Made by a program: the position numbers and the translations under genes
Assembly: GCA_964399775.1 (NCBI GenBank)
Contig: CAYNSH010000002.1
Span: 2,556 to 66,555 of the forward strand
Direction: 5' to 3'
Origin: an uncultured Verrucomicrobiota bacterium
GTDB lineage: Bacteria; Verrucomicrobiota; Kiritimatiellia; CAIQIC01; Lenti-01
DNA length: 64,000 nt
Notes under the pieces: generated by a model
What the model saw: only the letters and a program-made list of their open reading frames with translations
Databases searched by the model: none
Told to the model about the DNA's origin: nothing
Shown here: positions 1 to 64,000 of the stretch, piece by piece
Numbering within the stretch: the stretch's first letter is position 1
Layout: every line of letters begins with the position of its first letter

Positions 1-965
1 ATGAGCAAGTGATGGAGCGGAGAATAGGGCAACAGGGCGCCCAGTTGCGACAAGCCGGGGGCGACCGCCTCCGCCACGGCCGCCGGGTCGCGACGATGGA
101 GGAGGACAATGGGAGCCGCCGCGGACTCGAGCCAGTCGGCCTCTTCCGGGGCAACCACGCACGCCTTCTCCACGGCGGCCCGATCCGGAAACAAGACGGC
201 GAAGGGTTTTTCGTCGCGGTGCTTGCGCGCCCGCAGGCGTTGAACGGCGCGTTCATGGCGGGCATCCACCATGAGGTGAAAGCCGCCAATGCCCTTGACG
301 GCCACGATGCGGCCGGCGCGGAGCGCCTCCACCGTGCGCAACAGCGCCTCCTCTTTCCGCGCCACCGAACGGCCGGAGGCGTCGATGTATTCCAGGGATG
401 GGCCGCACACCGGACAGGCGATCGGCTGGGCATGGAAGCGGCGATCGCGCGGGTCGCCATATTCCGCTTCGCACGCCGGGCACATCCGGAACCGCCTCAT
501 CGTGGTGTTGACGCGATCATAGGGCAGGCGTTCGATAAGGCTGAACCGCGGCCCGCAGTGCGTGCAGTTGGCGAAGGGATAGCGGTAGCGCCGGTCGGCG
601 GGATCAAACATCTCGCGCAAGCAATCCGGACAGGTCGCCAGATCGGGCAAAATGCCGGCCACCCGCGGTCCGGCCTGGATCGCGCTGGAACGGATTTCGA
701 ATCCCGCCGGCAGATCATCGGGGGGAATGGCCTCCGCCTGGATCTCGCGGATATCCGCCGCGGCGGGCAGGCACGCGGGAAGGCGCGCCTGGAAGTGGCG
801 AATATCCTCTTCGCGGCCGGCCAGGGCCACCTCGGCGCCGGCGCTGTCATTGAGCACCCAGCCCCGCAGGTGCAGTTCATGGGCCAGCCGGAAGACGGAG
901 GGGCGAAAGCCGACGCCCTGGACGAGCCCGCGCAACTTCAACCGGATGGATGATTCCTCCGCCAT
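1..965 (-). CDS. hypF: Carbamoyltransferase HypF, N-terminal ~320 aa; the gene continues past the window start. The six-frame track missed it because there is no in-window stop.
   Basis: Manual reverse-complement translation from ATG (complement of 963-965) gives MAEESSIRLKLRGLVQGVGFRPSVFRLAHELHLRGWVLN (acylphosphatase domain). It continues with the paired Zn fingers (CPDC...NCTHCGPRFS and CPACEAEY...CPVCGP) and a YrdC-like region (KHRDEKPFAVLF...LPYSPLHHLL). The frame stays open to position 1. Confidence 0.8.
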   Translation of the reverse strand, partial: MAEESSIRLKLRGLVQGVGFRPSVFRLAHELHLRGWVLNDSAGAEVALAGREEDIRHFQARLPACLPAAADIREIQAEAIPPDDLPAGFEIRSSAIQAGPRVAGILPDLATCPDCLREMFDPADRRYRYPFANCTHCGPRFSLIERLPYDRVNTTMRRFRMCPACEAEYGDPRDRRFHAQPIACPVCGPSLEYIDASGRSVARKEEALLRTVEALRAGRIVAVKGIGGFHLMVDARHERAVQRLRARKHRDEKPFAVLFPDRAAVEKACVVAPEEADWLESAAAPIVLLHRRDPAAVAEAVAPGLSQLGALLPYSPLHHLL

Positions 966-1058
966 GGTCCGGCCATCTATACGCCAGATTGGCCCGGGGG
1001 TCGAGTTTGCGTCGAATGCCGCTTGCGTTTTGGCGATCCGAATCGCAAGCTAATCGAC

Positions 1059-1718
1059 ATGATCACGAACACACCCCTCCTGTTGTGGATGCTGGGAATC
1101 GCCGCCTATCTGCTGGGGAGCATCCCCAACGGCCTGCTGATCGCCCGGCTGAAGGGCATCGACCTGAAGACTTCCGGCTCCGGCAACATCGGCGCCACGA
1201 ATGTCTTTCGCTGCGTGGGCAAAGGCTGGGGCCTGTTGGCCCTGGTCCTGGATGCGGCCAAGGGATTTGTTCCGGCCTATGTGTTCCCCCGGCTGCTGGA
1301 CACGGCGCCCCCCGGCTGGTTGGGCCTGGCCTGCGGCGTGGCTGCAGTGGCCGGCCACAACTGGCCCATCTGGCTGGGATTCAAAGGGGGCAAGGGCGTC
1401 AGCACAAGCGCCGGGATGCTGCTGGGGATTGCGCCGGCCGCCGTCGGCATCGGACTGGTGTTCTTTGCCGCGGCCGTGGCCATCAGCCGGCGCGTCTCGG
1501 TGGGATCGATCCTGGCCGCGATGGCGGTGCCGGCGGCCCACATCGGGCTGTATGGGTGGGACAACCCCCTGCTGGCCACAACGTTGATCTTGATGGGGCT
1601 GGCCGTCATCGTAAAGCACCGCGGAAACATCCGCCGCCTGATCCAGGGCACCGAACCCAAACTGTTTGGCGGCACGCCGGAGGCTTCCGCCTCCGGCCGC
1701 CAGCCGCCCTCCGGTTGA
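1059..1718 (+). CDS. plsY: Glycerol-3-phosphate acyltransferase PlsY
   Basis: MITNTPLLLWMLGIAAYLLGSIPNGLLIARLKG...SGSGNIGATNVFR...GHNWPIWLGFKGGKGV carries the PlsY signature. The ATG at 1059 is preferred over the TTG at 1023 listed in the track. Confidence 0.85.
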   Translation: MITNTPLLLWMLGIAAYLLGSIPNGLLIARLKGIDLKTSGSGNIGATNVFRCVGKGWGLLALVLDAAKGFVPAYVFPRLLDTAPPGWLGLACGVAAVAGHNWPIWLGFKGGKGVSTSAGMLLGIAPAAVGIGLVFFAAAVAISRRVSVGSILAAMAVPAAHIGLYGWDNPLLATTLILMGLAVIVKHRGNIRRLIQGTEPKLFGGTPEASASGRQPPSG

Positions 1719-1785
1719 CGGCAACTGGTTCGGCTGGCCTTTACAGGCCGGCCTTGGCTCGCCTATAGTGCAAGGCAATTTCCGC

Positions 1786-4083
1786 ATGAGTTTGGCTTCT
1801 GAACATCTGGACCGGCACGGCGCATGGTCAGTGATTCTGCGTCTTGGCCGTTGGCTGCTGCTGCTGGCGCTTTTCGTCGCGGTCTTGGCGCTGATTCTGG
1901 AACTGATTGCGCTGCATTTTCTCCCGGGCCGGTCCACGCGGTTTCTCGTGGAAGGACGAATCGGCGACGAGCCGGCCTGGGTCGACAACCCATTCTTCTC
2001 CTACCGGTTTTATCCGGCGCGGATCGCCACCCCTCCCCTGCCGGTCTTGGCCCTGAAAACCCCGCCCGAGAACACCCTGCGGGTTTGCCTGCTGGGCGGC
2101 AGCGCCGCGATGGGCATGCCGGAGCCGGCCTTCGGCCTGGGCCGACTCTTGGAAGCCATGCTGAAGCACAGCTATCCCGACCGGGCCGTCGAGGTCATTT
2201 CGATGACCATCGACGGGGGCAACTCGCATGTTGTCCGGGAAATGTCGCGCGACCTGAAACGCCTCCAGCCCCACGCGGTGATCCTGCTGCTGGGCAATGA
2301 CGAAGTGGCGGGCCCGTTTGGGCCGGCTTCCGGCCTGGGCCGCATCCATCACAGTTCCCGGATCGCCCGGCTCATCACGCTGTTTTCGCGCCTGCGCCTG
2401 GCCCAGTTGTGGCCGGCCGCCCAGCAGCGCTTTTTTCCCGCCCGAGTGGACTTGGCCGCCTGGCGCGCCCAAGAGCCCATCAGCCTGCGCGGTCGCATGT
2501 CGCCGGACGACCGGCGGCTGCTCACGGTCCAGCGGTCGTTCACCAAGAATTATACCGCGATCATCCAGGAGGCCCGGCAGTCGACGCCGATTGTCATTGC
2601 CTGCACCGTACCGGTCAATCTTCGCGACTGCGCACCCTTTTCGACGAGTTTTCTGACGGACGAGACGGATGCCCAGGTGGTCCGCGAAACGCTCCGCGCG
2701 GCCATCGCGGCGGACGCCGCCGGGGATACGGTCAAGGCGCGGGGACTCTACGCCCAGGCGATCCAGAAGCATCCCACCCATGCCGAGGCGCTCTTTCGCG
2801 CGGGTCAACTGGCGCTGAAGGAGAATCGAACCGCCGAGGCGGCGGAACTCTTTACCCGCGCACGGGACTCGGACGCGTTGCGGCTGCGCGCGGATTCCAC
2901 GTTGAATGCCATCATTCGAGAGTGCGCGCGCGCCCAAGGGGCGTATCTCCTGGATGCGGAGCGAGTGTTTTCCGTCCGGTCGGCGCAGGGCATTCCGGGG
3001 CGCGATCTGTTCCTCGACCATGTTCACTATACGTTTGAAGGAACCCACCTGCTGGCCACTACCTTGATCCACCGCATGGAATTCCTGCGGGCGTTCGACC
3101 AGGAACCCACCGCCCGCATCCCCGACCGCGACACCCTGGCCAATGAACTGCTCCACAATCCGTGGGGCCAGGCCCGGCAACTGGAGGCGATCATCCGCCA
3201 GCAGTTGCATCCGCCGTTTCGCAGACAACTCAGCAACGCCGAAACCCTGGCCCGGCTGAACGACGCCCATCGATATTCAAGCGAACGGGTGGCGGCCCTT
3301 TCGCTCGACAACACCCGCGCCATTTTCCAGCGCCGACGCCAGCATCATCCCGGGGACACCTGGCTGGCAGTGCAAGCGGCGTGGTATCTGCTGCAAGCCG
3401 GCGATGCGGCCGCCGCAGAGGAGCATGCCCGCGCCGCCCACGAACGGCTTCCCCATCGCCTCGATCTCCGCGGCCTGCTGGCGCTGACCCTTGCCTATCA
3501 ACACAAGGCCCCTGAACCGGGCATCGCCATGATTCGCGAGACGGAAGGCGGCGCCGGCTATTACGAGGTCACGCTGTCCATTGGCATCGGCCAAACCCTG
3601 CAGGAACACCGGCAATACGAAGCCGCCCTGCCCTGGCTCGATCATGCCGTGGCCCTGGATGGCTGGAATACCGAGGCGGCCATCGCCTATGCAGAAACCC
3701 TTTTTGATTCCGGCCGCCAGGATGAAGCCATCGATTGGCTGGAAGCCTTTGCCCGACGCCATCCACGCCAGCCGGTTGCATGGGAGGAACTGGCCGTTCT
3801 GCACACGCGTCGGAAGCTGAGAAATGACTGGGAAATTGCAACCGAGTATTTCGAGCGCGCGGAGGATCTGGCGCCCCATCGGTATGACCGGTTGCTGAAA
3901 TGGGCCTGGGCCACCTACGAGCACCGGGCGTTTTCCAAGGCCCATCGGCTGCTCGCGCGCTATCTGAGCGTGATGCCCGAGGATCCCGAGGCCCTGGAAT
4001 TGCAGGCGCTGCTGGAGCCGCGCATGCGCTTCACAACCGAGCCCGATCCTCCGCCGGCGACACCGCGTCGATTCCTGCCGTAG
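1786..4083 (+). CDS. Membrane-anchored protein with an SGNH/GDSL-like hydrolase-type N-region and C-terminal TPR repeats
   Basis: An N-terminal TM helix (WSVILRLGRWLLLLALFVAVLALILELIAL) is followed by an LLLGNDE motif and then multiple TPR-like helices (AEALFRAGQLALKENRTAEAAELF...). The ATG at 1786 is chosen because the 1666 extension overlaps the plsY 3' end. Confidence 0.55.
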   Translation: MSLASEHLDRHGAWSVILRLGRWLLLLALFVAVLALILELIALHFLPGRSTRFLVEGRIGDEPAWVDNPFFSYRFYPARIATPPLPVLALKTPPENTLRVCLLGGSAAMGMPEPAFGLGRLLEAMLKHSYPDRAVEVISMTIDGGNSHVVREMSRDLKRLQPHAVILLLGNDEVAGPFGPASGLGRIHHSSRIARLITLFSRLRLAQLWPAAQQRFFPARVDLAAWRAQEPISLRGRMSPDDRRLLTVQRSFTKNYTAIIQEARQSTPIVIACTVPVNLRDCAPFSTSFLTDETDAQVVRETLRAAIAADAAGDTVKARGLYAQAIQKHPTHAEALFRAGQLALKENRTAEAAELFTRARDSDALRLRADSTLNAIIRECARAQGAYLLDAERVFSVRSAQGIPGRDLFLDHVHYTFEGTHLLATTLIHRMEFLRAFDQEPTARIPDRDTLANELLHNPWGQARQLEAIIRQQLHPPFRRQLSNAETLARLNDAHRYSSERVAALSLDNTRAIFQRRRQHHPGDTWLAVQAAWYLLQAGDAAAAEEHARAAHERLPHRLDLRGLLALTLAYQHKAPEPGIAMIRETEGGAGYYEVTLSIGIGQTLQEHRQYEAALPWLDHAVALDGWNTEAAIAYAETLFDSGRQDEAIDWLEAFARRHPRQPVAWEELAVLHTRRKLRNDWEIATEYFERAEDLAPHRYDRLLKWAWATYEHRAFSKAHRLLARYLSVMPEDPEALELQALLEPRMRFTTEPDPPPATPRRFLP

Positions 4084-4819
4084 CGTCCCCGGCCCCGGGG
4101 AGGGGCCCGCCGCCCGGGACCAGTCGGCGCAGTCCGGATTCTTTGGCCCGCCACATCACGTAGGCGGTCATGGCATAGGGCAGCAACAGCAAGGCCCGCG
4201 CCTCCCGCGGAAGCAGCGCCAACTGGGAGAGCACGGCCGGAAGGCCCGCGGTCAGCAGGCCGGCGCGATGAAACAGCAATCCCAGCGCGGCCACGGTACA
4301 ACCGCTCAACCACACCACCATGCCGATACCCGCCCGTGCCTCGCGCCGGAGCCCCCGGTCTTCCAGCCAGCGCCCGCCCTCGCCGGCCAGATGGTTCAAG
4401 GCCGCCAGCAGCGCAATCTGCAAGACATACTGAAGGGCGGCATTGACGGCGAAATACGTTTGGGTGGGCACCAACCACCACCAGACAATGAACGGGGAAA
4501 GCAACAGGGCGCCCACGGCCAGCCCCAGCGCGCGGCCCACTCGAAGCTTCCACCGCGGCGAGACATGCTCCCCCGCCGGCAGGATCCACAACCCCCACCC
4601 GAGCGGCCAGAAGCTGGCCGCCAGGATGCCGATCGCCCAGCCAGTTGGCAACAGCCCGGCCAGGGCGATCGCATGCGCGCCCCCCACGAGGGCCATGCTC
4701 CAAAACAGGCACGAGAAACCGCGGACCACATGCAGCAGATCTTGCGGGGACCGCCGGGGGGACTCCTCGGCAGCCGCGGCGGCAGGACCCGGTTGGACAC
4801 TGGTCCAATCGGTATTCAT
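4031..4819 (-). CDS. Polytopic membrane protein (~6 TM) of unknown function; last gene of the GT4 operon
   Basis: The internal start MNTDWTSVQPG is followed by several hydrophobic helices. Its ATG (complement 4817-4819) overlaps the upstream GT4 stop as ATGA. It converges on the TPR gene at its 3' end. Confidence 0.5.
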   Translation of the reverse strand: MNTDWTSVQPGPAAAAAEESPRRSPQDLLHVVRGFSCLFWSMALVGGAHAIALAGLLPTGWAIGILAASFWPLGWGLWILPAGEHVSPRWKLRVGRALGLAVGALLLSPFIVWWWLVPTQTYFAVNAALQYVLQIALLAALNHLAGEGGRWLEDRGLRREARAGIGMVVWLSGCTVAALGLLFHRAGLLTAGLPAVLSQLALLPREARALLLLPYAMTAYVMWRAKESGLRRLVPGGGPLPGAGDATAGIDAVSPAEDRARL

Positions 4820-5925
4820 GTGCCCCGCGCCTCCATCAACAGCTCGATCTCCGCACGAAGGCCCGCCACGAACCGCGCTTTCCCAAACTCTTCCGCATGC
4901 GCCCGGATGGCGGCCGGATCCCACGCGATACGCTCCGCCCGAGCGACCGCCTGATGAACGGCCTCCGGCGTTTGCTCCGCAAAGAAAACGCCCGTTGCGC
5001 CCGCCTGGACCGTCTCCAACAGCCCGCCGCGTCCAAAGGCCACGACGGGCTTGCCACAGGCCTGCGCTTCGAGCGGGACAATTCCAAAATCCTCTTCGCC
5101 CGGAAAGAGGAGAAAGCGGCACCGGCGGTACAGTTCGCGAATGCCCTCGTCGGGCACGCGCCCCAGGAACTCCACATTCGGCGCGGCCATTCGTTGCAAC
5201 GCCTGTGCATCCGTTCCGACGCCGGCGATTTTGAGCGGGAACCCCGACTGCGAATAGGCCTGCACGACCAAGTCCACGCGCTTGTAGGGAACCAAGGCCG
5301 AGACCACCAGATCATAGCCGTCATGGCCTCCCACCGGGCCGGGCGTGAAGAAGTCCGTCGCCACCGGGGGATAGACAACGGACGCCTCGCGTTCGTAATG
5401 CTTCTGGATTCGCGCCTGGATATGGCGGCTGATGGCCACAAACCGGTGTACCCGCGCGCTGGCCCGGCGGTCCCACTTCCGCAGGCGGGCCAAGAGCAGA
5501 TCAATCGCGGCCCGTCGGATGCGGTGGCGGCCGAAGTAGTCCTCCTGCAGCGCCCAGGCATAGCGCATCGGCGTGAAGCAGTAGCACAGATGCCGGGCCC
5601 CTGGCGGCGGCCGGATCCCCTTGGCGACGCAATGGCTGGTGCTCAGCACCAAATCGGTGTCGGCCGGAATTCGAAACGACTCGATCGCCATCGGGAACAA
5701 GGGCAGAAACCAGCGGTACTGATGTTCAAAGAAGGGCAAGCGTTGCAAGCCGGATACATGCACGCTGCGGTTGCGAATGTTCGCCGATACCTGCTCGGGC
5801 AGATACAGCAAGGTGTACAGCTCGGCGTTGGGAAACATCTGGCAGATCAAATCCAGGCACCGTTCGCCGCCGCGCATGCCATTGAGCCAGTCGTGGGCCA
5901 GCACCACCTTCCACGGACGGCTCAT
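4816..5925 (-). CDS. Glycosyltransferase family 4 (GT-B, group 1)
   Basis: MSRPWKVVLAHDWLNGMRGGERCLD...; the C-terminal half has the GT4 EX7E-type region (EDFGIVPLEAQACGKPVVA). A GGGAGG RBS lies upstream of the ATG at 5925. Confidence 0.8.
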   Translation of the reverse strand: MSRPWKVVLAHDWLNGMRGGERCLDLICQMFPNAELYTLLYLPEQVSANIRNRSVHVSGLQRLPFFEHQYRWFLPLFPMAIESFRIPADTDLVLSTSHCVAKGIRPPPGARHLCYCFTPMRYAWALQEDYFGRHRIRRAAIDLLLARLRKWDRRASARVHRFVAISRHIQARIQKHYEREASVVYPPVATDFFTPGPVGGHDGYDLVVSALVPYKRVDLVVQAYSQSGFPLKIAGVGTDAQALQRMAAPNVEFLGRVPDEGIRELYRRCRFLLFPGEEDFGIVPLEAQACGKPVVAFGRGGLLETVQAGATGVFFAEQTPEAVHQAVARAERIAWDPAAIRAHAEEFGKARFVAGLRAEIELLMEARGT

Positions 5926-7079
5926 GTGGCCTCCCGATACATCTGCAGGACCGATTCCGCCGTCACTTGCCACGAAAACCGGCGGGCGTGTTCCAGGCCG
6001 GCCGTCCGCAGGCGTTCCGACTCGGCGGGCTGAGTCAGCACTTCGCGCAGCGCCGCCGCCGCGCCGGCGATGTCCAGCGGATCCACCAGCCGGGCCGCGC
6101 GGCCCGCCACTTCCGGCAGGCTGGCGGCATGGGAACAAACCACCGGCGTGCCGCACGCCATGGCCTCCAGCACCGGCAGCCCAAACCCTTCATAGCGCGA
6201 CAGCAGGGCCAGCACATCCGCCTCCTGATACGCCCGGACCAGGCCCGCGTCGTCCAGATAGCCCGTCCATTCGATGCGGTCCGCCACGCCCAGGCGGCGC
6301 GCCACCTGCCACGCTTCGGGATAGCGGTCGTCTTCGGGGCCGACGATTCGCAGCCGCGCATCCACCCCTTCGTCGCGCACCAGGCGGGCGAACGCCTCCA
6401 CCAGGCCCGCCAGATTCTTGTACGGGTCGCGCCGGCCCACATAAAGCACGGTGGGGGGCGCACCGCGACGGGAGGGCTTGTCGCCGCCGGGAACATAGCG
6501 CGCATCCACCCCGTCGGGCGCCACCACGATGCGCTCGGGCGCAATGCCCAGCAGCCGTTCGATGTCGCGCCGGGCGGATTCACTGCCCGTGGCCACCGCA
6601 TCCACCCGCCGGGCGATTTCGCGCATCAGCCACCGGTAGAGCAGGCCAAACCGCGTTTTCAGCGCCCGGGGCGTAAACTCCGGATGCACCAGCGGAATCA
6701 AATCGTGAATGTTGCAGATGCACCGGATGTCATGCGGCCGCCGCCGCGAAAACGCCGGCAGCGGGATCATGAAATTGGTCGAATGATAGACCCGGACCCC
6801 GTGCCGCCGAAGCAGGCTCGCCGCGGCGAACTGCCCGGCGGGACTGAACACGCCGTGGGGCAAAAGCGAAAATTCAAATCCTTCGGCTTCCGCCAGCCCG
6901 GCCTCCCGCTCAAGAAAGTCCCGGCGCTCCCGGTCGCGCACGATCACCACATAGCCAAATTCCCCGCCGATCTCCCGCAACTGGCGCAACAGTTCCAGGG
7001 TATAGCGCCCGATACCGCTCAGTTCTGGAAACACCCAGCGGGCATCGATCGCAATCCGTATGGTCGGATCCGGGTTCAT
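5922..7079 (-). CDS. Glycosyltransferase family 4
   Basis: MNPDPTIRIAIDARW...GIGRY...EGFGLPVLEAMACGTPVV. An ATGA overlap with the downstream GT4 indicates translational coupling. Confidence 0.8.
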   Translation of the reverse strand: MNPDPTIRIAIDARWVFPELSGIGRYTLELLRQLREIGGEFGYVVIVRDRERRDFLEREAGLAEAEGFEFSLLPHGVFSPAGQFAAASLLRRHGVRVYHSTNFMIPLPAFSRRRPHDIRCICNIHDLIPLVHPEFTPRALKTRFGLLYRWLMREIARRVDAVATGSESARRDIERLLGIAPERIVVAPDGVDARYVPGGDKPSRRGAPPTVLYVGRRDPYKNLAGLVEAFARLVRDEGVDARLRIVGPEDDRYPEAWQVARRLGVADRIEWTGYLDDAGLVRAYQEADVLALLSRYEGFGLPVLEAMACGTPVVCSHAASLPEVAGRAARLVDPLDIAGAAAALREVLTQPAESERLRTAGLEHARRFSWQVTAESVLQMYREAT

Positions 7080-7191
7080 CTCGGTCAATCTAGCCATCGG
7101 TGCGGGGCGGAATCCAGCTCAATCCGTTCCCGCATCCCGCGTTCCTTCGTTTGCGCGTGTCTTTTGCACGCGATTCGCTAGGCTATTCCGC

Positions 7192-9282
7192 ATGTTCAAC
7201 CCCGTGCCAGATTCGCGAAACCCGCGCCTGCGGGTATGGCACCGATGGCTGAAACGCATCGTCCGGTCGTGGATGCTTCAAGCCCGGGGCGGTGAATACA
7301 TCCTCCTGCTCTTCATCGCCGGCTTCATTGGGCTGCTCGGGGGGCTGGGAACCATCGCCTTCGAGTCCGGCTTGCACCTCATGCAATCCCTTCTGTGGAA
7401 TGCCGTCGAGCCGGGCAACGAGATCTTGCGCGGATTCTCCGCCTGGAAAATCGTCCTGATCCCGGCGGCGGGCGGATTGGCGGCGGGCCTGATCACCGTC
7501 TACTGGGCTTCGCGCACCAAGGGCTATGGCGTGGGCGAAGTCATTCGCGCCCTCGCCACCCGCGATGGAAGCCTTTCCGGGCGCATCACGCTGGCCAAGA
7601 GCATCGCATCGGTCATCACGGTTGGCAGCGGCGGTTCCGCCGGGCGCGCTGGACCGATTGTTCAAATCGGCTCGGCCATCGCTTCGCGCATGGGCCGACG
7701 CCTGGGCATGTCGCGCCGCCGACTGCGGACCTTGGTGGGCTGCGGGGCCGCCGCCGGCCTCGCCGCGACCTTCAACGCGCCCATCGCCGGCGCTTTGTTC
7801 GCCACGGAAGTGATCCTGGGGCAGTTCGGTGCCGGGCAGTTCGGCCCCATCGTGATCTCTTCGGTAACCGCCACCGTGGTCGTCCGGGGCTGGCGCGGAA
7901 ACATCCCCGTGTTTTCGCCGCCGGAATCCCTGTTCGCCAGTCCATGGGAACTGCTTCCCTACGCCATGCTCGGCCTGCTTTGCGGGCTGGTATCCTTCGC
8001 CTATATCCGCATCACGGAAGCGGCCGACCATGTATTCGACCGCCAGGCCCGCCTGCCCGCCTGGATCCGCCCGGCCATCGGCGGGCTGTTGATCGGCCTG
8101 CTGGCCCTGGTGCTGCCGCAAATCATGGGCGACGGCCACTGGCTGGCCAACGATGCGTTCGCCGGGCGTTTCCCGGTCCCGATCCTGTTCGCGTTGGCGC
8201 TGGCCAAGATCGTCGCCACCGCCCTCACCCTGGGCAGCGGCGGAGCCGGCGGGGTCTTCGCCCCGGTGCTGGCCATCGGCGCCCTGCTGGGGGCCGGCGT
8301 CGGCGGCCTGGTCGAGCCCCTGCTGGGCGATGCCTTCGGCGGTGTGGCCGCCTATTCGCTGGTCGGCATGGCCGGCCTGCTCTCCGGCACCATGCTGGCG
8401 CCCATCACGGCTATCCTGATGGTGTTCGAAATCACCTTCAACTACGACATCATCCTGCCTGTCATGGTGGTTTCCATCCTCAGCACCGTGCTGACGTCGG
8501 CCCTGACCGGGAACCTGTCGATCTATACCCACAAGCTGGCGCGCGAAGGCGTTCGCCTGCTGCATGGCGGATCGCCCGATCTGCTCGCCGGGCGACATGT
8601 CGAGGAACTGATGCGCCCCCGCGTGGAAATCATCGCCCCCGAAGCCTCCGCCCAGGCGGTCGTCGACCGCATGCTAACGGCCGAGGCCGCCCAATTCTAT
8701 GTCGTCGATGACCACGGCCTTCTCCAGGGAGCCATTCATCTGAGGGATGCGCGGCGCGTGTTGCTCGCCCCCCGAAACCTGGCCAACATGCTCACCGCCG
8801 CCGATCTCATGCATCGCCGCGTCCCAGTGCTGCTGACCCGCGAAAGCCTGAGCTCCGCGCTCGCCAAGTTCACCGCCGCGCACCTGCCCGAACTGCCGGT
8901 TGTCGAATCACCGGCGCGGCGGCGCCCCGTCGCCACCCTGGCCTATGACGACGTGCTGTCCGTCTATCAGGAGGAAATGCTCAAGGCCGACACCCCCCAA
9001 TCCCTCTCCGGCAGCCTCTCGGCCCTGGGCGGGCATCCCCTGACCATTGCCCCCGGCTTCGAACTGGCCGAATGGGATCCGCCCCGCCCCTATCACGGGT
9101 TGTCGCTGGCCGAGGCGCGCCTCCCCGATACCCACGGGCTGCGCGTGATCCTGCTCAAGCGCCGCCATCCCGACGGCACGCTAACCGCCGTGGCCGCCGA
9201 TGCCCGCACGGTGATTGAACCCGACGACACCCTGATTGTGCTCGGCGCCTCCTCCGCCATTGCCGGGATCACGAGGCTATAG
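7192..9282 (+). CDS. ClC-family chloride channel/transporter homolog with C-terminal CBS pair and RCK_C (TrkA-C)-like domain
   Basis: ClC selectivity motifs are present in divergent form: GYGVGEV (GSGIPE-like), GSGGSAGRAGP (GKEGP-like, with Ala at the gating-Glu position) and GGVFAP (GxFxP). CBS-like and TrkA-C-like regions follow. Confidence 0.85.
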   Translation: MFNPVPDSRNPRLRVWHRWLKRIVRSWMLQARGGEYILLLFIAGFIGLLGGLGTIAFESGLHLMQSLLWNAVEPGNEILRGFSAWKIVLIPAAGGLAAGLITVYWASRTKGYGVGEVIRALATRDGSLSGRITLAKSIASVITVGSGGSAGRAGPIVQIGSAIASRMGRRLGMSRRRLRTLVGCGAAAGLAATFNAPIAGALFATEVILGQFGAGQFGPIVISSVTATVVVRGWRGNIPVFSPPESLFASPWELLPYAMLGLLCGLVSFAYIRITEAADHVFDRQARLPAWIRPAIGGLLIGLLALVLPQIMGDGHWLANDAFAGRFPVPILFALALAKIVATALTLGSGGAGGVFAPVLAIGALLGAGVGGLVEPLLGDAFGGVAAYSLVGMAGLLSGTMLAPITAILMVFEITFNYDIILPVMVVSILSTVLTSALTGNLSIYTHKLAREGVRLLHGGSPDLLAGRHVEELMRPRVEIIAPEASAQAVVDRMLTAEAAQFYVVDDHGLLQGAIHLRDARRVLLAPRNLANMLTAADLMHRRVPVLLTRESLSSALAKFTAAHLPELPVVESPARRRPVATLAYDDVLSVYQEEMLKADTPQSLSGSLSALGGHPLTIAPGFELAEWDPPRPYHGLSLAEARLPDTHGLRVILLKRRHPDGTLTAVAADARTVIEPDDTLIVLGASSAIAGITRL

Positions 9283-9323
9283 GCGAGCGCCGCCGCCTCC
9301 AAGCGTGTACCGATTGGGATGGG

Positions 9324-9935
9324 TTGGGAGATTCATCCGACCTTGATCCTGGGCATGGGATTCACGCGGCGGATACACTTCTTCTGCGGGTTCCCTTCCG
9401 ATTTGACTTTGGCGATAAACGGGACAATTCTTGGGGTGTGAATGTGGATCGCATATTGGAAGTCCTGCACGATGAGAAGGTGGAATTCCTTCTGATCGGG
9501 GGGATGAATTTCTTGCTGCGGCATGTGCCGCTGGCGACCTTCGACGTGGATATCTGGATCCATGACGTTCCGGCCAACCGCTTGCGTTGCACACTTGCAC
9601 TGGCCCGCTTGCAGGCCGCCTGGGGTCCCACCGAGGATTCCTGGGGGCCCGTGAATGAGTACGACGCGGCCTGGCTGGAAACCCAAGCGGTTTTTTGCCT
9701 GACCACGCCATTCGGCGCCCTCGATGTTTTCCGCCAGGTGTCCGGGCTTCCGGCTTGGGAAGAGTGCAGGAAGCGGGCGGTGGCGGCCACCACCGGCGGC
9801 GGCATTCCCTTCCTGGGGTTGTCCGATGCCGATATGTTGCGCTGCCAGTATGCCCTGCCCGAAAGCTTGCGCCGTTTGGATCGGATCCGACATCTCGAAA
9901 ACCTGCCCGATTCGTCCCGAGGAGGACAGCCGTGA
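9324..9935 (+). CDS. Hypothetical protein, possible Pol-beta-superfamily nucleotidyltransferase fold
   Basis: Normal amino-acid composition; the overlapping minus-strand ORFs are R/P/G-rich and look spurious. The motif LLIGGMNFLLRHVPLATFDVDIW resembles hG[GS]...DhD of minimal nucleotidyltransferases. Start uncertain: there is a TTG at 9324 and no in-frame ATG before the conserved core. Confidence 0.4.
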   Translation: MGDSSDLDPGHGIHAADTLLLRVPFRFDFGDKRDNSWGVNVDRILEVLHDEKVEFLLIGGMNFLLRHVPLATFDVDIWIHDVPANRLRCTLALARLQAAWGPTEDSWGPVNEYDAAWLETQAVFCLTTPFGALDVFRQVSGLPAWEECRKRAVAATTGGGIPFLGLSDADMLRCQYALPESLRRLDRIRHLENLPDSSRGGQP

Positions 9936-10138
9936 AGGAATCGCTGGCCGACCAACTCCAGCGTGAAACCGCCAAACGGGATCAGTGCTGGGGGGCGAGT
10001 GAACGATGGCGATTGCTTCAGGAATCAATCACCTGGGCCGAGGCGCAGCAAAACCCGCCCCGCAATACTATGCAAAGTTGCCTGGCCCGCCAGCGGATGA
10101 TGGCAACTGGCATCTCGGATTCGCATACGATCAGCTGA
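9932..10138 (+). CDS. Small hypothetical protein (68 aa), translationally coupled to the upstream gene
   Basis: A GAGGAGG RBS at 9919-9925 is followed 6 nt later by GTG. The GTGA overlaps the upstream stop. Product is VKESLADQLQRETAKRDQCWGASERWRLLQESITWAEAQQ... Confidence 0.3.
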   Translation: MKESLADQLQRETAKRDQCWGASERWRLLQESITWAEAQQNPPRNTMQSCLARQRMMATGISDSHTIS

Positions 10139-10358
10139 TCTTCATGCCTCTATCCGTGGCTCGAATCCGGTTCGCCTTTTGTTTCTGTGTCCTGTACCTT
10201 TTCTGTTTGGCCGTCTTCATCGGTTGGACCTGAGCCCCCCCACCGACCGCCTTGGACAAGGTATGGCCAAGGGCCGTTGTTCACCCAACTGCAAACGACG
10301 GTCGTATGCCCAAGCCCGGGCCGGGTAACTGCGGGCGCCGCGCCGGTTGTAGAGGGAG

Positions 10359-11738
10359 CTATTCCTTGGCGGGGCGGGAGAGGAGCGCGTTGGCCATTTC
10401 GCGGGCGACATCGTGCCCACGGGCGCCGGCCCAAACCACCAGCGAGGGGCCCGTAACCATATCGCCGGCGGCCCAGACGTTCTCCAACCCGTCGGCGGAA
10501 GGCGATCCCTTGGCCGGGCCGGTAAATCCCATCGCCAGCAGCACGAGGTCCGCCTTCTGGAAGAATTCCGTGCCAGGCTTGGCCAGCGGTTTGCGGTCTT
10601 GCCATTCCACCTCCACGCAGCGGATGCCGTACACCCGCCCATGCTCATCGCCTTCGAATGACAGCGTGTTGGTCGAAAACAACCGCTCGCAGCCTTCTTC
10701 GTGACTGCTGGAGGACCGGAAAATCCGCGGCCAGTCCGGCCAGGGATTCGTCGGCAGCCGCTGATCCGGCGGCCGCGGCAGGATTTCGATCTGGGTCACG
10801 CTCCTGGCCCCGTGACGGCGCGACGTGCCCACGCAGTCGCTGCCGGTGTCGCCCCCGCCGATCACCACGACATCACGCCCGTTGGCCGACCAGTCGGCTC
10901 CCACCTCGGCGCGCTCTCCGCTATTCACTTGATTCTGGCGGGTCAGGAAATCGAGCGCGAAATGGATGCCCTTTAATTCGCGGCCCGGTACCGGCAGGTC
11001 GCGCGGCTCGCGCGCCCCGCACGCCAGCAGCACGCCATCGAACTTGCGTCGCAGAAAGTCCAGCGAGATATCCACGCCGACATCCACGCCGCACTCGAAC
11101 GTGATGCCTTCCTGCCGGAACAGATCGATCCGCCGCTCCACCATCCATTTTTCCAGTTTGAAATCGGGAATGCCGTAGCGCAGAAGACCGCCCGCGTATT
11201 TCGCCCTCTCATACACCACCACGTCGAATCCCCACAAATTCAGGTCGCTGGCGACCGCCAGCCCCGTCGGCCCGCTGCCCACCACCGCCACCTTACGCCC
11301 GTTGCGCGGGGCGGCCGTGCGCGGCTTCATGGCTCCGCTGGCGAAGGCGCGGTCGGCGATCTCCCGCTCGATCTGGCGGATGGCCACGGCCTCTCCATTG
11401 GCGGCGTCGCAGCAAGACCCCTCGCACAGCGCCGGGCAGATTCGCCCCGTGATCTCCGGATACGGGCAGGTCTCCTGCAGGATTTCGATGGCATCCTCCC
11501 AGCGATTGTCCAACGCGGCGTAGTTCATCTCCGGAATCGGATTTTTCAGCGGGCAGCCCGCGCCGTAGCAGAACGGAATGCCGCAATCCATGCAGCGCGA
11601 GGCTTGCTTCGCCAATTCTTCATCCGTCAGATGCTCTTCCACCTCGCGCCAATCCTTCAACCGCTCCTCCACGGGCCGATAGTCGGGATCCGCCCGGTCG
11701 AAATCCAGAAACGCCTTGTAGCTGGTGATGGGTCTCAT
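10359..11738 (-). CDS. gltD: Glutamate synthase (NADPH) small subunit GltD
   Basis: MRPITSYKAFLDFDRADPDYRPVEERLKDW...CMDCGIPFC...; it has a 4Fe-4S Cys cluster and an FAD/NAD-binding GxGxxG (VAVVGSGPTG). The start is 5 nt after the gltB stop. Confidence 0.9.
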   Translation of the reverse strand: MRPITSYKAFLDFDRADPDYRPVEERLKDWREVEEHLTDEELAKQASRCMDCGIPFCYGAGCPLKNPIPEMNYAALDNRWEDAIEILQETCPYPEITGRICPALCEGSCCDAANGEAVAIRQIEREIADRAFASGAMKPRTAAPRNGRKVAVVGSGPTGLAVASDLNLWGFDVVVYERAKYAGGLLRYGIPDFKLEKWMVERRIDLFRQEGITFECGVDVGVDISLDFLRRKFDGVLLACGAREPRDLPVPGRELKGIHFALDFLTRQNQVNSGERAEVGADWSANGRDVVVIGGGDTGSDCVGTSRRHGARSVTQIEILPRPPDQRLPTNPWPDWPRIFRSSSSHEEGCERLFSTNTLSFEGDEHGRVYGIRCVEVEWQDRKPLAKPGTEFFQKADLVLLAMGFTGPAKGSPSADGLENVWAAGDMVTGPSLVVWAGARGHDVAREMANALLSRPAKE

Positions 11739-11743
11739 GGCGC

Positions 11744-14700
11744 CTACTCCTTGTCCTTCTCGGTGCGTTGCGTTTCGGCATCCTCCCGGCTCATCTGCCC
11801 CAGCACGAATCGATATTCCATCGGCAACACTTTCACAAACAAATCCTTCCACTGGTGCCAGTCGGCCAGAATTTGTTTCGCACGGAGGCTGCCCGTCACG
11901 GCCGCATGCCGTTCAATCATCCCCCGCAGCTCGCGCTGATCGGTTCGACTGAGCGATTCCAAGTCGACCATCTCGAGATTGCAGCGCGCATCAAACATGC
12001 CATTTTCATCCAGGACGTAGGCGATGCCACCGCTCATCCCGGCGGCGAAGTTGACGCCCGTTGGACCGAGAATCGCCACGCGGCCGCCGGTCATGTATTC
12101 GCAGCCGTGGTCCCCCACGCCTTCGACCACCGCCCAGGCGCCACTGTTTCGGACCGCGAAGCGTTCGCCGACGCATCCGTTCAGATACGCCTCGCCACAG
12201 GTCGCGCCGTAGAGGAGCACGTTGCCGGCAATGGTATTCCGCGCCGGATCGAACGTGGCGCCCCCGGCGGGCTTGACCACAATCGTTCCGCCGCTGAGCC
12301 CCTTGCCGAGATAATCGTTGCCTTCGCCGCTCAGGATCAAGGTCAGCCCCTTGGCGGCAAAAGCGCCGAAACTCTGGCCGGCGGATCCCTCAAATTCCAG
12401 CGTGATCCGTCCATCGGAAAGCCCCTTGTGACCGTGCGCGCGCGCGATGCGACTCGAGAGGATCGCGCCCACGGCGCGATCCGTATTGCGCACCGGTAGC
12501 TTCAGATTGACGCTGGCCCCGCCTTCGATTGCCGCCTGCACCTGCGGCAGGATCCGATAATCCAGCGCCTCCGCAATCGGCGACGGTTGCGGATTGGTAA
12601 AGCGGCATTCCTCCGGTTGGGCCTCCACGCGGTGAAACACCGCCGAGAAATCCAATCCCTTCGTTTTCCAGAAGGTCACCGCCGGATTGACATCCAGCAG
12701 ATCCGAACGCCCGATCAGATCGTCGAATGTCCGGAAGCCGAGCGCGGCCATGGTCTCGCGCACCTCCCGGGCAATGAACCGGAAGAACTGGATGACATAT
12801 TCCGGCTTTCCCGAGTAGCGCTTGCGCAGTTCGGGGTCCTGCGTGGCCACGCCGAACGCGCAACCATTGGTGTGGCACTTGCGCAGCATCATGCAACCGC
12901 ATACCACCAGCACCGAGGTCCCGAAGCCAAACTCTTCCGCCCCCAGCAGCGCGCCAATCACCACGTCGCGGCCGGTCTTGATTTGGCCGTCGGTCTGCAC
13001 CCGGATGCGGTTGCGCAGCCGATTCAGCACCAACGTCTGCTGCGTCTCCGCCAGTCCAATCTCCCAGGGGACGCCCGCGTGCTTGATGCTGGAAAGCGGC
13101 GACGCCCCCGTGCCGCCATCATAGCCGCTGATCAGGACCCGGTCGGCCCGGGCCTTGGCCACTCCGGCCGCCACGGTCCCGACGCCCGTTTCCGCCACCA
13201 GTTTGACGCTGACCTCGGCCTCGTCGTTGCCACAGCGCAAATCATAAATCAACTGCGCGATGTCTTCAATCGAATAGATGTCGTGGTGCGGGGGCGGCGA
13301 AATCAGCGTAACGCCCGGCGTAGAATGGCGCACCCGGGCGATATCGGCTGTCACCTTGTGGCCCGGAAGCTGCCCCCCCTCGCCCGGCTTGGCGCCCTGC
13401 GAAATCTTGATCTGCAATTCCTTGGCGTGGTTCAAATACTCGGCCGTCACGCCAAATCGTCCACTGGCGACCTGCTTGATGGCGCTGCAACGGTTCTCGC
13501 CATTGGGACCGGGCACATACCGCGCCGGATCCTCTCCGCCTTCGCCGCTGTTGCTGCGTCCGCCAATGCTGTTCATCGCAACGGCCAGCGTCTCGTGGAC
13601 TTCCTTGCCCAGGGACCCGAAACTCATCGCGCCGGTCATGAAGCGGCGCATGATCGCCTCCTCCGGCTCGACCTCTTCAAGGGGCACCGCCGGTCCCGCG
13701 GGCTTGAGCATGAACAGCCCGCGCAAGGTGCTTTGCTTCTCCGCCTGGTCGTTGATCATCGCCGCGTACGTTTGATACACCTCCCAATCGCCGCGGCGGG
13801 TGGCCTGTTGCAGGGCGCTGATGCTCTGCGCCGTCCAGAGATGGCGTTCGCCGTCCGCGCGCCACGCATACTGGCCGCCGGATGGCAAGGGCATCTCGGG
13901 CGCCACGGCCTTCGCCTCCGCATAGCGAGCCAGGGATTCCCGGGCGATTTCGTCCAAGCCAATACCCCCCACGCGGGATGAGGTCCCCTTGAAATACCGT
14001 TCCACCAGCGCGGGGCTCAGACCAACCGCCTCGAACACCTGCGCGTTGCGATAGCTGCGCAAGGTGGAGATGCCCATCTTCGACATGACTTTCATCAGCC
14101 CCTTGTTCAGGGCGTGGATATAATTGACCAGCGCGCGGGCCTCGTTGGTCCGCACCGTCAGCTCATCCTTGCGCGACAGCTCCACCACCGTGGCGAACGC
14201 CAAATACGGATTGATCGCCGTCGCGCCATAACCCAACAACAGCGCAATGTGCATGACCTCGCGCGCCTCGCCCGTTTCCAATAGCAGCCCCACGTCCGTG
14301 CGCAGTCCGGCGTTGCGCAGGGCCTGGTTCACCGCCGCCACCGCCAACAGGGCCGGAATCGGCGCCTGGCCTTCGGGCAGATTTCGGTCGCTCAGCACAA
14401 GGATTCGCGTTTGCTCCTTGACCTTCGCCATGGCCGCCGCGGCCAGCGCCTCCAGCGCCTGGTCCAGCGCCACCCCGGGCGACGCCGTCTCCGCGGAAAA
14501 TCCGATCGGCAATGTTGCCGCGCGGAAATGCTCGCTGTTTAGGTTGCGGATGCGCGCCAGATCCGCGTTGGACAATATCGGATGTTGCAACTTCACCAGC
14601 CGCGCCTGGACTGGGGTTTCGGCCAGAATATTCGGGTGATTGCCCAGATACGTCATCAGCGACATCACCAACTCCTCCCGGATGGGATCGATCGCCGGAT

Positions 14701-16270
14701 TGGTGATCTGCGCAAAGAGCTGCTTGAAGTACCAGTAGAGAAGCTGGGGCTTCTCGCTCAAGATCGCCAACGGCTGGTCGCTGCCCATGGAGCCCACCGG
14801 CTCGTAGCCCTTGACCACCATGCCGTCCAGAATCACGCGGATATCCTCGCGCGTATAGCCATGCAGTCGCTGCAGCGCACGCAACGCCCCCGTCGGCGAT
14901 TCCCCCGCGTTCACGGCACCATATAAACCATGGATCGAAATGTGGTTCTCTTCCACCCACCGGCGATAGGGCTTGCGACGCGCGAGGTGCATCTTGATCT
15001 CGGCGTCCTTCATCAGTCGCCCCGTCGCCAAATCCGCCAGCAGCATTGTCCCTGGCCGCAGCGAACCGCGCTCGGCGATCTGATCTGCCGGGATCTCCAG
15101 CACGCCCGCCTCCGAAGCCAGCACCATGAAGCCGTCCTTGGTCACTGTATAGCGCACCGGCCGCAGCCCATTGCGGTCCAGCGCCGCCCCCACCAGGCGT
15201 CCATCGGTAAACGCCACCGCCGCCGGCCCGTCCCATGGCTCCATCAGGCCGGAGTGATATTCAAAGAACCCACGCAGATCGGGCCCCATCGGATACTTCT
15301 GTCCCCACGCCTGCGGCATCAGCATCAGCAGGGCGTGGTGAATATCGCGTCCACCCAGTGTCAGCAACTCCAGCGCATTGTCCAGATTGGCGCTGTCGCT
15401 GGCAAACGCCTCCAGGATCGGCGGCAGCTTGGCCAGATCATCCCCGAAAACGTCCGATTTCATCCGGCGTTCGCGCGTCGCCATCTGGTTGCGGTTGCCG
15501 CGCAGGGTGTTGATCTCCCCGTTGTGCGCCAGCAGGCGGAACGGCTGGGCCAGCGGCCACGACGGAAAGGTATTGGTGGAATAGCGCTGGTGCACGACCG
15601 CCAGCGCGCTCACCATGCGGATGTCGCGCAGATCGGGATAGAACTTCGGCACCTGGGGCGCGATCATCATGCCCTTGTAAATCACCGTCCGGCAGGAGAA
15701 GCTCGAGGCATAGCCGTTGGGGGAGCCGTCCGACTCCTTCGTACCCAGTTCGTGCTCGGCGCGCTTGCGCACCACCAGCAGTTTCCGCTCGAGCGCATCA
15801 TCATGCAGGCGCCCCTTCGGGTCGGCGGCAAAAATCTGCCAGAACGATGGCATGGAGCCACGGGCGATCTCACCCACCGCCATCGGGTCCACCGGCACTT
15901 CCCGCCAGCCTAGGGTCGTCAGGCCCTCTTCCAGCAAAATCCGCTGAAGCCCCGACTTCGTGTCGGCCAAGGCCTGACCGCCCGCCGGCAACAGAAGCGC
16001 TCCCACCCCATAACGGCCCCGCGCCGGAAGTTCAAACCCCAACGCTTCGGCTTCGCCACGAAAAAACACATCCGGGATCTGGATCAGCAGTCCCGCGCCG
16101 TCGCCCGTATCCGGGTCCGCCCCCGTCGCTCCGCGGTGCAGCAGATTCTCCAGCACCTCGATGCCCTTTTCCACAATCCGATGCTCGGCGCGCCCGTCCA
16201 GATTCAGCACAAACCCCACCCCGCACGAATCGCGCTCATGGCGCGGGTCATACAATCCAACGGCTCTCAT
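11744..16270 (-). CDS. gltB: Glutamate synthase large subunit GltB (1508 aa)
   Basis: MRAVGLYDPRHERDSCGVGFVLNL... gives the N-terminal amidotransferase Cys nucleophile. The length and composition fit an FMN-binding central domain and a GXGXG-type C-terminal domain. Confidence 0.95.
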   Translation of the reverse strand: MRAVGLYDPRHERDSCGVGFVLNLDGRAEHRIVEKGIEVLENLLHRGATGADPDTGDGAGLLIQIPDVFFRGEAEALGFELPARGRYGVGALLLPAGGQALADTKSGLQRILLEEGLTTLGWREVPVDPMAVGEIARGSMPSFWQIFAADPKGRLHDDALERKLLVVRKRAEHELGTKESDGSPNGYASSFSCRTVIYKGMMIAPQVPKFYPDLRDIRMVSALAVVHQRYSTNTFPSWPLAQPFRLLAHNGEINTLRGNRNQMATRERRMKSDVFGDDLAKLPPILEAFASDSANLDNALELLTLGGRDIHHALLMLMPQAWGQKYPMGPDLRGFFEYHSGLMEPWDGPAAVAFTDGRLVGAALDRNGLRPVRYTVTKDGFMVLASEAGVLEIPADQIAERGSLRPGTMLLADLATGRLMKDAEIKMHLARRKPYRRWVEENHISIHGLYGAVNAGESPTGALRALQRLHGYTREDIRVILDGMVVKGYEPVGSMGSDQPLAILSEKPQLLYWYFKQLFAQITNPAIDPIREELVMSLMTYLGNHPNILAETPVQARLVKLQHPILSNADLARIRNLNSEHFRAATLPIGFSAETASPGVALDQALEALAAAAMAKVKEQTRILVLSDRNLPEGQAPIPALLAVAAVNQALRNAGLRTDVGLLLETGEAREVMHIALLLGYGATAINPYLAFATVVELSRKDELTVRTNEARALVNYIHALNKGLMKVMSKMGISTLRSYRNAQVFEAVGLSPALVERYFKGTSSRVGGIGLDEIARESLARYAEAKAVAPEMPLPSGGQYAWRADGERHLWTAQSISALQQATRRGDWEVYQTYAAMINDQAEKQSTLRGLFMLKPAGPAVPLEEVEPEEAIMRRFMTGAMSFGSLGKEVHETLAVAMNSIGGRSNSGEGGEDPARYVPGPNGENRCSAIKQVASGRFGVTAEYLNHAKELQIKISQGAKPGEGGQLPGHKVTADIARVRHSTPGVTLISPPPHHDIYSIEDIAQLIYDLRCGNDEAEVSVKLVAETGVGTVAAGVAKARADRVLISGYDGGTGASPLSSIKHAGVPWEIGLAETQQTLVLNRLRNRIRVQTDGQIKTGRDVVIGALLGAEEFGFGTSVLVVCGCMMLRKCHTNGCAFGVATQDPELRKRYSGKPEYVIQFFRFIAREVRETMAALGFRTFDDLIGRSDLLDVNPAVTFWKTKGLDFSAVFHRVEAQPEECRFTNPQPSPIAEALDYRILPQVQAAIEGGASVNLKLPVRNTDRAVGAILSSRIARAHGHKGLSDGRITLEFEGSAGQSFGAFAAKGLTLILSGEGNDYLGKGLSGGTIVVKPAGGATFDPARNTIAGNVLLYGATCGEAYLNGCVGERFAVRNSGAWAVVEGVGDHGCEYMTGGRVAILGPTGVNFAAGMSGGIAYVLDENGMFDARCNLEMVDLESLSRTDQRELRGMIERHAAVTGSLRAKQILADWHQWKDLFVKVLPMEYRFVLGQMSREDAETQRTEKDKE

Positions 16271-16411
16271 CCTGTTCTTCTCCTGCGATTGGTTCTTCCG
16301 GCAGCCCGGCCACCGGTTGAATTCGAAACATTCGATCGTTTTGCCCTAAAAATCACGCAAAAATATGGATCTGTCCATCATCCAACAGTAATGAATCAAA
16401 TTTGCGCCGGA

Positions 16412-16432
16412 TTCCTACATTTTTGTAGGAAA
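16412..16432. promoter_or_regulatory. Perfect 8-bp-arm palindrome TTCCTACA-N5-TGTAGGAA in the AT-rich gltB upstream region
   Basis: Read directly from the sequence; it lies ~140 bp upstream of the gltB start in the only AT-rich intergenic stretch of this block. Confidence 0.3.
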
Positions 16433-16531
16433 GGACAACCTTCGCGACAGATTAGCATCACCAGGGCGCCCCGGGGTCAGGGAAGTCGTCCATCCACCGT
16501 CCCACCACCAAGGCCGATTCGTCCTGGCGGC

Positions 16532-18619
<2,088 letters not shown>

Positions 18620-18632
18620 CGAAGTCTTTCGT

Positions 18633-19669
18633 TCAGCGGTACAGCATCCAGGAGCGCACGGAATAGCGAACCCACTGGCCAAAGGAAAGCAGAATATCCC
18701 GGAGGGAGGCCCCATCCGCGTGGTGACGGCCGCTCGAGTGCCGCCGGCGCACCCGAACCCGGCGGTAGCGCTTGCCATTGCGCACCACGATCTCCTCCTT
18801 GTTGATCGCCAGGTCGTCGCGCATGGGAATGAGGCGGCTGCTCTCGGCATCCTCCGGTCCCGTGGCGGGGATCGGACTCGTCGCCAGTCGGTGCAGGGCC
18901 CGCTCCAGCATCCGGTCCGGATCCCATGGCTCCGAAAAATCGCACCACTCCACCACCAGTGCGGCGGCCAGATCCGTCGGCACGACCTTGGGATCCTGGC
19001 CGCAGGCGTCATGGGCCGCCACCCAACCGCAATCCAAGGTGCACACCAACCGCTCGCGTTCAAGCATCCGCGGCATGGACCGCCGGACCATGGTCGCCGC
19101 CGCGTCCTCCACCTGATGCTTCAAGACCGCCAAGGGGCCCGTTGGCTCGAGTCCTTCCTCCACCGCGGCATCGTGCCGCGACGACGGGTCCCGGCCTACG
19201 GGCCCATTGCGATGCCAAAGCCAGGTCTTGACCTCCGCCAGCGCGCCTTTTCTCAGCCGGCCGCACACCCGCTCCAGATCATCGCGCAGCGGATGGGAGC
19301 TCAGCGTGTCCCGCAAGTCCCCGCGGGCCGCATGAATCGACTGACCCAACTCGGGGGGGAGGTCCGGATTGTCCTGGTGATACAGCAAGACCCGCCCCAG
19401 CAGACGGGCTTGGGCATGCCAATCCGCAAATGTCCCCTCGCCCGGTTTCGGGGGCGGCTTCCTGGCGCGCCGCGGCGCCGACAGCGAAACGATGGCCAGC
19501 AACGGCGCCAGCCAGCCCAGCGCCAGCAGGATCACCGCCAGCCCAGCCACATACGGCGCCCGCGGATGCAGCGCCACCCACAGGATGGCCCCGGTTATGA
19601 CCATCAGCACCAGCCACCAGATCACCGTGAACCGCCGCTCCCGCGCCGCGGCCTGTCGCAGTTGCTCCA
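18633..19669 (-). CDS. Hypothetical protein with two N-terminal TM helices
   Basis: The start is at MEQLRQAAARERRFTVIWWLVLMVITGAILWV. The first ~200 aa of the listed 545-aa ORF are a G/A/R-rich antisense extension over the amidohydrolase gene. Confidence 0.45.
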
Positions 19670-19681
19670 TGAGGGACTCCC

Positions 19682-21052
19682 CTATCGTCCCGCTTTGCGC
19701 AGCAGGTCCGCCGTCAGGTCGTTGGCCTGATGGAAAACCGCCTTCTCGTCCAACCCCGACACCTCGCCCTTTTCGACCAGGACGCGGCCCGCCACAATCG
19801 TGTACTCCGCGCGCGGCGCACTCCCGCAGAACAGCACCGCATGCGCCGGATCCGTCATCGCCCCCGCAAAGTCGATCCGGTCCAGCCGGAACAGCGCCAG
19901 ATCCGCCGCCATCCCCGGCTTCACCTGCCCGATCTCCGGCTGCCCCAGGATCGACGCCCCGCCCCGCGTCGCCATGCGGATCACCGTCTGCGGCGGCATC
20001 GATGTCACGCCCGTGCCCACCCGGTGCACCAACAACCCCGTCTGCATTTCCTTGAGCAGGTTCGAAGAATCGTTGCTGGCGCTGCCGTCCACCGCAATCC
20101 CCACGCGCACCCCCGCCTCCAGCAGCGCCGGCACATGGCAAATGCCCGAGCCCAGCCGCAGATTGCTCACCGGGCAATGCGCCACTCCGCAGTTCAACTG
20201 CCCCAGGCGCTTGATCTCCTCCGGCGTGAACCAGATGCCGTGGGCGTACCATACGTCCGGGCCCACCCACCCCACGCTCTCCATGTAGTCCAGGGGGCGC
20301 ATCCCGAGCTTCTGCATGCAGTAATCATCCTCGTCGTTCGTCTCCGCCAGGTGCGTGTGCATGAAGACTTTTTTCGCGCGCGCAAACACCGCCGTCTCGG
20401 CCAGCGACTCCTTCGTCACCGAAAACGGCGAACACGGCGCCAGCACGATCCGCGTCATGGCGAACGGATCCGGATCGTGGTATTTCGCAATCAGCCGGTC
20501 GCAGTCCGACAGAATCGCCTCCCAATCCTGGGTCACGTCGTCCGGTGGAAGCCCCCCCTGCGACCGCCCCAGGCTCATGCTGCCGCGCGTGGGATGGAAG
20601 CGCACCCCCATCTCCCGCGCCGTGTCGATCTCGATGTCCAGAAATTCCTGCGGGGCCGAACGGGGAAAGACATAGAAGTGGTCCGTGGTCGTCGTGCAGC
20701 CGCTTAACAGCAGCTCGCCCAGCGCAATCTGCGCACTCACGCGAACCGCTTCCGGATGCAGCCCCCGCCACACCTCGTACAGCCACAGCAGCCAGTCGAA
20801 CAGCTTGGCGTCCTGCACCGCCGGAAGGTTCCGCGTCAGCGTCTGGTAGAAATGGTGGTGGGTGTTGACAAAGCCCGGATAGGCCACGCACCAGCGCCCG
20901 TCGATCACCCGCGCATCCGCCGGCGCCGGCAGGTTCTCCCCCACGGCTTCGATCCGACCGTCTTTCACCACCACGTCCACGTTGTGCAGCACGCGGTAGT
21001 CGTCATCCACCGTCACCAGCGTGTGGAGGTTGGCAATCTTCAGGCTGCTCAT
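19682..21052 (-). CDS. Amidohydrolase, TRZ/ATZ (chlorohydrolase / 8-oxoguanine-deaminase-like) family
   Basis: VAYPGFVNTHHHFYQT...HTHLAET...VAHCPVSNLRLGSGI...AVDGSASN are metal-dependent hydrolase motifs typical of guanine/8-oxoguanine/MTA deaminases. Confidence 0.8.
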   Translation of the reverse strand: MSSLKIANLHTLVTVDDDYRVLHNVDVVVKDGRIEAVGENLPAPADARVIDGRWCVAYPGFVNTHHHFYQTLTRNLPAVQDAKLFDWLLWLYEVWRGLHPEAVRVSAQIALGELLLSGCTTTTDHFYVFPRSAPQEFLDIEIDTAREMGVRFHPTRGSMSLGRSQGGLPPDDVTQDWEAILSDCDRLIAKYHDPDPFAMTRIVLAPCSPFSVTKESLAETAVFARAKKVFMHTHLAETNDEDDYCMQKLGMRPLDYMESVGWVGPDVWYAHGIWFTPEEIKRLGQLNCGVAHCPVSNLRLGSGICHVPALLEAGVRVGIAVDGSASNDSSNLLKEMQTGLLVHRVGTGVTSMPPQTVIRMATRGGASILGQPEIGQVKPGMAADLALFRLDRIDFAGAMTDPAHAVLFCGSAPRAEYTIVAGRVLVEKGEVSGLDEKAVFHQANDLTADLLRKAGR

Positions 21053-21056
21053 TCCG

Positions 21057-21311
21057 CTACTCCTCGAAGACCATCTTCTTGACCGCCACGCCGGGGATGG
21101 CCTTCAGCGCCGCCGACAACTCCGCCACCCGGTCCACCACCTCCAGCAGGATCGTCCCGTTGGGCGAGCAAAAGCCATCGCCCGTGTCGTGCAGCCCGAT
21201 GCGTGTCCGGATCGAACACCCGTATGCCGTCAACACCTTCTGAACCTTCGCCGTGTGCCGGGTCCGCTGCGCCACATGCACGCCCAGGATCGTCTTCTTC
21301 ATGGTTTTCAT
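21057..21311 (-). CDS. Small (84 aa) ACT-like regulatory protein, possibly TM1266/TIGR03959-like
   Basis: MKTMKKTILGVHVAQRTRHTAKVQKVLTAYGCSIRTRIGLHD...LLEVVDRVAELSAALKAIPGVAVKKMVFEE. It has an ATGA overlap with the upstream IMPase gene and a 4-nt gap to the amidohydrolase. Confidence 0.4.
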   Translation of the reverse strand: MKTMKKTILGVHVAQRTRHTAKVQKVLTAYGCSIRTRIGLHDTGDGFCSPNGTILLEVVDRVAELSAALKAIPGVAVKKMVFEE

Positions 21312-22099
21312 GAGGCTCCCTCCTCCAAGTGCTTCAACAGCTCGTCCGATGACGCGAACATAATGTCGCGGGCCCAGCGCCCCGCTTCTCCCGGACGCGC
21401 GCGCATCACGCCGCCGGCCGCGACCGCGATTGCGCCCGCCGCCCCCACGTCCCACAGCCAGGCGTCTTCCTCCACATAGGCGTCCAGCCAGCCGCAGGCC
21501 ACATACGACCCCATCACCGCCGCCGATCCCAGCATGCGCACCTTCTTGTACCCCTGCACCTGGCCAATAAATCGACGCAACGCCGCGTCCCCGTAATCCT
21601 GGTGATGCGGAAATCCCGTGGCCAGCGATGCCTTCGCCGGCTCCTCCACCCCGGACACCCGGATGGGCTCCCCGTTGCGCCAGGCCCCGCGCCCCACCAC
21701 CCCCGTGAACAACTCGTCGAGGAAGAAGTTGTACACCGCGCCCAGCACCGGGCGCCCCCGGGCCCACAAGCCGACGGAAGAACAGCACATCGGCATCCCG
21801 CGCGAGTAATTGAACGATCCGTCCAGCGGGTCCACCACCCACATCGGCGATTCCCCATCCAACTCCCCCACCTCGCCCCGTTCCTCCGTCAGGACCGGCA
21901 GCGGCAGGCGCTCGGCCAGCACATTCAAAATCAAATCCTCGGCCCGTTGATCCGCCTCCAGCTTGATGTCATGCCCGATCTCCGACAGCACCTCCACCGG
22001 TTTCCGGCGCAACTCCAGCAGCAACCGGCCCGCCGCCCTCACCGCCGCCACCGCCACCTCCAGCCCCGCCGTCAAATCCGCCTCTCGCATCGTATCCAT
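21308..22099 (-). CDS. Inositol monophosphatase family protein (SuhB/CysQ-like)
   Basis: WVVDPLDGSFNYSRGMP is the IMPase motif (WxxDPxDGT...). The gene is 263 aa. Confidence 0.8.
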   Translation of the reverse strand: MDTMREADLTAGLEVAVAAVRAAGRLLLELRRKPVEVLSEIGHDIKLEADQRAEDLILNVLAERLPLPVLTEERGEVGELDGESPMWVVDPLDGSFNYSRGMPMCCSSVGLWARGRPVLGAVYNFFLDELFTGVVGRGAWRNGEPIRVSGVEEPAKASLATGFPHHQDYGDAALRRFIGQVQGYKKVRMLGSAAVMGSYVACGWLDAYVEEDAWLWDVGAAGAIAVAAGGVMRARPGEAGRWARDIMFASSDELLKHLEEGAS

Positions 22100-22413
22100 G
22101 CTCCCAATCTACCCCCCGCCGCCCCCGCCGGTCAAGCGTTGCACACCATCTATCCTCATGGCGGGAATCCTATTGGGCCTTGCGGATGGGAGTGACCGCT
22201 CGCGGGTCGGGCCGCTCCACGACCTTGCCCTGCCATTCTCGCGTATTTCAGCCACCGGTAGGGCGAGCCGTCCCCGGTGAGCCGTGCTTTCTGCTTTGCC
22301 AATGAACCGGCACCCCATCGCAGATGCGACCTGTTTCCAAGGCCTTTCCAGAGTCGCCTTGACGCCTCCGCTCCATTGCGGCAATCTCCTCAATCATGAG
22401 GAGGGTTCATCCC

Positions 22414-23808
22414 ATGGGTTGGTTCGGCCGGCGGGTTTTCCGTTCCCTCCCCTCGTGGCCGGCCCGCGTTTGCCTCGCCGGGATTCTGGCCACCGTGCCC
22501 CCCACCGCCTTTTCTGCCGGCCGGCCATCCTCGCCGGCAGATGGACCGGGAATCCTCATCCCCCTGTCCTTCGAGCGCTATCCGGAGGATCAGTCCGCTT
22601 CCGCCGGACCGCGAACCATGCAGCCCATGCGGGACACGCCCCCCGCTGGCCATTGGGTCCTGCCCGCCCTGAACGGCGACAAACCTCTCTATGGACTTCT
22701 CCGCATCGGTTCACGCGAGCACCTCGTCGTCATCGACCGCCAGAAGGAAGACTCCCCCTTTTACGATCGCCTCCATATCGACCTGAATCTCAATGGCGAT
22801 CTCACCGAAACCCCGCCCCTTCTGGGCGAGGCCCGGTTGCAGCGCCGGTCCACCCTGTATGAATGTACCTTTCCGCCGGTTGACCTCGACATCATCCAGG
22901 CGGGCCACCCACTGCCGTACTGCATTGCCATCCAAGTGCGGCAAGCCCGGACATCCGATCGCATCTTTTTCCGCGAAGACGATGGGGATGTCCAAATCGA
23001 TGTCCACCTGACCTCCGCACCGCATTGCGCCTATTCGGGCGAAGCCGAAATCGATGGCACGGCGTACTCCTTCACCCTTCTGGACCAAACATCGAATGGC
23101 CGCTTCGACGACCGCGGGCGCCTCTCCTCCCATCCTGGCATGCGGTCACCGTATCTCCTCTACTCAGGCGACGCTCTCCAGATAACCCAGGAGGGCGAAA
23201 ACAGCCCCGTCCGTTTCCTGCTGGGCGACTCCCTCGCCATCGGCAACCGGCTGTTCGATCTCCATATCGATATTCCCTCCGGATGGCTGCGGCTGGAACC
23301 CCGTACGCAACCGGTGGGTTTCCTGGAGTTCCCCTACCCGGTGCGCGCCATGAGCCTCCTCCATGAGACCGGGTCGGTCATGTTGTACCGGGTCGCGGAG
23401 CAGGTCCTCGTCCCCGCCGGCGAATGGCGCCTGCAAAGCTACGAAATGAATCAATCCGACGAGTGGGGCGATATCTGGTCCATCCAGGCGCGCGGCTCCG
23501 CCAACACCCAGCCGGTTCAGATTCTCGAGGACACCACCACGGTGTTCCCGGGTGGCGAACCGCTGCAAGCCTCCGTATCGATTCCGGAAGCCCAACTCAT
23601 CAACGCGGTGGCCGCCAACAGCCTGAGAATTTCCTTCCGTATGTTGGGCCATGCCGGCGAGGACATCATCAACATCCAGCATGACTCCGGCACCAACACC
23701 CAGCACAAGCGCAGCGGTTATCAGCTTCGACGCCCCGCACCACCCACTTACCAGATTATCCGCCCCAACGGCGAACGGGTCTTCTCCGGCTCGTTCGAGT
23801 ATGGATGA
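22414..23808 (+). CDS. Secreted hypothetical protein (signal peptide)
   Basis: A GAGGAGGG RBS lies 8 nt before the ATG at 22414. The signal-like N-terminus is MGWFGRRVFRSLPSWPARVCLAGILATVPPTAFSAG. The reading frame continues after the TGA (see findings). Confidence 0.55.
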   Translation: MGWFGRRVFRSLPSWPARVCLAGILATVPPTAFSAGRPSSPADGPGILIPLSFERYPEDQSASAGPRTMQPMRDTPPAGHWVLPALNGDKPLYGLLRIGSREHLVVIDRQKEDSPFYDRLHIDLNLNGDLTETPPLLGEARLQRRSTLYECTFPPVDLDIIQAGHPLPYCIAIQVRQARTSDRIFFREDDGDVQIDVHLTSAPHCAYSGEAEIDGTAYSFTLLDQTSNGRFDDRGRLSSHPGMRSPYLLYSGDALQITQEGENSPVRFLLGDSLAIGNRLFDLHIDIPSGWLRLEPRTQPVGFLEFPYPVRAMSLLHETGSVMLYRVAEQVLVPAGEWRLQSYEMNQSDEWGDIWSIQARGSANTQPVQILEDTTTVFPGGEPLQASVSIPEAQLINAVAANSLRISFRMLGHAGEDIINIQHDSGTNTQHKRSGYQLRRPAPPTYQIIRPNGERVFSGSFEYG

Positions 23809-24154
23809 GGCTTCACCTGCTCGGCCACATGGCGTGGCCCCATCAGCCCGGGGGACTATCGCGTTGCGTCCTCCTTCAAGCCTGGCCCCTTTGACTGCAC
23901 CAGCCAGCCCTTGGAATTCACGGTGCCCCCATCCCCCGGTGCGGTGACCGTCGAAACTCCCCCAGAGCAGCCCCCGCCATCCATCGAACTCCCCGCCAAG
24001 GCCACCCGCTGGCAGCGCTTCCTCTTCCGCCTGCGCCGCCTGTTGCTGTGGTTGGTCCGCATCATCGACCAGCGCCTGGGCACCTGAGCCTCACCGCCAG
24101 GCGCCGCGGGCAGCTCCGCATCCGTTCAATCCGGACTACGTCCACTTCATCTTG

Positions 24155-24205
24155 ATTATAGTATTTATAAATAATATAATTATGCTATTTATAAATAGTA
24201 TAATT
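24155..24205. repeat. AT-rich (about 15% GC) palindromic element: two inverted copies of ATTATA(G/C)TATTTATAAATA separated by 12 bp. The core TATTTATAAATA is itself a perfect 12-bp palindrome.
   Basis: Read directly: gATTATAGTATTTATAAATAatataattatgcTATTTATAAATAGTATAATt. The 19-bp arms are inverted with one mismatch. It sits in the convergent intergenic region between the secreted-protein gene and cdaL1. Confidence 0.8.
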
Positions 24206-24352
24206 GCTTCCCTCGCCTTGCGGAATGAATAAAGGGCAGTCCCCTCGAAGGAATCTGTGAACCGATGCGGGCAAGGGTCATGGGCGGGACACGACCGGCG
24301 ACGTCCAGCCTCCGATCACTCACCGGAGCCGTTTCGTCGCGGATGCGCCCGG

Positions 24353-25000
24353 TCAGCGGTGCAGCACCTGCACACGCGCATTTTCGTATTCGGCCATGAA
24401 CTGCTTCAGCACGTTCCAGCAGCTCGCGCAAGGCGGCAAGTCCGTGTACAGCTTGACCCGCATGCGGATCGAGGTGTCGGGCAGGCGCGCGACCAGATCC
24501 TCGATGATCTTGTATTCCGTATCCACGGAGCGCACCCAGCAGTTGCTCCCATCCACCACATCATGCTGGTTGACGCATAACACATGGTAGCGCCCGTTCT
24601 CCGGCTTCAGCGAGATGCCCTCCAATTGCTTGGCCATTGGGGAGGAATAGCCATCCAGGCTCTGGATGCCGCTGTGGGCGAAGTATTCGGTCTTGTCCAG
24701 GTCCTTGGCTCCGACCACGGCCCAGGCGAAATTATTCCGCTCGCGGTACTGTGCGGGAAGCCTGGCGCGGCAGTGTTCAATGCGCTCCAGCGCCGCCCCA
24801 TCCCGATCCGCACGGATCTTTCGCAACGTCGGCTGGCGAACGATCCGCTCCTCCACCTGCGGCGGTTCCGCCGCGCGGGACAACGACGGCATGGCGACCG
24901 CCGCCAGGGCCAGCCAGATCGCCCAGCCCAGGACACGCCATCGCCAGATATCGCTTTTGCGCCGGATTCCGGCGCCCGGCCTTTGCTTACGGCCACTCAT
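24353..25000 (-). CDS. Secreted protein, paralog 1 of a tandem pair; C-terminal cytidine-deaminase-like PCxSC motif
   Basis: Signal peptide WAIWLALAAVAMPSLSRA|AEPP. Conserved with the neighbouring paralog: NNFAWA, EYFAHSGIQSLD, DTEYKIIEDLVARLPD, PPCASCWNVLKQFMAEY. Confidence 0.55.
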   Translation of the reverse strand: MSGRKQRPGAGIRRKSDIWRWRVLGWAIWLALAAVAMPSLSRAAEPPQVEERIVRQPTLRKIRADRDGAALERIEHCRARLPAQYRERNNFAWAVVGAKDLDKTEYFAHSGIQSLDGYSSPMAKQLEGISLKPENGRYHVLCVNQHDVVDGSNCWVRSVDTEYKIIEDLVARLPDTSIRMRVKLYTDLPPCASCWNVLKQFMAEYENARVQVLHR

Positions 25001-25619
25001 AGATCACTTCCATTTCCACATTGGTATAGATCGCCATGAACTGCTCCATCACCCCCCGGCAGCTCAGACAGGGCTCCAGATAGGTGTACATCAAAATGCG
25101 GCCTTCAACGGACGGGTCCGGCAGCCGCGCCGCGATGTCCTCCAGGATCTTGTATTCCGTGTCAAACCACCGCGGGATGGCGTTGGGGCCGCCGATATTG
25201 CCCTCAAAATCCACGAACAGGGTCCGGAAGCGGGCGGTTTCCCGGTCCGGCTGCGGGGAGATGCCTCGGATCTTCCGCGCCGCGCGCGACGACAGATTGT
25301 CCAGGCTCTGGATGCGGCTGTGCGCATAGTATTCCTTCTTCCGCAGTCCCGGAATATCCGCCCGCGCCCAGGCAAAATTGTTCATCCTCTGGAACTCGGC
25401 CGGCAACCGGTTGCGGTAGTACCAGACCCGTTTCTTGGCCTCGGCATCCTCCCGGCGGTCCACATGGCGCACGATCGGCTCGCGCGCCTCCGGCACGGGC
25501 TCTTCCCCGGCCCGAACCGCCATCGGCGACAGCGCCGCCAACATCAGCCCAACCCGCACCGGCCATCGCCAGGATCCATGCCCTACACGCCAGCGCACTC
25601 TTGTTTTCACTGGTATCAT
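24987..25619 (-). CDS. Secreted protein, paralog 2 of the tandem pair
   Basis: Signal peptide VRVGLMLAALSPMAVRA|GEEP. Shares NNFAWA, EYYAHSRIQSLD, DTEYKILEDIAARLPD and EPCLSCRGVMEQFMAIY with paralog 1. The CRGVMEQF segment resembles CDA PCGxCRQVIxEL. Confidence 0.55.
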   Translation of the reverse strand: MIPVKTRVRWRVGHGSWRWPVRVGLMLAALSPMAVRAGEEPVPEAREPIVRHVDRREDAEAKKRVWYYRNRLPAEFQRMNNFAWARADIPGLRKKEYYAHSRIQSLDNLSSRAARKIRGISPQPDRETARFRTLFVDFEGNIGGPNAIPRWFDTEYKILEDIAARLPDPSVEGRILMYTYLEPCLSCRGVMEQFMAIYTNVEMEVIYEWP

Positions 25620-25711
25620 GACCTCACCCTATCGGGCTTCCCCTCCCCTGCCAAGAACCATATCCGTATCCAACCCGTGAAAACGGTGAAAACACCACGC
25701 CCAGCCGCACA

Positions 25712-26581
25712 TCACCGCGCAAAGCGAGAAAAGTCGCGCTCGAGAGCCGCGACATCGTCCCACCCGTAGATTTCCAGCAGGGCCCGCAGCGCGTCATCGC
25801 CGGCGATCACCTTCTGCAAAAAGGTCTCCCACATTTCGCGCGGATACCGGATCAGCAGGAATCCCACCAGAAACTGGCTCGTGTCGTAAAACAACCGAAT
25901 ATCCCCCGCTGCGGCGGGATAGGTTTGCGCGTGGAGCAGCCGTTCCAGCGGCATCCGTCGGGGCAGGCGTCGGAATGTCGCCCGCGGATTCCAGCCCAGG
26001 CCGCGCGCCGCGCGGTAGGCGAATTCCCCGTAGTATTCCGCCAACCCTTCGTTCAGCCAGAGCGGAAGGCGCACGGGCAAAAAGCGATTGAACACCAGAT
26101 GCGTCATCTCGTGGGCCAGCACGCCCATGCGCTCCGACGGAGCCCGGCCCACCTCCTGCAACATCATCACGTTCCCGCGCACGAAGGAGGCCGCCCACGG
26201 CTCCACCCCCGGCATGCCGGCCACGATGGCCTGCCAGTCGCGGGGATCGCGAAAGATGAAGATGTGCGAGAGTCCAGGGCTGACCCGATCTTCCAGGCCG
26301 GGCAGATCCGCCGAGATGGCCTCATAGAACTGCTCGCCCATTCGCGCCACGCGGGCGGCGAACATCTTCTGGTCGTAGTGCAGAACGAAATGCGCCGTGC
26401 GCAGGTGTCGCCAGCGATACGCCGGATTCTCCAGCAGGGCGACATCCACCGGCAGCAACCCCGCGCGCGGAACCTCGTCCAGCGGAATATCCTGGGTCCC
26501 TTCCGGATTCGCCCATGCCGGCCGCAACAGGACCACCACCATCCCCAGCACGGCCCAGATGCCCCGAATCCAACGATTCAT
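25712..26581 (-). CDS. Secreted zinc metallopeptidase, Peptidase_MA_2-like (HExxH...NEGLAEY)
   Basis: Real start [24 protein letters not shown] (signal). HEMTHLVFN is the HExxH motif; [10 protein letters not shown] carries a candidate third zinc-ligand Glu. The upstream 160 aa of the track ORF are antisense to yifB. Confidence 0.6.
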
Positions 26582-28122
26582 GCCCAGTAGCTTCGGTCGA
26601 GGGAGCGGTACTGGATGGCCTCGGCGATGTGGTCGGCCGCGATGGAATCGCTGCCGGCCAGATCGGCAATGGTCCGGGCAACCTTGAGAATGCGGTCGTA
26701 GGCGCGCGCGCTCAGGTGCAGGTCGGACATCGCCGCCTTGAGCAAGCCTTCCGCATCGCCGTCCAAGACGCAGTTTTTGTGGACATCCTTGGCGCGCATG
26801 GTCGCGTTGCAGTGGACCGCCGGACGCCCCTTGTGGTGGGCAAAACGATCGCGCTGGATCGCCCGCGACGCCACCACCCGCTCGCGGATCGCCGAAGAAC
26901 TCTCGCCCTTTTCCAGCGACGACAACTGCTGGTAGTTGATCGCCGGCACCTCGACATGGAGGTCGATCCGATCCAGCAGCGGCCCGGAAATCTTGTTGCG
27001 ATAGCGCTGCATCTGGACGGGCGTGCAGCGGCACACCTTCTGGCTGTCCCCCCAATGGCCGCACGGACAGGGATTCATCGCCGCCACGAGCATGAAGCGG
27101 CAGGGAAAGGTCACCGAGGCCGCGGCGCGCGAGATCGTGACAGTGCCGTCCTCGAGAGGCTGGCGCATCACTTCCAGCACGTTGCGGTGGAACTCGGGCA
27201 GTTCATCCAGGAACAGCACCCCGTTGTGGGCCAGGCTGACCTCGCCGGGCATCGGGTGGGTTCCGCCGCCCAGAAGCCCCGCATCGGAGATGGTGTGATG
27301 CGGCGCGCGGAACGGGCGGCCATGCACCACCGCCTGATGCGCCGGCAGCGCGCCCGCGATGCTGTGGATCTTGGTGGTCTCCAGCGCTTCTTCCAGCGTC
27401 AGCGGCGGCAGGATGGTCGGCACCCGCTTGGCCAGCATCGATTTCCCGGTTCCCGGCGGGCCCACCAGCAGGATGTTGTGCCCGCCGGCCACGGCCACTT
27501 CGATGGCCCGCCGCGCAAATTCCTGGCCTTTGACATCGGCATAATCGTCGTCATAGAGCGTACCGCCGGCAAACGCCGCCTGCATATCGACCTGGCAGGG
27601 CGGAATGGCCTTGCGGCCTTCGATGAAATCGGCGGCTTCGCGCAGGTTCGCCACGGGATACACCGACAGCCCTTCGACCACGGCGGCCTCTTCGGCGTTC
27701 TCGGGCGGCACCAGGATTCCCTTTCGTCCCTCGGCGCGCGCCCGCAGGGCAATCGGCAGCACCCCGCGCACGCGCCGGACTTCTCCGCTCAGCGCCAACT
27801 CGCCCACCACGGCATAGGCCTCCAGGCGGCCGCCATCCAACTGCTCTTCAGCCGCCAGCATCCCGAGCGCGATCGGCAGGTCGAAACTGGGCCCCTCCTT
27901 CTTGATGTCCGCCGGCGCCAGATTGATCGTCATGCGGTTCATCGGCGGCGCAAACCCGGAATTGACCATGGCGGTCCAGACGCGGTCCGAACTTTCCTTC
28001 ACCGCGGCATCCGGAAGCCCCACCACCACGATCGTGGGCGTGCCATGCCCGGAATTGACCTCGATTTCAATCTCGTAGGCGTCCACTCCGAACACCGCGC
28101 CTGAATAGACTTTGGAAAGCAT
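26578..28122 (-). CDS. comM: YifB/ComM family Mg-chelatase-like AAA+ ATPase
   Basis: [22 protein letters not shown]..., Walker A (GPPGTGKSM), LFLDELPEF, and the characteristic Cys cluster ([15 protein letters not shown]). Confidence 0.9.
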
Positions 28123-28224
28123 GGCGGGATTCAATCCTTACGCATGGTCCGGCTTGCAAGCATCACGGGATACCGTTTCAAATCGAGCCGCCGAAAGCAA
28201 GTTCCGGCTCCGGAAAAGGCGCCC

Positions 28225-28428
28225 CTGTGTGGAAAATAGTTTTCCATGCCGTGGAAAAACCTGCCATATGTTTTCCATGCCGTGGAACAATCCGTCTCCC
28301 ATTTTCCATGCTGTGGAATACATTTTTCCATGCCGTGGAAAAATCAGCCGATATTTTTCCATGCTGTGGAAAATCCGGGCCGCGATTTTCCATGGCGTGG
28401 AAAACGGGTTACCACTGTGTGGAAAATT
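28225..28428. promoter_or_regulatory. Array of six 19-bp palindromes TTTTCCA-N5-TGGAAAA, flanked at both ends by the same half-site pattern; half-sites match the DnaA-box consensus TTWTNCACA on the bottom strand
   Basis: TTCCA...TGGAA unit centres fall at about 28250, 28281, 28312, 28333, 28364 and 28395, giving spacings of 31, 31, 21, 31 and 31 bp. The flanking half-site TGTGGAAAA occurs within a conserved CTGTGTGGAAAAT at 28225-28237 and 28415-28427 (TTTTCCACA on the bottom strand). A patch with roughly 40% GC follows at 28425-28470. Confidence 0.8.
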
Positions 28429-28471
28429 GAAGATTTATTGATGCCTATCGATTCTTGACGTAACTCGATCC

Positions 28472-30199
28472 ATGCGCCCTCCCCGCAAAGCCTTTATTCT
28501 CGCCGCCGGACTGGGAACCCGCCTGCGTCCGCTCACGCAGGAAACGCCCAAGCCGATGCTGCCGTTTTGGGACCGCCCCATGCTGGCCCATACCCTCGAA
28601 CGCCTCGCGGACTGGGGCGTGCGCGAAGTCCTGATCAATCTGCACCATGCCCCCGGTCCCCTTGTCGCCTATCTGGCCAGCCAGCCCTTTCCATCGCTCC
28701 GCGTCAGCGCCGTATTCGAGCCCGTCATTCTCGGCACCGGCGGCGCCCTGCGCAACGCCGCCTGGTTTCTTGACCAACCCTTCTGGCTGGTCAATGCCGA
28801 TGTCGCCGCCGATCTCGATCCCGCCCCGCTGATCCGCGCCTGGCAGCGTCCGCGCCCCCTGGCCGCCTGCTGGCTCACGTTCGATGCCGGTCCCCGCACC
28901 GTACGCTGCTCCCGCGGCTTCATCCGCGATTTCCACGATCCCCGGCGCGGAACCGCCACTTTCTGCGGACTGCAGATTCTCGACGCGCGCATCCTGCCCT
29001 TCATCGCTCCGGAGGGCTTCGACACCCTGATTGCCGCCTATCAGCGGGCCCAGCGAAAAGGCCACCGCATCGCCGGCGTCTGGGTCCCCGGCTCCTTCTG
29101 GGCCGATATCGGCACGCCCGCGCAGTACCTCCAGGCCCATCGCGATTTCGCGGCTCGAAACGGAGGATCCGACCGAAGCTTCCCCCTCCCCGCCGCCGCC
29201 GTCCTCACCCCGCGCGAGCAGCGCGGCCTGCGGCAAGCCCATCTCCTGCCCGAATCCCCCCTTGCGCCGATCGAGGTTCTGCCCCCGCGCGGCTCCGCCC
29301 GCGAGTTTTTCCGGCTACCCATCCGCGACCCCCGATATTATACTATTTATAAATACCATACACCCTCCGTCCTCTTGGTCCGTTGGAGTCCGCAGCGGCC
29401 GGAAAACCGCCTGCATGCGCGGCATACGCGCTTTTTGGAGTCCATCGGCATTCCGGTCCCGCGCCTGCTGCTCGATGCGCCCCGCCACCGCCTGCTGGTC
29501 TTTGAGGACCTCGGCGGCGAGACCCTCCAATCGCAACTCCCCACCCTGCCGCCGCCTGCGATCCGTCGGCTTTATCTGCGCATTCTCGACATCACCCTGC
29601 GCCTGCATTTGCATGGCTGGCCCGCCGCCCGCCAGCAGGGACTTCGCCTCATGCCGGGATTCAACGCGGAGCTCTACGCCTGGGAACAGGCCTACTTTAT
29701 CGACAACGTCCTCCGCTGCCGTCCGGGCCTTTCGGAAACCACCCTCGCCGCCGTCGCCAACGAGTTGCAATCCGTGGCCCGACGACTGGCCACTTCCCCG
29801 CAAGCCTTGATTCACCGCGACTGGCAGTCCAGCAACATCCACTTCCGTGGGACGCAGCCCGTCATGATCGATTACCAGGGCATGCGCCGCGGTCCCGCCG
29901 CCTATGACCTGGCCAGCCTTTTGTGCGATCCCTACGCCGATCTCGATGAACCCCTGCAGCGCTCGCTGCTGCGCACCTACACCCGCCGGCACCCGCAAGG
30001 CCGCGAGATCGAGGACGCCTTTCTGCCGGCGGCGGTCCAGCGCCTGTGCCAGGCCCTCGGCGCCTATGCCGTGCTCTCCCGCAAGCCCGGGCTGGAATTC
30101 TTCAGGCGCCACGTCCCCGCCGCCACCCGCCAACTCCAGCGCGTCCTGAAACGGCTGCCGCTTCCGGAATTGACGCGGGTGATGTCCGGGGAGGCGTAA
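28472..30199 (+). CDS. Bifunctional-looking fusion: N-terminal sugar-1-phosphate nucleotidyltransferase (MurU/RmlA-like) plus C-terminal aminoglycoside-phosphotransferase-fold sugar kinase (AmgK-like)
   Basis: N-terminus AFILAAGLGTRLRPLTQETPKPMLP (GxGTRL NTP-transferase motif). C-terminus GSAREFFRL...HRDWQSSNIHF...MIDYQGMRRGPAAYDLASLL (APH/choline-kinase-like catalytic loop and DxxG region). Confidence 0.6.
   Translation: MRPPRKAFILAAGLGTRLRPLTQETPKPMLPFWDRPMLAHTLERLADWGVREVLINLHHAPGPLVAYLASQPFPSLRVSAVFEPVILGTGGALRNAAWFLDQPFWLVNADVAADLDPAPLIRAWQRPRPLAACWLTFDAGPRTVRCSRGFIRDFHDPRRGTATFCGLQILDARILPFIAPEGFDTLIAAYQRAQRKGHRIAGVWVPGSFWADIGTPAQYLQAHRDFAARNGGSDRSFPLPAAAVLTPREQRGLRQAHLLPESPLAPIEVLPPRGSAREFFRLPIRDPRYYTIYKYHTPSVLLVRWSPQRPENRLHARHTRFLESIGIPVPRLLLDAPRHRLLVFEDLGGETLQSQLPTLPPPAIRRLYLRILDITLRLHLHGWPAARQQGLRLMPGFNAELYAWEQAYFIDNVLRCRPGLSETTLAAVANELQSVARRLATSPQALIHRDWQSSNIHFRGTQPVMIDYQGMRRGPAAYDLASLLCDPYADLDEPLQRSLLRTYTRRHPQGREIEDAFLPAAVQRLCQALGAYAVLSRKPGLEFFRRHVPAATRQLQRVLKRLPLPELTRVMSGEA
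29337..29355. repeat. Third copy of ATTATACTATTTATAAATA, embedded in frame inside the fusion CDS (it encodes YYTIYKY)
   Basis: It is identical to the reverse complement of copy 2 at 24186-24204. It forms a 27-bp AT island within otherwise GC-rich coding sequence. Confidence 0.8.
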
Positions 30200-30200
30200 T

Positions 30201-30249
30201 CCGAGATCCGAGGTCCGAGGTCGGAGGTCAGAGGTCAGTAGTCAGTAGT
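30201..30249. repeat. Imperfect 7-bp tandem repeat x7 (CCGAGRT/CAGWAGT) immediately 3' of the fusion gene stop
   Basis: ccgagat ccgaggt ccgaggt cggaggt cagaggt cagtagt cagtagt, read directly. Confidence 0.7.
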
Positions 30250-30272
30250 CGGGCGCGGCAGCCACCGAACCA

Positions 30273-30291
30273 CCGCGCTCAGCGAGCGCGG
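30273..30291. terminator. GC-rich hairpin (8-bp stem CCGCGCTC / GAGCGCGG, 3-nt loop) between convergent genes; possible bidirectional terminator
   Basis: The inverted repeat was read directly. There is no U-tract, so intrinsic-terminator status is uncertain. Confidence 0.3.
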
Positions 30292-30342
30292 CTACAGCGC
30301 GCGCCCCTCCCCCCCGTTGTTACCACCCGTGGGCTGCTCTCT

Positions 30343-33300
30343 TTACTCCGGCATGACTTGGGTGGCGGTGGGGGCGTTGTCGGTATTGTAGCTGAGCGCT
30401 TCACCGGTGCCGTTGTACTCGAATAGCTTCACGTGGTAGGGCCATCCAGGAGTCAGACCGGTGATGGTGACGGAGTCTTCCGGGCCGAGATAGCATGCCT
30501 TGTTGGCCGGGAACGGGGTCAGGGGAGCCGCCCCTGGGAAGTAGGCATTGATGCCCGGAGGGACCATGCCATCCGTGGGGGTCCAATTCACGGCATACCC
30601 CTCGCGGACGATCAGCAGGCGTCCATCGCCGCCGCCGTTCTCCCACGTGACGGTCAGGGTGGACGGGTTGACGACGGTCAGGGATAGCGCCGTGGGTGGA
30701 GCGGTGGGCGGAGGCGACAGGATGGACCGCTTGGCGGCCGCGGGCTCACCGCCGATGAGGTAATTGAGGCTGTCGCCGCTGCCATTATACTCGAACACCT
30801 GGAAGTGATAGGTGTTGCCTTGCGTGAGGCCGCTGACGTTCACAGAACTGCCATTCCCCACATACACCACATAATTGCCGTTGCCCAGTTCGGGTCCCTG
30901 CCCGAAGGCCGCACTTGCATAGTAGTTGCTTCCTCCGATCGGATTGACATCCACCGGGCCGTTTTTCCGGGCCATCACGATGCGTCCGGCCCCGTTGCCG
31001 CTGGTCCACGACAGCGTCAATTGGTCTTGCCCGACGTTGCTGAACTGCAGGTTGGAGGCCTGGGTGGTCGGCAGGGATGCGCGGGTGGTCTGGCTGCCCT
31101 CCGGCGGAGTGCCGGTGGCGAGGTAGACGGTTTGCGCGCCGACCCCCTGATACTCGTAGATGACGAAGTGGTAGGTGGTCACGGGGGCCAGGCCGGACAA
31201 GGTGAAGCTGTCCCGATTTCCGTCGTATACGATCTTATGCCCGCCGCCCATATCGGTGGCGGTGGCAAAGTTGTTCTGGACGTAGGGAGCCGGGTCGAAT
31301 CCGTTCTCCGGAATCCAACTGACCGGCGAGCCCTGGCGAGCCACGACGATGCGGTTTTGGCCGTCGCCGCGATCCCAGTTCAGGCGCATGAAGGTATCGC
31401 CCACGAAGCTGAAGGACAGATTGGCGGACGGCAGGCGCAGCGCGGTGGAGGGTTCGATCCAGCGCGTGGGCAGGCTGTAGAAGTCGCGCGGGTGATAGCG
31501 CCAGGTCCAGTTGCCGGAGCCGGGCGGGTCTTGCTTGTCCGGCGGGGCCTGGTTGCGCGACACGATCACGATGACATCGTTGGGCTTGAAGTAGCCGGCG
31601 CCGACGAGCGCGTCATTGGCCACAAACCGGAAGACCCCGTTTTCAGCCGCATAGATGGTGCTGCCGGAGCGGGGGCTCTTGGTGGCCGTATTCCAGGTAT
31701 AGATATGGTCGGCAAAGTCCTTGTATCCCTTGGTCAGGCCGGCTTCGAGGAGCCCCATTTCGCCCGGGGTGGCGGCGACGGGCAGTCGCAGGGCGACCAG
31801 GTTGTAGGAGAGGATTTCGGGGGCGATTTCGACGCGGCCGGGCTGGTTGGGATCGAAGACGGCGGCGCGCCCGGTCTGGATGACCTGGCTGAAGCCATTG
31901 GTGGGCACCCGGAGGACGGGCGACCAGATCATGGCATCGAGTTGGAGCGGCCCGCCGGTGCTGGGATCGGTTTGATCGATATCTTGGGCGGTGGTGTGCC
32001 GGTAGTATTCCGGCAGGGGATCCGGCAGGGTGATGGAGAAGCCGCGGTTGAAGAAGTCCTCCGACTGGACGACATCGGTGACATCGATGCCGCCCGCCTT
32101 CAGCCACTTGTTATCGGTGGTGAGGTAGTAGGCCTCGCCGAGGAGGGCATTGACGCCCGGGTTGTAGAATTCGACCACGGTGCCGCCGCTGTCCGGCATG
32201 GCGGAGGTCCCGCCGGGGAAGACATTGGTTCCGCCGAAGACCGCGGCAAAGGTGTTGGTATAGGGAACGCCATGCAGCGCCACGTAGTTGTGGCCCCGGG
32301 ACAGGATGACGTTATGGAGGGCATAGACCTCCTCCGTGACCATGGGCCGCTGGGGCTTGCCATCCACTTCGCGCAGCCACCGATCCTTGTAGGATGCGCG
32401 GTAGAACCGCATCTGGCCGCGGGTGCGATGCTGCCCACCGTCATCCACGAACCAGTTGGTCTGGATGGTGGCGACCTTCAGCCAGGTGCTGTCGGGCGTT
32501 TCCTGGAAGCGGGGGGCATCCCAATAGATCAGGTCGTATTCGCGGGAAACGGTCCCGATGCCATCCTTCTGGCCGGCGGCGATCCACCCCATGGCCACGG
32601 CGTTGTCGGCGTCCGTGTGCGTGAAGGCTTCATGTTCCCCGAAGGCCTCCTGGGCCTTGGCCTTGGCGACCACCCAGCCGCTGGTGATGGCAAAGCGGAT
32701 GGTATTGTTGGTGGCCCAGCCATGGACATTGGCAGACCCTTCGTTGCCGGCGGCGTCGACGCCGACAATGACCACGGCGTATTCCTGGTCGAAGTCCAGG
32801 TCGTAGAGCCGGATGGTGTCCTGGCTCATATCCGACAAGGCATCATAATAGGTCGGATTTGCGGAGGGATCCGTGATGGACGAGCCCCTCATGACGCTGG
32901 GCCAATTCGTGTAATGCCCGGTGGCGATGAAGTTCGTGAAGATGAATGCGCTGCCGGAGCCCACGCCCGGGTCGCCTTCCGGCACATCCATGCCGTCGTA
33001 GGTGCCGTAGTAGATCTTATAGCTGCCCCATGGCGACAGGACGTCGCGATCGGTGCTGACCTTGGTGGGATGGTTGTCGTGCCCCGGATCGTCCGGACCA
33101 ACGCCCTCGGTGCTCCATTCCAGATCGAACTGGGTGGTGGGGTCATCGACGGTGTCGGTGGTGACGGAGAGCGGTTGGCTGGCGATTCCCACCGCGGTCG
33201 GCGGGGTGACATCGTAGGCGATGTAGAACGGCTTGGCCGGGCCGGCGAGCCGGTCGCCGGCGCGGTTGTTGTCGGCATCGACCGCGAAGAGGTATTGCGG

Positions 33301-36300
33301 AATGAGCCCCTGATTTTCCACATCGGCCACGAAGCGCATCGAGGGCATGTTGGCGCCGACGTCGACGGACAGGCGCAGGGCATCCCAATAGGTTTCGCTG
33401 CCGCCGCCGCTGATCAGGGAGATCTTCAAGACCTCGACGGAGCCGTCGCCGATGGACTGGCCGCCCTGGAAGCCGAACGAGAAGTCGTCAAAGACGTGCC
33501 AGTCGGTATCTTCCTCGGCGATCTCGCCGAACTTGTTGACGGCGACGCCCACATGGGCCATGACGGCGCCGGCCGGGGCGACCAGATCCGTCAGTTGCGC
33601 CAAAGTGAAGTCCTGGTCGGTGGTAATGCCGGCCGTGGCCACGTAGCCGATCTTGTCCTCATCCTGATAGCCGCCGGCGACGCCATCGGCATCGAACCAC
33701 TTGACTTCGAGGAACGACTGGGAGTTATCCAGGTCGACCGTGCGGATGTAGATCGAGGCCTGATAGGTTTCGCCTTCGGAAACGGCGATCAGCTTGTACA
33801 ACCCGTGCCAGGGGCCGCTTTCGGAATCGACATCGATCACGGCGCCATACGAGCCCGAGCGAACGTCGTACTCATGGCTGCTGATGCGGTATCCCGACCC
33901 GAACAGCTCCCATCCGGAGAGGTCGCCGGTCTCGAAGCCGGCATTGACGCCGGCCGCGACCGGATCAAGCCCGAAGGCCGTCCAGCCCCCGCCCGTCGCC
34001 GGCAGACTCAGATCCTGGGTGGCCAAAACCGTTTCCGGGTCGTCGGCGGCAAAGGCTTCGATGCGGAAGGTCGCGCCATCGCTGGAGCGGTACCAACCGT
34101 TCACGCCGACGAGCGGGGCCTCCTCTTCCACGTTGCGGAACTCAAGGAGTTGATAGGCCAGGCCGCCGCTGGTCTGCTTGAGGCTGTTAGTGCCTTCGCG
34201 GACGAGGGCGGGATTATCCTTCAAGTATTGGATGGAGCTGTTGGATTCCAGGGTCCAAGACAGGCCGTCGCCGAGCATTTCGAAGCCATAGTTGGCCAAG
34301 GCGCCTTCGGTGGCCGCCACGGCGAACGGCCGGCCGATTTTGGCTCGGTTGCTGTTGCTGAGGCTGTCCACATTGACCGCGGACACGCGGTATTCGCCAA
34401 TGCCGCTGGCGCCGCGTTGCTTCTCGCTGAGGGACTCATCGCCCACGGGATCCTCGGCCAATTCGCTGAAGTTGATAATGAACACCGGCTCGTTGGTCCA
34501 GGTGACGGACAAGCGGTCGGGGGCGGTTTCCGGAACGGGGACATCATTGACGTAGATCGTGCCGACCTCGGTGGGCGGCGTCATATCGTTGTCCACCACA
34601 TAGAACGACAGATCGGCTCGGACCTGGAGATCGTCATCGGTGCGGTCGTCATCGGCATCCCACACGCTGGCATGGCCGCGATACTCACCCAGCATCAGGT
34701 TGGTATAGGTCGGGGTTGGAAGGTTGGCATAGAAGACGCCTTCCTCTTCCGTCTGGGCATCGCCGCATTCAATTTCCGCTTCAAAGTTGAACGGTTTGTC
34801 CGTCACGAACGGGTGGCCCTGCGGAGTGCTGAGCGAGAACATCGGGCGCTTGGCCTCATCGTCGGCGTTCGGGCCGCGGATGCCGCTGCCGGCATCCCAT
34901 GTGCTGCCCCGGAGCTGGAAGGCGCCGCTGGCGAATTCCTCGTCGGTCACTTCGGTGACGCCTTCGTCGCCGGTTTCACCCTGGTACATGGTCAGGCCGT
35001 AGACCGACCAACTCACGCCGATATGCGGCGCGCCGTAGGGATGCAGGCGGATTTGGGTCTCCACCCCGGCATCCAGCGTGAAGGCGTTGGCGCCGGACAG
35101 GCTGATGTTCATGTTGTACCAGGTGCCCGTATTGATGGTTCCGCCTGTGAAGTAATGCGGACCGGATACCTGGACCTGCTCGCCGCCGACGAACTTGCGG
35201 ACGTAGAAGTGGGTTGGGCCCTCGACATTCCCCACCCGCGTCTGGAACGTGATGTTGGTGATGGCCGCATCGGCTTCCGGGGTCAGTTCCACGTGGTAGA
35301 ACTTGCTGTCCCACTGCCAGCCGGTCTGTCGCACCGCGTACTGGCCCGGGGCCTTCTCTTCAAACCGTGGCACGCTGAAGGTGCCCGCCGTGGTCAGGCA
35401 TTGCATGGCCGACACCTCGACGCTGGAATCGGCGCGGGTGGGCAGCAGCGATTGGGTATCCGTGTAGAGCCACTGGGCGATGATGCCGCTGCGCGGCCGC
35501 ATGGTCGCGAGAGTCAACTTCGGCCGCTCGGTGTCGTTATCGATGATCCGCAACTGGCCGAGGTGGCCGTAGAGCCACGCTTCATCATCCGGCCGATCGG
35601 CGTCGGCGTCGGGCACATCCACGGTCAAGGGAATGCCGGCGCCGGTCTGCGAGGCGATGACCAGTTCGGTCAGTTCCTCCCGCGAGAGGGACACATCCCA
35701 CCACAGGGCGGACTCCGGATCCTTGCCGTCATCGATCAGGCGCTCGGCGGTCTTGGCGGCGTTCAACTCACCCAATCGCGCCCCCATCTTCATGGTGGCC
35801 TGGTCGACTTGCAAGCCGCTGTGCGTATCGTACACATTGCCGCGCATCCGCAGCTTGTAATCCGAAGCGGCGATGTCGCTGTCATAGACCAGGAATTCCT
35901 CGGGATAGCCGGTCAACTGGATGTTGTCCATCCGGTAGTAGCCGCTGTCGGCATTGTAGTTCGAAAACTCGAAACGCAGGTACAACTTGGAGATCCCCCG
36001 CGGGATGACCTTGCTCAGTTCCAGGAAGCGGACGGTCCATACATTCCCGATATTCGGTTTCCAGGCCGGCCATTCCCCGGCGGCGGCGAACGAGTCCTCC
36101 GCGCCGGTCTGGGACCACAGCACCCGGGCGTTATTGAAGCCGTTGGCCCCGCCGTTTTCGGCCCAGGAGAAGATCAGCTCATCGGCCGCCACCAGGTCCA
36201 ACTCGAACTGGATCCAGGCCAGATTGCCTTCGCCAAAGCCCCACGTGCCAACGTCGCGCATGTAGATTTCACCTCGGGCGAACTGATCATAGGCGCCGAA

Positions 36301-39300
36301 CCAGCTGTTTTCCTTCGTGCCGGTCGAGGTATTGGTGTTGATCAGTTGCAGCGTGTACGACGGATTCCACGTGATGGCGGGGCCGTCCTTGAACAGGCTG
36401 CCCGGCCACGGGGCCGATGCGGCCGCGATGCTCGAGAAGTTGGTGAAGCTCCAGGCCGTCAGGACCACCTCGGTGCTGCCGGGCTCCTTGTTCAACTCTT
36501 CGAAAGGCCCGGCGTCGGGACCGACCTTCACGACGCTGGCGGGACCGACGCGCGGCGGCTCGGTGTCATCGTCGTACACGAAGAACCGGATGATCTCGCC
36601 CCTGCCGACGTCGCGGTCGTATACGCCGGCGGTGGAAAGGAAATTCGCATATCCCGTATCCCGATCTCCATCCCAATCACGGAAGTCCCACTGGGTGGGT
36701 TCGACTTGATAAGGATAGGGCCGGGGGACTTCGGCATCCGAGAGACGGCTCATGATATAGCGAGCCGCCACTTCTTCGTCCGGACCAATGCCGCACACAT
36801 CGATCCATTGATTGGTGTTCGACTGGTGGAACAACCCCACCGGATCGTCACCACTGACCTGAAGCACCCAATTCGATGTAAATAGATAGGGTCGGCCGGC
36901 ATTATCCAGAACATCCAGCATGGCTTGATTGACCGTCTCGTTGTTTGAGACGCTTCCCCAGCGGCCACCGTTAAGGATCAGGAGCGTGTCGCCATGCGGC
37001 AATATCGTGGGCTCCAACGCGATCCGGCAGAAATTCCAAGTGGTGTATTTCTTGGACGGATCGGTCTGGCTGCCGATGAGGTACTCGCTCAGGTCGATAT
37101 CGCGGCCGGTGGCGTTGTACAGTTCGACGTACTTGTCCCAATTATTGCCTTCGCCGAACTCGCCGAAGAACAGGTTATCGGCGCCGCCGGACTCGGCGAT
37201 CATGATGGTGTTGGTGGCCTTGAGGCTGGTGGAGGTGACCCAAACGCGGGTGGTGTAGGCGCCGAGGGCCACATCGTTGGTGTGGAGGCGGTCCGTCACC
37301 GTCTGGGTGAAGCGATAGCGGCTGCCCCACATGCCGTCGGCGACCAGTTCCTGGCGCGGGGCATACAGCTCGGTTTCGGGATCCTCCTGGTCCAGCAGGG
37401 TGAACTCGGCCTCGGCGATGCCGGAGCGGTGGTAGAGGCTGAACGCCACGTCGTAGCTGTGATCGGCCGCGGAGAGCTGGGCGTCGGAGATCCAGTGCAC
37501 GCCTTCGAGGTCCACTCCGCCTTCGTAGTCGTACACCTTCGGGGGCACGAAGTTCAGCACTTCGTCCCACGTGGAGCCCACGCGGACTTCGTCGAAGTAA
37601 ACGTGGCCGAGTTCAATCTTGTCGTCGCCGCCCGTCCCGGCGGCGCTGCCCGCGCCCAGGCGGATACCGGTGATCGTGCCGATGGACAGCCCGGCGTCGG
37701 TATAGGTGGCGATGGCCGTATCCGGATCGTAGTTCTGGTGGATTTCCTGCGTGGGATGGAACGCCCACATGCGGATGGTCTTGGTGACCGGATCCCATTC
37801 GCCCACAATCATGAAGTCGTTGCCGTGACCCGGATTCAGTTCATAGGCCGAGGTCGCCGTATGTTCTCCAGGCACTTCGAAGCCGGCGAGTCTGATTTGA
37901 TTGTACAGCTTGCCGAAGAAGACTTCCTCGACATCCGCATCGATCCCGCTCATCAGCGAGAGGCCGACATACTTGCTCTCCCCGTCGTAGAGATAGTTCA
38001 TCATGAAGGCGATGAAGGTCCGGCCGGCGCGGCTGGCCGCCAGCTTCCGGGTAATGACGGCAGAGTCCACTTCATACGAGCTGGTATCGATCCACTGCAG
38101 CTTGTTGGCGGCGGGTTCGGGATACTCGCTGATGCCGTGCACGAGGTTGGTGTCGTCGACCATGTACTTGTGCGTGTCGCCCTGCCATCCGCCGCTCCAG
38201 CCCTGACCGGTGGCCAGGTTGTTCTGCGCCAATGTGAAGAGATTGGTATAGGCGAACTGGTCCACGATTTCGCCGCTTTCGTAGGTCAGGGTCCGCACGG
38301 GATTCTCCACCGGCTCGGCATACGTCTGGGAGTAGAAGTTGCCGGCGGCGCCGAAGAGCCGGTAGTGGTTGAGTGAAGCGACCGGCACGACCTGTTCAAA
38401 GCCGTCCCACGGCCCCTTGTAGGCCACCGTGGCGCCCTCATAGGTATCATTCACCGCAAACGAGGTGTCCGGCGGCAGGCTTTCCACCGTGATGGGGCTG
38501 TGGCTCCACAGCACCAGGACGTCGGGCGCGCCGTTCTTGTTCCAGCTCATCACGACCATTTCCGCGCCGTCCGCTTCCGCCACCACCTCCGTCGGGGCGT
38601 TGATGAAGGTGGTCACCCAGAACCAATAGTCATTGGTGGTGGTGATCCAGTCCAGCGGACGGTCCACGTCGTAGTCGGTGCTTTCGATGCGGAACATGAA
38701 TTGGTAGGCGTCGGTTTCGAGGTGTTCCGCCTCGATTAACGCCGACAGGCCGGCGGGCTCATCGCCGATGCCCGCGCCGTTTTCATCCGGATCCATCGTC
38801 ATGAAGCCGCTGGCGATGGCGATTTCGTTGCTGTAGAGCGTCCAGCGGTTGCTGGCAGCGAAGACGCCGCTCTGGACATCGAGGACCAGGCCGGTGACCG
38901 TCAGGCCGAATTCGACGTCCGAGGTCGAGAACACGGCATCGTCGACGTTGAACCCGCTATGGATGGGGCCTTCGATATCTTCGTCGATCATTTCAAAGAT
39001 CATGGGCTGGGAGGCGTCGACGTCCTCGGTCAGGATGGCGATGTTGTCGATCGTGATGCGCTTGGTGTTGGGACCGCCGGCTGGCGCTCGGTTGATGATC
39101 GAGATCACCACCTCGCCCGAGTAGTCGAGGCCGGTGGCCAGGAACGAATAGACCGTGGTGGTGTCGGGCGGCATGTCGGTCACGGTCCCCACCACGTCGC
39201 CATTGACGAGCACGTCCACCTCGTAGCTGCCGGATTCGGAGAACGGCCGGCGGTAATCGAACGAGATCTGGGTCAACCCGCGATCCAAGGCTGGTGACAC

Positions 39301-42300
39301 CAGGGTGCCCGCCTGTCGCAGCGTCGGGGCCTTGGTGCCGTACAGGGTTTGGTTCCACAGGGCGTCCGTGAACGTCCACGTGCCCCAGTCGGCGTCTTCA
39401 ACCGTGCCAGACAAATAGGACCCGCTGTTGTTGGCGACGCTGTCAAAGGTCTCCGTCAGGGTCTGGATCCCGCTGTCGACGGCCTGGAAGTTGACTTCGT
39501 TGATCATTTCGATGCCGTTGGCGCTGACGGCGGTGACGCGCGCGGTGTAGAACCCGAGCGTAGCGGGATAGAACGGAGGCGGAACGCCCTCGAACACGTG
39601 GCAGGTCTGCCCTTCGATCTCGACGGTGCCGACCAGCGAGAGCGGCACATCCTCGACCGCCATGGAGCCGTCCGGATAGATCAGGTCGAAGGAGGCGCCA
39701 ACGGGCTGCATGCCCACCATCTGGTAGATCGTAAAGGTCGCCAGGAGTTCTCCATTGGCGCCCGCATGGTCGGTCACCACGTTGGGCGTCGACAGGAAGT
39801 CTTCCAGCACATAGTCGACGATGACCGGCGGCATGGTTTCCGGGTCATAGCAGTTGCCGGAGAGCGGAACCGTCAGGGCCGGATCGTTGGCGGAGTCGTT
39901 GTGCAGGACAAGGGTCCAGTTGAAGGTGCCGCCGCCGACGGGCATGAAGGAGATGGTCACCTCGGCGGAGTCGTTGGCCGGCACGACCAGGTCGGCGCGG
40001 TCCGCCTCGAAGAAGGCGAATCCGGTGCCGATGAACTCGAACTCGGAGATGGTCAGCGCCGTGTTGCCGTGGTTGTGAACGGTCAGCGTCAGGTTCGAAG
40101 TCAGGCCCACGCCCACCTGGCCGAAGTCCAGCGAGGTCGGCTCGACCTCGATTTCCCCGGCCAGGATGCGGAAGAAGTACTGGTTGGAGGTCGACAGGGA
40201 GTCGCCGACCCATTCCAGGTCGTAATCGGCGCCGGCCAGGCCGAGGACGTACTCGCCATGGCCCAAGGAGGCCTTGGGCACGTCCACGGACTGCGAAATG
40301 GCTTCGGACTGTCCATCCCCGTCTTCACTGCCATTCAGGTAACCGGCGGCTACGACATCCGTTCCCAAACGCAGGCTGTAGTGATGGCTGGCGGCCAGCA
40401 AGCCGCTGCCCGTGTCCTGGATGTTCCAGGTGATCGGGAGTCCTTCCGCCGGAATGTCCCAGAAGAGGATTCCGGGGCCCGGCGTGCCGGCCGTGGGCGC
40501 GGTTCCGTTGACGCGCACCAGGGAGATGACCGGCGCATCGACATCATCGTCCTCCACCGTGATCCACATGGGCAGGCCGAGGGCACCGTCCATGTCGTGC
40601 CAGCCCAAACCATCAAAGGTGTCGATTGGCAGGGTCTCCCATTCCAGCGCGTTGTAGACCGGGGCGTTGGCGGTGACGAACGACCGGCGGCGCAAGGTAA
40701 GGTTTTCGCCGAAGTAGCCGCCGCTGGGGCTGGAGCCGATGGCGTCGATGGGGACTTCCTCGCCTAGGCCCTTCATCAGGAAGATCGAGTCGTCGCCGTT
40801 GAAGTTGCAGACGGCGGTATTCAGCCAATCCGCTCGGGCCAGCAAATCTTCATCGGCGGCGAGTTCGTGGACAATGACAAAGGTTCCGCCGGGCCCGAGG
40901 ATGACATCGGGCAATTCGGTATAACCGCCCCATCCCGTACCATTGTTGGCCTGGAAACGGATACCGTAATTGGTCAGCACCACGCCGACGCCGGTCCCGT
41001 TATAGATTTCAATCGCCTTGTTATTGCTCGATCCTTCGACGTATTCGGTGAAGAAGAGATCCGGGGTGGTGACCACGCCATCGGCGGTATACATCGTCTG
41101 GGTGGCGCCGATCAGGTTCGAGGCCATCATCGTTACCTGGAGCAGATAGGCGTCGGACGGCGGCGCGGGCCAGTGGCCGGTGCGGATCTCATCCGACAAC
41201 CGGACGGTCATGCCGTCCGCCGATTCCCACAGACTGAACGGCTCATCCTGCACGACGTAGCCGCCCTCGGGGTCGAGGATGTCGTAGGAGGCGCTCAGGA
41301 TGCCGCGGACATGAAAGACCTCGGCGGCGACGGAATAGACGCCGGAGGTGACCATGGCGTCGGTGAGCCAGCGGCCCTCGCCGACCTCGTAGGTCTTGAC
41401 CTCGGGCAGGTTGGTGGAGACGGTCGGCACGCCCGTGCCGACGATCTGGATCGGGTACGGGTTCACGCCGGAGTTGTTCTGCACCCACAGCGTGGCCTCG
41501 TAAGGCCCCACGTTGGTGGGCCAGAAGGTGACGGATACGCTGTTGCTTTGCAGGTAGGTCAACATGTCCGGGAACCGGTCGGGGCTGAACGTGAAGCTCT
41601 CGGCGTCGAGCCCGTCGAGGGTGATGGCCGGATCGTTGTCGATGAACAGCGGCACGTTGTCGCCGCCACGATTGGCGATCCAGACCGTAATATTGCTCGA
41701 GAGCGTGGATTCCACCTCGCCGAAGTCGATGATCGGCGGAGTCGGGATCAGGCCGGGCTGGCCGATCAGTTCGGGCCAGATGCTCGACACGCGGATTTCA
41801 TCCCAGATGGCCCCGCCCAGCCAGCCGTCGTCGCTGCCGCCCTTGAGCTCGATGGCGGTGAACTGCTCGATGCCCATGCCGGACCAGACCGCATCCCATT
41901 CATTCAGGGCCGGCTCGTTGTACGGAATGTCGTTGCCCTGATAGAAGCACTTGGCGTAGGCCGTGCCGCCACCCTCATCAAAGTCGTACTTGATGACCAT
42001 CCAGTACCAGTTGTCGGTGCCGCCGGTTTCGTCCCAGCCCTTCATTTCGTACATCGACACGTCGCCGTTGGCATTGTTGCGGCGAATATCGAAGTAGTTT
42101 TGCCGGCCGTATACCTTGCCGAATTCGATTTCGGTGTCGTTCCCGTTCATCAGGCCGATGGTCATGTACTTGTCCGTGCCGTGCCACTTGTAGGCCACGA
42201 CGGCGCCGACGAAGAGGGTTCCGCTGTTGGTGGTGGTGATGGTGCGACGGGCGGCGTTGTGGCCCGTGCCATTGGCTTCCAGCACCGCGCGGTTGCCGAC

Positions 42301-45300
42301 CACGGTCGGATAGTTCGACTTCGTTTCGGCGAAGACCGGCAGCCCGGACACGCCGTTGGTCTGGACGGTCCAGCCATGGCCCTCGCCGGCGGTCGAGAGG
42401 CTCCAGGCCCCCGTCCACTGGTGGCCGCCGGACTTGTTGGTGAAGCTGCCGACGCTCAAGGTCACGTTCGTGTAGGAGAAGGTCTCCGAATACACGTTCT
42501 CCGGATAGGGCATGGTGATCAGCGGGGTGCCGAAGATCAACCCGTCGGAGTAGTACCACGTCACCGGATCGCCGTACTCCTGGATGCTGTAGAACCGGTA
42601 GTGATTGGTGGTGTTGGCGAAAATGACATGCTCCTGGAAGCCGGGGGCGGGCCCCTTGTACACGATGGTCGCGTCCCCGATCGTCGTGCCTTGGGTGTAA
42701 TTGGTATGGGGCCCGGGATGGGTCAGGATGGGCCCGGTTGTCGAGTGCAGCACCAGCATCTCATCGCCGGCCAAATTGGCCGTGATGGAGGCCCGGACCA
42801 TTTCGCGGCCGTCCAGCCGCAGGGAACCCACTTCGGGCGCATCGATGGGAATGCGAACCCCCATGGCGGAAGCGCTCCAGTCGCTGGTGCTTTCGCTGGT
42901 GGAATTGGTGGCCAGCACCCAGTAGTAGTAGAACCAGCCCGGCACGGCGGACTCGTCATCGAAGCTGGTTTGGTCCGCCGCAACCGTCCCGAGCCAGGCC
43001 GCGGTCGCGGGATCGGGGTATAGGCTGCTCCAAATGGCATAGCCCGTCTCGCCGGGGCCGTCGGTCCAGGATACAACCACTTTGTCCAGATGCACTTCAT
43101 CCGTGGCCGCCACGCCGGTCACGACGGGCAGCTTACGGTAGCCGGTGTCCGGATCGCTCGGCAGGCCGGCCCCGTTCTGGTTGGTGGCGACAATCCAGTA
43201 GTGGTAGAGTTGGCCGGGCACCGCCGTGGTATCCAGCGCATTGGTGACATTCATGCCGCGGGTCTGGATGTGCTCGGCCTCGCCGAAGACATCGGATGTG
43301 CCGCGATAGAGGTAATAGCCTGTCTCGGTCAGGACGTCCGTCCATTCGAGTTCGACGTGGTTGGTGCTGGTGCCGTCCGAGGCGGTCACGTTCAGCGGGG
43401 CGCTCGGGGGGTCTTCCGTGGTGATGACCGGTTGGGTTTCCGAATTGGCGCTCACGCAGCCGCCGTCGCTTTCCGCGCGCACGCGGTAGTAATAGGTCAC
43501 GTCCTGTTCCAAGCCTTCGACGAGCTGGCTGGTCCCGTCCACGTAGAGGTTTTCGTAGCCGTCCACGAAACTCGAGGCGACGGCGACGCCGGTAATCTGC
43601 ACGTCGTCGATGGTCCAAACCTCCGCGGCCGCGTCGTTGACCGCCTCGATCTTGATGGCCAGGGTCGACGCGGAATCCGGGATGGAGATGCGCGCGGTGG
43701 CGTAGTTGTTGAGGTTCGGCCCCCCGCCCTGCGGGGCGGAGACGCTGACCGGCGTACCCGCGACGGTGGCCACCACGCCCGTGGCGTTGAAGCCCCACCG
43801 CGCGTTGTTGTTGCCCGCAAGGGTAATGTCCGGCGTCGCGGAGAAAGCGGCGCCATCCAGTGCGACGTAGATGCGGACGACGTCGGCGGCGTCGGCACCG
43901 TTGGTGTTGTTGGTGGAAATGCTGGCGATGTGTACGTTGACGGTGCGGGAGGCAAAGCCGTCGATGGAGCTCTGGGCCAGTTGCAGCGTGGCCGAGCCGC
44001 TCCGTCGCTGCCAGGAATAACTGCCGGTGCGGATACGGCCGTTCGAGGGCGAATCGGTGGGCAGATTATCGGAGGAGATGAAGCCGCTGCCGCTGTAGAT
44101 CAGCCAGTTGTCGGCCGGGGCGCTTTCAAAGCCCTGGTGGAGGAAGGCGGAGGACGTTCCCACCCCGCCGCCGGTGAAGAAGGCGTTGCTGCTGACATCC
44201 AGCCGGTAGCCCGTCGCCCCGGTGGTCGCCTCCCAGTTGGCGATGAAGCTGGTGTTCCCGATGGCGGTGGCCCCCAGGATGACCGGCGCCGGCGGCGCAT
44301 CGGTCATGTCGTCGTCATCCAGCCCGTCCGAATAGCGTCCGTCGTAGTACGAGAACATCCGGTAGTAGTAGCGGGTGCAACTGGTGAGGCCTTCGTGGGT
44401 CTGCTGCGGCTGCCCCCCCCCCACATAGGCCACCTTGCCGCCCGCAAAGTCTTCGCCCATGTCCGGCGGAACGCCCGAGGGCGACGAGAAGACGCCGGTG
44501 TCGTTGTACACGATCACGACATCCTGCCCCGCGCCGTTCAGGTAGAAGTTCAGCGTCATCGAGGTCGGCCCGGCCGATTCCACTTCAAAGAAGTCGGCGT
44601 CTTCGACCGACGGCACAAAGGCCAGGTACAGGTCTTCGTTTTCGTCGTCATGGATCACGCTGAACTGTCCGTTGTACAGCGGCGGCGCAAAGAGCGACGT
44701 GTCCACCCAGAAGCGGGCTTCATCAAAGTTCAGCACCGATTCGCCGGCGTCCATGATCTTCCAGCTCTGTTTGATGCCGGGGTTGAACCCCTCGCCGGCG
44801 CCGGCCAGGCGGATGGCGAAGAGCCCCGGGTCCGCCGGGACGCCGATGTCGCCCGAGGACACCAGCAGGTCCCAGTCCACGCCGGGAGTGCCCGTCATGT
44901 CGGCCGAAGGCATGTCCACGCGCAGGATGCCGCCATCGTTCAAGGTCACCGTCTTGGTGTTCAGGGTGCCGGCCGCGCCGACGGTATTGCCCGGATCGAC
45001 CGTACCAGAAATGGCCAACTGGCCGATGGAGCCGGCGCCCCGCAGCGTGCCGCCGGAGAAGACGCGATGGAACGAATCGACGGAAGTGCCGCTGACGACC
45101 AGGGCGCCGGCGCTGACGATCGTATCGCCCGCGTGAATATTCTCGGCCGACAGGGTCAGGGTGCCGGGGCCGGTCTTGGTCAACCCGCCGTTATCCACGA
45201 CCCCGCTCATGGTCACGAGGTTGGACACGGATACGATCCGCTGCGCGCCGGAGAGGTCCACCGTGTTGGTCAGTTGCAAGTGGCCCGAGAACGTGCCCGC

Positions 45301-48300
45301 GGCGCTCAACGCCACGTTGCCTTCGATGACGACCGGCTTGGCCACGATGCGCTCCGCGTTGTTGCTCGCGGTCAGGACCGCGGTATTCAGCATCCGCAAC
45401 GCCCCGCCGCCATCCGTCAGGTCTTCGGCCAGGCGTACGACGCCCTGGGCAATGGTCAGGCTCCCCTCCAGGGTAGACCCGCGCAGGAAGAGGGCACCGG
45501 CCCCGCTCTTGTGCAGCGCGCCGTCGTCGTCCGTCTTGGTGCCCGTTATCTGGCCGGCCTGCATGGTGAAGCTGAACGTGTTGGTGATATAGAGCGTATG
45601 CGCGCCGGCCTGGAGGTTCCCGTGGGTGGCGAAGGAGCCCGCCGGTATGGCGATGCGCGAGTCCTCGCCCAGCACCACGTTGCCGCGCCATTCGCCAAGA
45701 CCCGCGGAAATCTGCCGGATGCCGCCGCCGCCGTTGGTGCCGGTTCCGTAGAGGTAGGTCGTGACCGGCCGCCAGTTGAACGGCCCGTTCAGTTCCAGCG
45801 TGGCATTGGTGCCGACGGTGAGCGTCCCGGCACCCATGGCATTGGTGCTGGAGTTGAGTTGCAGCGAGCCCTCGTCGATGAACAGACCTCCGTTGAAGCT
45901 GTTATTGGCGGAGAGAATCACCTTGCCCATGCCGGTCTTGCGCAGGGGGTGGGCGCCCGGGCTCGAAATAACGCCGCTAACGGTAAACGCCGCATCCGAG
46001 TGGTTCGTCCAGGCCTGATCCTCATTCAGTTGGATCAGACAGGCCAGCGTATGCGCGCCGGCCGAGCCCGCATCAACGGCGATGCCCCCTTCGCTGATCG
46101 TCAGGCGGCTTCCGCTGAAGACCAGCGAGGTGTCCGCTTGATCATTGAAGCGCAGGCCTCGGACCGACTGGTTGGCCTGCAGTTGGATGTTGGCGCCGGA
46201 ATCCAGCCCGACGTAGAACGTATGGATCTTGTCGGCGGACGGCACCATGTCGCCCACCCAGTTGGCCGCGGTGCCCCAGCGCGCATCCGCCCCGCCGCCG
46301 TCCCAGACCGGGATGCCGCCGCCGGTGGTGAAGGTCAGGTACAGGTCATTGCCGTCGGCCATCACGCTGAACTGCCCGCCGTCAAGAGTTGGCGAAAAGA
46401 GCGAGGTGTCCACCGCAAAGCGGTTCACCGCGAAGCCTTCGATTGGCGACACGCCGCTCATGACGCGCCAGGCGTAATTGCTGGCGGAATCGAAGCCCAC
46501 GGGACTGCCCGCCGGGCGGAAGGTGAAGGTGCCGTTGCCTTGCACCGTGATGCCGCCGTAGGAATTGAGCAGGTCCCAATCCACGCCGGGTTCGCCCTCG
46601 ATGCTGGTCATGTCCACGCGCATGACGCCGTCGCCCGAAAGCAGGACGTCGCCCGATTCGAAGATGTCGATATCGTCGATTTCATCGCCGGGGTCCACCG
46701 TGCCGGCTACGGTCAAGTCGCCGACGGGGCCGGTGCCCATCAGGATGCCGGGAGCCACCACGTGGTGATGCGAATACGGGGTGGCGCCGCGCACCACCAG
46801 GATGCCGTTGCTGATCGTGGTCAGGCCGCTGTAGATGTTGGTGCCGGCCATGATCATGGTGCTCAGCCCCCGCTTATGCAGGCCGCCCGTGCCGCTGATC
46901 TCCCCGCTCCAGATCGTGTTGCTGCCGTTGCCGCCCGTCGTCAGCCAGCCGCTGCCCAGCCACACCTCGCCCGCCCGTCCGGGCTCGTCGTCATCGCCGT
47001 CCTCCAGCGAGCCAATCGTCTGGTCGAAGTTGGACAGATTGAAGACCGCCCCCTCCGAGATCCGGAACGGGGTCGTCGGTGAAGTGGACTCCGGCAGCAG
47101 GGTCCGGAACATGCCGTTGCTGAGGTAGGTCGTGCCCACCCACGCGCTGGCGGCCGATAGCGTCACGGTGCTGGCGCTGTCCTTGATGAGGTGCCGCAGG
47201 TTCTCCAGGATGCCGTTGGACACAATGTTGATCGGGCCGTCGCTGCCGAGATAGAGGTCCTGGTTGCCGTTCATGCCGTCAATCCCGCCGGTAACGGTCA
47301 ACACGCTGTCGGCATCCGCCCGGATGCGCGCATGGTCGGCCAGCGTGATCCGCCCGGTCCAGCGGTTGCTGAACGCCACGTTGCGCAGCGCCCCGCCATC
47401 GTCAATGCCCCAGCCGGACAACGTCAACGGCTCGTTGGTATAGATGGTCGAGACAATGGGCCTCAATTCCAGCGCGCCTTCCGGCGTCACGATGGTCTCG
47501 TGCGAAGTGGCGCCCAGCGCCCAAGGCTCCTGGATGCTGATGACACCCTCCGCGATCGTCAGCGTATTGCTGAACGAATTGCGGATGCCGGCCGCCCCGG
47601 TGCCGACCAGATGGATGCGGCCCGGGCCCGTCTTCGTGACCTTGGCATCGCCCTGGATGCCGGTCGCGAACGTAAACACGTTGGTGGACGTGCTCTTCCA
47701 CTCGTGGTCGCGATGGAGCCGGATGTGGGGAATCGCGATCGTATGCGAGCCCGACGAATTCTGGATTTCCAGGCCCTGCTCCCACAGGTACATGATGGAA
47801 TTGGCCGTTCCGCCCGGGAAGCCGATGACCACGCTCTCGTGGGCCCGTTCATCGAAGCGGAGGCCGAGCAGGTCATAGCGCGCCGCGTTGGGGTTGAAAT
47901 GGATCGGATTGCGATTGATGGTCTTGTAGAACACGACCACTTCCACGCCTTGGCGCGGCAACTGATCGCCGACCCAGTTGCGGGCCTGGAACCACTGCTG
48001 GTTGCCTTCGCCGTCCCACACCGGCTGCCGGCCGACATCGAACAGGTTGGTCCAGTTGTTGGCCACGCGGATTTCATCCCACTTCACCGTACCCGGGCCG
48101 GTGGTTCCCCCCGCCGCCAGGCGCAGGCCGTAAATGTCGGTGGAGGCCAGATCGTTCATCCGGTACACCGCGTGCCAGTTGGCCAAGGCGGGTTCATCCG
48201 TGGCCGCCGGCTGGATGATGTTGGTGGTCGCGTACCGCAACAGGTACACGGTCTTGGTGGACTTGACCATCTTGGCCACATAAGTGTAGTCCAAACCGGC

Positions 48301-51300
48301 CTCGACCGTCAGGGCGGTGTTGCTGGAGTTGCCGCCGGGCAGGCGCTGGATGCCCGCGGTGGCGCTGCCTTCGGGCAGGCCCAGGCGGAACAACCGGGTC
48401 CCACCCGAGCCCAGGACATCAATGCCGGCATACGGGGCGGCGCCCGGATTCTCCACCCGCATCACCCAGCTGATGTACAGGTCCGTCGTCAGGGTGGAGG
48501 CGAAATTGCGCGTGGCCCGGGCCTCTTCATCATCGCCCACCGTGCTCTGGGCCAGGTTGCCGCCCACCATGGGGTACCCAAGCGGCGCCACCAGGCTGTT
48601 CGTTCCGATGGTGAAGGTTCCGTCGTTCACGGCCCAGCCCCCGCTCCAGCCCTGGCCGCGGTCGACCCCGTTCAAGGTCAAGCTGTTGGTCCGGGAGAAC
48701 GGCTCCAGGATCCGGCCGGCCGGGAATGTCGGCGTATAGGCTTCATAGGCGGTCACGCCCATGGAATAAACGGAATCCCCTCCGGTCCCCGCCACGGAAT
48801 GGATGGCGTAGAAGTTGGTCGTGTTCTGCGCGACTTCATGGTCCAGATTCTCGGCCAAGCCCTTGTAGATGACTGTTCCGCCTCCGACGCTGGCCCCCAC
48901 GCTGTACTCCGTGCCGTCCTCCGGGCTGCCCGTGAAATCCTCGCCCGAACGGTGCAGCAGGATCACCGGCGTTTCGCTCCGGATCCAACTCAACCGCACC
49001 ATCTCATGCAGGTCGGCGGAAACGAACAAATTGGACGGCGCGGAAATGCCCGCCACGGCCCGCAAGTCGAATGTGTAGGGTGTCTGCCCATACACGTTGT
49101 TGGGAATGGATACCGTCGCCGTGTTCGTCCCGGTGAGGGCGGACAGGAACGAAATGGTGAACGCGCCGAGCTCGCCCGGATCAATGGTCGGCGGCGGCTG
49201 TTCCGCCACGGAGAAATAGCCCCCGCCGCCGGTCACATCGACCTCCCCCAACACCAACGGCCCCAGGCCGGTGTTCTTGACCCAGAAGATCTGCTCGAAC
49301 GGGAGATTCACCGAGGTCAAGCCGAAGTCCGTTCCCTTGGCCAGAGAGGGCGTATCCTCGCCGTTGGCGATCACGGCTTCGTTCAGGCCTTGCACTTCGA
49401 TGCCCGGCATCTGGTATTCGATGTGCAGGTCGCCGCCGTACTCGGTCACGACGAAGGCAACACCATCCAGACCGGCGCCGGTCAGGCCCGAAACGTCCAC
49501 CACGAACTTTTCGCGGGCAAACCCGGTGAGATAGGGTTCGGCGGCGTCCATGATCTTCCACGACCAGGGCTGTTGCGGGTCAAATCCGGTCAGGTCCCCA
49601 ACCATTTCGATGCGGAAGGGATTCATGGCCGTGGCGTCCACTGTAATGCTGCCCGCGGAGAGGAGCCGGTCCCAATCGGTTCCCGCCACGCCGGTGATGT
49701 CCGCCATGTCGATCCGCAAGATCCCGTTGCCCGACAGATAGACATTCGATACGTTCAGCGTCCCGATCTCGTCAAAGTCTGCGCCGGGGTGAACGATGCC
49801 ATCGATGGTCAGGTCGCCGATGGTCCCGTCGCCCAGCAGCGCGCCGCCGCCGGTTACCAGGTGGGCGGATTGGGCCGACGAACCTTCCATGATCAGGAGG
49901 CCTTCATTGACGATGGTGATACCCTCGAAGGTGTTCACTCCGCTGATGGTCAGGGAACCCAGGCCATCCTTGGTCATCGTACCGTATCCGCTCATGGATC
50001 CCGCATACGTGCCGTCTTCGGTCTGCCGGAAGACCACCCAGGCGTTGTTGAGGATGTTGCCCTGAAGGCTGTCGGTGGTTCCCTCCAGCGTGCCGCCGCT
50101 GACCGTCGTTCCGCCGCCGTAGGTGCTGGTCCCGCTCAGGACCAGCAGGCCCGGACCGGCCTTGGTCAGTCCGCCGTTGGACACGTTGCCCACGAATTCC
50201 ACCCACTTGGTCACCGGATTGCTGACCGCGATCGTCCGCATGGCCCCGCCCAGATTGATGTTGCCGCCGAACGTCAGCGATCCCGTCCGCGTCGCCGCCT
50301 CGCCGAAGGACACGTTGCCGTCCAGCCGCACCGGCCGCGAAATGTCATAATCGGCCGCGCTGGAGGATTTCATCACCGTGTTGTTGCCGAAAACCAGCAG
50401 GCCGATCTGCCCCACTGCCGTAGCGCTGCCGATGCGGATTTCGCCTTCCTGGAAGTGGAAATTGCCCGTCAGGAACGGGTTGTTGCCCGTCAACTGCAGG
50501 CGGCTCGGGCCGTCCTTGATGACGGCGTATTCGTCAGCGGCATCCCGCGTGCCGACCAAGGCCCCGCCCAGGCGCAATTCGGTCGCCTCGGCGTCCACCC
50601 CCACCGCCAGCGTATGGGCGCCGATGTCGATCGCGCCGGTTGCCGCCGGTGAATTGCTGGCCGCCTGGATGCGGGCATCGGCGGCCAGCGTGATCGGACC
50701 GCGCCAGGTCACGTTGTTCTGCACGAACCGCAAGGCTCCGCCGCCGGACACGCCGGAGCCTGAAATCGTCAGCGGCTCCACATCGAAGCTGACGGCCGCC
50801 CCGGCGCCGTTCACTTCCAGCGTGGCCCCGTCGGCCACCACGGTGCCTGCGCCGGTCGATCCCAGCGCGCTAGCGCTGCGGACTTGCAGCGCCCCCTCGC
50901 GGACGGTCATCACGCCCGACCAGGTGCTATCCTCGCCGCTCAACACGATCCGGCCCGTGCCCCACTTCTGAACCGCGCCCGACCCCGTCAGCGTACCGGA
51001 CAGCGCCAGGTCCGCCGCCGAGGCGTTGGTCCAGCCCTGGTTCTGCATCAGGGCGACATCGGCGCTGATCTGGTGCTCGCCGCTCGAATCGCTGGCCACA
51101 AGTACGCCACCGCCAAAGATCGACAACCGGTTGCTGCGGATGTTCACGTTGGCCGACGCGTTGTCGGTGAAACGAACCCCACGGACGACCTGATCGCCGT
51201 CGAGGTTGATGGCGGAGCTGATGCCGTTGATGTCCTGGTAGAAAAACACGATGGAGTTGGTCAAGGGAACTTCATCGCCCACCCAGTTGGCCGGGACCGT

Positions 51301-54300
51301 CCAGTGGCGGCTGTTGCCGCCACCGCCGTCCCAAACCGCCATGTAGGGCTGGGTCGTCACCGGTTCGGTCGCGGAATTGCCGCTGGTGCAAATTTCCGAG
51401 CCATAGGCACGCACGCGGTAGTAGTAGTTCACTTCCGGCAGAAGGTTGGTCACCACCTCGCTGGAGGCATACGCCCCCTCCACGGTGCGGTCCGCATAGC
51501 CGGGGATGAACACGCCCAGGGGATCGAGGATGTTCGTCACCGCCACATCCGTAATGCCCGCGCCCACGCCGCCGGATGACAGGAGTGTTTCCAGCTTGAA
51601 CCGGATCTGGGTGCCGTCGTACGCGCTGAGGTCGAAGGGCTCCATGGCCGTCATGGTCGTGTTGACCGGGGTCCGCCGTCCCAGTTCGGTCCACTCTTCC
51701 CCATTGTTGAGCGAGATCGATACCGTAATGCGGTTGCGGAAGTCGCCGTTGCCGCCGCCGCCGAAGATGCGGGCGCGGAACGAGAGCACCTCGGACGTGC
51801 TGGCGTCGAAATCCATCGGCGGGGTGATCAGCACGGCGGCATTGGTGCGGAAGCCCAGATAGCCCGCGGACTGGATCAGTTCCGTCTCGGTCCACTCCCC
51901 GCCGGTCCCCTGCCCCAGAGTGCCGTTGTGATAGACGGCGACGTTGGGCTCGTAGTCGCCCAGGAACGTCTCGTTGGTGCTGACGTCGAGACGATAGCTG
52001 ATGGCTCCGTCCGAGGACTCCCAGTTCGCCTGGAAGCTGTTGGCCGTGATCTCGGTCGCCGGCAGGATGGTCGGCAGCTCGTCCATGCATTCGGCCACGA
52101 AGGTCACCACCTGGCCATAGGCGATGCGCTCTTCGTTCTGGGCGTAGGCGCGCACGTAATAGGTCTCGCCACCCGCCGTCGGGCTGATCAGGCTCGAGTA
52201 GCTGCCGAGACCCGAACCATCCTGAGTGGAGGAGTCTGCAATGGTCGGGCTGCCCGTTGTGTTCCAGACCACGCCGCGGACGGTCACGGCCGACCCGCCC
52301 GCGTCCAGCACATCGCCGCCACCCATGGCGGACCCCAGGATGTTGTTGCTGATGCCCAGCGTGAAGACCGTCGGCGGCACCTGCGCGCGGCGACCCAGCG
52401 CGCCCGAGACCTGGAAGTCGCTCTGGCTCTGGCTGGTGTCGTTCGTCGCCAGCACCCAGTAGTAATACTCGACGCCGGTCACGGCCTCGTCGTCGTCATA
52501 GCCCGATTCGTCGGCTTCCACCAGGCGGATCAGGTGGGTTTCGGGATCCAGTAGGGTGTAGTTATCGACCGTGCTGCGCCAGATCGAGTAGCCGGTTTCG
52601 CCCTCGCTGTCGTCCCAGGTCAGCCGGACCATGTCGTCGTAGGTGTTGTAGGAGGCGTCCAGGGGCGCCACCACCGCCAGCTTGCGATAGCCCGCGTCGG
52701 AGGTGCCCCAGAGGCCCATGCTGGCACTCTCGCTGTTGGTCGCCCGCACCCAGTAGTAGTACAACTGGCCGGGGAAGCCGTTGTCGTCGTCGAACGACGT
52801 CTCGTCGTGCGCGGCCTCGCCGATGCACTCCGCCGATTCGGGATCGCTGGTGAAACTGCGCCAGATCGCGTAGCCCGTCTGGCCGCTGCCTCCGGCCAGG
52901 CCCGTCCACGTCACTTCGACCTTGTCCGTGTACGCTCCGTCGGTGGCGGCCACATCCGCCACCACCGGCAGGCGCCGGTAGCCTTCATCGTGACCGCTGA
53001 CGTTGGCCCCGTATGCATTCGAGGCCACCACCCAGTACCAGTACAGCTTGCCCGGCACTGTCGCCGTGTCGTCGTACAGCAGCGTCGCGGACGTGAAGAT
53101 GTCCACTTCCATCGCTTCGTTGAAGGTGTCGTCATCGCCGTTGCGGAAGAGGATGTAGTGCGTCGCCCCGCTCGAGGCATCCCACGTCACCTGCACCTTG
53201 TCATCAAAGTCCCCGTCCGTCGCCTGCACGTTCGACGGACCCAGCGGCGACAGGTCACGGGTTTCCACTTCCTTCGGTTCGGAGTTCCGGCTCAGACAGT
53301 CGCCCACGCCCGCCGCCCTCACGCGGAAGTAGTACAGGCTATTGGTCTCCAGCCCGTCGACGAACTGGCTGGTGCCCGACACGTACAGGTTCGAGAAGCC
53401 CGGCAGGTAGGACGGGTCGCCGGTGATCTGCATGATCTTCCAGTTGTCCAGGAAGAAGCGTTCCGGGTTTGCGCCGAACGCAAAGATCCGAACCTTGGTC
53501 GTTTCCGTCCCGTTGGTGATCGCGTGCGCATAGGGCGTCATGTCGCCCGTCAGCGCGATCAACTCGCCGGACCGGGCGAAGGTTTCGCCGTCCGGGGCCA
53601 CCTGGATCTCTACCACGGTGTTGTCGCCGTCCCATTCGCGGGCGTCGAACGTCAGCGTGGCGAGGCCTTCGTTGGCCGACAGGTCCAGCTCCGGCGTCGT
53701 CAGGAAGCCCTTGACCGTGGTTGTGCCCAGCTTGGCCTCGCCCGCGTTTTCAAAGACCCGGTCGCCGGTCCACCCCGCGTCCGCCAGGTATTCATCGAGA
53801 TTGGCGCTGCGATCCAGCGAGCCGCCCAACGCCGTGAACCCGGCGAAGTTCTCGAAGATCACGGGGTCGTCGCTGCCGCCCTCCACGAACGAAGGATATT
53901 CACTGACATCCAGGAAGTAGTGGGTGGCGCCCGGCAGGGCATCCCACCGCGCCGTAAAGTCCGTCCCATTGGTCGGATTGGCATGCAGCCCCGTCGGAAC
54001 GGCGGTCAGGAAGCAGGTCGTCTGGAAGCTCTTCTGAGCGCCATAGACGATGCCCGAATCGTTCACGGCGTAGGCCCGGACGTAATAGAACTGGTTGGCC
54101 AGCAGCCCGGATAGGAGGTTGGTGAACGCCCCGAGCCCGCCGGTGGCATGGGTGTCCATGTCGTCGGCAATCGTCGGATTCGGGTTCACGCTCCAGACCA
54201 CGCCGCGTTCCGTCACGGGCGAGGCGCCCTGGCTGAGGACGTTGCCGCCGCCGTTGGCCGTCCCGGCCGTGATCCCGCCGAGGTCCGCCGTGGTGACCAC

Positions 54301-57300
54301 GGGCAGATTGGGATTCAGCCGCCGGCCCAGCGCGCCATTGGCCTGCGGATCGCTGGTGCTCAAACTCGTGCTGTTGGTGGCCAACACCCAGTAGAACATC
54401 TCCACGCCCGCCGCCGGGGTGAAATCGTCGTGCGTGAGCGTGTTGGCCCCCACCGTGTTCACATACGACGCTCCGTCGAAGCTGTTGACGGTGTTGCGCC
54501 AGAGGGCATAGCCGGTTTCGCCGACCACGTCCGACCAGGTCACCACGATCTTGTCGGCATGCACGTCGTAGGTGGCCTGCACGTTCGGCGGCGGCGCCAG
54601 CTTGCGATAACCGGTATCCACGATGCTCCAGTCGCTGGTGCTCGAACTGGTGTTGGCTTCCGCCATCACCCAGTACCAATACAACTGGCCCGGAATCGCC
54701 GTCGTGTCCAAGTAGCCGCTCGTGCGCAACCCCATGTCGGACAGCGCGCCCAACGCCGGGTCCGGATCGATGTTGCGATAGAGCCGGTAGTCCGTCGCGC
54801 CCTCCACCCCGGTCCAGGTAATTTCCACATGATTGGTCGAAATCCCGTCCGACGCTTCCAGGCCGGTTGGCGCCAGCAGCCGCCGGTAGCCGAGGTTGTC
54901 GTTCATGTAGGACGGGCTCATGGGGCTCGAGCCAATCGCATTGGTGGCCGTCACCCAGTAGTAGTACACCAGACCCGGCACCGCCGTATCATCGTCATAG
55001 GTTGTCTCATTGGCAGTCGTTGTGCCGATTTCCACTCCGCTGCCCGGCAGATCCAGCGTATGCCGCCAGACGGTATAGCCGTCTTCGTCCGCCACGTTCT
55101 CCCACGTCACGCGCACATGGTCCGTGAAGGTTCCCTTGGTGGCCACCAGCCACACCGGCGCCAGCGGCGAACCCGTGTCCGTCGTCACGTCTTCGGTGGC
55201 CGTGTTCTCGCTGACGCAACCGCCGTCGCCCACTGCCCGAACGCGGAAGTAATAGGTCGTGTTTTCCGTCAACCCCGTCACCACGACGCTGGTGTCCGGC
55301 AGTTCGACCAGGCGGTTTTCGTAGCCGTCCACGAACGCCGACGTGTATTCGCCCGCCTGCCAGCCCTGGACCACCAGGCGTTCCACGCCCACGCCGCGGG
55401 TGTTGTCGGCCCCGGGCACCTGCCAGCGGATCCGCGTCTCGGGATATCCCAGATGCGTCGTGTTGGTCACCGTCGGCATAACCTGCAGGGTATTGACCCA
55501 CGGCGCCACCGTGCCGATCACCGCCCAGTCCAGGCCGTTGTTCGTCGAAATGGAAATCACAATGTTGGTGGTCCCCGCCGCCGTCCCGCCATAGGTGCGC
55601 GCCCGCAGGTCGACCGTCAGATTGGTCAAGCCCATCGTGGAGAACGGCGAAGACGTGATCACCGATGTTGGCTTGATCATGCCCACGTAGCCGGACCCGG
55701 TGAACAGATCCCATCCCGACCAGTCATTTGTGATGGCGCCGGCCGTGGTGGCCGCATTGCTCGCCAGCAGCAGGAGCGTACTCGCGCCATAGCCCCCGGT
55801 GAACGTGTCGGTCTGGCTGACGTCGATCCGGTAGGCCGCCGCGCCCGTCGAGGCGTCCCATTCCGCCGTGAAGTCGAAGTAGTTCGTCTCGCTGGCATGT
55901 AATCCCGTCGGCGGCGCCGGGGTGAACGTCGTGGCGCTGTCGCTCAGCGGCATGGAGTACAGCGTCTCGGTGTCGAAGTACGACCACGCCCGGTAGAAGT
56001 ACTCCCGGCAGGAATCCAGCCCGGTGTGTTCGTGACTGACGCCCGTCCCGTTGTAGATCAGCGTGCCGCCCGCAAACGCCTGGCCCACCGCGGGCGGCGC
56101 ACCTTCCGGTGCCGTGAAATCATCGTTCCCCGTCGTGTTGAATACGATCACCACCGGATGCCCCAAGGCGTTCGCCTCAAAGGCGAGATCGATCTGCGAC
56201 ACGCTGACGGCCGTCGCCGTGAACGATGCCGGCGGGGCCACGGTGCTGATTCGCGTCGTCACCTCTTCGGTGGCCGTGGACGCGCTCGCGCACTCCCCGT
56301 CGCCCACCGCCCGCACCCGGAAGTAGTACGTCGTGTTCTCCACCAGCCCTGTCACCGACACGCTCGTGCCGGGCACCGACCGGTTCTCGTAGCCGTCCAC
56401 AAAGCTGGCCACCATCGCGTCGCCCTTCACCACGATGTCGTCGATGCGGCTGGTGCCGGTGCTGGCCACGTCATCGACCCCGTTGAGGCGCAGGTTGCTG
56501 GTCATGATCCAGCGCAGATAGACGATATCCTCGTCTTCGCAGGCGCTCGGCAACGACACGTCGGTCAAGACGCCGCTGGTCCAGTTGTCAGCCACGGTTA
56601 TCCCGCCGCCCGCCACGTCTGTCCAGGTGCCGCCCGCGCCGACCTTGTACTGCAACTTGAAGTCCCGGGGGCCGGTGGAGGAGGACCGCTGCACCGAACT
56701 GACCGTGAGGTCCGTCGCCCCGAGGGTGCTGAACGAAACCTCATAATACTTCGCCCCGGATCCGCTGTCCCACCCATTGGCCGAAGCGGCTTGCCCCGAA
56801 ACCCCGGCAGAGAACGTAATGGTGCCCGGCGTGGTTCCGGCGGTGGTGCTGAGTTCCCGGGCCAGGTTCATTGACAGCCCGCTGTCGGCCACCACGTCGG
56901 AATCATCGAAATTCCATCCCACGATGGTGGCGTCCTGCAACTCGGTTTCAAAGTCGGCGTATTCGCTGACGTCGATCTGGTAGCTGGCGGCGCCGTCGGA
57001 GGCCGTCCACGCCGCCGTGAAGTCCACGAAGTTGGTGGCGCTGGCGTGCAGGTCCGTCGGCGTGGCCGGCGTTGCCGTGAGGGCATCGTCTTCCAGCGGG
57101 GTGACGGAATAGAGCGCGCCGTCGTACGACCACGCCTGGTAGTAGTAGCGCGTGCAGGAGTCGAGGTCGGTGTGCTGCAGGCCGGTCTCGGTGTCGTCGT
57201 GATAGAGCAGCGTACCGCCCGCGAAGGCGTTGCCCACGGCCGGCGGGGCGCCGTCCGGCTCGACGAAATCCTCCGGATCCAGCGCCCAGACAATCACGAT

Positions 57301-60300
57301 GGCGTCGCCCTGCGCATTCGGCGTGAACGCCAGGTCAATCCGCGTCGCGTTCACGGTCGTCGCCGTGAACGTCGCCGGCGGCAGCGGACGGCCCAGCCGC
57401 GTCGTCACTTCCTCGACCGCCGTATTGGCGCTCTCGCAGCCCCCGTCGCCCACCGAGCGCACCCGGAAGTAGTACGTCGTGTTCTCGTCGAGCCCTTCGA
57501 TCAACTGGCTCGTCCCCGACTCAACCAGCAAGCCGTCGTACCCCGGCACGATCCCCCCGCCCGGATACGGCGTCAGCCGGATGTCGTCGATGTTGAGCTG
57601 CCGGTTGTCAGTCCCGCTCTCCGTCGCCCGCTTGATCCGAACCCGGACATCACCTTCGACGTTGACGACTTCGGAGAAGGTCTGCACGTCAGCGCTTGCC
57701 GGCGCCGTGAAGTCCGAACCGACTTGCACCCAGGTCGAGCCGTTGTTGGTACTGATCTGCACCATCCAGTCCACCTGAGTGGCCGTGCCATACCGGCGAT
57801 ATTGGAAGGAAAGGGTTCCGAGCCCGTTGGTGTAATTCTCCAGCATCGTCATGGAGGAGGTGCCGTACCCGCGCATGCGGACCGAGCGGCTTCCGTTCTT
57901 CCAGTCGTCCGCAATCGTCCCGATCAATGCCTCGGTAAGATCCCAGTCCAGCCCGCTGAGATTCACCGTGGCGGAGGCATAGGCGGCCTTGGTCTCTCCG
58001 GTTCCCTCGAAGTCCACGAAATAATCCGCCGGAGCTTCCGTGAACTGGTCATCCGTGCTGACATCGATCCGGTAGGCGGCGGCGCCGGCGGCGGCCGTCC
58101 ACGTCGCGGTGAAGTCGGTGGCATTGGTCTCGCTGGCATGCAGCCCGGTGGGGGCCGCCGGCGTGGTGGTCCAGTCGTCGTCTTCCAGGCCGGTGACGGA
58201 ATACAGCGCCCCGTCGTACGACCACGCCTTGTAGTAGTAGCGCGTACAGGACAGCAGGCCGGAGTGGGTCTGCGGCGAAGCACCGCCCACATAGACCAGC
58301 GTGCCGCCGGCGAACGCTTCGCCCACGTCCGGGGGAGCGCCCGACGGCGTGCCGAACGTCCCGGTCTCGTTGTACACGATCACCACGTTGTTCTCGGCGG
58401 CGTTGCGGGTGAACGCCAGCGTCATCGAGGATACACTGGCCGGCGTCACCGAGAACGCCGCTGGGGCGTCCGGCGCCGACATATCCGTCGTCACGTCTTC
58501 GGTTGTCGAATTTGCGCTGACACAGCCGCCATCGCCCACCGCCCGCACCCGGAAGTAGTACGTTGTATCTTCGTCCAACCCCTCGACCAGCTGGCTTGTG
58601 CCGGACTCGACCAGGAGATTCTCGTAGCCGTCCACGAAGGAGGGGGCCAACGCTGAGCCGGTCAGGTTGATGTCATCGATACGGAACGCAGGGCCCGAGG
58701 CAGCCGTGTTAAGGAATCGAATCCGCAAGTTGCTGCCCGCCATGCCGTCGGGAATGCTGTTGGTTCGGTAATGCCAAGTTGCGGTTCCAGTCCCCGTGGG
58801 CAGTTCGACGTCGCCGCAGGATACCCAGTCCGTCCCGTTGGTGCTCGCCTGGATGGACATGGAACTGCCATCTTCTGTAGTAGTGCTTTTGTATATCCCG
58901 TAATACAGCTTCATGTTGGTGAACCCAACTGAATCAATGCCGGAGATAATGAACGTTTTGTCCCCCCCCGTTGTGATGAAGGCATTGTTACCACCGGATG
59001 CGCCAGTGTATCCGGAAGAATGGGTATTGTTGCGAATATCGCCGGTACCGCTCATCGTCAGATCTGTGTTGGCGAAACCATCGTTGGATTCATGAGTGGC
59101 AATCGCCGTCGTACTGCCAACGCCATCGGCCCCCATGGTCTCCACTTCGTCAAATATATTATGCGTGCTTGAGACGCCGAACGTCTCGCTCTCACTCACA
59201 TCCAGCCGGTAAGCCGCAGCGCCAGAAACGGCGGTCCATGTGGCGGTGAATTCGTCCGTGCCGACATCGATGGCTTCCAGCCCGGTCGGGGCCGCCGGGG
59301 TGGCGGTAATTGCGTCGTCCGAGAGCGGCTCCGAATAGGCGGTTCCGGCGATGGACCACGCCCGGTAGTAGTAGCGCGTGCAGGACAGCAGGCCCGTGTG
59401 CTCGTAGCTGTCGCCGGTGCCGTTGTAGATCAGCGTGCCGCCCGCAAAGGGTTCGCCCACGGCGGGGGGGGCACCGGAAGGCGCCTCGAAGTCGTCCGGA
59501 TCCAAGGCAAAGGCGATCACCACGTTGCGCTGCGAGGCATTGGTCGCAAACGCCAGGTCGATGCGCGTCGCGCTGATCGGCGTCGCAGAGAATTCCGCCG
59601 GCGGGTCCACGATCGTTGTCACGCTTTCCGTGTCTGAGTTGCCGCTCGTACACCAGTCTGTCACCGCCCGTACACGGTAGAAGTATTCTGTGCCCTCCTC
59701 CAGCCCCGTGACCTCTTGGCTCGTACCCGAGGACACCAGGAGGTTCTCATAGCCATCGAGGAAAGAGGGTGCCATCGGAAGTCCCGAAAGGCGCACGTCG
59801 TCAATGCGGCCGGCAATTGTCCCGGACTTGACCCAGCGCAGGCTGAGGTTGGCCGATCCTGTGGCTCCTGCCGGGACAGACAGAGGACCCACCAGATACC
59901 ATCCCGCTCCGGCCGAAGACGCCGGCATATTGCTGATCGTGATGGTATTCCAAGTGGACCCGGAGTTCGTCGACCACTCCAAGACGTAGGTCATCGGATC
60001 TGTGTCTACGCCGCCTTCTTTTCGATAACCGAAGCTCAGCAACAGATCCGCATACCCCCGCGAATCGATTCCGGAAATGCTGAATCCGCGTTCACCGGCC
60101 GTCGCGGTGAAGAAGACGTTGGCCCCGCCGGATGCACCGGTGTAGGTGTCGGACACGCTGGTCTGGCGAATGTCCGCCGGATTGGCCGCGCCGCCATCGC
60201 CCATGGTGTAGCTGTTGTTGTCGAATCCGTCGTTGCCCTCGTGGGTGGAAATCGCCGTGGTGCCCCCCACGGTTCCCATCGATTCCGTGAAAAGGTCTTC

Positions 60301-63300
60301 CCTCGTCCCCGCGGCCATGAACGTCTCGTATTTGCTCACATCCAGCCGGTAGCCGGTGGCGCCGTCGAGGGCGTCCCAGTTGGCGGTGAAGCTGGTGCCG
60401 CCGACATCGGTGGCGGCCTGGATTACGGGAACGTCGTCAAAACAGTCGGCTTCGAATTCCTCTTCCTGGCCGTAGCCGGTACCTTCACTGTTGATCGCGT
60501 ACGCGCGCACATAATAGGTGCGGCCGGGGGTCAGGCTGCCCATGAAGTTGGTGAAGGTGCCCATGCCGTCGCCCACCACGCTCTTGTTGGGACTGTCGGT
60601 GTCGGGATTCGGGCTGGTGCTCCAGACCACGCCGCGTTCGGTCACGGTGGCGTTGCCGTCGTCAGTCACCTCACCGCCGCCCTTGGCCGACGTCGGCGTG
60701 ATTTCCGTCACTTCGTCGGTGATGACCGTGGGCACCGACAGCGCCAGCGGGGTGAAGATCAGGTCGAGGCTGCCGTCTTCGATGCTGAACGTGCCGCCGC
60801 CCAGGTCGTGATCAAAGCCGGCGGCATTGACCGCGAAACGCTCCGCGTTGAAGCCGGAGACAGTGCCCGCCATGATCGTCCAGCGGTAGGGCGTACGGTT
60901 GTCAAAGCCCGTGGAGCTGCCGTGCAGGTAGATGGTGAAGGTGCCCGAGCCGTTGACGGTGATGGTGCCGGAGGCATCCAGCAGGTCCCAATCCGTGCCT
61001 TCGGTGCCATCCACGTCGTACATGTCCACGCGCAGGTCGCCGCCCGCCTGCAGCGTCACGGCCCCGGCGTTCAGGGTGCCGCGCCCGCCGACGGTGTTGC
61101 CCGGATCCACCAGTCCGCCGATGATCAAGTCGCCGACCGTGCCGTTGCCCATCAGCGTCGCGCCGGAAGAAACCGTCACGTCCGAATCCTCCAGCGAGCC
61201 GCTGACCAGCAGCGTCCCGGCGCTGACGGTCGTATCGCCGCTCATGCTGCTCGTGCCGGACAGGGTCAGCGTGCCCGCGCCCAGCTTAGTCAGCGTGCCC
61301 GTCCCGGAAATCACTCCGGCGTAGGTCGAGGCGTCGGAGCGGTTGAAGACCAGGGCCGCGTTGTTGACGATGTTGCCGGAAATGATGCCGCTGGTGCCGC
61401 CCGCGCCGACCTGCAAGGTGCCCGCGCTGATCGTCGTGCCGCCGCTGTAGTCATTCGCCCCGGCGATGATGACCGTGCCGTCGCCGGTCTTGGTGACGCT
61501 GCCCGTGCCCGTAAGTTTTTCCGTGCCATCGGCCACGGTCAGCGTGGCGCTGGCCGGCGTCGTCAGGATCAACGCCTTGTTCAGCGTGATGGTCGCATCC
61601 AGCGTGGCGGTCCCGGCTTCGTTCATCCCGATCGTGCGCGTGCCGTCGCCGGTCACCACGGTCACGTCCGTCACCAGTTCCTTGGTGTCGGCCACGTACA
61701 ACGCCACGTTGTTGGCCGTGGTGTTGTAGCCCAGCACGATTTCCGCATCGCCCAGCGCCGTGGAGGTGCCCAGCTTCAGCGAACCGTTTTCGATCAGGGT
61801 TTCGCTCCGGTAGGTGGCGTCGCCCGCCATCGTGATGAGGCCCGCCCCGAGCTTGTGGATGCCGCCATAACCCGACAGCGAGCCCAGAATGGTCACCGGT
61901 TCCGCGTTGTTCAGCCGCAGATAGTAGCCCGGAGCCGATCCGCCGGCGTCAATCGTCACGCCGCCTTCCAGCGTGATGGTCCCCGAGCCGTGGTTGAAGT
62001 TGAACTGGCGAGTGCCGGGGGTTTCCAGCCCGCCATCGTCGAAGAACCCGGCCGCGATGCTCACATCGTAGGTGTCCGCCACGCTGAAATTCAAGACCGC
62101 GCTCTGGTCCACCTGGTCCGCATTGTCCGTGGTGCCCAACTGGTAAATCGTGCCCTCGGTGAACGAGGCGTTGGGGCCGATCGTCGCCGTGCCGGAATCC
62201 TGGAAGATATTGGCCTCGATCGAGCCGTCGAACGTCGGCGAGCCGCTGCCGCGCAGCACCAGCCCGCGGGTGCCGGGGTTGATGATGTCGCGCGAGAACA
62301 GGACCGCGTTGACGATTTCCAGCGCCCGGTTGTCGTCGTCGTTGAAGTCCAGGTCGATGTTACCCGAGATCGTGAAATCGCCGGTTTCCGTGTTGGCGAT
62401 GCGCGTCACGTAGGTGCCGCCGCCGTCCTCGCCCAGCAGATAAATGTCGCCGGATATCGTGGCGTTGCCCGTTCCGATCTTCTCGATGGAGGCCACGGCG
62501 TCGGCCAGCAGCGGCCGCGCCACGATGTCGTTGACCAGCGTCAACCCGCTGGCGATCTGCAGCGTGGCATCCCCCGCCCCGACGGCATCGCTCGAGAGAT
62601 AGATGTCCCCCGTGCCCGCCGCACCCGCATGATTCAGCGTCAGCGTGCCGCGATCCACGTAGAAATGCCCGTCAAACGTGTTGGCCCCGCCCAAGACCAG
62701 TTTGCCGGGCTGGTTCTTGACGAGGTAGTAGCTCTCCGCGCCGTCGGTGATCACGCCGTTGTAGGTCAGCGTCTTGGCATCCGCCACCGCCAGATAGGCC
62801 CAGCCCAGCAGCGTGAGCCCGCGGTTGGCGCTCATCGTGAAGTCGTCCGTCGCCACCAGCGCCGTCCCTTCCGACAGCTTCAGGTGGCTGCCGATCGCCG
62901 ACTCGGGCACCGCGCCCAGCGAACCGTCCGCCGCGACCTGCAGCGTGCCGCCCTGGATCTCCGTGCCCAGGCTGTAGGTGTTGCCCGCGTGGTTCAGCGT
63001 GATGGTTCCCGTGCCCAGCTTCAACAGCACGTTCGGGCTCGGCGTGTCCGGGCAGTGCGGATTCGTGCCGTCCGTGATCTTGCCGTAGATCGTCCGCGTG
63101 CCGTTGTCGCCGCCGAACGCCACATAGCCCAGGTTCGTCACCGCCGTCTCCTGCTTCCAGTAGGCGTTCTTGTTGCCCTTGTTGTCACCGTCGCATTCGC
63201 TGTAGTCGTTGTTGTAGTAGATGGAGTAGCCATCAATCCGGTCGTTCTCGCCCGGCGTTCCGCTCATCGTCCGGTCGTACTTCGGATCCTGCCCCACGAT

Positions 63301-63990
63301 GTTTACCGTGTACTCGCGGCTCGACAGGATGTGGTACTCCATCGTGATGGTCGTTCCGCAGGGCCGGATGCCCGACCAGCTCGGGCTCCCGTCGGCATCC
63401 GTCACGTACAGATCGCCGTATTCGTTGCCGCACTCGAGATAGCTGCGGGTGTTGCTGTGGCGGTTGGCCCACGAACCCGTCGAGGCCCCGTCGTTCAGCG
63501 ACATGCCCAGAATGCCGTACGGCGACCAGCCGTACACGCTGATGCGGAACCGATCGCCCGGTTCCAGCGCCCGCAGATCGCCACCGCCGTCCCCTTCGGT
63601 CCGGAACTGCCGCCAGCCCACCACCTGCATGTCGCCAGCCCCGCCATTTTGGTTGGCCCACATCAACAGCTCATCCGACCCGTTGTTGTCCCACCCCGCC
63701 GCGTCGCTGGCCCACATCGTGTAATAGCCCGATTGCTGGACAAAGGCCACCTCGTCCGGCGTGCAGGTCAGTTCCCCCGTCTCCCGGCTGCCGGTCAGGG
63801 GCGTGCCGCCTGTATAGTAGTTGATAGAGGACCCGGTGCCGTTGTACTCGAACACCGTCACGTAATAGGTCGTCTCCGGCGTTAGTCCCGACAGGGTGAA
63901 GCTGCTGCCGGCCCCGTCGTAGCAGATCTTGTTGCCGTCGGACTGGACATCCGCGCTCGAGAAATCCCCGTTCACGCCCGTGGGCGCCAC
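30343..63990 (-). CDS. Giant cell-surface adhesin-like protein: more than 11,215 aa in the window, 5'-truncated by the window edge so the gene continues upstream. It carries autotransporter-associated beta-strand (PATR) repeats, many Fn3-like modules, lamin-tail-like domains, and repeated beta-sandwich plus Fn3 modules.
   Basis: It is a single uninterrupted 33.6-kb ORF. PATR-type repeats include KLGAGTLTLSGTSSMSGDTTVSAGTL and GGTTISAGTLQVG. Fn3-like repeats include TYYVRAYAxNxxGxxYG and YHFxVFEYNGxG. LTD-like segments include FFTEYVEGSSNNKAIEIYNGTG and FGEFGEGNNWDKYVELYNATG. The stop is TAA at 30343-30345. Confidence 0.9.
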   Translation of the reverse strand: MAPTGVNGDFSSADVQSDGNKICYDGAGSSFTLSGLTPETTYYVTVFEYNGTGSSINYYTGGTPLTGSRETGELTCTPDEVAFVQQSGYYTMWASDAAGWDNNGSDELLMWANQNGGAGDMQVVGWRQFRTEGDGGGDLRALEPGDRFRISVYGWSPYGILGMSLNDGASTGSWANRHSNTRSYLECGNEYGDLYVTDADGSPSWSGIRPCGTTITMEYHILSSREYTVNIVGQDPKYDRTMSGTPGENDRIDGYSIYYNNDYSECDGDNKGNKNAYWKQETAVTNLGYVAFGGDNGTRTIYGKITDGTNPHCPDTPSPNVLLKLGTGTITLNHAGNTYSLGTEIQGGTLQVAADGSLGAVPESAIGSHLKLSEGTALVATDDFTMSANRGLTLLGWAYLAVADAKTLTYNGVITDGAESYYLVKNQPGKLVLGGANTFDGHFYVDRGTLTLNHAGAAGTGDIYLSSDAVGAGDATLQIASGLTLVNDIVARPLLADAVASIEKIGTGNATISGDIYLLGEDGGGTYVTRIANTETGDFTISGNIDLDFNDDDNRALEIVNAVLFSRDIINPGTRGLVLRGSGSPTFDGSIEANIFQDSGTATIGPNASFTEGTIYQLGTTDNADQVDQSAVLNFSVADTYDVSIAAGFFDDGGLETPGTRQFNFNHGSGTITLEGGVTIDAGGSAPGYYLRLNNAEPVTILGSLSGYGGIHKLGAGLITMAGDATYRSETLIENGSLKLGTSTALGDAEIVLGYNTTANNVALYVADTKELVTDVTVVTGDGTRTIGMNEAGTATLDATITLNKALILTTPASATLTVADGTEKLTGTGSVTKTGDGTVIIAGANDYSGGTTISAGTLQVGAGGTSGIISGNIVNNAALVFNRSDASTYAGVISGTGTLTKLGAGTLTLSGTSSMSGDTTVSAGTLLVSGSLEDSDVTVSSGATLMGNGTVGDLIIGGLVDPGNTVGGRGTLNAGAVTLQAGGDLRVDMYDVDGTEGTDWDLLDASGTITVNGSGTFTIYLHGSSTGFDNRTPYRWTIMAGTVSGFNAERFAVNAAGFDHDLGGGTFSIEDGSLDLIFTPLALSVPTVITDEVTEITPTSAKGGGEVTDDGNATVTERGVVWSTSPNPDTDSPNKSVVGDGMGTFTNFMGSLTPGRTYYVRAYAINSEGTGYGQEEEFEADCFDDVPVIQAATDVGGTSFTANWDALDGATGYRLDVSKYETFMAAGTREDLFTESMGTVGGTTAISTHEGNDGFDNNSYTMGDGGAANPADIRQTSVSDTYTGASGGANVFFTATAGERGFSISGIDSRGYADLLLSFGYRKEGGVDTDPMTYVLEWSTNSGSTWNTITISNMPASSAGAGWYLVGPLSVPAGATGSANLSLRWVKSGTIAGRIDDVRLSGLPMAPSFLDGYENLLVSSGTSQEVTGLEEGTEYFYRVRAVTDWCTSGNSDTESVTTIVDPPAEFSATPISATRIDLAFATNASQRNVVIAFALDPDDFEAPSGAPPAVGEPFAGGTLIYNGTGDSYEHTGLLSCTRYYYRAWSIAGTAYSEPLSDDAITATPAAPTGLEAIDVGTDEFTATWTAVSGAAAYRLDVSESETFGVSSTHNIFDEVETMGADGVGSTTAIATHESNDGFANTDLTMSGTGDIRNNTHSSGYTGASGGNNAFITTGGDKTFIISGIDSVGFTNMKLYYGIYKSTTTEDGSSMSIQASTNGTDWVSCGDVELPTGTGTATWHYRTNSIPDGMAGSNLRIRFLNTAASGPAFRIDDINLTGSALAPSFVDGYENLLVESGTSQLVEGLDEDTTYYFRVRAVGDGGCVSANSTTEDVTTDMSAPDAPAAFSVTPASVSSMTLAFTRNAAENNVVIVYNETGTFGTPSGAPPDVGEAFAGGTLVYVGGASPQTHSGLLSCTRYYYKAWSYDGALYSVTGLEDDDWTTTPAAPTGLHASETNATDFTATWTAAAGAAAYRIDVSTDDQFTEAPADYFVDFEGTGETKAAYASATVNLSGLDWDLTEALIGTIADDWKNGSRSVRMRGYGTSSMTMLENYTNGLGTLSFQYRRYGTATQVDWMVQISTNNGSTWVQVGSDFTAPASADVQTFSEVVNVEGDVRVRIKRATESGTDNRQLNIDDIRLTPYPGGGIVPGYDGLLVESGTSQLIEGLDENTTYYFRVRSVGDGGCESANTAVEEVTTRLGRPLPPATFTATTVNATRIDLAFTPNAQGDAIVIVWALDPEDFVEPDGAPPAVGNAFAGGTLLYHDDTETGLQHTDLDSCTRYYYQAWSYDGALYSVTPLEDDALTATPATPTDLHASATNFVDFTAAWTASDGAASYQIDVSEYADFETELQDATIVGWNFDDSDVVADSGLSMNLARELSTTAGTTPGTITFSAGVSGQAASANGWDSGSGAKYYEVSFSTLGATDLTVSSVQRSSSTGPRDFKLQYKVGAGGTWTDVAGGGITVADNWTSGVLTDVSLPSACEDEDIVYLRWIMTSNLRLNGVDDVASTGTSRIDDIVVKGDAMVASFVDGYENRSVPGTSVSVTGLVENTTYYFRVRAVGDGECASASTATEEVTTRISTVAPPASFTATAVSVSQIDLAFEANALGHPVVIVFNTTGNDDFTAPEGAPPAVGQAFAGGTLIYNGTGVSHEHTGLDSCREYFYRAWSYFDTETLYSMPLSDSATTFTPAPPTGLHASETNYFDFTAEWDASTGAAAYRIDVSQTDTFTGGYGASTLLLLASNAATTAGAITNDWSGWDLFTGSGYVGMIKPTSVITSSPFSTMGLTNLTVDLRARTYGGTAAGTTNIVISISTNNGLDWAVIGTVAPWVNTLQVMPTVTNTTHLGYPETRIRWQVPGADNTRGVGVERLVVQGWQAGEYTSAFVDGYENRLVELPDTSVVVTGLTENTTYYFRVRAVGDGGCVSENTATEDVTTDTGSPLAPVWLVATKGTFTDHVRVTWENVADEDGYTVWRHTLDLPGSGVEIGTTTANETTYDDDTAVPGLVYYYWVTATNAIGSSPMSPSYMNDNLGYRRLLAPTGLEASDGISTNHVEITWTGVEGATDYRLYRNIDPDPALGALSDMGLRTSGYLDTTAIPGQLYWYWVMAEANTSSSTSDWSIVDTGYRKLAPPPNVQATYDVHADKIVVTWSDVVGETGYALWRNTVNSFDGASYVNTVGANTLTHDDFTPAAGVEMFYWVLATNSTSLSTSDPQANGALGRRLNPNLPVVTTADLGGITAGTANGGGNVLSQGASPVTERGVVWSVNPNPTIADDMDTHATGGLGAFTNLLSGLLANQFYYVRAYAVNDSGIVYGAQKSFQTTCFLTAVPTGLHANPTNGTDFTARWDALPGATHYFLDVSEYPSFVEGGSDDPVIFENFAGFTALGGSLDRSANLDEYLADAGWTGDRVFENAGEAKLGTTTVKGFLTTPELDLSANEGLATLTFDAREWDGDNTVVEIQVAPDGETFARSGELIALTGDMTPYAHAITNGTETTKVRIFAFGANPERFFLDNWKIMQITGDPSYLPGFSNLYVSGTSQFVDGLETNSLYYFRVRAAGVGDCLSRNSEPKEVETRDLSPLGPSNVQATDGDFDDKVQVTWDASSGATHYILFRNGDDDTFNEAMEVDIFTSATLLYDDTATVPGKLYWYWVVASNAYGANVSGHDEGYRRLPVVADVAATDGAYTDKVEVTWTGLAGGSGQTGYAIWRSFTSDPESAECIGEAAHDETSFDDDNGFPGQLYYYWVRATNSESASMGLWGTSDAGYRKLAVVAPLDASYNTYDDMVRLTWDDSEGETGYSIWRSTVDNYTLLDPETHLIRLVEADESGYDDDEAVTGVEYYYWVLATNDTSQSQSDFQVSGALGRRAQVPPTVFTLGISNNILGSAMGGGDVLDAGGSAVTVRGVVWNTTGSPTIADSSTQDGSGLGSYSSLISPTAGGETYYVRAYAQNEERIAYGQVVTFVAECMDELPTILPATEITANSFQANWESSDGAISYRLDVSTNETFLGDYEPNVAVYHNGTLGQGTGGEWTETELIQSAGYLGFRTNAAVLITPPMDFDASTSEVLSFRARIFGGGGNGDFRNRITVSISLNNGEEWTELGRRTPVNTTMTAMEPFDLSAYDGTQIRFKLETLLSSGGVGAGITDVAVTNILDPLGVFIPGYADRTVEGAYASSEVVTNLLPEVNYYYRVRAYGSEICTSGNSATEPVTTQPYMAVWDGGGGNSRHWTVPANWVGDEVPLTNSIVFFYQDINGISSAINLDGDQVVRGVRFTDNASANVNIRSNRLSIFGGGVLVASDSSGEHQISADVALMQNQGWTNASAADLALSGTLTGSGAVQKWGTGRIVLSGEDSTWSGVMTVREGALQVRSASALGSTGAGTVVADGATLEVNGAGAAVSFDVEPLTISGSGVSGGGALRFVQNNVTWRGPITLAADARIQAASNSPAATGAIDIGAHTLAVGVDAEATELRLGGALVGTRDAADEYAVIKDGPSRLQLTGNNPFLTGNFHFQEGEIRIGSATAVGQIGLLVFGNNTVMKSSSAADYDISRPVRLDGNVSFGEAATRTGSLTFGGNINLGGAMRTIAVSNPVTKWVEFVGNVSNGGLTKAGPGLLVLSGTSTYGGGTTVSGGTLEGTTDSLQGNILNNAWVVFRQTEDGTYAGSMSGYGTMTKDGLGSLTISGVNTFEGITIVNEGLLIMEGSSAQSAHLVTGGGALLGDGTIGDLTIDGIVHPGADFDEIGTLNVSNVYLSGNGILRIDMADITGVAGTDWDRLLSAGSITVDATAMNPFRIEMVGDLTGFDPQQPWSWKIMDAAEPYLTGFAREKFVVDVSGLTGAGLDGVAFVVTEYGGDLHIEYQMPGIEVQGLNEAVIANGEDTPSLAKGTDFGLTSVNLPFEQIFWVKNTGLGPLVLGEVDVTGGGGYFSVAEQPPPTIDPGELGAFTISFLSALTGTNTATVSIPNNVYGQTPYTFDLRAVAGISAPSNLFVSADLHEMVRLSWIRSETPVILLHRSGEDFTGSPEDGTEYSVGASVGGGTVIYKGLAENLDHEVAQNTTNFYAIHSVAGTGGDSVYSMGVTAYEAYTPTFPAGRILEPFSRTNSLTLNGVDRGQGWSGGWAVNDGTFTIGTNSLVAPLGYPMVGGNLAQSTVGDDEEARATRNFASTLTTDLYISWVMRVENPGAAPYAGIDVLGSGGTRLFRLGLPEGSATAGIQRLPGGNSSNTALTVEAGLDYTYVAKMVKSTKTVYLLRYATTNIIQPAATDEPALANWHAVYRMNDLASTDIYGLRLAAGGTTGPGTVKWDEIRVANNWTNLFDVGRQPVWDGEGNQQWFQARNWVGDQLPRQGVEVVVFYKTINRNPIHFNPNAARYDLLGLRFDERAHESVVIGFPGGTANSIMYLWEQGLEIQNSSGSHTIAIPHIRLHRDHEWKSTSTNVFTFATGIQGDAKVTKTGPGRIHLVGTGAAGIRNSFSNTLTIAEGVISIQEPWALGATSHETIVTPEGALELRPIVSTIYTNEPLTLSGWGIDDGGALRNVAFSNRWTGRITLADHARIRADADSVLTVTGGIDGMNGNQDLYLGSDGPINIVSNGILENLRHLIKDSASTVTLSAASAWVGTTYLSNGMFRTLLPESTSPTTPFRISEGAVFNLSNFDQTIGSLEDGDDDEPGRAGEVWLGSGWLTTGGNGSNTIWSGEISGTGGLHKRGLSTMIMAGTNIYSGLTTISNGILVVRGATPYSHHHVVAPGILMGTGPVGDLTVAGTVDPGDEIDDIDIFESGDVLLSGDGVMRVDMTSIEGEPGVDWDLLNSYGGITVQGNGTFTFRPAGSPVGFDSASNYAWRVMSGVSPIEGFAVNRFAVDTSLFSPTLDGGQFSVMADGNDLYLTFTTGGGIPVWDGGGADARWGTAANWVGDMVPSADKIHTFYVGLDSGANIQLQANQSVRGLRFNDQADTSLVFSGSRLTISEGGIAVDAGSAGAHTLACLIQLNEDQAWTNHSDAAFTVSGVISSPGAHPLRKTGMGKVILSANNSFNGGLFIDEGSLQLNSSTNAMGAGTLTVGTNATLELNGPFNWRPVTTYLYGTGTNGGGGIRQISAGLGEWRGNVVLGEDSRIAIPAGSFATHGNLQAGAHTLYITNTFSFTMQAGQITGTKTDDDGALHKSGAGALFLRGSTLEGSLTIAQGVVRLAEDLTDGGGALRMLNTAVLTASNNAERIVAKPVVIEGNVALSAAGTFSGHLQLTNTVDLSGAQRIVSVSNLVTMSGVVDNGGLTKTGPGTLTLSAENIHAGDTIVSAGALVVSGTSVDSFHRVFSGGTLRGAGSIGQLAISGTVDPGNTVGAAGTLNTKTVTLNDGGILRVDMPSADMTGTPGVDWDLLVSSGDIGVPADPGLFAIRLAGAGEGFNPGIKQSWKIMDAGESVLNFDEARFWVDTSLFAPPLYNGQFSVIHDDENEDLYLAFVPSVEDADFFEVESAGPTSMTLNFYLNGAGQDVVIVYNDTGVFSSPSGVPPDMGEDFAGGKVAYVGGGQPQQTHEGLTSCTRYYYRMFSYYDGRYSDGLDDDDMTDAPPAPVILGATAIGNTSFIANWEATTGATGYRLDVSSNAFFTGGGVGTSSAFLHQGFESAPADNWLIYSGSGFISSDNLPTDSPSNGRIRTGSYSWQRRSGSATLQLAQSSIDGFASRTVNVHIASISTNNTNGADAADVVRIYVALDGAAFSATPDITLAGNNNARWGFNATGVVATVAGTPVSVSAPQGGGPNLNNYATARISIPDSASTLAIKIEAVNDAAAEVWTIDDVQITGVAVASSFVDGYENLYVDGTSQLVEGLEQDVTYYYRVRAESDGGCVSANSETQPVITTEDPPSAPLNVTASDGTSTNHVELEWTDVLTETGYYLYRGTSDVFGEAEHIQTRGMNVTNALDTTAVPGQLYHYWIVATNQNGAGLPSDPDTGYRKLPVVTGVAATDEVHLDKVVVSWTDGPGETGYAIWSSLYPDPATAAWLGTVAADQTSFDDESAVPGWFYYYWVLATNSTSESTSDWSASAMGVRIPIDAPEVGSLRLDGREMVRASITANLAGDEMLVLHSTTGPILTHPGPHTNYTQGTTIGDATIVYKGPAPGFQEHVIFANTTNHYRFYSIQEYGDPVTWYYSDGLIFGTPLITMPYPENVYSETFSYTNVTLSVGSFTNKSGGHQWTGAWSLSTAGEGHGWTVQTNGVSGLPVFAETKSNYPTVVGNRAVLEANGTGHNAARRTITTTNSGTLFVGAVVAYKWHGTDKYMTIGLMNGNDTEIEFGKVYGRQNYFDIRRNNANGDVSMYEMKGWDETGGTDNWYWMVIKYDFDEGGGTAYAKCFYQGNDIPYNEPALNEWDAVWSGMGIEQFTAIELKGGSDDGWLGGAIWDEIRVSSIWPELIGQPGLIPTPPIIDFGEVESTLSSNITVWIANRGGDNVPLFIDNDPAITLDGLDAESFTFSPDRFPDMLTYLQSNSVSVTFWPTNVGPYEATLWVQNNSGVNPYPIQIVGTGVPTVSTNLPEVKTYEVGEGRWLTDAMVTSGVYSVAAEVFHVRGILSASYDILDPEGGYVVQDEPFSLWESADGMTVRLSDEIRTGHWPAPPSDAYLLQVTMMASNLIGATQTMYTADGVVTTPDLFFTEYVEGSSNNKAIEIYNGTGVGVVLTNYGIRFQANNGTGWGGYTELPDVILGPGGTFVIVHELAADEDLLARADWLNTAVCNFNGDDSIFLMKGLGEEVPIDAIGSSPSGGYFGENLTLRRRSFVTANAPVYNALEWETLPIDTFDGLGWHDMDGALGLPMWITVEDDDVDAPVISLVRVNGTAPTAGTPGPGILFWDIPAEGLPITWNIQDTGSGLLAASHHYSLRLGTDVVAAGYLNGSEDGDGQSEAISQSVDVPKASLGHGEYVLGLAGADYDLEWVGDSLSTSNQYFFRILAGEIEVEPTSLDFGQVGVGLTSNLTLTVHNHGNTALTISEFEFIGTGFAFFEADRADLVVPANDSAEVTISFMPVGGGTFNWTLVLHNDSANDPALTVPLSGNCYDPETMPPVIVDYVLEDFLSTPNVVTDHAGANGELLATFTIYQMVGMQPVGASFDLIYPDGSMAVEDVPLSLVGTVEIEGQTCHVFEGVPPPFYPATLGFYTARVTAVSANGIEMINEVNFQAVDSGIQTLTETFDSVANNSGSYLSGTVEDADWGTWTFTDALWNQTLYGTKAPTLRQAGTLVSPALDRGLTQISFDYRRPFSESGSYEVDVLVNGDVVGTVTDMPPDTTTVYSFLATGLDYSGEVVISIINRAPAGGPNTKRITIDNIAILTEDVDASQPMIFEMIDEDIEGPIHSGFNVDDAVFSTSDVEFGLTVTGLVLDVQSGVFAASNRWTLYSNEIAIASGFMTMDPDENGAGIGDEPAGLSALIEAEHLETDAYQFMFRIESTDYDVDRPLDWITTTNDYWFWVTTFINAPTEVVAEADGAEMVVMSWNKNGAPDVLVLWSHSPITVESLPPDTSFAVNDTYEGATVAYKGPWDGFEQVVPVASLNHYRLFGAAGNFYSQTYAEPVENPVRTLTYESGEIVDQFAYTNLFTLAQNNLATGQGWSGGWQGDTHKYMVDDTNLVHGISEYPEPAANKLQWIDTSSYEVDSAVITRKLAASRAGRTFIAFMMNYLYDGESKYVGLSLMSGIDADVEEVFFGKLYNQIRLAGFEVPGEHTATSAYELNPGHGNDFMIVGEWDPVTKTIRMWAFHPTQEIHQNYDPDTAIATYTDAGLSIGTITGIRLGAGSAAGTGGDDKIELGHVYFDEVRVGSTWDEVLNFVPPKVYDYEGGVDLEGVHWISDAQLSAADHSYDVAFSLYHRSGIAEAEFTLLDQEDPETELYAPRQELVADGMWGSRYRFTQTVTDRLHTNDVALGAYTTRVWVTSTSLKATNTIMIAESGGADNLFFGEFGEGNNWDKYVELYNATGRDIDLSEYLIGSQTDPSKKYTTWNFCRIALEPTILPHGDTLLILNGGRWGSVSNNETVNQAMLDVLDNAGRPYLFTSNWVLQVSGDDPVGLFHQSNTNQWIDVCGIGPDEEVAARYIMSRLSDAEVPRPYPYQVEPTQWDFRDWDGDRDTGYANFLSTAGVYDRDVGRGEIIRFFVYDDDTEPPRVGPASVVKVGPDAGPFEELNKEPGSTEVVLTAWSFTNFSSIAAASAPWPGSLFKDGPAITWNPSYTLQLINTNTSTGTKENSWFGAYDQFARGEIYMRDVGTWGFGEGNLAWIQFELDLVAADELIFSWAENGGANGFNNARVLWSQTGAEDSFAAAGEWPAWKPNIGNVWTVRFLELSKVIPRGISKLYLRFEFSNYNADSGYYRMDNIQLTGYPEEFLVYDSDIAASDYKLRMRGNVYDTHSGLQVDQATMKMGARLGELNAAKTAERLIDDGKDPESALWWDVSLSREELTELVIASQTGAGIPLTVDVPDADADRPDDEAWLYGHLGQLRIIDNDTERPKLTLATMRPRSGIIAQWLYTDTQSLLPTRADSSVEVSAMQCLTTAGTFSVPRFEEKAPGQYAVRQTGWQWDSKFYHVELTPEADAAITNITFQTRVGNVEGPTHFYVRKFVGGEQVQVSGPHYFTGGTINTGTWYNMNISLSGANAFTLDAGVETQIRLHPYGAPHIGVSWSVYGLTMYQGETGDEGVTEVTDEEFASGAFQLRGSTWDAGSGIRGPNADDEAKRPMFSLSTPQGHPFVTDKPFNFEAEIECGDAQTEEEGVFYANLPTPTYTNLMLGEYRGHASVWDADDDRTDDDLQVRADLSFYVVDNDMTPPTEVGTIYVNDVPVPETAPDRLSVTWTNEPVFIINFSELAEDPVGDESLSEKQRGASGIGEYRVSAVNVDSLSNSNRAKIGRPFAVAATEGALANYGFEMLGDGLSWTLESNSSIQYLKDNPALVREGTNSLKQTSGGLAYQLLEFRNVEEEAPLVGVNGWYRSSDGATFRIEAFAADDPETVLATQDLSLPATGGGWTAFGLDPVAAGVNAGFETGDLSGWELFGSGYRISSHEYDVRSGSYGAVIDVDSESGPWHGLYKLIAVSEGETYQASIYIRTVDLDNSQSFLEVKWFDADGVAGGYQDEDKIGYVATAGITTDQDFTLAQLTDLVAPAGAVMAHVGVAVNKFGEIAEEDTDWHVFDDFSFGFQGGQSIGDGSVEVLKISLISGGGSETYWDALRLSVDVGANMPSMRFVADVENQGLIPQYLFAVDADNNRAGDRLAGPAKPFYIAYDVTPPTAVGIASQPLSVTTDTVDDPTTQFDLEWSTEGVGPDDPGHDNHPTKVSTDRDVLSPWGSYKIYYGTYDGMDVPEGDPGVGSGSAFIFTNFIATGHYTNWPSVMRGSSITDPSANPTYYDALSDMSQDTIRLYDLDFDQEYAVVIVGVDAAGNEGSANVHGWATNNTIRFAITSGWVVAKAKAQEAFGEHEAFTHTDADNAVAMGWIAAGQKDGIGTVSREYDLIYWDAPRFQETPDSTWLKVATIQTNWFVDDGGQHRTRGQMRFYRASYKDRWLREVDGKPQRPMVTEEVYALHNVILSRGHNYVALHGVPYTNTFAAVFGGTNVFPGGTSAMPDSGGTVVEFYNPGVNALLGEAYYLTTDNKWLKAGGIDVTDVVQSEDFFNRGFSITLPDPLPEYYRHTTAQDIDQTDPSTGGPLQLDAMIWSPVLRVPTNGFSQVIQTGRAAVFDPNQPGRVEIAPEILSYNLVALRLPVAATPGEMGLLEAGLTKGYKDFADHIYTWNTATKSPRSGSTIYAAENGVFRFVANDALVGAGYFKPNDVIVIVSRNQAPPDKQDPPGSGNWTWRYHPRDFYSLPTRWIEPSTALRLPSANLSFSFVGDTFMRLNWDRGDGQNRIVVARQGSPVSWIPENGFDPAPYVQNNFATATDMGGGHKIVYDGNRDSFTLSGLAPVTTYHFVIYEYQGVGAQTVYLATGTPPEGSQTTRASLPTTQASNLQFSNVGQDQLTLSWTSGNGAGRIVMARKNGPVDVNPIGGSNYYASAAFGQGPELGNGNYVVYVGNGSSVNVSGLTQGNTYHFQVFEYNGSGDSLNYLIGGEPAAAKRSILSPPPTAPPTALSLTVVNPSTLTVTWENGGGDGRLLIVREGYAVNWTPTDGMVPPGINAYFPGAAPLTPFPANKACYLGPEDSVTITGLTPGWPYHVKLFEYNGTGEALSYNTDNAPTATQVMPE

Positions 63991-64000
63991 GCCATCGGTC

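What the first reader, a model, noticed from the sequence alone, without database searches (positions are those of the whole stretch)
28225..28470. Phased array of six 19-bp palindromes with DnaA-box-like half-sites plus an adjacent AT-rich patch: candidate oriC or iteron/operator array
Directly visible: the unit TTTTCCA-N5-TGGAAAA (7-bp perfect arms) occurs six times. Centre-to-centre spacings are 31, 31, 21, 31 and 31 bp, about three or two helical turns, so all sites sit on one face of the helix. The array is bracketed at both ends by the half-site TGTGGAAAA, conserved within CTGTGTGGAAAAT. On the bottom strand the half-sites read TTTTCCACA, which matches the DnaA-box consensus TTWTNCACA perfectly in the two flanks and in unit 5. 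Units 1, 4 and 6 read TTTTCCACG, one mismatch. Immediately downstream, 28425-28470 is about 40% GC against a background of about 67%, a plausible DNA-unwinding element. The array lies in the divergent region between yifB/comM and the MurU/AmgK-like gene. In such a GC-rich genome this density of identical AT-biased palindromes is far beyond chance. It implies cooperative binding of a dimeric protein. The candidates are DnaA at a chromosomal or island origin, a plasmid-like Rep at iterons, or a dedicated repressor of the flanking operons.
Basis: partly seen in the sequence, partly recalled or inferred. Interest (0 to 1): 0.85.

Follow-up and report, generated by a model that had tools for sequence, protein, structure and literature searches.

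The report
Dispersed phased palindrome array, not oriC
The six-palindrome array is real, but it is one copy of a repeat family found between unrelated genes throughout Kiritimatiellia genomes; it is most likely a docking platform for an unidentified dimeric DNA-binding protein, not a replication origin.

Summary
Window 28228-28426 carries a left half-site, six 19-bp units and a seventh degenerate unit. Four units match TTTTCCA-N5-TGGAAAA perfectly and two have one mismatch. Start-to-start spacings are 22,31,31,22,31,31,22, which is an 84-bp module repeated about twice.

The oriC, iteron and dedicated-repressor readings are not supported. The same unit, with the same 22/31-bp spacing rules, occurs in at least 268 arrays in Kiritimatiellia MAGs and metagenomes. 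Many contigs of a single genome or sample carry it, always next to unrelated genes. Arrays lie in tandem, divergent and convergent intergenic regions in proportion to how often those regions occur. No fetched locus contains dnaA or dnaN. comM and murU orthologues in relatives do not have an array at this junction.

Unit spacings fit a 10.45-bp helical repeat, so all units face one side of the DNA. The centre base is G or C in 97% of sites. The inner bases differ between lineages. Array orientation ignores the direction of transcription. Orthologous loci differ in unit number.

Best reading (inferred): a docking array for an unknown symmetric dimeric dsDNA-binding protein that oligomerises along one face of the helix. 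It resembles REP/BIME and NIME elements in distribution but is unusual in its strict phasing and conservation across lineages. The binding protein and the function remain unknown.

The parts
28228..28236 (-). Left flanking half-site TGTGGAAAA (bottom strand TTTTCCACA), inside CTGTGTGGAAAAT at 28226-28238. It lies in register 22 bp before unit 1, as a unit that has lost its left arm.
28240..28258 (.). Unit 1, TTTTCCATGCCGTGGAAAA (perfect arms)
28271..28289 (.). Unit 2, TTTTCCATGCCGTGGAACA (one mismatch in the right arm)
28302..28320 (.). Unit 3, TTTTCCATGCTGTGGAATA (one mismatch in the right arm)
28324..28342 (.). Unit 4, TTTTCCATGCCGTGGAAAA (perfect), 22 bp after unit 3; starts the second 84-bp module
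28355..28373 (.). Unit 5, TTTTCCATGCTGTGGAAAA (perfect)
28386..28404 (.). Unit 6, TTTTCCATGGCGTGGAAAA (perfect)
28408..28426 (.). Degenerate unit 7, GTTACCACTGTGTGGAAAA (two mismatches in the left arm), 22 bp after unit 6.
28228..28426 (.). Whole array: an 84-bp super-repeat (22+31+31 bp, about 8 helical turns), 2.1-2.4 copies, 45% GC
28427..28471 (+). AT-rich stretch (35% GC) between the array and the murU/amgK start codon. It is most simply the promoter/leader of that gene. It has no DnaA-trio run and no sigma-70 consensus match.
28126..28227 (-). About 100 nt between the array and the comM start (ATG at 28125-28123). It contains a short GC hairpin followed by a T-rich tail at 28215-28202 on the minus strand, a match at chance level.
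26578..28125 (-). comM/yifB (Mg-chelatase-like AAA+ ATPase); flanking gene, not part of the element
28472..30199 (+). MurU/AmgK-like fusion (NTP_transferase + APH); flanking gene, not part of the element

Best explanation
The array is one locus of a Kiritimatiellia-wide family of interspersed intergenic arrays.

Shown:
- The unit is a 19-bp palindrome with invariant outer arms TTTTCCA/TGGAAAA, a G or C at the centre, and lineage-specific inner bases.
- Units are placed 22 or 30-32 bp apart (occasionally 42-43, 51 or 61-63 bp). All units therefore face the same side of the helix.
- Two 31-bp steps plus one 22-bp step make an 84-bp module of about eight turns. The window holds two such modules between the divergent comM and murU/amgK genes.

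Inferred mechanism:
- Each unit binds a symmetric homodimer of a conserved, still unidentified dsDNA-binding protein.
- Dimers on neighbouring units contact each other along one face, or wrap the DNA, to form a 100-200-bp nucleoprotein block.
- Such blocks sit in the gaps between transcription units. They would act there as architectural or boundary elements, or as global regulatory elements.
- At this locus the block would occupy most of the shared comM-murU control region.

It is not a replication origin, not a plasmid iteron set, and not an operator private to these two genes.
For: Multi-copy and restricted to the clade:
Almost all are MAGs labelled Kiritimatiellia, 'Lentisphaerae' or Verrucomicrobiota. 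Up to 17 contigs (27 arrays or single sites) come from one MAG.
- A metagenome scan for the window's own subtype also hit its limit, at 118 loci. None is homologous to the window, and at least 14 contigs come from one sample.

Unit shape:
- In 455 sites the arms are 98-100% conserved and the centre base is G or C in 97%.
- Palindromy runs right to the centre in the AGSCT and ATSAT lineages.

Same-face placement:
- The 616 neighbour spacings are 22 (159), 30-32 (411) and 42-43 (23), plus 33 others: 19-21 and 23 (11), 29 and 41 (2), 51 (3), 61-63 (7).
- The best-fit helical repeat is 10.45 bp, with mean cosine 0.886 over 1312 within-array pairs.
- The 22:31 ratio is 109:245 in arrays of four or more units.
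- The window's series recurs elsewhere, for example in L202.

Not tied to promoters or to transcription direction:
- Arrays fall in tandem, divergent and convergent gaps at 64%, 22% and 15%, against a background of 69%, 16% and 16%.
- Three convergent cases are verified by Pfam.
- Asymmetric units face with or against flanking tandem genes 31 to 31.

Unrelated neighbouring genes.

Inherited yet variable: orthologous loci keep the array but differ in unit number, 3 against 5 and 5 against 9.

Not coding and not a known RNA: periods of 22 and 31 are not multiples of three, there is no Rfam match, and there is no terminator or sigma-70 pattern in the array.
Against: - No binding protein has been identified, and nothing here shows binding. 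The mechanism rests entirely on sequence symmetry, phasing and conservation.
- Gene calls in the fetched loci are my own crude GC-frame calls. About 15% of arrays could not be placed.
My rough estimate is one array per 30-100 kb in the window's lineage.
- One close relative shows no array in 21 kb, so the system is not uniformly dense.
- Copy-number variation and presence in phage contigs fit a selfish repeat equally well.
- In the window's lineage the right half-site is a good DnaA box, so some DnaA binding cannot be excluded.
Confidence: 0.6

Rival explanations
1. Selfish or neutral interspersed repeat, comparable to REP/BIME, Neisseria dRS3/NIME or mycobacterial MIRU. The arrays spread and expand by recombination, slippage or an element-encoded enzyme. 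They persist in intergenic DNA without a host function. Any protein that recognises them serves the element, not the host.
For: - The arrays are intergenic, multi-copy, independent of orientation, and often start within 0-60 nt of a stop codon (median 54 nt, lower quartile 16 nt).
- Unit number varies between orthologous loci, and some arrays have near-identical spacers, which indicates recent tandem duplication (L099, L158).
- Arrays are present in Mu-like and other phage contigs.
Against: - The outer arms and the G/C centre are invariant across lineages whose genomes range from 45 to 70% GC, while spacers are almost free. This points to long-term selection on a recognition site.
- Strict 10.45-bp phasing has no obvious value for a mobile element.
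- No transposase or RAYT-like gene recurs next to arrays.
- The GTAG/CGTC tag of the REP superfamilies is absent.
- This reading is not exclusive of protein binding.
Confidence: 0.2
2. Local operator. Whatever the family does elsewhere, this copy works as the shared operator through which one repressor or activator controls the divergent comM and murU/amgK promoters.
For: - The array fills 200 of the 346 bp between the two start codons. It ends 45 nt before murU and 100 nt before comM.
- In L132 and L133 an array lies 100 nt upstream of the rmlA-rmlC-comM operon.
- Where arrays face 5' ends with reliable gene calls, they lie 45-107 nt from the start codon.
Against: - The same array type flanks unrelated genes and lies between convergent genes.
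- comM orthologues in L128-L131 and murU orthologues in L121, L123 and L125 have no array directly upstream.
- No regulator gene is adjacent.
Confidence: 0.1
3. DnaA-box cluster. This would be either the chromosomal origin or a non-origin DnaA-titrating or regulatory cluster like datA, DARS or the Bacillus DnaA-box clusters.
For: - TTTTCCACA is perfect at three places and one mismatch off at four more.
- In the window's lineage the right half-site is nearly always GTGGAAAA.
- Flanking genes diverge from the array.
- Third-position GC skew changes sign from negative to positive within 2 kb.
Against: - There are many arrays per genome.
- No dnaA or dnaN was found in the window or in the first 133 fetched loci, about 1 Mb.
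- The left half-sites (TTTTCCATG) are conserved equally well although they break the critical CA of the DnaA box.
- Sister lineages with identical architecture have AG or AT at box positions 8-9.
- Spacing of 22 or 31 bp between symmetric 19-mers is unlike known DnaA oligomer arrays.
- There is no DnaA-trio run.
- The skew change sits at the border of the giant gene. murU, to the right of the array, is still -0.39, and the skew decays to slightly negative by 52-64 kb.
- The locus is not conserved in relatives.
Confidence: 0.05
4. RNA-level element. Each unit forms a hairpin in the transcript and acts as a terminator, a 3'-end stabiliser or a processing site.
For: - Many arrays start right after stop codons and must be at least partly transcribed. 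In L132 the array starts 2 nt after a stop.
- Units can form stems of 7-8 bp.
Against: - Orientation relative to transcription is random, 31 to 31.
- Palindromy extends to the centre, where no RNA pairing is possible. The arm sequence, not just the pairing, is conserved.
- The T-run precedes the stem and the A-run follows it, the reverse of an intrinsic terminator. The scan finds no terminator in the array.
- There is no Rfam match.
- Helical phasing is a property of duplex DNA.
Confidence: 0.03
5. Plasmid-type iterons, or a sopC-like centromere of an integrated element.
For: The array consists of repeated units with 22-bp and about 31-bp periods, in an AT-rich patch within a GC-rich genome.
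Against: - There is no rep, par or integrase gene in the window.
- There is no match in 72,556 plasmids.
- Dozens of arrays lie among chromosomal housekeeping genes.
Confidence: 0.02

Closest known systems
REP/BIME elements of Enterobacteria (repetitive extragenic palindromes and their mosaic arrays)
   Same: Short palindromes confined to intergenic DNA, present in many copies per genome, clustered in arrays, often just after stop codons and between convergent genes. They are known to bind host proteins (IHF, gyrase, Pol I); that binding is from my own knowledge.
   Different: - REPs are imperfect 20-40-bp palindromes carrying a GTAG or CGTC tag (PMC3733652). Here the unit is a 19-bp palindrome with TTTTCCA arms and no tag.
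- REPs differ between closely related species and are linked to RAYT transposases.
- Here the arms are constant across the sampled lineages, spacing follows a strict 22/31-bp helical rule, and no transposase is linked.
Neisseria dRS3 repeats and NIME arrays (ATTCCC-N8-GGGAAT)
   Same: A roughly 20-bp unit with conserved short inverted arms and a free centre, in hundreds of copies, organised in intergenic arrays. This description is from my own knowledge.
   Different: NIME spacers are 50-150-bp repeat segments without helical phasing, and dRS3 serves as a phage or recombinase target. Here the spacers are 3 or 12 bp and phased, and the centre base is constrained to G or C.
Mycobacterial MIRU-VNTR loci
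   Same: Tandem intergenic repeats at many loci, whose copy number differs between related strains.
   Different: MIRUs are 46-100-bp units, usually within operons. They are oriented with transcription and can encode small peptides. They are neither palindromic nor helically phased.
oriC and non-origin DnaA-box clusters (datA, DARS, Bacillus DBCs)
   Same: Clusters of sites that match TTWTNCACA, in an intergenic region.
   Different: DnaA boxes are asymmetric 9-mers bound by monomers. Here the constant element is a symmetric 19-mer whose second half breaks the box. Sister lineages replace the critical CA, copy number is far higher, and no dnaA, DnaA-trio run or sustained skew switch accompanies it.
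Phased operator arrays of oligomeric regulators (Lrp/AsnC sites about three turns apart; paired NrdR boxes 31-32 bp apart; ArgR box pairs about 21 bp apart)
   Same: Palindromic dimer sites spaced by whole numbers of helical turns, about 21 and about 31-32 bp, so that an oligomer contacts one DNA face or wraps the DNA. This is the closest functional analogy for the inferred mechanism. The spacings of the known systems are from my own knowledge.
   Different: The sequence motifs are unrelated. Those regulators act at promoters of defined regulons. Here sites lie in any intergenic gap, including convergent ones. No Lrp, NrdR or ArgR gene is implicated.
F-plasmid sopC centromere (12 tandem 43-bp repeats, each with a 16-bp palindrome bound by SopB)
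   Same: A tandem array of palindromes, each bound by a dimer, that builds one large nucleoprotein complex.
   Different: sopC is a single locus per replicon next to sopAB. Here there are many loci and no par genes.

Membership tests
Bacterial chromosomal origin (oriC) | One locus per replicon | tested here: not met
   Arrays with the same unit and spacing rules occur on many contigs of single MAGs and single samples. Loci fetched through proteins, not through the motif, show about one array per 30-100 kb.
Bacterial chromosomal origin (oriC) | Cluster of DnaA boxes (TTWTNCACA) | tested here: inconclusive
   The array has three perfect and four one-mismatch boxes. The conserved element, however, is the symmetric 19-mer. 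The left halves read TTTTCCATG, and sister lineages have AG or AT at positions 8-9.
Bacterial chromosomal origin (oriC) | Adjacent AT-rich unwinding element or DnaA-trio repeats | tested here: not met
   A 46-bp stretch of 35% GC exists, but it directly precedes the murU start codon. There is no run of three or more WAR trios on either strand. Equally AT-rich stretches occur at five places in the window.
Bacterial chromosomal origin (oriC) | Coincides with the switch in replication-strand GC skew | tested here: inconclusive
   Skew at four-fold sites is negative for all 15 genes on the left, including murU to the right of the array (-0.39). It turns +0.34 only at the border of the giant gene (30.3 kb) and decays to -0.04 to -0.13 by 52-64 kb. 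The whole replicon is not available.
Bacterial chromosomal origin (oriC) | Linkage to dnaA/dnaN or other origin-proximal genes, and a position conserved in relatives | tested here: not met
   tblastn finds no DnaA or DnaN in the window or in the first 133 fetched loci. The window's genes are metabolic or cell-envelope genes. The comM-murU junction does not exist in relatives.
Plasmid iterons or partition centromere | Adjacent rep or par gene, on a plasmid or integrated element | tested here: not met
   No such gene is in the window. blastn finds no match in the plasmid collection.
Dedicated operator of the flanking operons | Site found specifically upstream of orthologous target genes across relatives | tested here: not met
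   murU orthologues (L121, L123, L125) and comM orthologues (L128-L133) lack an array directly upstream. Arrays flank unrelated genes and lie between convergent gene pairs.
REP/BIME superfamilies | Extragenic, palindromic, many copies, clustered | tested here: met
REP/BIME superfamilies | GTAG or CGTC tag at one end of the palindrome (PMC3733652) | tested here: not met
   Units begin with TTTT and end with AAAA, and the flanks carry almost no information.
REP/BIME superfamilies | Cognate RAYT (Y1 transposase) gene flanked by repeats | not tested
   No gene family recurs next to arrays in BLAST clustering. I did not search for Y1 transposases specifically, and whole genomes were not available.
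CRISPR array | Repeats of 23-50 bp separated by unique spacers of similar length, with cas genes nearby | tested here: not met
   Repeats are 19 bp and spacers are 3 or 12 bp. No cas domains appear among the window genes scanned.
Intrinsic terminator or structured RNA | GC-rich stem followed by a U-tract, oriented with transcription, or a match to a known RNA family | tested here: not met
   No terminator pattern lies in the array and there is no Rfam match. Orientation relative to flanking genes is 31 to 31.

The most novel reading that the evidence does not exclude
The arrays are loading or nucleation sites for a clade-specific, abundant chromatin-like protein. This protein would assemble on 84-bp (eight-turn) modules and mark the borders of transcription units across Kiritimatiellia chromosomes and their phages. 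That would be a sequence-programmed form of bacterial chromatin or insulator that has not been described. Its recognition code would co-evolve with the protein between lineages (AGSCT, ATSAT, YRSYG).
Probability: 0.25. Interest if true: 0.85.

Novelty: new variant of a known kind. Interest (0 to 1): 0.6.

Why it matters
For this finding, the origin call should not be propagated. Anyone using the array to place oriC in this MAG would be misled.

More broadly, the comparison reveals a repeat family that I could not find described. Four full-text searches returned nothing relevant. The family has an unusually clean set of rules:
- invariant 7-bp arms;
- a G or C at the centre;
- lineage-specific inner bases;
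- spacings of 22 or 31 bp that hold register at 10.45 bp per turn over arrays of up to nine units.

Such rules point to a specific, conserved and probably abundant DNA-binding protein. Its identity and role (boundary, roadblock, global regulator or nucleoid organiser) are unknown, in a class of bacteria with almost no molecular genetics. The variation in unit number also offers ready-made strain-typing markers for this class.

Tried and rejected
- ROK-family regulator as the binding protein. Arrays lie upstream of a ROK gene in three loci, and Thermotoga ROK operators are 23-bp palindromes with TTTCC/GGAAA arms (PMC3553997). The protein, however, aligns end to end with glucokinases, and its apparent N-terminal extension is non-coding leader. 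Rejected.
- Autoregulated binding-protein gene next to arrays. BLAST clustering of about 450 flanking proteins found only orthologous housekeeping genes.
- Synteny test of the comM-murU junction. The junction is unique to this genome.
- Exact look-up of my 515-aa ComM translation failed. The database protein is 514 aa.
- Open-frame test for intergenic location. It is uninformative in these GC-rich genomes, because 86% of random windows also have an open frame.
- Rfam, sigma-70 and terminator scans found nothing in the array.
- Plasmid collection: no match.
- Literature: searches for the motif, for Kiritimatiellia repeats, and in the K. glycovorans genome paper found no description.
- Extending the GC-skew analysis beyond the window. 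The contig has 33 kb more on the right, but I could not fetch it with the tools allowed.
- A true oriC of this clade for comparison.
Full report
**1. The observation**

The sequence at 28200-28480 holds six 19-bp units starting at 28240, 28271, 28302, 28324, 28355 and 28386.
- Four units match TTTTCCA-N5-TGGAAAA exactly. None is expected in 100 shuffles of the window.
- Units 2 and 3 each have one mismatch in the right arm.
- The spacings are 31,31,22,31,31.
- CTGTGTGGAAAAT flanks the array on both sides.
- The right flank is part of a degenerate seventh unit (28408-28426) that lies 22 bp after unit 6. The left flank is a half unit in register 22 bp before unit 1.
- The full series is therefore 22,31,31,22,31,31,22. 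Tandem Repeats Finder reports an 84-bp period with 2.1-2.4 copies.
- The DnaA-box matches are as stated.
- The AT-rich patch is 35% GC against a local background of 63-66%.
- The flanking genes are ComM/YifB and a MurU/AmgK-like fusion.

**2. The unit is not unique to this locus**

I scanned one genome per species for two adjacent units, using the pattern TTTTCCA-N5-TGGAA, 3-25 nt, TTTTCCA-N5-TGGAA.
- All but two chance-like hits (an Azoarcus and a Bacteroidia MAG) come from MAGs labelled Kiritimatiellia/Kiritimatiellae, Kiritimatiellales, Tichowtungia, Pontiellaceae, 'Lentisphaerae' or Verrucomicrobiota.
- Single MAGs contribute many contigs: 27 arrays or single sites for CAISWQ01, 20 for JBFWJN01 and 11 for CAIVKH01.

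A second scan, of metagenomes, used the window's own subtype (TTTTCCATG...).
- It also hit its limit, at 118 loci.
- None is homologous to the window by blastn.
- One sample, Ga0334882, supplied at least 14 long contigs.

By subtype it very probably holds for this organism's population as well.

**3. Anatomy of the family**

Unit sequence:
- In 455 sites from the first scan, the outer arms are 98-100% conserved and the centre base is G or C in 97%.
- The inner bases are lineage-specific: AGSCT in some MAGs, ATSAT in others, and Y-R-S-Y-G/R in the window's group.
- In the first two types the palindrome runs right to the centre.
- In the window's type most units are slightly asymmetric (TTTTCCAT...GTGGAAAA). 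All such units within one array point the same way.

Spacing, pooling 268 arrays and 616 neighbour spacings:
- 22 bp occurs 159 times, 30-32 bp 411 times and 42-43 bp 23 times.
- The other 33 spacings are 19-21 and 23 bp (11), 29 and 41 bp (2), 51 bp (3) and 61-63 bp (7).
- The helical repeat that best aligns all units within arrays is 10.45 bp, with mean cosine 0.886 over 1312 pairs. The values are 0.13 at 10.0 bp and 0.06 at 11.0 bp.
- A 22-bp step overshoots two turns by about as much as two 31-bp steps fall short of six turns. The module 22+31+31 = 84 bp therefore restores register.
- In arrays of four or more units the ratio of 22-type to 31-type steps is 109:245.
- The commonest architectures are 22,31; 22,31,31; and 22,31,31,22. 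L202 has the window's exact series.

Spacers:
- They carry almost no information. The only pattern is a GC-rich first half and an A-rich second half.

**4. Where the arrays sit**

Orientation of neighbouring genes, using my own GC-frame gene calls:
- In the first set, arrays lie in tandem, divergent and convergent gaps 61, 21 and 14 times.
- In the second set the counts are 48, 15 and 11.
- The background across all gene pairs in the loci is 69%, 16% and 16%.
- Convergent placement is real. In L072 the array lies between adenosine deaminase and a ferredoxin. In L116 it lies between a WecG-STAS protein and a chorismate mutase. In L088 it lies between an RdgC-like protein and DUF386. In each case Pfam matches confirm the orientation.

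Position relative to gene ends:
- The median distance from the upstream stop codon is 54 nt and the lower quartile is 16 nt.
- In L132, which has database gene calls, three-unit arrays bracket the rmlA-rmlC-comM-glycosyltransferase operon. One lies 2 nt after the preceding stop and 100 nt before rmlA. The other lies 19 nt after the last stop and 66 nt before the next gene.

Neighbouring genes are unrelated:
- They include FtsH, AlaS, PheS, EngA, a glucokinase, an ArfB-like factor, DegT, amylases, radical-SAM and ABC-transporter genes, and sulfatases.
- In AGSCT-type genomes there is one array in front of each of three consecutive sulfatase genes in L003.
- BLAST clustering found no recurrent neighbour apart from orthologues.

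Orientation of the asymmetric units relative to flanking tandem genes is 31 to 31.

**5. Evolution**

- Orthologous loci from different samples keep the array and its flanks but differ in unit number: three units in L203 against five in L244 and L220, and nine in L158 and L150 against five in L225.
- Some arrays have near-identical spacers, which indicates recent duplication (L099). Others, including the window's, have diverged spacers.
- Nine IMG/VR contigs match. Several carry genuine phased arrays, including a Mu-like element (portal and protease I in L257) and a contig with a terminase (L253).

**6. Tests of the origin reading**

- tblastn finds no DnaA or DnaN in the window or in the first 133 fetched loci, about 1 Mb.
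- The window encodes PlsY, glycosyltransferases, a ClC channel, GltB/GltD, an isoamylase, an amidohydrolase, an inositol monophosphatase, two toxin-deaminase paralogues, ComM, MurU/AmgK and a giant PATR/fn3 protein.
- The source contig is ERZ27252308:k141_187532, 99,493 bp.
- In relatives with 86-88% identical ComM, the gene lies inside an rml operon with 10-12-nt gaps and has no array directly upstream. murU orthologues have other neighbours.
- GC skew at four-fold sites, read on the plus strand, is negative for all 15 genes to the left of 30.2 kb whatever their coding strand. This includes murU, to the right of the array, at -0.39.
- The skew turns to +0.34 exactly at the 3' end of the giant gene. 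It then decays to -0.04 to -0.13 by 52-64 kb. The sign change is therefore neither at the array nor sustained. The rest of the replicon was out of reach.
- There is no run of DnaA-trios. Equally AT-rich stretches occur at five places in the window.
- The DnaA-box resemblance covers the seven arm bases shared by all lineages. The critical CA at positions 8-9 is absent from the left halves here and from both halves in the AGSCT and ATSAT lineages.

**7. Other readings tested**

- Iterons or centromere: there is no rep or par gene and no plasmid match.
- RNA element: there is no Rfam match and no terminator pattern. The T-run precedes the stem and the A-run follows it. Orientation is random with respect to transcription. 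Palindromy reaches the centre, and the arm sequence rather than the pairing is conserved.
- Coding repeat: periods of 22 and 31 nt are not multiples of three.
- CRISPR: the repeats and spacers are far too short.

**8. Most likely mechanism (inference)**

Several features together are the signature of a site read by a two-fold symmetric protein dimer on duplex DNA, with neighbouring dimers interacting on one face:
- symmetry to the centre;
- a constrained central G·C pair;
- arms that stay invariant across genomes of 45-70% GC while spacers drift;
- inner bases that change by lineage;
- indifference to transcription direction;
- register at the solution helical repeat.

The recurrent four-unit, 84-bp module suggests a defined oligomer, for example four dimers, or a short filament. 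Occupancy of the gaps between transcription units suggests a boundary, roadblock or global regulatory role. It does not suggest gene-specific control. At this locus two modules would cover most of the shared comM-murU control region.

Confidence:
- I put about 0.95 on 'member of a dispersed family, not an origin'.
- I put about 0.6 on the protein-platform mechanism.
- A selfish REP-like repeat is the main rival and is not mutually exclusive.

**9. Comparison with known systems**

- In distribution, the family resembles REP/BIME, Neisseria dRS3/NIME and MIRU-VNTR elements.
- In inferred mechanism, it resembles phased operator arrays of oligomeric regulators (Lrp/AsnC, NrdR, ArgR) and the sopC centromere.
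- It fails the REP tag criterion (PMC3733652). It shares no motif with the others.
- Four literature searches and the K. glycovorans genome paper gave no description of it.

**10. Limits**

- All evidence is computational.
- Gene calls in most fetched loci are crude.
- Taxon labels are those of the records.
- One relative shows no array in 21 kb.
- The binding protein is unknown.

Noticed in passing
window 30343-64000 (-), continuing beyond the window: A giant gene. The open frame in the window is 11,215 aa, and the database gene call on the source contig is 13,359 aa. It contains PATR (autotransporter-associated beta-strand) repeats, many fn3 domains, a lamin-tail domain and a CBM_4_9 domain. 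It fills more than half of the window.
   Followed up: partly
window 30200-30400, and across 30343-63990: GC skew at four-fold degenerate sites (plus strand) jumps from -0.39 in murU to +0.34 at the 3' end of the giant gene. It then declines steadily to slightly negative values toward the 5' part of that gene. This is either a gene-specific codon bias gradient or a local strand-bias anomaly. I have no explanation.
   Followed up: partly
window 24353-25619 (-): Two adjacent paralogous genes (215 and 210 aa) of the BURPS668_1122 toxin-deaminase family. An AT-rich gap (24124-24234) lies next to them, and a 289-aa Peptidase_MA-like gene lies between them and comM. This may be a polymorphic-toxin cassette.
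   Followed up: no
L257 648-769 and 14356-14468; L254 3427-3507; L253 2784-2948: IMG/VR phage-like contigs carry genuine phased arrays of the same family. L257 and L254 come from one contig with a Mu-like portal and protease I. L253 has a terminase large subunit. Phages or prophages of this clade therefore share the element.
   Followed up: partly
L003 3698-6860: In an AGSCT-type MAG, three consecutive sulfatase genes each have their own two- to four-unit array in the short gap in front of them.
   Followed up: partly
L203 2618-2698 vs L244 4944-5077 and L220; L158 366-633 and L150 vs L225 346-470: Orthologous loci from different metagenomes differ only in the number of units (3 against 5, and 9 against 5). 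The arrays could serve as VNTR-type strain markers.
   Followed up: yes
L128 5590-5703: A relative that has no array in 21 kb carries a different repeat. It is a 29-nt palindrome-containing unit (AAAACATCGGAGTTTATAAAGTCCGATAA), present twice 85 bp apart, upstream of a MarR/TrmB-like gene. It is probably that regulator's own operator.
   Followed up: no
window 28202-28215 (-): A short GC hairpin (TTCCGGAGCCGGAA) followed by a T-rich tail lies in the comM leader between the array and the start codon. The number of such matches equals the chance expectation, but similar GC hairpins follow arrays in L132 and L125.
   Followed up: no
class-C arrays in general, e.g. L012 3985-4056, L116 1808-1879, L132 8371-8442: Arrays of the window's lineage are polar modules. 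A symmetric unit (TTTTCCAC-N-S-N-GTGGAAA) is followed after 22 bp by asymmetric units (TTTTCCAT...GTGGAAAA) at 31-bp steps. The same three-unit module recurs at several loci of one genome and across genomes.
   Followed up: partly
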